From: Pecten maximus
Lineage: Eukaryota
Assembly (NCBI RefSeq): GCF_902652985.1
Contig: NC_047015.1
Location: 38,440,001 to 38,504,000 of the forward strand
Length of the DNA: 64,000 nucleotides
Reading direction: 5' to 3'
The translations under genes were made by a program, and so were the position numbers. The notes beneath the pieces were generated by a model that made no database searches, had not been told where the DNA came from, and saw only the letters and a program-made list of their open reading frames with translations. This document shows positions 1 through 64,000 of this stretch, in pieces (the stretch's first letter is position 1; each line of letters begins with the position of its first letter).

Positions 1-150
1 TGTGATATAAATATAAAATATCATGTCTGTGTGATATAAATATAAAATATCATGTCTGTGTGATATCAATATGAAATATTATGTCTGTGTGATATCAATA
101 TATAATATCTTGTCTTTGCGATATGAATATAAAATATCATGTATGTGTAA
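1..150. repeat. ~29-30 bp tandem repeat (tgtgatataaatataaaatatcatgtctg), truncated by the window edge
   Basis: About 5 diverging copies are visible. Confidence 0.8.
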
Positions 151-497
151 TATGTCAGAGAAATCTCAAAACAGTAGTGAAGTATTTGTTTTTATCATCT
201 AGGTTCTAGGTTTATAAAATGTACATAATACTTTGGTATTGTCGTACACTACAATGAGGTAAATCATCTATCTTGTCCGTTATGTAGAAACTTGGCTTTG
301 AAAATGCAACAGCCATAAAATGGAGTTCTCTTTTTTTTCCTTTATATGTATATTAAAAGCATGCCTACACCTGTTTAGACCTTATATAAGGGCTAAACAG
401 AATTTCTAGCTTTGTGTTTCTTATATATTCTATCAAAATTCATAGCTAACTATCACCAGAAATTTTGTAAGTTACCCAAACGGAGTATATACTGTAC

Positions 498-661
498 CTG
501 AAAGTTTCGTCATCTGGTGCCCCTGCATACTTCGATACTCCCCTGAGCAAGCTCTCATCAAAAGGATAGTTAGCTACCAGGTCCCCACCATGCAGATTAG
601 CCGATAGTACAAAAGGGTTCTCCATGATGTAACGAATTAGTTCTTTTGTCTCTGGCTGCAG
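498..661 (-). CDS. CPE: CPE-like coding exon 4
   Basis: ttgcag|[35 protein letters not shown]...PDDETFR|gtacag. Confidence 0.9.
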
Positions 662-3600
662 CTGCAATAACAACAATAATCATGATTTAATTTTGCCTCT
701 ATTGAAGTGAAAGTGTGATAACATCAGATGTCAGTCCCAGTGACATGCGAAACCTCTCTCCTTAAAAAGTTGCACCTCAATATTTTATATACATGTATTC
801 GTAATTTTGTATCACTTATACTTTACAATTGTGTCATTTCCTGAATTAAACAGAATTTCCATGTACCAACCTGCCAGATCACTGATATCTAAAAACAAGT
901 GACCTTTTAATTACTACCCCTCTATATGACATAATGTTCCCCTCTCCCAGATAATATTGGTACTGTAGCTTTCTTATACATTTGTATTTGATACTAATTT
1001 TATTAATTTACTTGCCCAATCTTTATTCAGACATAAACTGATGCTTTCTGAGTGAGAATTTACAAATAACATCAGATATGTAATGCCATACCTATATTAT
1101 GTTGCTTACCCTATGGCATGTGATAGGATAAATCCCTATTGGCTATATATATATATATATATATACTACAGTCAGTTATATACATTTTTACCACTGAAAC
1201 ATCAAAAATTATTCATTCTATAAATGAGATATTTTTAATACGTTATTTTATATGACATCATATATGATGTAAGATAGAATACATAACTTATAACGTCACA
1301 ATTTGGCATACATTTGTGAGCCGTTGTCATGCACTCGTGAAAAATATCAAAATATTAGCCCCACTCTTTGAAATATATTTGGTATTACTGAAGACAATGT
1401 TAGATATCCTCTCTATACACCATAGCCACCTGTCATACTGATCACAATGTACTAATCAATAATTGTATCTACATATGGAAAGCAATCAAACACTCCCTCA
1501 TATCTGTTATACAGCCTTCCGTCAGATATGACACTAATGCTTCTTGTATATATATGGGAACGGTTAACAATCTGCCATATGGTCAGATACAACTATAATG
1601 GCGGCTATTTATAATGAGATAATTCCTGTCGAACAGAGATTTCCTTGGCCATAAAAAACCAATCTATTGTGGTGGTTGAGGATATAGTAAAAAGGTTTCA
1701 TTGTTATATCTGTTTATGTAATGCCGACAGATATACAGCATTAGAATATATAATGTCATCCAATAGTATTGAGTAGAGAAACCATTCTGGTCAGTAAAAC
1801 AACAATTTTAAATGACTTTCCATTCAAGTGGCATAAACTCATAATTAAGATAAACCTATCTTAGGGAGCAATCCTCGCAGAGATGGGAAATGTGTCATGG
1901 TTTTATTTAAGAATATATACATTTCTGCCATGATGAAAGATAAACATGTACATTTGTATATGTTAAAATGGAAGTCTGTTTTTTCTGTTTTTAAACTGTA
2001 AAATATAGGACAATATTTTCTTGTTTTCAAAAGCTATACAATCTCAATGTATATTAACTAAATATTTCAATATTCAGGAGTTTAAGATGACTTTTTGTAT
2101 TAAAGTCATGATATTCTGTTTCACAACTTACATTTGGAGTTTTCAAAGCCTCTTTTTCATTTTCTACATGGTTGTTAGGCCCATTCCTCTGACGGATAAC
2201 CCTGTCTAAATCTGGGAAGTTTCTGTTCAAGTCCACATTGTGTGCATTTGCCCGTCCTTTGAGCCAGTCATGTTGACCATTCTGAAAGTGAAAATTTTCT
2301 ATTCAAATTTGATGGTTAAATCTTAAATAATAACGCCATATATTCGCCTGGAACATTTTTATAGTGATGGAGACACGGAAAAGTTGACATGTGGAATTCT
2401 TACTTATGTATCATACATTATAAAGAGAAAATCACATAAGGTTATTAGAGTATTCTACTAAGATATAAAGGATACAAGAATACATATCGTCTACTGCCCC
2501 TCCCCTTTAAACCCTTAAAATAGTAACAGTGGAACCATGACCTTAACCCAAAAACCTTGAACTCAATTTGTGTGAAATTTGATCAAAATCCCTGAAGGAA
2601 TGAAGCTGCTTGAGCACTTTGCATGCCTGATAATTGGTGGTACGTATGTAGGTACAAGATGGTAGGGGGCTATGTTGAGGTTAGTGTACAAATAAATAAG
2701 TTATAAAATGGATCATTTATAACATGTCACGTTCTTATTTGATAACAATTAAAATCATTCAGTGACCAATTTTTGTTTTATGTGTGTTTGTGTTTATTCA
2801 AAACAGAAATATATCACTGCCTATCCTGTTACACCCTTTAATTAAAATTCAGTAGATTTAATACTTCAAGTTGCTACTATCAATGAACTTTTAGGCAAGC
2901 CCTCAATACATTTTATATAATCCAGGGTATGTGAGACCAGGCTGTACATGTGTTAAAAGCAAAGTAAGCAGCTAGCAGGGGATCACATATAAGTGCACAC
3001 GTGACCTTTGACTTTTAACCAAAATCATATCAGGTGTTGAACTAGATGGTGTGAATATGAACTAAATCTATCCAGCTGGGGTTCAAGCGATACCTTACAC
3101 AAACTTGGATGTATGCATGCACGGATGTATTGACAAATTAACATAGCGATTACCTATTGTACTATATGTATCCTTCTTCATTGCAAGTATAACAATAGGT
3201 TGAAGCTGCACTGAATTGTATTATATTTTGATACATGCCTTAATTCTATACATGAGTGTAATATACTGCTTTTGTTATCACCACCTTAACATGGAAAGTT
3301 CTTGTTCATATTATATTTGGGCATTTGACAACATGTCTTCATTTCATTTGTATGTCCTAATTATATAAATACATGCACCATTCTAAAAATTATCATGAAT
3401 AATTGCACCAGGTCTGTTCAGAATGTATCTAATTCTGTTTCAAAATTATCAAATAATTTTTTTTTTAATTAATCTATTGAATTTGGGTTTGTGCGCCCCT
3501 TCCCCCTCCCCCTTTTTTTTGGTTATATTTCAACATTTGTTTACAGGTCAAGCTAATTTTCATCCTTTCTGGATTTCCACACTCTAACATCACTGAAGAG

Positions 3601-6600
3601 TCCCAAAAGGACAAAAATAATTTGACATATACTATATTGCTGAATTTACATCTAAATATACAGACCATTTCCTTTGTCTTTTGTACTATTCATTATATGT
3701 GTTGTTGGGTTTGCCACAGATGCTGCCCTAATATTACCCTACACACTATTTGAATACAATTGCAAGAATTTTACCACATCACCAAGACTAGAAAGTCACA
3801 AATACTACTAAGACTAGAGGGTCACCAACATTAGAGGGTTACCAAGACTGGAGGGCCACCAATACCAGAGGATTACCAATACTAGAGGGTCACCAATACT
3901 AGAGGGTTATCGACACTAGAGGGTTATCAACACTAGAGGGTCACCAATAATAGAGGGTTATCAACACTAGAGGACTGGTGTATTCCTGATCTAATTAACA
4001 CAAAGGATTCTGTGTTTCTTTTCAGAAAACTTCTGCAGGGTAATCGTGTCTACCAGGTAAATGTGATATTGTGACTATTTATACAATGAGAGCCCTTAGT
4101 AGCCGTAAGTCACGAACTCTTTGTTGTGAAATGTACCTATAGGCAAATGTGTACACAGACACATTAAAGTAAAAGTACTCCGACCTAAAAATACAAATAT
4201 ATGATAATACATGACACCTAACAATAACTTACTACTTATAGTATGAATAGAGAACACTGGTAAGTTTATAGAGCACATTTAAACCTAAGGACACCTCCAG
4301 CATTACAAATAACAAGTATTGCTATATACAGTAAACATATCAAAGTCCCTATTTGTCATTTGGATTTTAATAATAATATGTCTGTAAAAATATGTTTGGT
4401 CATATATGTATGGGACTTTTATATATAATTGATCATAAAGAAAGAAATCGGTTTTTATCTGAACTTGTACAATATATTAAGTTACTGGCTGATCACACTG
4501 TGTCATACATAAAATACAAAATGGGATATTGTAGCTATCTTTAATATCCAAAAAGTTCGAACTATGACATGCACATCAACATCCTTCTTGATCCTGGCAT
4601 TCTAAACTAATGACTGATCATCAATTGCAATTTTCAAGAGCATCCTATCATGATCAGTAGATCTTAATAAATAGCATAACAAGAATTATTTATGGGTTAA
4701 TTACTTTCAAATCTTTTACCAGAAGTGACTATCGGATATTAATTTTATTTCAATTTATGTATAATTAATGATATGGATATACAGGCATAGGACCTAACAC
4801 CAAGATACAAAATATATGAATATATGGATGAGGGTTTCTTGGATAAAGAGCTTTGCAGTGCTATCACTCTCGTTTTGGGACATCTGAGTATAATAATAAA
4901 TTATGAAATAACAAAATATGTAACCTTCATTTTCTCCTTTTTTGCAGGCCCAAATGAACCCTTTCAATATCACTATCATACAATAGATAATACATGTACC
5001 AGTGTATGCATTTTATACATTATTTACTTGAGATAGGCACACACATCCTCTGCATGAAGTCTTCTTTACATGTTGCTTATATCATGAGAAGGAATTAAAT
5101 GTGGCTTATGTAAGGAATAATTTGGTCAGATATGGCATAGGGACAGTTCTGTCATCTACAACATTTTCTTGTTTGTTTTACACACAAAATAAAATTCTTC
5201 CTGTTTTTGTCATCAAATTATCAAATTTTCAAATTACTACTCACTCCAAAACCTGAACACAACTTGTAAATATTAATGATAATAATGTTTGTTTTCTTTA
5301 CATGAACTGACATACACATCAAACAATTGATTAGGTGTCTGATCCTGAATATCACACCCCCTCTCTTTACCAGGATGTACGTGGACTGTTGTCAGGACTA
5401 CAGCCAGGCTGCGTGGGTAGAAGATTGCCAGGCTTGTAACTATTGCTTCTATTGATTATTGAGTTAGATTATAATCAGATCAGTGCCATAGAGTCAGTAT
5501 ATACTGAACATACACACACCCACCCACTGATGACAAGGATTTAACAAGAAGGCATAATTTTGTTTCTATACTTTCAGCAATATATTATGTGTGATTATGA
5601 TTTAAAATCAAAATTGGGAAAAAAAACAAAAAACAAAAAAGAATCATTGACTGATGATGTAGAATGGGATATTGAAAGCTTACCTACTGTGTCAAGTCAG
5701 AATTTGTTGGACTAAATATATATACATGTATATTATATAGCTACTATAATTACACACTGTAACAATGAGTAGATTTGTAGGCGTAATTTTATTTCCAAAT
5801 GTTTTGTCATATCCGGGAGAGCTGTGCATGTGTTATTTATTAAAAGATGAGAAGATCAAAAGCATTGAATTATTTTTACGCAACACGTAAAATGAAAATA
5901 GATTTATATAATAGATATATTATGAGAATGTCCAATATATCTAGATATTATTAACACTACAGCACGCCACCGAACCAGTATAATGATCTGGGATGATACA
6001 CAAACCTTATTCACCTTTACACGTGGTGAGAGTGTACGCAAACTTTATTGATCTGCTTTATATATATGAACTGGTGCATAATCACCCGAAATGAAACCAT
6101 TTGTCCAAGTATGTATACATATGGTGTCCAAATATATGATCGATTGTGACAAGTTTTGCACACATGTTATACTAATTAGCTAATATTCTTTCATTTATCA
6201 TTACGTCGGTTAATTCTGACGAAACTTTACTACAGATTTCTTACTCAATTAATTGGTCAAACACCACAAACAAGTGATACTTGATGAACTTTATAAATTG
6301 AAACACCACTACCACATATGTAATAACCTAAACTTCAATTTAGGACAACTGCAATCTGTCATAACTTCCTTACACTATTAAAACCAGCAAAAGTGTTAAA
6401 ATGAAATTCCCTCCGATATAATGTGTATGTGCTAACATTTCTCCAAAGATCCAACTCCAAGGTGACAACAACAAATACCAACAGGCCAGGTCATCTAAAA
6501 TACATTCTAAAATATTCTAAAAATTCTAAAATACTTCCCAATATAGATCTACAATGCTTCCCACATGTACAATAGGCATATATATCAAGATACAAATCTA

Positions 6601-9600
6601 CAATACATCATTAATAACAAAATGCCCAGAGACCTCAGATTACACTAATAGATGATGTTTTGTTTTTCAACCAACATTTAACACATTTGACCTATGACTT
6701 GGAAATCAGATCAAGGTTATTCATTAGAACAAACTTTGTACCGAAGCCCTTCATTCAAACATGATACTGGCCCAATATCATGATCCTGAGCCTCTTTGGT
6801 ATTGAGAAGAAGTTGTTCAAAAATTTCAACATATTCGACCCCCTGTGCCCTTGAAAGTAGGTCAAGGTCATTCATTGGAACAAACTTGGTAACCCTTCAT
6901 CCCAGCATGCTACTGGCCAAATAGTATGACACTTCTTGGTTATTAGAATAAGTTGAAAATGTAAATCGTATGGACAACACATGGCAATGGAAAAAAGGTG
7001 ATTACAATAGGTCACTTGAGATTTCATCTCAGGTGATTTGAAAAAACTGAATGTAATTTCTGACCATCAAACAGGTCAGTATGTCGCTATGAACTGATTT
7101 GCCAAGGCCAGCTCACTACCTGTGCCTCTCATGATAATACAGATGTGCCAACTTTGAACTATTGGATTTTTTGGATTGGAATGCTTAATAAATAAGGTGT
7201 CTCGAATCCCCTCGCTTATACAGGTATTAATTTAACATTGACCAATACATAGCAAAAGATGTAAGAGTTGAATCACAATATTGCTCAGGAAAATAGGCCA
7301 AAAAAGTAAATCTATATTAAACTATCAATAAAATGTAAGTTGATGTTCATTATGTTATCGAACAGACCAATGTTTTATTGTTTAAGGGGAGGGAGGTGTT
7401 AAACTGTTATGATTACAAATATATCGAATGCTGCATTTCATTTTGAAAGGGCTTCAACATTCAAAATGTTCTGGTATTATGTAGCTCTTTGTTTATTTGT
7501 TCATCTGCTGGGTTTATTGACCCATGAACAACCTGGGCCATTTTGTGGCAGAATCTCTTTGTAGTGGCTGGAAGCTACCTCAATGAAAAACATACGGGAG
7601 GCCCGTCGTATTCCATCCAGAGCAATTACGGTAAAGTATCTTGCCCAAGGACACAACCATGACAGCCGGACTAGCCCATTTCTCAGTTTTCTGAGAGACA
7701 CCAAAAACACAGGTAAGGATCATTGAACCACTCACAACATGGCTGGTGCTCTAATTGACTCGGTTATCGGAGCCTCGTTATGTAGTTAACATTTTACCAA
7801 TTATAGTTATGCATATGTACTAAAAGAACCTCATTTAAATCTGCACAGTTCACGATGATATAGTAAGCTTTCTGCATTAGCCCCTTTATACAAATAAGAC
7901 ATAATAAACCAGACATCGGTTTATTTTACCAGCAACTGTGTACATAGGTCATGCACACTATATCCTTTTTATAGTACTGAATAAATAGTTTTAGATTTAC
8001 CTTCACTTCCAATTTCCTATTATTAGTCCCTTAATCCAAGCTTAAGGATGCTTTATTGCTCAAATGTAGTAAAAATTCCTTCAATATTACTTAAAAAGTA
8101 TGATATGAAAGATTTATACAGTTGACCTGATCCCTCTGACCAAGATGGTTGCAAATTCAATTTGTGAAATATGAGTATCATTGTAAAAGCTATTAAGAAA
8201 AAAAATTAGAAAAATGTCAAACAATTTTGGACTACCATATTTCAAAGAAAAGACCACCCTTAACATAAAGTGAAGACAGAAAATTTGCACTTAATGACTT
8301 TTAAACCATTATCTACAATCAGGCTAGGTACAGATTTCAATAAAATGTTGGTTCCAACGTAGCATTTAATACAAAAAATGCTGCATATTACTGTATCTAT
8401 TATCTATAGATAGTTTATCTGTATGTGTACTGAGTTGATTACACTATAGCTACCTGATGTTGTAATAAATGATATCCAAGCTGTTAGCTTGACAAAAATT
8501 TCCAGATTGCAAAGACTCTAGCTTCCCATTTTAATCCTTGGCAGGCTGCAATGAAATGTCTATCTCTTCATTTATCTACGGTAAACCTCCGATTAATTCG
8601 AACACGCGGATAGTTCGAACACACATTTTTTTCTAGAAAAACAGTAATTTTTTAGCTGGTAATAGTTCGAACTCTGGCTGTTTATAACAGACACCATTTC
8701 GCATAGTTCGAACTTGTCAAATGAAGAACGTAAAGTAAAATTTTTTCCGGCAAACTCCATTGAAAGCTCGCGACAACCCGGCCCAGATGACCGGCCCATA
8801 AAAAATGCCAAGATTTAAATTTGATCAACAAGCATGTTTAGGTTATTAGATTGTATGCGTGATCATTAGAATGCGTCTGTGATTTAATATATGCCACATA
8901 TTTTAGCGTTAATTTAGTTTTTGTTACATTGCAAAATACACCACGCACGAGACAGCTGATTGCAAATGTAGGCCCCGACAATGTATAAATAACATGCGAT
9001 ATTTGTATTTGTGCTGTGTATGGCAAACTAAGAAATCGTCCGTGAATTTTCACATATAACTAGTGTTAACTTAGCATTATGATTATTTAATTGTGACTGG
9101 ACATCTCTTAAGTACTGCCAATCAAAGTATTACCTGAAAACCTGCGACCTCACACTAGGTAAGCATGCTACGCGAGGTGTTGCTTGCGGTATAGTTGAAA
9201 GGATCGGCTGCCCGATCGTGCTGAGTGACGTGAAAAGCATTCATATCCAGTCAAAACAATCCACAGGTGTCCCAATTAGTGATGGATAATTTTGCAGGTA
9301 TCAACTATGCTTGGTAGATAATATGACTGGGCATATTTAAAAGGAGACATGTTGATGTTCTGACCTAATTTTACCAACATATATCGCCTATTTTTACAGT
9401 AGTGCTTTCGTAAACGCAACAGGTTATGTAGACTGCTTTTGATGTATTTAAGAGACCATTTATTATATTAATAATATAGCGATAGTTTCTCATTCAGATA
9501 AAAAAATATAACCATGCAAAGATTATACTGAACAAATGTTTAACTTTTGTGTCACAAATGAAACGTGTACGGTACTGTTTTGGGGCCTACTGTAGCTACG

Positions 9601-11027
9601 CATTGCCCGAGCGGCTTCGCGCAATAACCATCATAGTTATCGCGAAATGAAGAACGTTAACGATTAATTAACATTGAATTAAATGAAATACTGTACTATC
9701 ATTTTACTTACTTGTAAATGTGCCATTGTTCAGGCCGACGTTATTACGTATCCGATTTACAATGGATGTGTTTGTGTCTAATGATTTTACTCTGCCGAGA
9801 TTTTCGCCGATATTGACTCGAAAAGTTCGAACTCGCGCTTATTTTCTGAAGCATAATTTCGAATAATTCGAACAGGTTCGTCAATATTTATTTAATTTTG
9901 TTCGAACAAACCGGAGGTTTACCGTATTCATTTTTTTTGCTTTGATTGTTCAATGAAATAACTTTTTTTTACCTTTTCTAGTGGACTTTTATTAGCTGCC
10001 TCCCATCCGTCTGGGTTCATGGTAGGCATGAGATGAATGCGAGTGTGTTGGATGAGCCAGGTGATTGTCTTGTTGCCCTTTTTATACTCCTCACACATGT
10101 ACATACCAAGCTTCAGAAGCATTTCACGTCCTACCACCTCATTTCCATGCATGTTTGCCACATACTTAAACTCTGGCACACCTGCAATAGATAATATTAT
10201 GTTAATACATTATAGAGGTACACATACGTACAGTAGCACCTGAATCTGAATAAATTTTAGAGGCAGCTACACAAGTTCAATGTCATACCTCTTTTAGATT
10301 GAACATGTATCAATTAGGGACAAGCATTTAAATAAAAAAAAAAAACAAACAAAAAACCCCAGAATTTGAAAACTACGGAGTCTAACAGACTACTTATATA
10401 TGGAAAAGTTGAAAGCAATATGTGAAGGATTGAAGAACATGTTTTTTTTATACTAGTACTTAAAAAATGTTTTCGGAAAAAATCTTTAGCCTGACAGTCA
10501 ATGAGGGTATGTAAAAATGTTATTTTGAAACTTGTCTGTCTGCATTTAATTATTTCTCATGTTTAAAGAGGCCTAATGGGCCTGATCTATTCATATATAC
10601 CACACACTGACACAGGCTAAAACACAGGCACTTGACACGTTCCTTTCACTCAGAATGAAAAATTAACCCGTTTTATGCCCCTGAGAGCTAAATCCTACCT
10701 TAGGACATAAAATGTGTGAAATACACATGTATGTATTCATATATATATATATATATAGTATTTATATAAAATTTCAGACAGAAGAATTTCACTATATAAA
10801 ATTGTTACTTTACCTATCACATGTTTTCCTGGGGAGGTAGAGAATTCTATCACTTTCAGAGGGCGATGCTGGACAGAATCACCAACGGAGTAGATACGGG
10901 TGATGTCTGGGCAAGCTGTGTTGATTTCATCCAGTGCTTCACCAACCTCCTTGGTATTGTGGTTTTTCACCTCAAACCCAAGACATAATGCCGGTACGAT
11001 CACCAGCAAAATGCTTAGTTTAAGCAT
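498..11027 (-). CDS. CPE: Carboxypeptidase E-like (M14B metallocarboxypeptidase), 5' part; coding exons complement(10814..11027, 9973..10181, 2132..2281, 498..661); continues beyond window start
   Basis: Signal peptide [17 protein letters not shown]; M14 motifs [18 protein letters not shown] (HxxE zinc site), [25 protein letters not shown] and [19 protein letters not shown] (GGDLVANYP is CPE-type). GT-AG junctions are in frame (phases 1,0,0,2). Confidence 0.88.
1181..1414 (+). mobile_element. Partial copy of the palindromic element at 31.65-32.07 kb
   Basis: Shares tacatttttacca.tgaaa.atcaaaaattatt and gtgaaaaatatcaaaatattagcc...ggtattactgaagaca...tagatatcctc. Confidence 0.75.
2132..2281 (-). 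CDS. CPE: CPE-like coding exon 3
   Basis: tttcag|[26 protein letters not shown]...KTPN|gtaagt; 150 nt. Confidence 0.9.
3781..3973. repeat. 17-bp minisatellite (actagagggtcaccaat), ~11 copies
   Basis: Direct periodicity. Confidence 0.85.
6617..7046 (-). mobile_element. Degenerate HINE (Helentron-associated non-autonomous element)
   Basis: Terminal aggtcacttgag...ctcaggtga hairpin next to a T-run on the - strand; internal repeats with ggtcaaggtca; related to 16.2-16.5 kb and 50.6-50.8 kb. Confidence 0.6.
7488..7775 (-). mobile_element. CORE-type SINE, degenerate
   Basis: - strand tgtgtccttgggcaagatacttta resembles the MIR/CORE central domain; aaac-rich tail. Confidence 0.55.
8579..9924. mobile_element. 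Non-autonomous Tc1/mariner-type element (~1.35 kb) in CPE intron 2
   Basis: TIR cggtaaacctccg..ttcgaac / gttcgaac..cggaggtttaccg; TA on both flanks; subterminal ttcgaac repeats; no transposase ORF. Confidence 0.85.
9973..10181 (-). CDS. CPE: CPE-like coding exon 2
   Basis: ttgcag|GTGTGCCAGAG; [14 protein letters not shown]...SPLEK|gtaaaa. Confidence 0.92.
10814..11027 (-). CDS. CPE: CPE-like coding exon 1
   Basis: ATG at 11027, signal peptide, ends KHVIG|gtaaag (phase 1). Confidence 0.9.
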
Positions 11028-11149
11028 GTCAACTGTCGTTGTTTTAAATAGAAGCCGTCCTTTGTAAGATAGAAGTGTATAACAGATAAATTAACAATTC
11101 AATATGTTACCGTTCTGGTCACTGTCAACGAGCACCTGCTGCTGTTATG

Positions 11150-11180
11150 TTTATACCGGGATGACGTAGGTTTGACGTCA
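11150..11180 (-). promoter_or_regulatory. Candidate CPE core promoter: TATA box plus CRE sites within the CPE/TFAM divergent intergenic region
   Basis: TATAAA on the - strand at 11150-11155; perfect CRE TGACGTCA at 11173-11180; CRE-like TGACGTA at 11162-11168; about 125 nt upstream of the CPE ATG. Confidence 0.55.
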
Positions 11181-11621
11181 AATGGAGAATTCCATACTCC
11201 CTAGGTCAATTGTATATCAAATTTCAGGTCATTATTAATATTCTATAATGAATAAATAATAAATAATTGTAAACTTTAATTCAAATGATATAATAACCGT
11301 TTTCGGCATAAATACGTTATATTATCCTGATTAATATAAATGTTATTGTTAGTGTGTTAAGTGATTCTCCCTTAGAGATAAAAAATAAGCAATGTAGAAA
11401 AAAACGAAACAAACTGATGAAATGGTTATTCACGCGTCGAAGATAGGAGAAAATATAGACGCTTCGAAGATGCAAATGGAATTAATTTATTGTTTTATGT
11501 ACTTTACACTATTTTGTCATCACTGCTGTGCCATCGTAAGAAAGCAAAGCGTATTTCGGTCCGAGATATAGGTGATTCCGAAAGATGTACTTCTTCATAG
11601 CGGAAACTCCGAATTGAAAGT

Positions 11622-11686
11622 ATGGCTGCTTACAGTATTGGCAGATGCAGTGGAATTTTCCGCAGTGTTATCAATGCTAATATAAG
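11622..11686 (+). CDS. TFAM: TFAM exon 1 (mitochondrial presequence)
   Basis: ATGGCTGCT...ATAAG|gtatca, phase 2, in frame with exon 2. Confidence 0.75.
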
Positions 11687-14600
11687 GTATCATACATATA
11701 TTTGACAAATGCCCTGATTAATGAGCAATAAAACCAAACAGTTGTATAAAAACAACGGCCTGTCGGCTGATGTACCTTTTGTTTACCCTATTTACAACGT
11801 TAGATTATCTGCTAGGCCCTATAACCCGAGTTTCTGCACGTTTGGTGTAGGGCCAGAGCGCACTACTATATATATATGAAAACGTGGAATTATCCGACAC
11901 CAAACTCCGACACCGTTTGGTGTCGCTAAGAATTTGGTGTAAATGTAATAAAATCGGGTGTGACATAACACCAACCTTACATATATGGATAAATGAGATA
12001 TTTATTTACCCCAGAACACCAATTTAGTCCCATCTTGGTGTTTTATTCCGTCCGTGGACCCTCGCTTTACACTAGTTAAAATTTCATACTGTTGACCCGC
12101 CATTTTGTAAGTGACAGTACCACTAACCGCCCGAATCGGAGCGCGATGGAGCGAAAAGACCACGTATCTTTTATTGTGTTTTTCTTCTTACATCGTTAAA
12201 ATTAAGAAAACTAAGCTTATTATTTCCCTTAGCCTGTTGTATTCAATTCAAAATTCATTATTTATAAATTATAACTGGTAAAATATATAAAAATAAATGT
12301 TGTATTATTTTTCTTTTCACTCCATCGAGCACTGATTAGGGTAATTAGTCCACCAGCTACCTACATAGTTAGCAATATGGCGTCGAGTCGAGTATGAAAT
12401 TTTGACTCACACTTTAGAAATCAGATAATTATATCTGAAGTATATAGAGGGTTGTGGCCCTTTGTTACATGTTTTATTCCAAAATTGTAAGCATGTTTAT
12501 CGAGTTATACCGAAAATTTCAAATGAATTCTGAGATTGTCTTAATAATATTATGCATACATGTGCCTTTCCGAAGCCTCTTTCCAAAGCGAAACTTGGGT
12601 GAAACGTGTTCAATATTTTTCTCTATATATCTTGATTACTTGCATGTATAATAAAATCGGGGAGAAAGCATTGAAGGAATTTTAACTGTCACATGCTCAA
12701 TTTTACCTTAGAGTTTACATCAGAGTCAAATTTGAACAGTTGTGTAAATTCTTTGCATGGTTCTTGCAGGCCAGCAATTTGCAATGCTTGGTATGGTACA
12801 GTTCAGGATAATGTATCGAAGAAAGAGCAACCATCTAAACCTGCCTCAGCATTTGTTTTGTTTTACAAGGATAAATTACCAATGATAAAGGAGAATAACC
12901 CAGGTATGTATACACTGTAAGGTAAAGCTGTGTATAGATACATTACTGACAAGGAAGTCCTAAGTTGCTCATTGCTATTTATTTTTTCTGATATTCCCAA
13001 GAACAGAACAGGTTGTATTTTAATTTGCTGGCCACATTTTGCTCTGATTATTAAATTTTTGCATATTTTCATATTGCTGGTACATATACCGGTAAAAGTA
13101 TTTTGTGGTACATGTAGGTGTACCATATATTTTAATTTAAATAAATACAGTCAAACCTGTATTAAGCGGCCACCCAAGGGACCGACAAATATTGGCTGCT
13201 TAAGACAGGTGGCTGCTTAAACCAGGTTGGCCAGGATCGGCCTGTTGCCCAATTCTTTTTTTTCAACAGTTTATTGAATTTATCACATTGTAATGCACTT
13301 ATTGATATTGATAACAATATACCATGTACAGTGTATTTTGAAATGAAAACCAACAAAGATAAAAGTTTTGATGAATTTGATAAAAATACCTGGTCATGTG
13401 ATCATTGCGGATGTCTACTTCCGGACAAAATGGCTGCTTATTACAGGACGATACAACAACTCGGGGCAGATTTTTGTGGCCGTTGGCCACGTTAGACAGG
13501 TGACCACTTATTTAAGATTATATAGTTTTTCCATCGGGCGGATCACCGACTGGCTGCTTAACGGAGGTGGCCGCTTATTCAAGATGGCTGATAGAGTAGG
13601 TTTGACTGTAAAAAGTAATACTGTAAACAGTGGTCCTCAACCTCTTGTTCTTAATGCATAATTTACAGTAAAATAAATGCAAAGAAAAACGAAAGCTTGC
13701 CTAGATGTGAAGGATATCACCATTTCTGCACAATAATTGCAAGTTAAAGTGAAGCCTGGACAAATCAAACAGAAAACACTGATTTGTTGTCAAAATTGGT
13801 TACTTGTCATTGTTTTTTGGAAGAAACAGTTGAATATCAGATGTCAATGTCACTATTACTGAAGATAACAAAACAATACCTAGACCATGAACTGATTGGG
13901 GATGGAAGTATTGTTCAGTAATGCCCTGCATGATTTGTCTACCAGGATGCTGAGTACAAGTTTTGGGTCTTTTATTGTCAGTCATGCTATCATTTAGCAG
14001 AATGAAATTGTTTTTGGCTCACTGGGATTAAGTTCAAGGGAGCTATTGCTATAACCACCCCCACCCATCCCACCTGGTGCGGTGTCCATGGACAGCTTGA
14101 TTATGATTGAAGTTTTTTCGGCATAGCCGTATAATATTCTTTTGGCCCCGGATATGACGCGACAGGAAGCGTTACTGGTCAAGATGAAGTATGTGATTGG
14201 TCAATGTAGTGGTAAATGTAAAATGCAGATATCCAGTTAAAAACGAAACAAATTTAAGATTGAATGCAAGCTGAATAAGTGGATGTATCTTTTCAAATGA
14301 CACATTAATGAAATTAAATTCCTGATTCAAATGCAGTCTTATTATCACCAAAAATGATTCAAACTGATATATAATTTTGTTATCCTTGCTGAAACACATT
14401 AGTTCGTTGATTTATTTCATCAGTAGTATTACATTATAACCACCAGCATTAAAACTATGCCATTTATCTTTTCTAAAGATATTTCTTGTTATAAAACAGT
14501 GTTTTGTCAATATTATTGAGAATACAACCTAGGTATTTGATGTATGGTCCTTGTGACAAAACCTATCCATTGGTACTATATCTGCAGGCCTGCTGACCTT

Positions 14601-17600
14601 GACCATGACCTTTGACCTACATTAAGTGAACTTTCAGAAAACTTTTTCCTTGGCCACAGTATGTTTTTCATTGGGGCTTTCATATTTGACGTGTGTTCCT
14701 TGATGATCTTTCGTTTGGTACTACATTTATGGACCAGCTGAACTTGACCATGGCCTTTGACTTTTAAAAGCTAATACAAAATTTTATCACACTCATGAGA
14801 GTTGTTGTATTCAGACAACTCTTGTTCCCTAGGCCTTTTTAATTGGAATTTTGCCATGTTTTTTCCCCACCCCATCAGACTGCAGTGTGTTTCAGATAGA
14901 GGCGCATCTTGCTAGATCAATACTGATATTCTCATTAAATATTCCATGATTGGGTGAGCTATGTTACTCTCAAAAATCTCTTATTTATCTTACATGTTCA
15001 TATATTGTAAGTAAAAATATTAACTAACCAGTTCTATGTTGCTGAATTCATTACAGGAGAAACTAAAATAGCTGTGCTGTCCAAATTGGCTGGTGAAATG
15101 TGGCATAAACTACCAGACAATGAAAGACAGGTAAATCGGCAGTTTGACATAAGGACTTCCTTAATTTAGATAACAGCTCTGATGTATTACTGTTGTACAG
15201 TATATATAAAAGTAATCCCTGTGGTATGCTTTGTCACTCTAATCAAACGTAACAATGTCTCATTCAGTGCTAAAAATCTATATTTATTGTTAGATGTTAT
15301 TGAATTGTTTGCTATGAAATTAAATAAGTAGGAAGTTTTCTGTTTTGTAGAAATATTTAAAATCAAGCCAAGATGCAATGGCCATTTACTCTGAGAAGTT
15401 AAAGAACTACACCGCAGGATTGAGCTCTGAACAGCTGGAGGAAATTGCACTAAATGCATGGAGAATGCGTGAAGAAAAGAAGATTAAAAAGGCATACCAG
15501 GTGTTAATTTGATTTTATATACCGTAGATTTGTTTTCTAGCTGTATGTACATATATATGCATGATACATAATTAAACTGTGATTGGCTGTTTCCCTGTTA
15601 GAAATATTTGGTGCCATTTTCAGATTTGAAAATTCATGCCACATTTTTGTCCAGGTCCACATACATGAATCTAATGTTAATACCTTAATTTACAGGCGGC
15701 TTTGTCAAAACATCCTATGCCAAAAAGACCCAAACCTGCTATGTGGGTTTTTGGTGAGACCATTGATAGTAAAAACTGCACATTAAAGGTAAGAATTTCA
15801 TACAGTATGCAAAATTAGTGATTTACATTTCTGTTTGAGTGACTTAGTTAGAAGAAATGGTCTGGACCCTTATACTATGTATATCAGGTTATTAAGAATT
15901 GTTTCATTTGGATGGTTAGTAAATGTGAAAAAACATAGATTATACTTGTATTCATATGTGTGTTGTGATGCTCTTTTAACTGATATTGTAGATATTGAAT
16001 TTCCTTAACATTTCATGTTACAGCAATCTGAATATTTTGTGAGACTGCTTCAGGCTGGTTAGCTTTCAAATGATACCTTTTGAAGACCTGAGTGTCCAGA
16101 TTTTTGGGACAAAGCATCTAGTACATTGAATACTAGTTATTATTATAATATCCTGTTCAAAAGATATATTTTTTTTACAAGAGGCCCATGGATCTAATCG
16201 GTCACCTGAGTTCTGAACTATTCTGATAGATGATGTTTAGCGCTTTTGCACTATTTAACACATCTCACCCCTGCGAACATGAAAGGGGAAGGTTTATTCA
16301 CTTGAACATACTTTGAAGCCAATTTGTTCTAGCATGCTTGGTTATTGGGAAGTTGTTTTAAGATTTGAACACATTTGATCCCTGTGACCTTGAAAGTTGG
16401 TTTAAGCAATTCATTTGTCCAAACTGGTAGGCCTTCATCCCAGCATGCTACTGGCTCAATATCATGTCAAATCTTTGAAACTCCATAACCATATATATGG
16501 CATTGCTTGACATCAAGAGATAAACACAATTCTGATGTAAAAATAGGCCCAGGGGTATTTCCCCACCCCAAGGGACTTAGTTTCTTTAAACACTATCATT
16601 TTGAGTCTGGACTTCACCACATATAGCATTGTAAGACATCAGCAAAAAAAAACTATTAACAGGTTGAATATGAACATTGTCTTGATGCTTGCTTAAATCA
16701 ACCAGGTGAGTGATATAGCCCCTCTTGGCCTCTTCTAAGTTTGTCATAATCATAGACATAACATTATTGTACCTCTTAATAGGCCTAGAATTTGATAGTT
16801 TTGACTGCTGAGCTGTTGTTTCTTTAAACATTCTTTGGTTGATTTTATATAGGAGCTGAATCAGAAAGTGAAATCAGGATGGCAGGGGTTGTCTTATGCA
16901 GAGAAAGAGGTAAGCATATTGTTTATTCTGAATGTAATAAACATGTAGAAATGATTTAATATTTAAATCAATAAGTTTGATAAAAGTTTAATATTTTAAT
17001 CCATTAGTTTGATATGCTTATTTTGGAATATTTCTCCAAACCAGCCCTGTTGTTCAACTTTGTTGAAGGTACTTCTAGTCAGTGTGATGTTGAAGGTACT
17101 TCTAGTCAGTGTAAATTTCACTTGAAACCATGGCCAGCTCTGTTGGAACAAGTTCTGTACCCTGGTATCCATATTGTTGAAGGCACTTTTGTTTCAAATT
17201 TCAGACTTCACTTACTCACATCTTAAAGTATCAGAAAATAAAATAATGTATAGGGTTACATTTGAAACAACTAGGTCAAAGGTCATTGAAATAAATTTTC
17301 CTTTATTATGTTAACAAAGTTGTTTTCGGTGACCCAGCATGTTTATGCAATGCAATGTATTTTGTTTAGCGTAATATGAATCATTTCAAGACTTCATTTA
17401 GTGCATCACAAAATTTGACATGTTGTGAAAAAATTCTCAAGGACTGCAAGGCTGGTGTCATAATAATCGCCATGCATATTGCTTAACTTATATAAAAGTA
17501 TTGTCAAGACCCTTACATTAGTTATCAATAGTCTGTGACACCTTAAAACTGATGTGACAACCATGTTTATTGTCGACTTAATGAATGAACTAAAGTCTTT

Positions 17601-20600
17601 GAGGTGTGAGCAAAAATTTTTATGGTCAATATTTAAGTTAATAAGAGTGCTTGAGAATATATGGCTGATTGTATAGTACTGTTTGAATTACCAGGTAGTC
17701 ACTCCCTGTTGATTGACCCTGTTTACAAATGTGATGTTTCCTGATTCAGTAGATATTTTGCTGGAATAGTGTGGATGAAATTGCTCAGTTATAAAGGGAA
17801 AAAAAATATCTATGGGAAGTATGCATGTTCAGAAATTTGTTAAGTCCTATTGTGGAGGATTGGTAAATCAGAAATTGTAATTTAGAGTAATAAGTATAAG
17901 TTTTTGCTATTATTGATTACAGTCGATAATACATTGGTTGATAACAAGTAATTAGTAAATTGGATATTAAAACCCATATTCATTTCTCATGTATTGATGA
18001 GGCCAGAGAAAAGAGTGATTTGTTGATCATTGAGATAAATTTATTTTAATGATTAACTGATATACTGTACCATGAATGTGCAAAGAAGAGGATAGGAATG
18101 AAAAGTGAGCAACATGCCATTAAATGCAGATTTTTAGCCCACCATCATCAGATGGTGGGCTATTCAAATTGTCTTGCGTCCATGGTCTGTCCGTCCGTCC
18201 GCCCCTCCGTCTCAATTCTTGTTATCGCTATTTCCCAGAAAGTACTGAAGGGATCTTTCTCAAATTTCATATGAAGGTTCCCCTTGGTCCCTAGTTGTGC
18301 ATATTGCATTTTGGGACCAATCGGAAAACAACATGGCCGACAGGTGGTCATCTTCGGAAAACAACATGGCCGACAGGTGGCCATCTTGGATTTTGACAAT
18401 TTTGGAAGGGTCTTGAGGTGCTTACTAAAGTGGGAATTTTTTGGGGACTCAGGTTTTCTCCAGGGACTGATAGGGACTAATAGGCGGGACCAAAAGCGGA
18501 CAAATCTACTGAAATATTTCAGTGACCATTAAGGCCTCTTGTTGATTTTAAAGACATATGTTGCTGGCTATGAAGAAAAGATGGAGCGATGGAAGACAGA
18601 CTTTGGACTATGGGTACAAGACATGGTACTAGATGGTTCCTCTGACTTCATTACTATGCATGAGCTGAAGCAGGTTTGTATTCAACCCATAAGAACACTT
18701 TCCCTGTAGAATTGTATTCTTCTGGCATAAACATGTTAGAGATGTAGAGATTCACTGATCTATTGTAAATAATCATCACTAGTATTGATGCATTGTTTGA
18801 TGGTCTTCGGTAACCTGATAAGAATCTATTGAATGTATTGATTCTGATATTGCACATTTTTGACATTGTCATGCAGGAAAACTTCCAGGTTGAAATATTG
18901 TAATAACAACGACAACAGTTATACAGTTTGTATTTAACTTACATTTAATTCACTCACAATGGCTGATTGGCCATGTATCGTGATACTATTATGTACTGTA
19001 ATTTAATTCACTCACAATTGCTGATTGGCCATGTATCGTGATACTATTATGTACTGTAATTTAATTCACTCACAATTGCTGATTGGCCATGTATCGTGAT
19101 ACTATTATGTACTGTAATTTAATTCACTCACAATTGCTGATTGGCCATGTATCGTGATACTATTATGTACTGTAATTTAATTCACTCACAATTGCTGATT
19201 GGCCATGTATCGTGATACTATTATGTACTGTAATTTAATTCACTCACAATTGCTGATTGGCCATGTATTGTGATACTATTATGTACTGTATTGCCCTACC
19301 CCTTAAAATTTGCTGATATCACAATGTATGATTACCGTTTTAAGCGTTATACCTCTAGGATGTCAGACAGCAAAGGTGGCCTATTTTTTAGGATAAATGT
19401 AGCGTAACATTATGCAATCAACTATGAGTATCTTTCCATGAAAAAAACCGTAGTCAACTATAATCCGATTTTGTTGCATTTAAATGTTTGTATGTAATGT
19501 AACAAGGTTTTCTCTTTGGTAAATCATTGAAATTACAACTTTATTTCTTTCATAAGGAGCTGCGAAGACTTGGCATGCCAAAACGTCCAATAACTGCCTT
19601 CATGTTATATACAAGAGCATGTCGGATGGAGCAAGGCAACATGTCTATAACAGTAAGTTATGTGTATCATTAAGTTTTTGACAGGATTTCTTGTTTTCAT
19701 ATTATTTAAGGTTTAAAGAGTCAAAGCAAAAAAGGTATTGCAATTTTTTTGGCATCTCAGAACCTATCCAAAATTTTCCATACTATTGATAAAATGCAAC
19801 AGAAAAGTTTGGAAAAAAAGTTTTTAGTTCTCAGTAAAGTTTAGGAGAACCTATTCTATCCCCAGGCACACTGTCTGGTTAAGGAGAATGATAAAAATCA
19901 GCAAAACCTGTCTTTGTTGATTAGGGTTATGTGACAGGAGAGATGATAATACTTTCTTAACTAGGTCTTGTTGATAGTATGGTATTCCTATACTTGCATT
20001 AATTTTCAATCCAATTGTTTATTGCACAATTCTATCTTTACATAAGTAATGGATGTTTTTTCTGGTCCATAATTAGGGTTACGATCACGATTAAAGTAAA
20101 GTTCAAATCACAATTAACCTATCCATAGTTTGATATTAATTATAGGTGGCAAACCATTAAGATTCACCAAGTGCTTGTATGGAAATACCCACAGCCCTAA
20201 GTCCCCCCCCCCCCCTGCCAAAAAAAAAAAACAACAACAACCCTAAAACTTTTGTCAGATTTGCTGATTAATACCCCACTGCTCCCAATGTACACTGAAT
20301 CCCATTCTCTCCAAAATGCTTGTTAAGAACAAGAGGCCTAGAGGACCTGCATTACTCACCTAGATATTTTAGTGATCATGGCAAAATACTCTCATATAAA
20401 TTATATTACAAAAAGAAGATTTCTTACATTTTTTAGCTCAATTTCCCCTATACTAGATCTCCTTGGCTCAATAATGCTCCAGACTAAATCATTTTTTCTA
20501 TTGGGGCCCTCTGGCCCGAGGACCTCGCCCTCCATTTATACAACTTTTTGTCTACTCTGTCCAATAAAGCTCCAGACCAGATTTCATCAAAATCCATTCA

Positions 20601-21598
20601 ATTTTTGAGGTTTATTTTAGATTTTTTAAGGAAATGTTATCGTACCGTGGACAAACAGAAGGGCAGACAACTGACACTGCACCATGGCATAAACTCACCA
20701 ATCCCTCAGACCATGTCATCTTAGAAAAAAATCCTTGGTTACAATCAGTCTTAACACTTTTGTTTCTTTCAGGAGTTTTCCAAGGAGATGGGATCTCGCT
20801 GGAAGCAGTTGAGCGATGAAGAAAAGCAGGTAAATTTCAATATAATCTGCCATATTTCTATTGAATGGATCTGTATCATGGCAGTTTTGTCTTGCTACAT
20901 TGAAATACAGGAAAGAAGAATAAGGTATCACATTTACAAAAAATTTGCATCAACATCAGTAAATTTGCAGTGATAGGAGTCGTAGACTGGTTACCAGACA
21001 GTAATTCTGGTAATCTTAATCTTATCTCCCCGAGTTTGAAAAGAATCTGACAGATCAGTAAAAGATCTCATAAGTCTCATTCATATTTAAAAAATATCAT
21101 ATTCTAAAGACAAGGGCCATTTCAAAGTGTCTGATGTGTACACTGCCACTCAAACTTTTCAAAATTAGAAGATGTTACAGAGAACTACAAATAATTGTGT
21201 TTATCCTTCTCTCTGTTTAGGTTTTCAATAAAGAATGGAAAAATGAATGGGACAATTACACGAAGGATATGTCACAATGGAAAGCAAGTCTGAATGAACG
21301 CGAAGCTACCTTCTCTGAGCTGGCTCAAAAGATCATTAAGGGAACCCTAGAAAGAGAAATAAAAGCAGCAGAAAAAATGTTGGAAAAACAGAAAGAAAAA
21401 GAGAAAATTGCAAAGGAAAAGGAAAAAGAACAAAAGAAACTAATCATGCAAAAGGAAAAGTTAGCCAAGCAAAAGGAAAAAGAGAAGTTAGCGAAACAAA
21501 AAGAAAAAGAGAAATTAGCAAAACAGAAAGAAAAAGAAAAATTTGCCAAACAAAAGGCAAAAGAACAAGAGAAGTTAGCCAAAAAAAATCCAAAATAA
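11622..21598 (+). CDS. TFAM: Mitochondrial transcription factor A-like protein with three HMG boxes (~407 aa); join(11622..11686,12770..12903,15057..15130,15351..15500,15696..15788,16853..16909,18554..18673,19557..19652,20773..20829,21221..21598)
   Basis: Arg/Ser-rich N-terminus with no acidic residues (MAAYSIGRCSGIFRSVINANIRP). HMG motifs PSKPASAFVLFY..EMWHKLPDNERQKY, PKRPKPAMWVFG..SGWQGLSYAEKETY and PKRPITAFMLYT..SRWKQLSDEEKQVF. Intron phases 2,1,0,0... and 150/96/57-nt exons match vertebrate TFAM as I recall it. Open frame of 1224 nt. Confidence 0.85.
11845..12407 (+). mobile_element. Composite repeat in TFAM intron 1 (module C 11845-11995 plus TIR element A 12073-12407)
   Basis: A has the TIR agttaaaatttcatact/agtatgaaattttgact; both modules recur at 30.43-31.51 kb. 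Confidence 0.7.
12770..12903 (+). CDS. TFAM: TFAM exon 2 (HMG box A, helix 1)
   Basis: ttgcag|G CCA GCA...PSKPASAFVLFYKDKLPMIKENNP G|gtatgt. Confidence 0.88.
13148..13608. mobile_element. Tc1/mariner/pogo-type MITE (461 bp)
   Basis: ta|cagtcaaacct ... aggtttgactg|ta; subterminal aagcggccacc/ggtggccgctt repeats. Confidence 0.88.
15057..15130 (+). CDS. TFAM: TFAM exon 3 (HMG box A, helix 2)
   Basis: ttacag|..ETKIAVLSKLAGEMWHKLPDNERQ|gtaaat. Confidence 0.88.
15351..15500 (+). CDS. TFAM: TFAM exon 4 (box A helix 3 and linker, 150 nt)
   Basis: ttgtag|KYLKSSQDAMAIYSEKLKNYTAGLSSEQLEE...KKIKKAYQ|gtgtta. Confidence 0.85.
15696..15788 (+). CDS. TFAM: TFAM exon 5 (second HMG box B1, helix 1, 93 nt)
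   Basis: ttacag|AALSKHPMPKRPKPAMWVFGETIDSKNCTLK|gtaaga. Confidence 0.8.
16177..16470 (-). mobile_element. HINE 3' fragment
   Basis: acaagaggcccatgg...ggtcacctgag is the reverse complement of the 3' end seen at 25492-25526. Confidence 0.6.
16853..16909 (+). CDS. TFAM: TFAM exon 6 (box B1, helix 2, 57 nt)
   Basis: atatag|ELNQKVKSGWQGLSYAEKE|gtaagc. Confidence 0.8.
18131..18543 (+). mobile_element. HINE/DINE-1-like non-autonomous Helentron in TFAM intron 6
   Basis: T-run start, 5' hairpin tagcccaccatc..gatggtgggcta, (GTCC)n microsatellite, 3' gtgacc-ttaaggcctcttgtt end. Confidence 0.8.
18554..18673 (+). CDS. TFAM: TFAM exon 7 (box B1, helix 3, 120 nt)
   Basis: ttaaag|TYVAGYEEKMERWKTDFGLWVQDMVLDGSSDFITMHELKQ|gtttgt. 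Confidence 0.75.
18943..19291. repeat. 58-bp tandem repeat, 6 near-identical copies (TFAM intron 7)
   Basis: Unit atttaattcactcacaattgctgattggccatgtatcgtgatactattatgtactgta. Confidence 0.95.
19557..19652 (+). CDS. TFAM: TFAM exon 8 (third HMG box B2, helix 1, 96 nt)
   Basis: cataag|ELRRLGMPKRPITAFMLYTRACRMEQGNMSIT|gtaagt. Confidence 0.85.
20328..20725 (-). mobile_element. Degenerate HINE in TFAM intron 8
   Basis: Begins aacaagaggcc...ctcacct (reverse complement of the HINE 3' end); gaca/gacg-type microsatellite remnant at the other end. Confidence 0.6.
20773..20829 (+). CDS. TFAM: TFAM exon 9 (box B2, helix 2, 57 nt)
   Basis: tttcag|EFSKEMGSRWKQLSDEEKQ|gtaaat. Confidence 0.88.
21221..21598 (+). 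CDS. TFAM: TFAM exon 10 (box B2 helix 3 and Lys/Glu-rich tail)
   Basis: gtttag|VFNKEWKNEWDNYTKDMSQWK...(EKLAKQKEK)n...KNPK-TAA. Confidence 0.85.
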   Translation, partial: VFNKEWKNEWDNYTKDMSQWKASLNEREATFSELAQKIIKGTLEREIKAAEKMLEKQKEKEKIAKEKEKEQKKLIMQKEKLAKQKEKEKLAKQKEKEKLAKQKEKEKFAKQKAKEQEKLAKKNPK

Positions 21599-21900
21599 TG
21601 GAAATTAGCCAGATAAATGAGACAAAAAGGACATTGGAACATTGAAAGGCATAATTACTACATGATAATACGACATCAGTGGCAAAAGGGACAATGGTTG
21701 GGTAGTTGTTACAGAATTGTATGATATCAGTGGTGTACTGTAGCAGTTGTATCAACATCTTCTGTTAATGAACCCAGTATTTTATCTCACCACTGGATAA
21801 TGAGCCACATTTGTGTTGAGGGCAGTTTCACTTATCTTTTAATCTGTAAAAGATGATGTGTTTGTTAATACTTTAGAATGTAGAACATCATTGTTTTCAA

Positions 21901-21906
21901 AATAAA
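21901..21906 (+). terminator. Candidate polyadenylation signal of TFAM
   Basis: AATAAA about 300 nt after the stop codon. Confidence 0.5.
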
Positions 21907-22435
21907 AGTTTCTGCATTTGTAATACAGATGATCAAAATTGAATGTATTGCCTGAACCATCTTAGGTGGAACAAGGAGATCAAATATACAGTGTATTTGT
22001 GTGGATTATTTGTTCCCTAGCTGTTCAACTGGCATTCGGGACTATAAGCATCCTCTCCATTGTTATGTATGTAATGCCAATTTTTTCAGCCCTTTAGCGA
22101 CTTCATTCCTCTAGGAATTTTGATTAAATTTTACACAATGTGAAGGGACCATAATATCTTGGTCAAGTTTGAATTTCAGGGGTTTTGGGTCAAGGCCAAG
22201 GTCACTGTTACTTTATTAAGTGGGGGAAAGTAGGGGGACATGTATTGTTTTAGCAATACCCAGTATGCTTGTTGAAGTTACCAATTCACAGTGGAAATAA
22301 GAGTAATAGAGTTCATGTTTTATTCAACAGACATCTGATAACCATCAACCAATCTGATCATGGTAGTCTCATTAAGATTCACCTATTTGGTATAAGTAAA
22401 AAAAGAGTTTTTGTAAAACTATACCAGACAGATCT

Positions 22436-22862
22436 CAATCTAATTAAAATCTAGATGGTCACCCTTACTCCGTTACATGAACATCTAGCAACATCTCATA
22501 AGGGGTCACGTCAGGTTGACCTTTTGGATTAGCCAATCAAATTTCTATTCCAGAACCTTGGAAGTGAATTTTGTATGTCCGAATTAGCATGACTAGAGTA
22601 CATAGTTTGCATAATATGTCAATTTGTTTCAAGCCATTTCGTCCCACAAATCATTTAGCTATATACATCTGTGCCAAAATGGTTTGCTTCAGATGCATAC
22701 TGTGACGAAATGTTTTGCTTCAATTACATCGACAATTTGACAATTCGCCCTGAAAGTGAAATACACACATCTCAAAGGTCATCAGAACGTGACCCCTTAT
22801 GGGATGTTGTTAGATGTTCATGTAACGTAGTGAGAATGACCATCTAGATTTTAATTAGATTG
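22436..22862. mobile_element. Mutator-like MITE (427 bp) with 9-bp target site duplication
   Basis: ~75-bp imperfect TIRs caatctaattaaaatctagatggtca... / ...tgaccatctagattttaattagattg; exact GACAGATCT on both flanks (22427-22435, 22863-22871). Confidence 0.9.
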
Positions 22863-24276
22863 GACAGATCTAGACTTCATGAAAACCAGATAATTCCATC
22901 AAATATTATCATAGAAGTAGCCATATAATCAAACTTGTGACTTGTTTGATACAAACAAATCTAAAATTTCTTGAAAAGATGTACTGTCTACATGCGTTGA
23001 AAGGCTGAATGTCAAAAACGAGATAAATTTAACATGTTAAACTTTAATGCATTATAATGTTAGAACTAGCTTAAAAAATAACCAGTAATTTTTTTTGCAT
23101 TTGTAGTGTTACATACAGCTACCATTTAACACTTTAAATATGGTTTTATTACTTTCAGAATTATTTCAATGCATTAAACTTCATCAGATTAACCAATCAG
23201 TTGCACCCTATGCATTTAGCATTTCGGAAGAAAATTCTCCATGGAAGTGGGAAATATGCATGAATATTTGTTTGTCCAGAAAATAAAGGCTCAACATATG
23301 ACAAAAGATGTATGAATTTCAATGAAGGTGTTTGGTTTGCTTCACTCTGCAAAGATTATTGTTTTGGAATTTTAAACAGTTTAATGACAGACTATTATAG
23401 TAACATTGACAGAATATCAATGTGTAAAAGAGAACGCCAGTACATATTTGTATTTCTGAAAACCAATATAAACAGAGACAGTATATACATGTATATCAAT
23501 ACTCAATTTGTGCAGTGAACCAACAAATGTTTCAGTGTGCCTCATTCTGTTGCTCATTTGCGTATTCATATTTATGAGATACATACGGTACATTGTTATA
23601 CATTGCTGCACCTGGTACATTCTGTTGATGTTGAATACAATGTTTGCAGACCTGTTCTGAAAGGTGTAGCACACTGACATGAACGCTGCATTTTTTAGGG
23701 GTTTTGATAGTTTTGTCATCTTTGAAAATTGATGAGATAATCCAAAACATCAGTCAATAATGCAGTAAATGGAAAATGACAAGTATAGCTGCTGTGTATT
23801 CATAGGTCCAACTTACATTACACGTTAAGTGTTCATCAATCTGGGTCGGTGGCCATGGCAAGGTTGAGGACAGAATTTGTATAACTGGCAAATGATGGTA
23901 TTCTCTGTAAACTACATGTATCTTCAAAGTTTTAGTAAAAAAAAAAGGATCCTTTGTTATTGCTTTTCCTGGAATAGTCAATACAAAGCCATATTTGGAC
24001 AGTGCAGGAAGTGCCATTGTGTATTCGAATGCAGGACCCATAATATCATACCTAAAGGACATAAAAATGGTATAAGATATATACTTATGAATCTCTATAA
24101 AATAAAAAAATAGTGTCACCTCATGTGTAGTGTCTCTCTGGTGTTAGCTACACACCCATTGCCAACACAATAACAGTAATCTACTGTCGTTTTGATTCCC
24201 TCCAGAAATCTGGCATTGTCGGCCATGCTGTAATGTCATTGAATGTACAAATTTATTTGGTCTGTTATTTTAGACA

Positions 24277-25526
24277 TTTTTAGGTCACCTGAGACGAAGT
24301 GACCTATTCTAATCGCCTTTTGTCCGTCGTCTTCCGTCGTGCGTCCGTAAACTTTTTACATTTTCGACTTCTTCTCCAAAACCACTGAACAAAATTCAAT
24401 GAAATTTGGCAGAAAGTTACTATGGCTGAAGGTCAACCAAAATTGTGAATTATATGGTCCCCACCCCCCAGGGGCCTGAGGGGTGGGGCCAAAAAGGGTC
24501 AAATTGACTTTAACTTCAAAAATCTTCTCTACTCTCAGATATGGTGGAGTCACAAACTCTTTATAGATGAAAGGGTCTTGTGGTGCTTTACCAAAAATTG
24601 TGAATTGCATGACCCTGGGGTCTCACGTTTGCCCCTGGGGAGGGGGTAAACTTTACTATAGTTTATATAGAGAAATCACATTTTTGACTATTATTTATTG
24701 GATTTGTATTGGAATTTATTCTAACCTGGTTAATATTATCAGTGTTGGATAACAGTTTGATAGTACGCATATGTTGGCCCTGACTGACCCCCAGGGGCTG
24801 ATGAGCGGGGCTAAAAAGTGTCACATTGACTGAAATTTAAAAAATCTTCTTCTCTACTCTCATATTTGGTAGAATCAAAAACTCTCCATAGATGGAAGGG
24901 TCTTATGGTGGTTTACCAAAATTGTGAATTTAATGACACTGGGGTCTCGTGTTTTGCCCCTGGGGAGGGAGTAAACTTTACTTTAGTTTATATAGGGAAA
25001 TCACATTTTTGGCTATTATTTATTAGATTTGTATTGGAATTTATTCAAACCTGGTTAACATTATCAGCGTTTGATAACAGTTTGATAGTACGCATATGTT
25101 GGCCCTGACTGACCTCAGGGGCTGATGGGCGGGGCTAAAAGGGTCAAATTGACTGAAATTTCAAAATCTTATTCTCAATACCTTTATAAGATAGAATCAA
25201 ACACTTTTCATAGAAGGAATGGTTTTATGGTGTTTTACTTAAATTGTGAATTTCATGACCCTGCGGTTTCACATTTGCCCCTTGGGAGAGAGTAAACTTT
25301 GCAATAGTTTATATAGGGAATTCATATTTTTGACAATCATTTGTTTTATGTCTATTGGAATTCATTTTAACTTTCTTAAAATTATCAGCAAGGGATGTCA
25401 GCTTAATATGCACATGTTGGCCCTGACTGACCCCAAGGACTGATGGGTGGGGCCAAAAAGGGTCAATTACATTAACTGAAATATTTCAAATCTCAGGTGA
25501 CCGTTAAGGCCCGTTGGGCCTCTTGT
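24277..25526 (+). mobile_element. Full-length HINE with ~3 internal ~325-bp tandem repeats
   Basis: subTIR aggtcacctgag / ctcaggtgacc, 5' IR and gtcc/gtc microsatellite, 3' palindrome aggcccgttgggcct-cttgt. Confidence 0.88.
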
Positions 25527-28500
25527 AATGTGTTAAAAGAATAGCTACAACTTTAAACTTATAAAGCTCTTTATCACATTATTTTTTTGTGTTGCCAGCA
25601 GGTGGCATATAGGTATCACTATATCAGAGGCACTGTTGATGTCGTCATTGTCCACACAGATATTTCCATGCGATAACTCAAGTTCCCTTGATAACTCAAC
25701 ATAATGCAGATCTTCCTCATCAAAAGTGCTCGCTTGGGATTTCTTCTTAGATCTGAAGGTCACAGGTCAAGGTCATTGTAACTAAAAATAGAAAATTTTC
25801 CCCATGAGATAACTCGGTTTCCTTGGACTGATAAAACCCAAACTTCATGCAGGTATTCCTTACTGAAAGTGCTTCCTTGGGATTGCCTTTCAGGTCTGAA
25901 GGTCAAGGTCGTATATGTCACTGTTACTAAATACAGAAAATTCATTTCCTTGTGATCAGTTCCTTTCGGCCCATCAAACCAAATTTCCATCCAGTTTTTC
26001 CTTACTACAAGTGCTTGGATGGGATTGTATTTTTACTGGCCCAAGGGTCAAGGTCACTGAAACTATAAATAGAAAAATCAGTTTCCATGCAATAAATCCA
26101 GTTCTCTTGGGCTGATCAAGTTTAACTTTTTTGAGGTGCTGTTTTACCGAAAGATCCTGCTCTGTATTGCTGAATTTCGAGCATATTTGAGTGATGCTGA
26201 TCTTGCTTACTTTTAAAATGATTTCTTGTAGTGAAAAATATATCTATTTCTTCATGACCACCCAACTTACTGCGCAGGTGACACATCCACTTTTGGGAAT
26301 TTTGCTTTAATCATTGAATGCGTATCATGGCAAGAACAAATATAATGCGTTATCTCACATGTGACATGAACAGCCTTTTATAATATGCATACCATTTACG
26401 GATTACATTTGATTGTATACACTCCAGCAAAACAAATTACATATTGATATTGCCTCGAACAACATAACATATGACTATATAGAATGTGAATAGGAAGATG
26501 TATATAACTTTTAAAACAAGAGGATCAATAAAACTCCGTATTTCAAGGCAGCCATACTAGTTCTTCATGTATACATATTAAAAGTATTTGTTTAATAACT
26601 GCAATTAATACCACACTATGTACCAGTATATCAATTTGATTGATCTGATGTAACAAATCCAATTCTTTTCTTTTGTGAGTACAGGTACAAATAATACAAC
26701 CAGATGTTTTTTTATACTAAATCAAAATATTTATTAGATTTTATTTCTATAATATAAAACAGCATGCAAATACAGAAACATGTACATATTTTGACAAAAA
26801 ATGTCATGTACATGTATTTCTACATTACCTACATACATACATACAGGTATTATTGGATTGATATACTGCTGCTGTGGGATCGCTCTGGTGTTCCTGCATC
26901 AGATTCGAATAATTCTGAAGCATTAAAATGGTGAATTTCACTTTTGTCATTTGATAACTATATAAACAAAAAGAAAATTTATCAAATTGTGGAATCTTTT
27001 TCTGTTATGAAGGATCTATACCATTTCCTGTTATCTAGTACATTGTAGATGTAAGATGATTTATAATATACACATGAATTGCATTATCTGCCCTCATTGC
27101 ATTGGCTGTCGAGCTATCACTTGACAAAGTGAAATGAAGGGAAGTAACTCTGATAGGGAAGAACTAGGCACATTCCTGACACACTGACCTCATATTAGAT
27201 ATTCATAATAACAGATTATGGCGTGTGGGTTGGGAATTTTCACCGAGCTCCTTGGATAACAGTCACAAGTTTCCAGGCTCGGCTAGGTACACTGTCACCA
27301 AGTTCCTTGGATAACGGTCACAACTTTCCAGGCTCAGCTAGGTACACTGTATGTGTATAGAGCAGCAGTACAATAAGTTTTATAATTTTTGGCAGGTTAC
27401 TTGCTGTACAACTATACAACCATGATCCTCTGGTAAACACAAAACATAATGTCACAACCAGAACAAAATTGACAATTCTTCAATAAAATGCTCTTGGTAG
27501 GGTATTTATCCAACAGAAAATGGAGTGAACTGAGTGGTTTTCTGTAAAAAATCCATTTGTTTGGCAATTACAGGGGACCTTATTAAAATTTTCAGATATA
27601 TCAAGTTTCTTTTACATTTTGAGCTATTTGACTTTCAATCAGTTTAATATAATGATCACAGGAAAGGGCTGTGTTATTAAATGACAGGAGCATACAGAAA
27701 TTTTTTTATCTAATACAGAAAATTTTTATAGGATTTTTCATATCGCAGCTGTTTTAGATTAACAAGTACATCTCAATCTGTACACTTTTACTTAGTATGA
27801 ATCTGAATGTTATTCAATGATTTATTTTCATGACACAACACTTTTCAATTTACCCAGTGTAAGATATGCAGTAAAGTGGATACTATGGTTCCTGGAAGTG
27901 CACAATCATTGCTGAATGCAAAACGTGTTAGATAGCTTATATTTTTAACTGTGTTCAACTGCATATAGCGAAAAAGCAAGCATTAGCAAATTTTTCTTGG
28001 GCTTATGGTCCCATGTCATGATAAAATACATATAATATCGATCCATATGCGTAAATTTATAGAGATACTAAAATATTAAGTACCTACAAGTATTCAAAAC
28101 AGTAAAAACAGTTTTTTACCAAACACCTTAGCTATAAGGTACACCTATTACATATTGTTCAAGAACCAACAAATTCACATGTTTTACACTGTAATCTATG
28201 TACACCCAAAATAAGTTCCATATTGGATTGACTGACCCTTTGATCTCCATCAAATTGAGTTTTTGTCAAGCAATTGGAAAGACTTTCATGACCTGCATGA
28301 CATTTACTAGTGTACAGTATTATGAAATATTACAATTAAAAAGTAGACAAACCAGACTTGTTCGACTCGAAGGAATCACAACACTAAATTGATATGTCAA
28401 GAGAAATAACTCTGGATTCCACAGGTTCACACATTCCTTTGTAGTTGACTAGTAACACCTTGACTTTCCACATCTTTTTTTTCTTCATTTAGCTTATTAT

Positions 28501-28549
28501 GCTAGTCAATATATTATATAAATATCTCTATAACAAAACAAACACAACA

Positions 28550-28729
28550 CTATGATCCCTCTTGTGTAATGAGCATATTGCTGCAGAAGAATGCAAACAG
28601 GTAGACAGAGAAGTCCTCATATATTCCTGCTACGTTGCCCATGATTTTATTATAGGTGGCGATCACCTCCGGTTTTAAACCACACAACATCAAGGCACTA
28701 GACATTGCTGTTCCTTTGTAGGGCATATC
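28550..28729 (-). CDS. CAMLG: CAMLG exon 4 (last coding exon)
   Basis: ttccag|DMPYKGTAMSSALMLCGLKPEVI...LITQEGS-TAG. Confidence 0.88.
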   Translation of the reverse strand, partial: DMPYKGTAMSSALMLCGLKPEVIATYNKIMGNVAGIYEDFSVYLFAFFCSNMLITQEGS

Positions 28730-31700
28730 CTGGAAACAGATAAACACAATTACATACTTTTCAATTTTAGTCTGAATGATTCAACGTAGCAAGCAATTCA
28801 GACTAGCATTAGCTACGTAAATGTACCCTTGTAGAGCTCTTTCTAAAGTCTTTTAAAACTGTTGTTAAAATTATTAAGTTAATTACATACAATCATACCT
28901 AAATTCTCTTTGTTATATAACCTACATGTTAACAAAAATGTATCTCAATATTTCTCCTTCATATAACGACAGATGATAGAAGAATACATTTATCATTACC
29001 AAACAGTAGTCAGATGTATATACTGCTGTTAAAATTGAAATAAATATTCCAGGGATCACAACTAAACAAGAATTGCCACCTGTGAGAGGGTTGAAATTTG
29101 GTATTCTTTTTTAAAAAAAACATGTAAAAGGTCATGGTCAGCAGGTCTGCAAATGTAGTACCAAAGTAAAGGCCTAGTCACAAGGAACACGCATGTCAAA
29201 TACCTAGGCAGCATTTTGATTAGTATTAGTATTAACACTGTTATATAAGTTTAACCTAGCTGTCTATGGATGGATTATAGCAAAATTAAAGCTCCCCTTT
29301 ACTTGTCCAGGCAAGCTAAAAATCAATGCTGAAATTTGTTTTACAGGTTGACATAATGAAACCACAAATATAATATGAAACTGAATTATAAATCAATTAA
29401 GGGGAAAGCTTAGAGTTTTACCTTGACAAATGTCATCTTGTAGTAATACAATGCTCCCTGTAGTACTGCAAATGGTAGGATGATTGTCTGAAAAGGAAAG
29501 CAAAGTAGGTTTTTCACTTTGAGAGAATATGATATTGTCAGGAAATAATGAAACGATTGTCATGAAAAATCTATCAGTCACTATTTACTTTGTTGCAAAA
29601 AATACTATGCTTTTTAATGATAATTTTCTCGATATTGACCACAGGAAAACAAAAAGAGGCAGTAATTGTATATTACACTGTATAAAACACTCCATCTTTT
29701 AATTTGTAAGTAATTAATATGGAACAGCATCAAATTTTACCTGAAAATAAAAGAGACCTATCCCCAATTGCAGCACAACTCTGGACAGAATTGCAACAAA
29801 AACACAGCCGGCCAGCCTAAGGAGATTAAGCTGGTGCTGTGGAGATCGCTCTGAAGTGGACTTTAGTTGGGAGTCTTCAACAGATGATGGCACTTTACTA
29901 GATTTTTTACTGTCTGATGGTATCGATGATTGCTGAATCTTAACTGTGTTCCTTGTAGCTCTGTGACGTAAATTGTCTGTATCCGATTGTGAAGAATGAA
30001 GTCTGTCAGGGGTCTGAATGCATGGTGTGGAAGTATTTTCTCCAGCTCCAATATTTACAGTGTTACCAAGGATAACAGTTTCTATGTCCGGGTCTCTGGT
30101 CTTATTATTGGATAGATCTAATATATCAGCATCATCATTTTTCTTTTCTTTAGTGACTGCAGGTGTTACATCATTGTTTGCGTGAATTTCCTGCTGTGCT
30201 GGTGCTGGTTCTTGAACTTTAAAATTATTTACGGCACTGGCTGTTTTTGATGTCAAATCATCACCTAAAAAATCAACAGAAAATTGATGTACAAACAATG
30301 TATATATAAGTAATAAACCTTGAGGAAAACCTTATCTTCAAACCATAACTTGATTCCTTGATAATTAAAGTTTGACTTACTGGTATACTGTATTTGTGCA
30401 CATTTACCATGCAACACTGTCTTCAAAACACTGTTGACCTGCCATTTAGTAAGTGACGGTTCAACTAATCACCGAATCGGAGCACAATGGACCAAAAAGA
30501 CCAAATATCATCTATTTTGTTTTTCTTCCTACAAATAGTTTAAATCAAGAAAACTATATAAGTTTATTTTTTCCCCAAAACCTGTTATACTGTAAAAGTA
30601 CTTATTTTAGCGCAGTCAAATTTTAGCGCAAACACGGAAAATTGTAAAATATGATTTATTAGCGTGGACGGGAATTAGCGCAGTCGTCCCGACTACGCTA
30701 AAAAAAATCCGGAAAATATTTCAGTTCTAAAATTAGGCACTGACAGACGACCCGTGTTCTAAAATTAGACATCGACTAAACATGCGACCACTGATAGATG
30801 TATGAATAGACGACCCGTGTTCTACAGATAAGTCACTAGTGAACTGTTTTCATTAAAATTACATGTGAGTTGTAGTTGTTATGTTATTTATTATCTTCCC
30901 AAAGCCGATTTCAGTATTCTGAATTTCACCATGTTGAAAAGATGGTTAGTGTTGGCTGTCAATTCCCCACCGCCATCGGCAACTTTATCAGAGGTGTTGG
31001 TAATAAAAGTTGAGTTTACAGAGAGTATTTTTTTGTGATTAGTCTAAACAAACATTCTATCCAGCTATTGGGCTGTTCTACGACTTCAATAGGGCATATC
31101 AGGTATTACCTGTGTTGGATATATTCCCCCTGTTTGATACCAATGGAATATTCTAGCTAGTAGTGGTATCGACAAATGATGGCCGCCGGCTTGCATTGAC
31201 TACCGTTATACGTAATTTAAATTCAAAATTTTAGCGCTGTACATGAATTAGCGTTCCACAAAGAGCGCGAAAAGTGCTAAAATTAAACTACCGCTAAAAT
31301 AAGTACGTTTACAGTATTTAATACAAGAATACATTATTTACAAATTATAAGCGGTAAACTATCTGGCAGGTCAACAGTTTATCCATATATATAAGGCAGG
31401 TGTTATGTCACACCCGATTTAATTGTGTTTGCACCAAATCTTAGCGACACCAAACAGTGTTGGAGAGTTCCACATTTTCGTGTAGTAGTGCGTTCTTGCC
31501 CTACACTACTTCAGCTAGCTAAAGGTCTCTGGCTATTTTTTGGTTCTGATGCCAACTGACCTTCAGCAACCGAACCCTATTTGACACTGTGCAAGTTCTG
31601 CCCTAAAATCAGGGTGGAAAGAAAGAGAAGATAATATCGGTATTTATTACATTTTTACCAGTGAAATATCAAAAATTATTCAATCTATAAAAGTGATATT

Positions 31701-33187
31701 TTTCACTAGTGAAAAATATCACTTTTGCTGATTTGACCAATCAAATTAATGATTAGAAAATACCAAAATAATTGACCAATCAGAGAGCCCGACATATATC
31801 TCAGCACCTGGACAGGGGGAGCTATATTTTTTACTTACAAATGATCGCTGTAGGCCTAGTTAGCATATACGGGCCGGGGGTAGGTTTTTCGTTGATAAAA
31901 AATGTAATAAACAGAATATCTAACAGTGTCTTCAGTAATACCAAATATATTTCACTCGTGTGGCTAATATTTTGATATTTTTCACTCGTGCTGCTCACGA
32001 GTGAAAAATATCAAAATATTAGCCACACGAGTGAAATATATTTGGTATTACTGAAGACACTTAGATATCCTCTATTCATAAGTCTAAACTTGGTGGTGTA
32101 ATTACAGTTTAGGTATTATATATATATCCCATTTATACAGTCCAATCACTATTTCACACCAAATTCATAATACTTGACACAAAACAAGTTGGTTGTAAAA
32201 AATACAGAATGTGTGTACCAAGTGGAACACATATATAAAGTACAAAGGTTATAGCTTTTGGTTTGTTTTTTGCTTTATATTTCATTTTTGTATTTACCGC
32301 GCTGCCATTTTCAATCCGAGTTGTTACCGGAATGAAGCCTGGAAATGTAAATAATATAGTGATTGTGTGTCTTTGAGTGCTATTTTAGTGGATTAAATGA
32401 TGGATTCATGAAAACAGGCAATAGCATGACATTGTTAAACACTCAACGTAAATAAGCTACTTGACATCATTAAAATTCTGATGCAATCTGTGCAGTGTAA
32501 ATCCATCTTGGGAAGTTAGAGGTTACACGGCACCTGTCACATCTCGCCATGTTATCCTCTAACATTGTTGGAGTAGCGTCCTACACCAGACATACATGTA
32601 CAAAGTGTATATGATATCAGGGCCAGAGGAAACACGGGCTAACATGAAGCATTTACATGTACAATGACCAAGCCATTTCACAAGCTGTACTGGTTTTCCA
32701 TACCATTCAGTATCAAATCAACCGTGACATGGAACATATATGGGGAACCTGGCATGTTACTATCTAGAAATGAAAAATCACAAGAGAATTCTGAATAATG
32801 TAGCTATAGGCGCAAGTGTCTTTGCTGGTTGCGTCATAAATACATTAGTTAGCGACTAATATGCAGCAGTCGTTTGTATCCTTATTTTATGTTCCTGGGT
32901 GTTGTAAAATGAACGCACTGTACTGTATATTCTATATATCTGTATACAATGTAATAGCCAATACCGTATGCTAAATTTAGATAAAATCAACCAACCTTCC
33001 AGGCCTTTATCTATCTTAAATAATAATATATGAAAATATACCAAATGGACATGTTCATCATATAAGAAAACAAAAGTTTCAGCACACCTTCGGTGTCTTT
33101 AAGCCCGTACAATATATTCATGCGTTTTTCGCGGTTCTGCAATATCTTTCTACTTCTTGCTTCTCTTCGTGCTTCGATGTCCGCCAT
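28550..33187 (-). CDS. CAMLG: CAML / GET2-family ER tail-anchored protein insertase subunit (~289 aa); complement(join 33088..33187, 29741..30264, 29422..29487, 28550..28729)
   Basis: Basic N-terminal motif EARREARSRKILQNREKRMNILYG (TRC40/GET3-binding type), a long low-complexity linker, then C-terminal hydrophobic segments LLRLAGCVFVAILSR, TIILPFAVLQ, SALMLCGLKPEVI and EDFSVYLFAFF typical of CAML. Four in-frame GT-AG exons. Confidence 0.88.
29422..29487 (-). CDS. CAMLG: CAMLG exon 3
   Basis: tttcag|TIILPFAVLQGALYYYKMTFVK|gtaaaa; 66 nt. Confidence 0.85.
29741..30264 (-). CDS. CAMLG: CAMLG exon 2
   Basis: ttttag|GT GAT GAT...GIGLFYFQ|gtaaaa; lies in the 194-aa ORF. Confidence 0.88.
30590..31314. 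mobile_element. Tc1/mariner-type MITE (725 bp) nested inside element A in CAMLG intron 1
   Basis: ta|ctgtaaaagtacttattttagcg ... cgctaaaataagtacgtttacag|ta; the flanks rejoin to match the uninterrupted A copy at ~12.23-12.28 kb. Confidence 0.88.
31647..32074 (+). mobile_element. Palindrome-rich non-autonomous element, family unassigned
   Basis: 38-bp perfect palindrome at 31689-31726 and perfect 66-bp inverted arms at 31925-31990/31996-32061; second partial copy at 1181-1414. Confidence 0.8.
33088..33187 (-). CDS. CAMLG: CAMLG exon 1
   Basis: aaaATGGCGGAC...MADIEARREARSRKILQNREKRMNILYGLKDTE G|gtgtgc. Confidence 0.88.
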
Positions 33188-33647
33188 TTTGAAAAAGTCG
33201 TATTACCTTTTAGTTTCGGATTATTTCTGATACATTTTTATACATCTTCCATGCAATTTGTTCAATTCATATACTTATGTTCGAAATAGATTTAAACAAT
33301 TAAAATGCTACATGTGTTGGAATTCATTTTTTTTCTTATTTTTGTCAAATGAAAACAAATTTACGAAAATACAGTCAATATATTACTGTTAACTTCCGCC
33401 ATAATGTAACTTTCATTTTGTGAACTTGCTGTCAAAAACGTGAACATGCCTGTCAAACACTTTCAAGGATAATCTTATGCTAAAGTACAGCTAAACACCA
33501 TAGAACAAAAATAATTAGCATTAACATGGGTAGGGATTTGACATAATTTGTTTCAGTTCCAGTTCCAAGGAAATCCAAAATTTACGAAGAAACCTTCAGA
33601 TTGGCATTGATCACCAGCATTGACAACTTGCTGGAAACGGTGTAAGC
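33181..33647. promoter_or_regulatory. Probable bidirectional promoter shared by CAMLG and SLC25A16
   Basis: Only 460 nt separate the divergent ATGs. YY1-type CCGCCATTTT overlaps the CAMLG start (33181-33190) and CCGCCAT occurs near 33396. Confidence 0.55.
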
Positions 33648-33708
33648 ATGTCCGATGCTATACAGTCCCACTCTCTCAATCATTTGACGAAGAAACTTTT
33701 TGCTGGAG
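33648..33708 (+). CDS. SLC25A16: SLC25A16 exon 1
   Basis: MSDAIQSHSLNHLTKKLFAG G|gtatgt. Confidence 0.85.
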
Positions 33709-36700
33709 GTATGTTATATATTTAACAATCGGTCATATAAACTTTCTTGAATTTCCGTGTTTATTCTTGCGTCCATTTTACTAATTGAACTACCATTATG
33801 CAAGAGAGCGGGAGGCTTACCATACAGGCATACTGAAAAGTCAAACTTGCACTCAGGATCAATGGGGTCTTCTTACTCCTTGTCTGTCTGATTTATATTG
33901 GATATTAAGGCTTGTTTGCAAATGTATCAATGTACTTACTTTAGTCAAATATAGTGTATATGTATAGGACATCAGATTACTTAACAATTTAATGTTTAGC
34001 TGAAATAAATTCACACTAGTTGATTATTACAGTTATGATTTATTATGAATTGCAATGGATACAGACTCAAAAGCTTCTGTATCCATATTAATCATAATGA
34101 TATCATGCAATTCCCATGTGGTAGGCTATTGAACTTTGCATACACAAGTGACCTCAATTGAGAATTCCATAGAATTTAAAAACATTACATGTCTCCAAAA
34201 CTAAAATGAATCGACTGCAGTCATTATTATGATATTTTAAAGTAAATGTGATTTTAAACCTAGAATATTTCTGTGTTATTTCAGGTGCTGCTGGTTGCTG
34301 TGCTAAAACTGTGGTTGCTCCTCTTGACAGAATTAAAATTCTGCTGCAAGCTCATAACCACCATTACAAACATTTAGGTAACAATTCCTTTTGTTTTCTG
34401 TTTGTTTATGCTGAAGCAAACAATTACTTTTGTCTGAGTAGAGTAATCAAACTAATTTATATCATCAAATTTTTTATGCATACAAGAATAGGTTAAATCA
34501 TTTTGTGTTCCTCAGCTACACTATGGTTTCTTTAAACAAGTAGTCTGAGGAGCCTGCTTACAGAATTTGGATAAAGTTCTGAGTTGAAGAGCATTCAAAT
34601 TCCACACTGACTATTTGATAAATATATCAATGTTAACCTTAATAGGATTAATTAATCAAATAATTAATTATTATTGAAAATTTGTTAACTGTTGCGAAAC
34701 CCCCAAAATAAGTTTCAATGTTAATGTGCTGACACATGATTATAATTGCATCATTTAATTTGTCTTTCTTGCTCAGACTTTCATGATTATAACTCTAAAG
34801 AGAATACAGCTACATTCTTAAATAACTTTAAATTAAAATAGATAGTTTTGTATATGATGAAACAATGTATGTGTTTTAGGTGTGATTTCATCATTACGAC
34901 AAGTCAAGAACAAAGAAGGTTTTTTCAGCTTGTATAAAGGAAATGGAGTACATATGCTCAGGGTGTTTCCATATGCTGCAATCCAATTCACTTCATTTGA
35001 TCTCTTCAAGAAGGTAATATATTCAGCAATTAAGTTCTGCTTAAAGCTTCAATATACATATACCCATCATTTGGCAAATTTTCATGATTTACTAGAGTAA
35101 CTATTTTTTGTTGCTATGTTAATAGATGCATTTTTGTTTGCACTTTTCTTCTGTTTCTACCCAATTCTACATTCATTTATCACTGTTATCCATGACTTGA
35201 TTACTCAACAGTTGATATTCCAGTTTTTGGCAGTCAATCAGTATGTACAGAGCATATAACGGGCCCTCCCTGATCTGGTGTCTGTAAAATCTACGTTGTA
35301 CAGATATTAACATCTTATGACATTGTGGAAATAACACTACGGAAATTTAAAGTCTCATACAGCATTCTTTTTTCTCCCCATCTCTCTCAATGGTGATCAC
35401 CATTGGAAAAAATAATGATAAGAAATTAGATGCTGAAAACATGGGTATTTCCGTTAGGGTTTAATTTCGCGATTTTAATAGGTAAACTATATAGGCAAGG
35501 TGGTTATTAATATTTCTATGAATATTTCTTTTTCACCAGTTACATAAATACCATAAACCAAGTACAGATCACAAAATAATTTGTGTCTGGGAAGTTTTCA
35601 CTGCCAAATGGCCTTCCTGTATCTAGCATAAGTTACCCTCTCGTGTTTTCCACATTTACAGTACATGTTATCTATTTATCTTTGCAACAGGGATTGAGAC
35701 ATCTACATGGCGATGGTCATGTCCATCTAATTAGACTGACATCTGGTTCACTGGCAGGTATGGCAATTTGTATAGGTTATATTGATTGTGATAAGTATGA
35801 AGTTATCCTGTTGAATTACACAGATTTTGACAAACAAACGGATGTACAATAAAAGAGTGCAATATCTTACTTTATATCTCTTTATGTGAAACACAAGGTG
35901 TGCCCACTGACATTTACAATCAAACCCTCCCTAACACTACCAAGCACTATTTATGTTTGGCACGCTTTGCTTGTGTGCAATATTCCATGAGCCCAAATAT
36001 GGGGTAATTAAAAACCCTACAAATATTATCAACTGTACCCTACCAGCTAAATTTTTGTCTTGTAAAAATCATTAAATTTTACACTCTTATATAAGCATTA
36101 CGAAAATACTTCCTCACCATTTTTATTGCTTAATTCACAGAATTTCTGAATCAATTTTAAGTTAATAATATTTTAGTTGAAAAACCCTGTTATACTGATA
36201 TGTATGTTATGGTTTACCCTCAGATTAGGTAATAGATTGTCTCTAGCCCATTACAAAGAATATTGATACTCGGTATACAGGCCAATTGTACCTCTGTTCC
36301 AGGCCTAACGGCAGTACTGTTTACATATCCACTAGACGTTGTGCGGGCCAGACTAGCATTCCAGGTGTCGGGGGAGCATATCTACACTGGTTTGGTGGAT
36401 GCTTTCCGCTCCATAACGTTCCATGAGGGCGGGGTCCCAGCTCTGTACCGAGGCATGGTACCCACATTACTTGGCATGGTGCCCTATGCTGGTATGTGAA
36501 GATGATGATAAATAAAAAACAAACTACAAAAGTGCTTGTATTAGGTTTAAATTAGCGTATAAGATGTCTCACTGCAGTTAATATACATGTATAAAGTACA
36601 AAGACCCATACCAACATGACAAATGGTTTTATAGGTAAAAGTAAGTGTATCAGCTGACTATGGCAATGAACACGTTTAAATTGCAAAATTTCATAAAATG

Positions 36701-39067
36701 TGTGTCATAGCCCAAATCAGTCAGACAAGTTTGAAAAAGAAAAATGTTGCTAGATTTCAAGATAATCAAAATAATTTCCACACAACAAATAATTTAATTG
36801 CTGTATATGATTTCTACCTACCTAGTAATACACATTTTTCTGTCAAACAAATTGTTTTCTTTAGTGTCTGGTGAAATGATACCAGATTATTTTGATTGTA
36901 TGGACTTTTTGGATATGTTTCAGGAATATCTTTCTACAGTTTTGAGACATTAAAGGAATTATGTTTGAAGCATTTTCCTCACCACTTAGCTCGCTCTAAC
37001 ACCAACAATCCAGACACCCTTGTGCTTATCACCTCAGCCAAAATATTATGTGGTGGGTTTGCTGGAGCAATGGGACAAACGTTGGCGTAAGTACAACGCA
37101 CAATTTAAAAAAGAAAGTTTAATTGAATGAAATAAAGTTGTGATAAAATTTCGTGTCATAAACAAATCTTTCTAGCAGATGTCACAAATTGTTAAAATAC
37201 TTACCTCATAAATAAAAAAAAATAAAAAAATATTAGAGAAGATTTAATTCTACTTACAGTGAACCTGTCAAATCTGAACCTCTGAAATCTTGTGTGATCC
37301 AACATAATGAAATAACCTATCATGACATACTTGTTATAAGCAGTTTTTTTCTGAATTTTTTGACAGAGAAGGAATAAAAATATCTACATTCATCATTTGT
37401 GTTTCTATGTCATAAAGACAATGTATTGAATTTAAGAATGTTGGGATTCACATTCTACTTGAAATCCCAACTCCACTGTAACACATAAAACTGTTGTATA
37501 TCTACATAACCTTTAAAAGGTGGTTTATAAATGTTTAATTCAATACTTCACACATTTGATTTGTATAGGTACCCTCTTGATGTGGTTAGGAGGAGAGTCC
37601 AATTGTCAAAAATGCTCCCAGAGTCCCACAAATACAGGAGGTAAACTATTTGTTAAATAAAAAAAATATCAACAAAAAACAAAACAAAAAAGTAGATTCA
37701 TTGGAACCATGAAGGGGTTGTATTTCGTTGTTTATATTTGATTAGGAAGAAATGCATTTTCATAACAAGTTTAAAGATCTTAATCTTTTCATGTTTCTTT
37801 GTTTGGTAGTTTTAGTGTCATTTTCAGAATTATTTCCCTTTGTATGTAAACAGAATGGTAATAACAGATTGGTATTATATATTGTACAGTACTTTAGGAA
37901 ATTCAACAGATTGGTAATTGTTGTACAGTACTTTTGGTAATTGTTGTACAGTACTTTAGGTAATTCAATAGATTGGTAATTATTGTACAGTACTTTAGGT
38001 AATTGTTGTACAGTACTTTAGGTAATTCAATAGATTGGTAATTATTGTACACTACTTTAGGTAATTCAACAGATTGGTAATTATTGTACAGTACTTTAGG
38101 AAATTCAATAGATTGGTAATTATTGTACAGTACTTTAGGTAATTATTGTACAGTACTTTAGGTAATTGTTGTACAGTACTTTTGGTAATTCAACACATTG
38201 GTTATTATTGTACAACAGTACTTTTTTTTTGTCTTTGTGCAAAGGTTACAGTAATTCCTACTTTTAGTAGGTCTATTACAAGAATGAGTGTGGGGGGATG
38301 TTTTGAATCACTCCAGCACTGGTGTTGCCATGTTGACATTGTGTAATTATATTTCTTCCACAATAGGTCGGTGTTATTCAACTACCAAGGCATGAAATAA
38401 TCATAACTTGAATAACATTCATTTTATACAACAGGTGGACTCATTTCTAAATGCGTTTTGATTGGTTGACACACTGACCTTTGACATGGCCTATTTTTTA
38501 AGCCACATGGTTCAATGCGTTTGGATTGACTTGAAGGCAGCCTCATGGGGCCCCGTAAATAATAAGGAACAAGAAGTAGTTTGCAGTTGTTTTGTCATAT
38601 TTTAAAAATATGTATAGATTTCTATCAACTAACCTGGTATTACTTCAGAAATATTAAACTTGCTTATTATTTGTTATGATTCACAATGAATTGTAATATT
38701 TCCATACATTTCTGAAATTGTCAGTTTTTGCAAATTAATTAGTGACATTTCACTTTAGGTCATATCATTACTGTTACACCCCCCGCTGACATCCTCAGAA
38801 TTATAGCTTTTCTATTCATATTCACAGAATCACAGTCTTAGTGTCGTTGAAAGCTTGGTATTAGAGTAATATAAAGAATGAGTTTGTATTTGTGTTGACA
38901 GGAGGTGGTACCAGATACTCTTTATGGTGTACAAAGAAGATGGTGTATTTCGTGGACTGTACAGAGGAATGAGCATAAACTATATGAGAGGTGTGCCCAT
39001 GTATGCTGTGTCATTCTCAATGAACGAGACATTGAAGGAGTTGTTGGGCCTGGACACAAGTTCCTGA
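33648..39067 (+). CDS. SLC25A16: Mitochondrial carrier SLC25A16 (Graves disease carrier, putative CoA transporter; ~314 aa); join(33648..33708,34285..34377,34880..35013,35691..35757,36303..36491,36924..37086,37569..37640,38902..39067)
   Basis: Three Solcar repeats with PLDRIK, PLDVVRAR and PLDVVRRR signatures. AGCCAKTVVAPLDRIKILLQAHNHHYKHLG is characteristic of SLC25A16. Eight in-frame GT-AG exons, 945 nt. Confidence 0.93.
34285..34377 (+). CDS. SLC25A16: SLC25A16 exon 2
   Basis: AAGCCAKTVVAPLDRIKILLQAHNHHYKHL; ag/gt flanks. Confidence 0.93.
   Translation: MLLVAVLKLWLLLLTELKFCCKLITTITNI
34880..35013 (+). CDS. SLC25A16: SLC25A16 exon 3
   Basis: KEGFFSLYKGNGVHMLRVFPYAAIQFTSFDLFKK|gtaata. Confidence 0.93.
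35691..35757 (+). CDS. SLC25A16: SLC25A16 exon 4
   Basis: caacag|GLRHLHGDGHVHLIRLTSGSLA G|gtatgg. Confidence 0.88.
36303..36491 (+). CDS. SLC25A16: SLC25A16 exon 5
   Basis: LTAVLFTYPLDVVRARLAFQV...GMVPYA G|gtatgt. Confidence 0.93.
36924..37086 (+). CDS. SLC25A16: SLC25A16 exon 6
   Basis: ISFYSFETLK...AKILCGGFAGAMGQTL|gtaagt. Confidence 0.92.
37569..37640 (+). CDS. SLC25A16: SLC25A16 exon 7
   Basis: YPLDVVRRRVQLSKMLPESHKYR|gtaaac. Confidence 0.9.
37855..38222. repeat. Compound minisatellite (ggtaattattgtacagtacttta with or without ggtaattcaatagatt) in SLC25A16 intron 7
   Basis: Alternating 23-bp and 16-bp modules. Confidence 0.9.
38902..39067 (+). CDS. SLC25A16: SLC25A16 exon 8 (last coding exon)
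   Basis: WYQILFMVYKEDGVFRGLYRGMSINYMRGVP...GLDTSS-TGA; tandem CAG/GAG acceptor. Confidence 0.92.
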
Positions 39068-39481
39068 CGAGAACAGTATTATATATTTGTATGTGCTGTT
39101 AAGGATGTCGACCTGTTCTAGTCATATATCTTAGACTAAGACAAATGTGAAATTTTTATCTTCTGAAATTTTTAGCAAAATTTTTTAGTACAAATTTTTG
39201 ATTGACTTTAAAAGTGTATATTGTGGTCCACATAGCTGTTGACAATCTTTGCAAAGGTGTGAATTGTGCATTGTGTAGTGTACCAAACTGCAGTTTTGCC
39301 ATTATTTTTTGATAATATATATTTTATGATGTATTATATAATACATTTTCTCCGAGACAGCATTCAGGCAAAAACTTATTCTGACAGCAGCTACAAGCAG
39401 ACATATTTACTCTTTTGTATATGAACTGGTCAGAACATTCCTTAAACAGAACCTAGTTTCTCCACCATTCCTTAATTTAAG

Positions 39482-39660
39482 TTTTTCCATAAGAAAGAAC
39501 ATTTCTGAGTTAAGAATATTTCTTGTCTTTCATTAGAAAGAAAATTTCTGAAGTTAAGATTATTTCTTGTCTTTCATTAGAAAGAAAATTTCTGAAGTTA
39601 AGATTATTTCTTTATCTTCCGTAAGAAGGAAAATTTCTGAAGTTTGAAATATTTCTTTAT
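39482..39660. repeat. ~45-bp degenerate tandem repeat, ~4 copies
   Basis: ttcattagaaagaaaatttctgaagttaagattatttcttgtct repeated. Confidence 0.75.
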
Positions 39661-41002
39661 CGGCAGCAATGCTTTTTCCATTAGAACAACTTAAAATAAG
39701 GAACATTCCTGAGAATAGGGCCTGGATGTATCATTTATTGAGTTGAGTTATCACTGTGCTTACATAAAAATTCTAGAATCTGTCACATGACCAATATGAC
39801 ACAAATAGTGTGTCGTGTTTCATTGAAGTATGTCCAATTGCTACTGAAACTTGAAAATATTGGGTCAGAGATTTGATTAGAAATCAGTCAAGCAAATTTA
39901 AAGTCAGGAATCATAAATCCATTGTCTTCAGTCACAATAGTTATCCAGGTTAGAAACATAATGAGTGTGACTGAAGACTTTGGATTTATGATTCCTGACA
40001 TATATATTACAATATGGCTTCATGTATATATAGAGAGAGAGGGATTTGACCAGTTCTTGTTTAATAATTTTGTTTGGAAAGTGTTCTTTATTTTCCTGTA
40101 TACTTGATTTAACAAAGGTAACCTCACTTTGGATTTAGTCATATATACTTAAAATCATTCTACCTTCGTAGTACCACTATAACCATGACAACTGCTAGAA
40201 ACATATATCCGGAAATATGATGTTGTGTATCGGAACTATACAAATGTTCTTATACAAAAGATACGAGTGATGATTGGATTGTATAGAATTGAGAAAGGCA
40301 GTTTTGGTAAAGACTGCCTAATTGATACTGTTACTTATCCAAGAGATTCATTAGATGTAATACACAGTATTTCATATGGCCAGTGATGGAACTAAGCATG
40401 GACAAGTAAATGGGAAGACTAAAGTGAAATTCAGGATGATTTTTCCCTTGTAATATGGTCCATATTATCAATTGATTTACATGGTGATGTGGGTGCTATT
40501 ATAGTATTCAGTACCAATAGTTAACAATTCAATTTTTATTGAAAGCTTCTTTTTCTCTTTAATTTGTCTAAATTACTAACCATGTTTCTACATTTCCCGC
40601 CAGAGCTTCATAAAGATTATTTCTTTTCATATTCTATACCTTCAGTAGGTACTAAGATGTTGGTTTGGAGAGTATGTACTTTATTTACTTTGCATATTCC
40701 CTATATAGAGCAGATATGGCATGTTATTTTAAAGCCATACTAACCTGGAAAAGTGTAGTTCCTTTAAAATGGCTGCTTCTTTATTTTTGTTTTATTTTTT
40801 ATTCTTCTCTTATATATCTAGAAAATTTTAAATGTGTACTATTAACTATGACAAAGAAAAATGTTACATGAACACAATGACCAATTAATATGTATAGGTA
40901 TTTCAGATTCAAAAATTGATTTTAATACCAAATTCATTGTGACGAGTGTAATGTGAACATTTTAGTTGTAACCTTATTTTAGCAATTTGTGTACTAAATT
41001 TG

Positions 41003-42861
41003 TTTGGTTATGTAGGCCTAACATTGGTTATCTAGGCCCAATTTTGGTTATCTAGGGACAACTTTGGTTATCTAGGCCCAACTTTGGTTATCTAGGGACA
41101 ACATTGGTTATCTAGGCCCAACTTTGGTTATCTAGGCCCAACTTTGGTTATCTAGGCCCAACTTTGGTTATCTAGGGCCCAACTTTGGTTATCTAGGCCC
41201 AACTTTGGTTATCTAGGCCCCACTTTGGTTATCTAGGCCCCACTTTGGTTATCTAGGCTCAACTTTGGTTATGTAGGCCCCACTTTGGTTATCTAGGGAC
41301 AACTTTGGTTATCTAGGCCCAATTTTGGTTATCTAGGGACAACTTTGGTTATGTAGGCCCAACATTGGTTATCTAGGCCCAACTTTGGTTATCTAGGCCA
41401 AACTTTGGTTATCTAGGGACAACTTTGGTTATCTAGGCCCAACTTGGTTATCTAGGGACAACTTTGGTTATCTAGGGACAACTTTGGTTATCTAGGGACA
41501 ACATTGGTTATCTAGGCCCAATTTTGGTTATCTAGGCCCAACTTTGGTTATCTAGGCCCAACTTTGGTTATGTAGGCCCCACTTTGGTTATCTAGGGACA
41601 ACTTTGGTTATCTAGGCCCAATTTTGGTTATCTAGGGACAACTTTGGTTATCTAGGGACAACTTTGGTTATGTAGGCCCAACATTGGTTATCTAGGCCCA
41701 ACTTTGGTTATCTAGGCCAAACTTTGGTTATCTAGGGACAACTTTGGTTATCTAGGCCCAACTTTGGTTATCTAGGGACAACTTTGGTTATCTAGGCCCA
41801 ATTTTGGTTATCTAGGGACAACTTTGGTTATCTAGGGACAACTTTGGTTATCTAGGGACAACATTGGTTATCTAGGCCCAATTTTGGTTATCTAGGGACA
41901 ACTTTGGTTATCTAGGGACAACTTTGGTTATGTAGGCCCCACTTTGGTTATCTAGGCCCCACTTTGGTTATCTAGGGACAACTTTGGTTATCTAGGCCCA
42001 ACTTTGGTTATCTAGGGACAACATTGGTTATCTAGGCCCAACTTTGGTTATCTAGGCCCAACTTTGGTTATCTAGGCCCAACTTTGGTTATGTAGGCCCA
42101 ACATTGGTTATCTAGGCCCAACTTTGGTTATCTAGGCCCAACTTTGGTTATCTAGGCCCAACTTTGGTTATCTAGGCCCAACTTTGGTTATCTAGGCCCA
42201 ACTTTGGTTATCTAGGCCCAACTTTGGTTATCTAGGCCCAACTTTGGTTATGTAGGCCCAACTTTGGTTATCTAGGGACAACTTTGGTTATCTAGGCCCA
42301 ACTTTGGTTATGTAGGCCCCACTTTGGTTATCTAGGGACAACTTTGGTTATCTAGGCCCAATTTTGGTTATCTAGGGACAACTTTGGTTATCTAGGGACA
42401 ACTTTGGTTATGTAGGCCCAACATTGGTTATCTAGGCCCAACTTTGGTTATCTAGGCCCAACTTTGGTTATCTAGGCCCAATTTCGGTTATCTAGGGACA
42501 ACTTTGGTTATCTAGGCCCAATTTTGGTTATCTAGGCCCAACTTTGGTTATCTAGGCCCAACTTTGGTTATCTAGGCCCAACTTTGGTTATCTAGGGACA
42601 ACTTTGGTTATCTAGGCCCAACTTTGGTTATCTAGGGACAACTTTGGTTATCTAGGGACAACATTGGTTATCTAGGCCCAACTTTGGTTATCTAGGCCCA
42701 ACTTTGGTTATCTAGGCCCCACTTTGGTTATCTAGGCCCAACTTTGGTTATCTAGGGACAACTTTGGTTATCTAGGCCCAACTTTGGTTATCTAGGAACA
42801 ACTTTGTAACAACTTTGTATTATCTAGGAACAACTTTGGTTATCTGGGCCCAACTTTGGTT
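41003..42861. repeat. 20-bp satellite array (actttggttatctaggccca), ~93 copies
   Basis: Highly homogeneous tandem array with a few recurrent variants. Confidence 0.98.
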
Positions 42862-42974
42862 GAAAGGTTAACACATAACCAGTGGTTGATGAAATCTGTA
42901 AGTGTTTATTTAAGAAAATGGAGAGCTTTTGTTGAAACCTATAGGACTGCTGTATTTTAAGAATTGTTTTAATG

Positions 42975-43175
42975 GTTGGGTGGCAGAGTGGTAACACACT
43001 TACTTTTCACCTTGACCGGAATTTGATTCCCTGACTTTAAAAGGGGATCGGATCACCTTTCAGACCAGACCCCCAGGTTCTTCGATCTGTTTCCTCCCAC
43101 AATAAGAACCCCTGCTCATTTCCATCCGGGCCAATAAGCACGATTAATACATGTTGATAGAATTGTTTTGTTGTA
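42975..43175 (+). mobile_element. Degenerate tRNA-derived SINE
   Basis: A-box-like tggcagagtggt, B-box-like tttgattccc, central tttcctcccac; related head at 52984-53080. Confidence 0.5.
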
Positions 43176-43611
43176 AAATGAATTAAGTTTTGTTAACATT
43201 ATTGAAGTGATTATGAATGTACAGGTAATTTTTAATAAGTTTTCTATAATACTAATTTTTAATAAGTTTTCTATAATACTAATATATTGTTATTTATATA
43301 TGGAATGTAAAAACATTCCTGTCCTAATATATTTAATAGTTTATCAATTATTTTGATTGGTGTGTGTTATTTTAGGTGCGTTATTGTGAATGCAGTGTTT
43401 GTTTTATTATTCTATATATACTTGTGTATCACAGAGTGAGTTTGTATGTTAAGCCTGGCAATGATTAGTGATTGAATCAATTCACAGGGCCAGTAACAGT
43501 AAAGTTATATACCGGTACGCCTATTAGTATTGTCTCCATGGTAACTTACATTAAAAAATGATTGGGTAAACATCCAGCTCTAATAAATGAATTTTGAGAT
43601 ATTCTTGACCC

Positions 43612-44200
43612 TTTTATGAACCCGTCAAAAATGAAGGGAGCATTATGGTATGGCATTGTCTATCTGTCTGGCTTAAATCTATCTTTGTCAAGCAATATCC
43701 TCCTATAGTTTTCAACCAATATCTTTGAAACTTAGAATGCATTAGAGTCATGATATAAAGTTATATTTCCCCAAAGAAATTCTGATTCAACTATGTTTCC
43801 AAGTATTATTGCAGTCGATTTCTGATGTTGAAGACTTGAGTACTTGTTTTCCTAAAGCTTAGAATTAGATATTGACTTAATTAGTAGGAAAGTGAAACGT
43901 GAAATTCATAGCATGCCAGATAGCCACTCTTAAGGTGATGCAAATTATATTTGAATACAAGATAGTATATAACAATATGTGGCATTTGACGGGGGTATAT
44001 TGTTCACCGCATTAACAATATGTGGCATTCGACAGGCGTATATTGTTCACCGCATTAACAATATGTGGCATTCGACGGGGGTATATTGTTCACCGCATTA
44101 ACAATATGTGGCATTCGACAGGCGTATATTGTTCACCGCATTAACAATATGTGGCATTCGACGGGCGTATATTGTTCCCCTCCCGCAGTGCTCTTATTGA
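43612..44200 (+). mobile_element. HINE-like element whose 3' terminus is tandemly amplified (43-bp unit, ~5 copies, 43972-44177)
   Basis: 5' cccgtcaaa is complementary to tttgacggg in the repeat unit; tctg/tcta microsatellite remnant after the 5' IR. Confidence 0.65.
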
Positions 44201-44370
44201 TAAATTGGTTGAAATCCCTACTATATTTAAAATTTTGTCAATTTCTGTTATCATCCAACTGAAATCATACTTAGACTATGGTTATGAGACAGATTTATTC
44301 AGATTTGGTCTCGGGTAAGTTAAATAAGATATAGATAGTGAAAACAAAAAACAGTATCAGGTATCAGATA

Positions 44371-44586
44371 GACCTGATCGATGAGTGGTTAAGGTGTCCC
44401 GACACTTTATCGCAGCCCTCCACCTCTCGGTTGCAAGTTTGAAACCCATGACGGGCAGTTACCTGGTACTGACCATAGGTCCATGGTCCAGGTAATCCTG
44501 CTTTCCTCCACCTCCAAAACCTGGCACATCCTTAAATGACCCTGGCTGTTAGTAGGACGTTAAACAAAATAAACCAAACCAAACCT
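44371..44586 (+). mobile_element. tRNA-derived SINE
   Basis: A-box-like gagtggttaagg, B-box-like agtttgaaaccc, central ctttcctccacc, tail ggacgttaaacaaaat(aaacc)n. Confidence 0.7.
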
Positions 44587-47297
44587 ATCAAGTCGTTAAA
44601 TTGTTAATACCTGTACAATTTCAGTTCACTGGTTTACTGATTATTACCTTAATTAACAATAAAGAGACAACCAATTTCTCCTATCCTTCTTCATCTAAAA
44701 CAAACCTGTATAATCTCTTTTTCACTTTTTCATTTATCTGACCCAATCATTTTGATTGATTGTAACAGAAAAAGAAAATGAGGGGCACAGATTAGCAGCT
44801 TGGTTTCCAGATGGAAACAAATTGTCCATTACTACAGAAGCCATGCCTGGCTGCAACTACAGTTATCTTTTATATATAATGTTTTGCAGTGTTTCACATT
44901 AAGGGTTAGGTGTTTACCTGGGTACATGTATATATTTGAATGTTATGAAATTTTGTACACAAAAAATGAGGCACGTAGAGTAACTGCATGGTATCATGCT
45001 TTTTATTTGAGAGAATAGTTAAACAACACTTCCTGCCTATTAAGTTGGCACACTTTCATGTGTATGTTCCTGTGTCACGAAAAAATAAGATTTTTTTTTC
45101 TGTCCAAAATGGTTTGTTTGGTTAATTATGTAGACTATGTATATTTATGATTTGATATGACTCATGTGAAAGGTACACAGGGTTTCACTAACTGATAACA
45201 CTCAGTCATGTCTTGTTAATGATTTCAAATTAAACTCTTAACACCATAGTAATAAGTAATTTATTGAAATCAGGGTAAAAGATTTTTAAAAGTTGCTATA
45301 GCTGTCACTTTTTTGATTAACCATCAAATTTCTTTGAAAAAAATAGGATTGTTTGGATTGTAAAACTATAGTTGGACAGTTGTCTACAAAAAGGGGAGTG
45401 GCAGATAACATTCTACAAAAAGGGAAGTGGCAGATAACATTCATACATGTCCATAAAAATATGTCATAATAATATCCAAGTGTTTTCTTAATTCCTAGTT
45501 GTGTTTATTGACAAAGTCTTATTGTCAACTTTCCTAATTTGCTTCTAAAGTTTGTGCAGGTGTAAGACAGCAAATAGGGTTTTAGACATAAAACTATACA
45601 GCTGACATGATGTGTATACCAGTTTCATATGGCGTAACATGGAAATTATGGATGGATTCCCAATGATTTAATTACTTTGTCATGATTGTCTTTTTATTAG
45701 ATGTATTATGACTTAAAAATAGATTAACTGTGTAAGAAGTATATACATAGCACTGTATTATTATGAAATGCTTAAATTTTTCCTGACATTTGGTTGTAAG
45801 TTGGCCATGAAAATTATGCATGTCTACCATAGTGAAATAAAATTCACCTGCACAGCAAATACATAGGTAAAGTAAGGTATTTTACATGCAGAAAGCAAAT
45901 TAGGTAATAACCTGTCTGTATAGAAATAAAAACACGGTGACAAGTGACAGTGGTATGATACAAATGATAGTTTTATGTTAATTTTAAACTCACGTTTTGT
46001 TGAGCTTATGTTGAGAACAATATTTCATTATTCTTAAATTTTCTTTTTCTTTTTTTTTATCTTATTGCATTTAAAAATGGAATACAATCATAATTTTCCA
46101 AACTTCTGTTGCTACAGACTTGATGCTTTTATAAAACAAATTGGCTGTAATGTACTTATTTTCAGTTTACTGGTAAAGGTTTTATGTAAGCTTATATACA
46201 AATAATTGAAATATTGAGCAAGTTACTGACCATGAATTGACCTGATTGAAATACCTCCTTATATGCCATATTTGTGTGATATTATTCACGACTGCCAATA
46301 ATAATGCATTTCAAGGTCAAAATAAAATTAGTGTTTATACATATTATAAAGTCAAATCCAATGCTCCTTTTTTGTGCTTTAAACACTCGCGAGTAATATA
46401 TGTGATACAAATGAGCTAATTATGTCCCTCTGAAACATGCATTTTTCGTAGGTTTTGTTAATACTTACAAACAGCTTAACAAATTACATATCAACAGCAA
46501 GTCCCACGGTTTGACATAATACATACTAAACGTTCATCATGTTACTTCTGTTAATTACACCATAGGAGGAATTTATAGCCTTGTAGAATATCACTGCTTT
46601 GACTGGATTTGCTGTTTAGATGCCCCTTAAGAAGTAAATGAATTACCTGTGATGTAATATGCATCATCTGCAGGCATATTAATGTAATTGGTATTTGATA
46701 TTTTGTCCCAATTTAATCTCCTTGAGTAAGTCTCTTGATAGTTTCTGTACAGACTGCTACAGTTTAGGTCCAATTGTTGTTAAACTTGTAGATACTAGAG
46801 TAGTTTAATTGATGCAGGATGAAGTGTAAGTTTTTTTTTCTGTCTAAATTTTAGACTGCACTAAAATTATAGCACAGTGTCTTTCTCTTTTGTATACTTC
46901 AAGAAATGAATGTTGAATTAGCAGTTTAGTGTAGTTCCCCTTGACAGTATTTGAAGAAGAAAAAAACTAGTTTGCACTGTTGTCTCTCTTACAATTTAAG
47001 TATTAACACTGTTTGTCAGTGTAAATGACTTACTTACTTTTACAAGTTGGATTCAAAATTATATATCTGAACCTTTTCTCATTGCCTTAGTAATACTTGT
47101 TCATTTGTCTAAAAAGATTTTCTGTACATTATCAGACACAAAAACCTTTCAAATCCAACAACATTTATTGGCAAATTCACGTCATTTATTTATTTGTTTT
47201 TACTTAGATATGTTTATTTTTTCTACAAGAGTTTTATTTCTTTACAGTCATCTACAGGAAGTAAAGATAATCATGTACCAGAAATAGAACTCAGGGT

Positions 47298-47468
47298 AAT
47301 TGTGGTGTATTGGGTTATGTACCAGTGTAGTTAGTATAGCTACTCAGTATACTGAAATTGTGGTGTATTGGGTTATGTACCAGTGAAGTTAGTATAGCTA
47401 CTCAGTATACTGAAATTGTGGGGTATTGGGTTATGTACCAGTGTAGTTAGGTCCTCAGTTTACTGAAA
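47298..47468. repeat. 58-bp tandem repeat, ~3 copies
   Basis: Unit aattgtggtgtattgggttatgtaccagtgtagttagtatagctactcagtatactga. Confidence 0.9.
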
Positions 47469-49198
47469 TGTCATACTCTGATCTTTTATTATAGCACAAT
47501 GGCTGTAGAGTTAACATGATATGCATAATAAAAAGAAAGGACTTATTTTACTATTTCTTGGAATTTCCATTGTGAAGATTTCAATTACCCGGGGTATTTA
47601 GTATGATATATAAGGTATATATATATATTACATTCAACTTTTCAAGCTGAAAGATGTGTATAATAGACTTCCTCCAGACAAAAATTTATACCTTTTAACT
47701 TGTCTTTTTCAGCTTTAAGTTTATTTTAAAAACTTTTTCTCTTGGGCAAATTTTATTTTTAATATTATGAAGAAAACTTTAGTTTATAATTTTATAATTG
47801 ATAATTATTTTGTTTTTAATTCAGGGTAAAAATTGTGAGTCCTGCTCCAAAACAAGGACATTGACACTCAGACACAAAAAAAACATTATGGACATCAATG
47901 ATTTTTGAAATACATGTTGATATGACTGAAAGTTTACTGATATGTTTTCTGAAAGAAATAAACAAAAGATGTGTTTAATATAAAAAAAAATGTCTTCAGA
48001 ACTGAAAACATCATTTCAGTATAAAATGAAATTACTTACCATTGTAGTGTTCCTGGGTATAATTTATATTCATGTTGATGTTCACACAAGGAATCATGAA
48101 AAGTGCCACGTCAATAAGTTCAAAAACTATCTATACATCATATTTGTTATATTACAATTTTTTTTAGTTGTTTTAAGTTTTTTAAATGTCCCTACCCACA
48201 CAGGTTGAGGTTCAGCCCTTGAAGAGTGTCCCTGATGACAAATTTGCTTTAATTAATATGCTTTTAACAATCAAGCCCAAGTTAACGACATGGGCCCAAT
48301 TGACCCCTTAAGCTTGTTTCTCTGCTTATAATTGTTTGAAGGCTGTGAGTAATTAAGAAGAACCGGTTATTGTTTTTATACATCACTGTATTTAATTGTG
48401 TAGGAGAACTATGTATGTTTTATAAATTTCTGTGTAAGATATGAAGATGTTTTACTTGTTTAAGTTATTAAATTGTCAGTTATTTGATAATTCACATGAA
48501 AAGAAAACTTGAATTACTGCCACATTTAATGAAATAGATTAAAACTAGATTTTGATTTTTACCCAGTACTACATGCTTGATACTGTATTAAATTAGGGTC
48601 TGATTTTAATTACACTGATCATAAATCTTCAAGATCATTGAAATTTTTTATAAATGAATTTGTCAAACAATGTCATGTCTTCTGTTTTCATGTAAATTGG
48701 AGATAAGTATGTGTATGTATGTGTTGTCCCACTTCAATCACTATTACAAATATATGGAAGTTTACCTGTTACATTCAAGAGTCTGTTTTGCTGAAAAACT
48801 TAATCGAATGCCAGTAGTTATTTAAAACATGTGGCAATATACATGTATGATTAACTGGTAGTATTGTTTTCAGATGTGTATGCCGGGACATCCTTTTATC
48901 TTTAATCATTAAAAATTCACATACAGACATGTATTCAAGAAGTATCAGAAATATCACTATGTTATCTGATAATTTCAAAGTCGGGTCACAACAACAAAAC
49001 CTACTCTCAGTATTGGTGTGTCAGAACTCCACTTCAGGCCCATAGGACTCTTGTTTACAAATGTTTTCTATTCTCGAAAATAGTAAAAAGTTAAACTCCT
49101 CTTTTGATACATTTCTAATATCCTGTGATTGACTGCCAGTGGACTGTGTAACTTTATACTGCTAATGTAAAGTTGTCATTTGTATGTCTAACTTTATC

Positions 49199-49391
49199 CC
49201 ATGGCTTGATGGTAACAATGGCTTGATGGTAACCATGGCGCTTGATGGTAACCATGGCTTGATGGTTACCATGGCTTGATGGTAACCATGACTTGATGGT
49301 TACCATGACTTGATGGTTACCATGACTTGATGGTTACCATGGCTTGATGGTTACCATGACTTGATGGTTACCATGGCTTGATGGTAACCAT
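49199..49391. repeat. 17-bp minisatellite (ccatggcttgatggt[a/t]a), ~11 copies
   Basis: Direct periodicity. Confidence 0.92.
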
Positions 49392-63500: not shown

Positions 63501-64000
63501 AATGGGAAATTTATTACCATAAACGCCCAAAAATAACATTATTATACCTATTTGATATGCAAAATATATTTTCTCTTAAAGTGACATATTCTAAGCTGTC
63601 TTTCTCTTGACAGGTGTAAGGCTCCTCTGTTCGTGGATGGTTTGCACTTTACAAAATCCTGTTGATCTATTTTCAAAATTCAAAAAGGTGGACTAAGAAA
63701 GAGAAATATCAAGATACCGTTACACATAACACATTTCTCAAATGTTCATCGAGGTTCTTCACTTTTTGAGTGGCATTAAAAGAAAATATAATAGCAAAAA
63801 ATGATTTTTTTTTTGTCCTTTTTTTTTTTTTTTTTTTTTACTTTTCCCCCTTTTTCATTCTTCTTTGGTGGCGTTTACACGTCCCTCTAACATGCAATAA
63901 AATCTGTTTAAGCGTCAAAATGTCGTTAGATACGTAATGGTATTTTCGAGATTAGTAAGATTGTTATTGTGTCAACATGCAATTTCCAATACGTCCAAGA

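What the first reader, a model, noticed from the sequence alone, without database searches (positions are those of the whole stretch)
11622..21598. TFAM with three HMG boxes, from tandem duplication of the box-B exon module
Seen: ten in-frame exons encode a presequence, HMG box A (exons 2-4) and two further complete HMG boxes. These are exons 5-7 (93/57/120 nt) and exons 8-10 (96/57/terminal), each with PKRP...W..L...EK. Established: animal TFAM and yeast Abf2 have two HMG boxes that bend mtDNA into a U-turn; from recall, vertebrate TFAM has 150/96/57-nt exons 4-6 with these phases. Inference: the last three exons were duplicated. Exon 7 (Y..ERWKTDFGLWVQDMVLDGSSDFI) aligns without gaps to the recalled human terminal exon (Y..[23 protein letters not shown]), so it looks like an old terminal exon that gained a donor site. 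Both copies are strongly diverged yet stop-free, which suggests selection. A third bending domain would change nucleoid footprint and compaction. I know of no described three-box animal TFAM, but I cannot check the literature.
Basis: partly seen in the sequence, partly recalled or inferred. Interest (0 to 1): 0.88.

Follow-up and report, generated by a model that had tools for sequence, protein, structure and literature searches.

The report
Scallop TFAM with extra HMG-box module
The king scallop's single TFAM-like gene (TFAM packages mitochondrial DNA) is expressed as one mRNA that carries a diverged extra copy of the second DNA-bending domain and a long charged helical tail, an undescribed variant of a protein that normally has two such domains.

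Summary
Ten GT..AG exons at 11622-21598 (+) splice into a 1224-nt, stop-free CDS of 407 aa. Transcript contigs from four RNA runs of four studies join exons 5-6-7-8-9-10 at exactly the predicted introns.

The genome matches the published Pecten maximus assembly, and every exon tested is single copy.

Box A (exons 2-4) and the last box (exons 8-10) are clear HMG boxes. Exon 8 hits human TFAM box B best. It starts at human E148 and is 96 nt long, like human exon 5.

The middle module (exons 5-7) gets no Pfam hit exon by exon. It is significantly similar to the last box (z 8.8, 0/2000 shuffles) and shares its 93-96/57-nt phase-0 exon plan. A local HMG profile gives it 13.5 bits.

The two modules share no DNA similarity, so the duplication is old.

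TFAM identity is likely. An intragenic duplication is likely but not proven (tree 89/78; AU tests do not reject the alternatives). The "old terminal exon" claim is untested.

I could fetch no orthologues, and found no three-box TFAM in the searched literature.

The parts
11622..11686 (+). Exon 1 (65 nt). Start codon and presequence-like N-terminus (MAAYSIGRCSGIFRSVINANIR).
   Evidence: frame, GT donor; no acidic residue before position 35 and three Arg in the first 22 residues. Transcript support is indirect only, from contig lengths.
12770..12903 (+). Exon 2 (134 nt, starts in phase 2). End of the presequence and the N-terminal strand plus helix 1 of HMG box A.
   Evidence: HMG_box profile 1-24, 19.6 bits. 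PDB hits TOX (E 0.034), human TFAM box A residues 48-73 (E 0.05) and Abf2 (E 0.25).
15057..15130 (+). Exon 3 (74 nt). Helix 2 of box A.
   Evidence: HMG_box profile 27-48, 18.4 bits. HMGB3 and Abf2, both weak.
15351..15500 (+). Exon 4 (150 nt). Helix 3 of box A and a 33-aa basic linker.
   Evidence: module A scores 44.1 bits on the local HMG profile. Single copy in the genome.
15696..15788 (+). Exon 5 (93 nt). Start of the middle, diverged module B (MPKRPKPAMWVF...).
   Evidence: Joint to exon 6 seen in 4 runs. Aligns to exon 8 with MPKRP and A invariant. No Pfam or TFAM hit on its own.
16853..16909 (+). Exon 6 (57 nt). Helix 2 of module B (W..LS..EK).
   Evidence: joints. 7 of 19 residues identical to exon 9 and 32 of 57 nt identical. 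Local HMG profile positions 25-53 match here. No Pfam hit.
18554..18673 (+). Exon 7 (120 nt). Helix 3 of module B and a 19-aa spacer. It is spliced onward to exon 8.
   Evidence: Joint 18673>19557 in all four runs. Single copy. No PDB, Pfam or Atlas hit.
19557..19652 (+). Exon 8 (96 nt). Start of box C, the counterpart of vertebrate TFAM box B (ELRRLGMPKRPITAF...).
   Evidence: the nine best PDB hits are human TFAM, with query residue 1 aligned to E148; human exon 5 is 96 nt, E148-Q179. HMG_box profile 1-16.
20773..20829 (+). Exon 9 (57 nt). Helix 2 of box C.
   Evidence: HMG_box_2 21.9 bits and HMG_box 18.8 bits, profile 29-48. The piece was sent with one extra intronic codon to reach the 20-aa minimum.
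21221..21598 (+). Exon 10 (378 nt). Helix 3 of box C, then a tail of about 100 aa that ends in K/E-rich repeats (27-nt unit, KQKEKEKLA, net charge +14), then the stop codon.
   Evidence: AlphaFold2 on this exon alone gives one helix over residues 2-122, mean pLDDT 94, from a single sequence. 18 public runs from 8 studies hold this exon plus its 3' UTR.
21599..22643 (+). 3' UTR. Its extent is inferred from the longest RNA contig and the end is approximate.
   Evidence: the 2282-nt X7 contig has exon 10 from record position 858, so about 1.04 kb lies beyond the stop. No clear poly(A) signal was seen at that end.

Best explanation
This is the single-copy TFAM-type gene of the king scallop, Pecten maximus. 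TFAM is the mitochondrial HMG-box factor that packages and transcribes mtDNA. The main mRNA encodes a 407-aa precursor made of six parts: a presequence-like N-terminus; HMG box A; a 33-aa basic linker; a strongly diverged HMG-like module (exons 5-7); a well-kept HMG box that corresponds to vertebrate box B (exons 8-10); and a helical tail of about 100 aa ending in K/E-rich repeats. The extra module most likely arose by an old tandem duplication inside the gene of the three-exon box-B unit. The upstream copy then evolved fast, and its last exon is now spliced onward in frame. Shown: the gene model, the splicing of exons 5-10, single copy, HMG character of boxes A and C, B-C similarity, and the shared exon plan. 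Inferred: import into mitochondria, mtDNA binding and bending by A and C as in TFAM, and a modifying role for the middle module and tail (a longer footprint or spacing, or bridging). The middle module is probably a weak DNA binder at best.
For: Gene model with 10 GT..AG exons and no stop. One RNA contig per run joins exons 5-10, in 4 runs from 4 studies. 18 runs from 8 studies hold exon 10 plus the UTR. The assembly statistics equal those published for P. maximus: 918,306,378 bp in 3,983 scaffolds. Exons 2, 4, 7, 8 and 10 each match only themselves in the genome. Pfam HMG_box hits in consecutive profile segments support A (exon 2, 19.6 bits; exon 3, 18.4 bits) and C (exon 8, 14.2; exon 9, 18.8, or 21.9 with HMG_box_2). 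A local HMG profile built from 13 boxes of the same genome scores A 44.1, C 35.3 and B 13.5 bits (p 3.7e-6). Internal alignments give B-C z 8.8 and A-C z 10.1 (0 of 2000 shuffles each), while A-B is z 1.3. B and C share the phase-0 intron at the same alignment column and the 57-nt middle exon. The B+C clade has support 89/78, with a very long B branch. Exon 8 matches human TFAM from E148 and has the size of human exon 5. No acidic residue occurs before position 35. No nucleotide similarity is left between the modules, yet the frame, six splice sites and expression are all kept.
Against: All PDB matches to TFAM are weak (E 0.05-0.3), and TOX slightly beats TFAM for exon 2. Exons 4, 5, 7 and 10 find no TFAM chain. 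Pfam finds nothing in exons 5-7. The middle module has net charge 0. AU tests do not reject A+B or A+C. No orthologue could be fetched, so there is no reciprocal best hit, no dN/dS and no view of relatives. The presequence was judged by composition only. Contigs cannot show minor isoforms that skip exons 5-7 or 8-10; both skips would keep the frame.
Confidence: 0.68

Rival explanations
1. The gene is TFAM, but only two boxes (A and C) work as DNA-bending domains. The exon 5-7 module has decayed into a structured spacer or a protein-contact module that lengthens the linker. The protein would then be a two-box TFAM with an 'insert', not a three-box bender.
For: No Pfam hit for exons 5, 6 or 7. 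Only 13.5 bits on the local profile, and only over helix 2-3. Helix 1 is 2 residues short, with M/W in place of the usual aromatic pattern. Net charge is 0 and pI 6.2, against +4 for box A. The B branch is very long, 4.9 changes per site. In vitro, an artificial third HMG box did not significantly raise DNA affinity over two boxes (PMC8157925).
Against: PKRP, the helix-2 Trp, LS..EK and the helix-3 aromatic positions are kept. The frame and splice sites have been held over a time long enough to erase all DNA similarity. Human box B itself binds DNA weakly on its own (PMC2777442).
Confidence: 0.3
2. The three-module mRNA is only one isoform. Frame-preserving skipping of exons 5-7 (270 nt) or 8-9 would give a canonical two-box TFAM that does the core job, and the long form would be an accessory or regulated variant.
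For: Exons 4-10 are all phase 0, so any module skip keeps the frame. Human TFAM has an exon-5-skipping isoform (PMC2777442). Logan contigs drop rare variants (notes).
Against: In all four runs the assembled transcript contig carries exons 5-10 in a row, and no listed joint skips a module. Only 21 nt of exon 4 were in the laid stretch, so a 4>8 joint could not have been seen.
Confidence: 0.2
3. It is not TFAM but a nuclear multi-HMG-box protein (HMGB, UBF or TOX-like) that happens to have a basic N-terminus.
For: TOX is the top PDB hit for exon 2 (E 0.034). A profile of exons 5+8 ranks HMGB1, SSRP1 and UBF above TFAM. A K/E-rich tail is unlike the short vertebrate TFAM tail.
Against: Exon 8's nine best PDB hits are TFAM, aligned from the exact start of human exon 5 and with the same exon length. 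Abf2, which is mitochondrial, also appears for exons 2 and 3. The first box starts at about residue 44 after an acid-free N-terminus. No other TFAM-like locus was found in the genome with these pieces.
Confidence: 0.07
4. It is an assembly or annotation artefact: a falsely duplicated segment or chance open frames.
For: None found.
Against: The modules share no DNA similarity, so this is not a collapsed or duplicated assembly. Independent RNA contigs from four studies contain both modules spliced together.
Confidence: 0.01

Closest known systems
Vertebrate TFAM (human TFAM; PDB 3TMM, 3TQ6, 9MN4)
   Same: An N-terminal targeting-like leader, HMG box A, a linker of about 30 residues, and a second box whose first exon begins ELxxLGxPKRPxxA. 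That exon has the same start (E148) and the same 96-nt length as scallop exon 8. Box A aligns to TFAM residues 48-73. By my recall, not tested here, the 150-nt exon 4 and the 57-nt exon before the last exon also match.
   Different: The scallop gene has ten exons against seven. An extra 270-nt, three-exon module (exons 5-7) lies between the linker and the box-B counterpart. The tail is about 100 aa, helical and K/E-rich, with 27-nt repeats, in place of the roughly 25-aa C-tail. The precursor is 407 aa against 246 aa.
Yeast Abf2 and other fungal or protist mtHMG proteins (Gcf1, Glom, KAP6)
   Same: They are mitochondrial HMG-box packaging proteins. Weak hits of exons 2 and 3 to Abf2 were seen. 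Gcf1 pairs a weakly conserved box with a coiled coil, and Glom adds a lysine-rich DNA-condensing region (PMC7463775). Both resemble the diverged box plus charged tail seen here.
   Different: All are described with two boxes. They have no shared exon plan and are not orthologous in detail.
Engineered three-HMG-box construct of Chlamydomonas HBD1 (PMC8157925)
   Same: It is a tandem array of three HMG boxes tested for DNA binding.
   Different: It is artificial and derives from a chloroplast protein. Its affinity did not differ significantly from the two-box form. It is not a natural mitochondrial protein.
UBF and plant 3xHMG-box proteins
   Same: They carry more than two HMG boxes in tandem.
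   Different: They are nuclear, have other domain contexts, and have no presequence. Similarity to them is generic PKRP..AF only.

Membership tests
TFAM (mitochondrial transcription factor A) | N-terminal mitochondrial targeting presequence | tested here: inconclusive
   Judged by composition only: no D or E before residue 35, Arg at positions 8, 14 and 22, and a modest hydrophobic moment of 0.38-0.46. No targeting predictor or localisation data were available.
TFAM (mitochondrial transcription factor A) | Two tandem HMG boxes separated by a basic linker of about 30 residues | tested here: met
   Box A scores 44.1 bits and box C 35.3 bits on the local HMG profile. Pfam exon-level hits fall in consecutive profile segments. 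A 33-aa linker with net charge +2 follows box A. An extra module sits between the linker and box C.
TFAM (mitochondrial transcription factor A) | Best sequence matches are TFAM (orthology) | tested here: inconclusive
   Exon 8: the top 9 PDB hits are human TFAM box B, E 0.2-0.35. Exon 2: TFAM is second after TOX, E 0.05. Other exons give no TFAM hit. The full spliced protein could not be sent to any search, and no orthologues were retrieved.
TFAM (mitochondrial transcription factor A) | Conserved gene structure: a 96-nt exon encoding the start of box B (human exon 5, E148-Q179) | tested here: met
   Exon 8 is 96 nt and phase 0. Its residue 1 aligns to human E148. Human exon 5 is 96 nt, E148-Q179 (PMC2777442).
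TFAM (mitochondrial transcription factor A) | Short C-terminal tail of about 25 aa after box B (vertebrate type) | tested here: not met
   The tail is about 100 aa, with a K/E-rich 27-nt repeat array, net charge +14, and is predicted to be helical. Tails are known to vary among TFAM orthologues, and Abf2 has none.
TFAM (mitochondrial transcription factor A) | Localises to mitochondria and binds or bends mtDNA | not testable with these tools
   This needs localisation and DNA-binding experiments.
HMG_box (Pfam PF00505), middle module, exons 5-7 | Matches the HMG-box profile and three-helix L-shaped fold | tested here: inconclusive
   No Pfam hit for exons 5, 6 or 7 sent separately. The local profile gives 13.5 bits, p 3.7e-6, over positions 25-53 only. 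Similarity to box C is z 8.8, 0 of 2000 shuffles. The fold was not predicted because the joined module has no reference.
Intragenic tandem duplication of the box-B exon unit | The paralogous modules share intron positions and phases and are each other's closest relatives | tested here: inconclusive
   Exon plans are 93/57 against 96/57 nt, all phase 0, with the intron at the same alignment column. B+C are sisters at 89/78. A+B (p-AU 0.086) and A+C (0.082) are not rejected. The only outgroup boxes are from the same genome.

The most novel reading that the evidence does not exclude
Pectinid scallops, and perhaps a wider group of bivalves, keep under selection a natural TFAM with three HMG-type modules and a long charged helical tail. 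This would change how mtDNA is bent, spaced and compacted. It would be a natural test of why mitochondrial packaging proteins otherwise hold to two boxes. It might also relate to the unusually large, repeat-rich mitochondrial genomes reported for scallops; that last link is my speculation from general knowledge and was not tested.
Probability: 0.4. Interest if true: 0.65.

Novelty: new variant of a known kind. Interest (0 to 1): 0.55.

Why it matters
Reviews describe TFAM, Abf2 and their kin as two-box proteins (PMC7463775, PMC10295803). The two-box U-turn is the accepted basis of mtDNA packaging and promoter activation. A natural, expressed TFAM that carries an additional diverged box between the linker and box B, plus a basic helical tail of about 100 aa, offers a ready-made comparison. 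It could show how box number, spacing and tail set footprint, bending and compaction. It is also a clean example of exon-module duplication in which a former last exon is now spliced onward. If the middle module proves inert, the case still shows how much insertion the TFAM linker region tolerates.

Tried and rejected
Orthologue hunt, all blank. A blank here says little, because the libraries seem not to hold this animal's proteins.
- The search of protein representatives with exon 4: 0 hits.
- The search for homologous proteins with exon 10, region 1-70: 0 hits. The length window of that tool also excludes the full protein.
- Protein Atlas with exon 7: no usable hit.
- The search of earlier findings: nothing near the locus or by words.

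PDB searches with exon 7, exon 5, the exon 10 start and exon 4 gave only chance hits or none. A profile of exons 5+8 hit HMG boxes in general and did not sharpen the TFAM call.

MAFFT of exon 7 against exon 10 gave a gapped alignment that conflicts with the ungapped one, and BLASTP gave E 0.054. Helix-3 homology between the modules is therefore weak on its own.

A genome-wide Pfam HMG_box scan did not pick up this locus, because its exon-sized pieces score too low.

Rfam found nothing in the gene region. Pfam found nothing in the three longest ORFs of the window.

Step left out: the joined 407-aa model, and the joined single boxes, have no reference. They were therefore not sent to Pfam, the PDB search, homology search, structure prediction or fold search. 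Exons were searched one by one by reference. The joined sequence was used only inside local scripts, for the frame check, internal alignments, the local HMM and the tree.

Full report
**What is there.**

| Exon | Coordinates | Length (nt) |
|---|---|---|
| 1 | 11622-11686 | 65 |
| 2 | 12770-12903 | 134 |
| 3 | 15057-15130 | 74 |
| 4 | 15351-15500 | 150 |
| 5 | 15696-15788 | 93 |
| 6 | 16853-16909 | 57 |
| 7 | 18554-18673 | 120 |
| 8 | 19557-19652 | 96 |
| 9 | 20773-20829 | 57 |
| 10 | 21221-21598 | 378 |

All nine introns are GT..AG with pyrimidine-rich acceptors, and exons 4-10 all begin in phase 0.

**Expression and splicing.** Exon 10 plus its 3' UTR is held by 18 public runs from 8 studies of one organism, four of them on record as RNA-Seq. 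I laid the contigs of four runs from four studies on 15480-21470. In each run one transcript contig (893, 1945, 2048 and 2282 nt) carried exons 5, 6, 7, 8, 9 and 10 joined at the predicted GT..AG introns. This includes the critical exon 7 to exon 8 joint (skip of 883 nt).

Exon 5 starts 436-442 nt into the two longest contigs. Contigs cannot show minor isoforms. Only 21 nt of exon 4 were in the stretch, so an exon 4 to exon 8 skip could not have been seen.

**Whose genome.** The window's assembly has 918,306,378 bases in 3,983 contigs. These are exactly the figures published for the king scallop Pecten maximus (PMC7191990). Six-frame searches of that genome with exons 2, 4, 7, 8 and 10 find only this locus. 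The one other match is a chance-level hit for exon 2, E 2.45. The gene is therefore single copy, and no second TFAM-like locus showed up.

**The domains.** The joined protein has no reference, so it was not sent to any search or folding tool. Exons were sent one by one.
- Box A: Pfam HMG_box matches exon 2 (profile 1-24, 19.6 bits) and exon 3 (27-48, 18.4 bits).
- Box C: Pfam matches exon 8 (profile 1-16, 14.2 bits) and exon 9 (29-48, 18.8 bits; HMG_box_2 21.9 bits). In both boxes these are consecutive parts of one box.
- Middle module: exons 5, 6 and 7 give no Pfam hit.

I built a local profile from 13 HMG boxes found in the same genome with PF00505. It scores module A at 44.1 bits and C at 35.3 bits. 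The middle module B scores 13.5 bits (p 3.7e-6 for one sequence), and only over helix 2 and the start of helix 3.

Smith-Waterman scores against 2000 shuffles:

| Pair | z | Shuffles reaching the score |
|---|---|---|
| A-C | 10.1 | 0 of 2000 |
| B-C | 8.8 | 0 of 2000 |
| A-B | 1.3 | 228 of 2000 |

The B-C alignment keeps MPKRP, the helix-2 Trp, LS..EK and a helix-3 Trp. It places the phase-0 intron of both modules at the same column. Module B is two residues shorter in helix 1 and has net charge 0 (pI 6.2), against +4 for box A and +1 for box C. The middle module is therefore a real but strongly diverged relative of box C. "Complete HMG box" overstates what can be shown.

**Is it TFAM?** Exon 8 alone has human TFAM as its nine best PDB hits. 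Its residue 1 aligns to E148 of the full-length chain (ELRRLGMPKRPITAFMLY against ELTLLGKPKRPRSAYNVY), E 0.2-0.35. Human TFAM has seven exons, and exon 5 is 96 bases encoding E148-Q179 (PMC2777442). Scallop exon 8 therefore has the same start and the same 96-nt length.

Exon 2 hits TOX (E 0.034), then human TFAM box A at residues 48-73 (E 0.05), then yeast Abf2 (E 0.25). Exon 3 hits HMGB3 and Abf2 weakly. The N-terminus has no acidic residue before position 35 and three arginines.

Each item is weak on its own. Taken together with single-copy status they make TFAM the likely identity (about 0.8). It is not proven, because a reciprocal search with the full protein could not be run. From recall, not tested here, human exons 4 and 6 are 150 and 57 nt. 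That would extend the match in gene structure.

**Duplication.** B and C share the 93-96/57-nt phase-0 plan. Box A has a phase-1 intron a few residues earlier. A maximum-likelihood tree of the three boxes plus ten boxes from the same genome puts B and C together, at ultrafast bootstrap 89 and SH-aLRT 78. B sits on a very long branch, 4.9 changes per column. AU tests do not reject A+B (p 0.086) or A+C (p 0.082), so the tree alone is not decisive.

No nucleotide similarity remains between the two modules, exons or introns. Shared residues often use different codons. The duplication is therefore old and not an assembly artefact. An open 90-codon frame, six splice sites and inclusion in the main mRNA after that much divergence argue for selection on the frame. 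No dN/dS could be computed.

Exons 8-10, not 5-7, are the better counterpart of vertebrate box B. The idea that exon 7 is a former terminal exon is plausible. If intron 7 were retained, the frame would stop after 11 codons, by direct reading. However, exon 7 finds no TFAM chain at E<=10, so its alignment to the human terminal exon stays a recollection.

**The tail.** After box C comes a tail of about 100 aa. Its last 67 aa are K/E-rich with net charge +14, and they are encoded by a 27-nt repeat of 6.7 copies, KQKEKEKLA. AlphaFold2 on exon 10 alone predicts a single helix over residues 2-122, mean pLDDT 94. That is a single-sequence model of a cut-out piece and is indicative only. The tail differs from the short vertebrate C-tail. 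It recalls the coiled coil of Gcf1 and the lysine-rich region of Glom (PMC7463775).

**Literature.** Full-text searches for three-box TFAM or mitochondrial HMG proteins found none. Two reviews describe only two-box forms (PMC7463775; PMC10295803). An engineered three-box HBD1 bound DNA no better than the two-box form (PMC8157925). Automatic database annotations of mollusc TFAMs could not be checked.

**How it most likely works (inferred).** The presequence directs import into mitochondria. Box A, the linker and box C then bind the minor groove and bend mtDNA as in TFAM. The neutral middle module lengthens and perhaps stiffens the spacing between A and C, and may add a weak third contact. The basic helical tail adds non-specific DNA contacts or bridging.

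**Verdict.** This is a new variant of a known kind, of moderate interest. The decisive missing pieces are a cross-species survey, a fold model of the joined middle module, and isoform-resolved RNA data.

Noticed in passing
window 18130-18410 (intron 6): A high-copy interspersed repeat. The own-genome search gave 2868 first-look candidates, and the scored copies are about 88-91% identical over 225 bp, often with partial tandem units beside them. RNA contig depth here reaches 10^4-10^5, far above the gene's exons, and many aberrant 'joints' fall inside it. No Rfam family matches.
   Followed up: partly
window 18943-19290 (intron 7): A 58-bp tandem repeat of 6.0 copies, 99% matching. It did not block read laying.
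   Followed up: no
window 13150-13600 (intron 2): A stretch with many copies of a TGGCTGCTTAA-type motif. TRF reports a 17-nt unit at 2.1 copies at 13193-13227. It looks like a short interspersed element.
   Followed up: no
window 11162-11180: Two CRE-like sites, TGACGTAG and the perfect palindrome TGACGTCA, lie about 440 bp upstream of the start codon. A 10-codon upstream ORF (ATG at 11585) lies just upstream of the apparent transcript start.
   Followed up: no
window 18674-18709: If intron 7 were retained, the reading frame would run 11 more codons to a TAG, giving a two-module (A+B) product. No such transcript was seen in the contigs.
   Followed up: no
window 19555-19652 and 20773-20827: The X7 RNA contig differs from the assembly by 1 letter in exon 8 and 2 letters in exon 9. 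No run differs in exons 5-7 (table 8). The numbers are too small to interpret.
   Followed up: no
window 17061-17112 (intron 6): A perfect 27-bp direct duplication, 1.9 copies.
   Followed up: no
window 23754-24119, 29714-30298, 50583-51020 (all - strand): These are the three longest ORFs of the window (121-194 aa). None has a Pfam match. They are probably not genes.
   Followed up: partly
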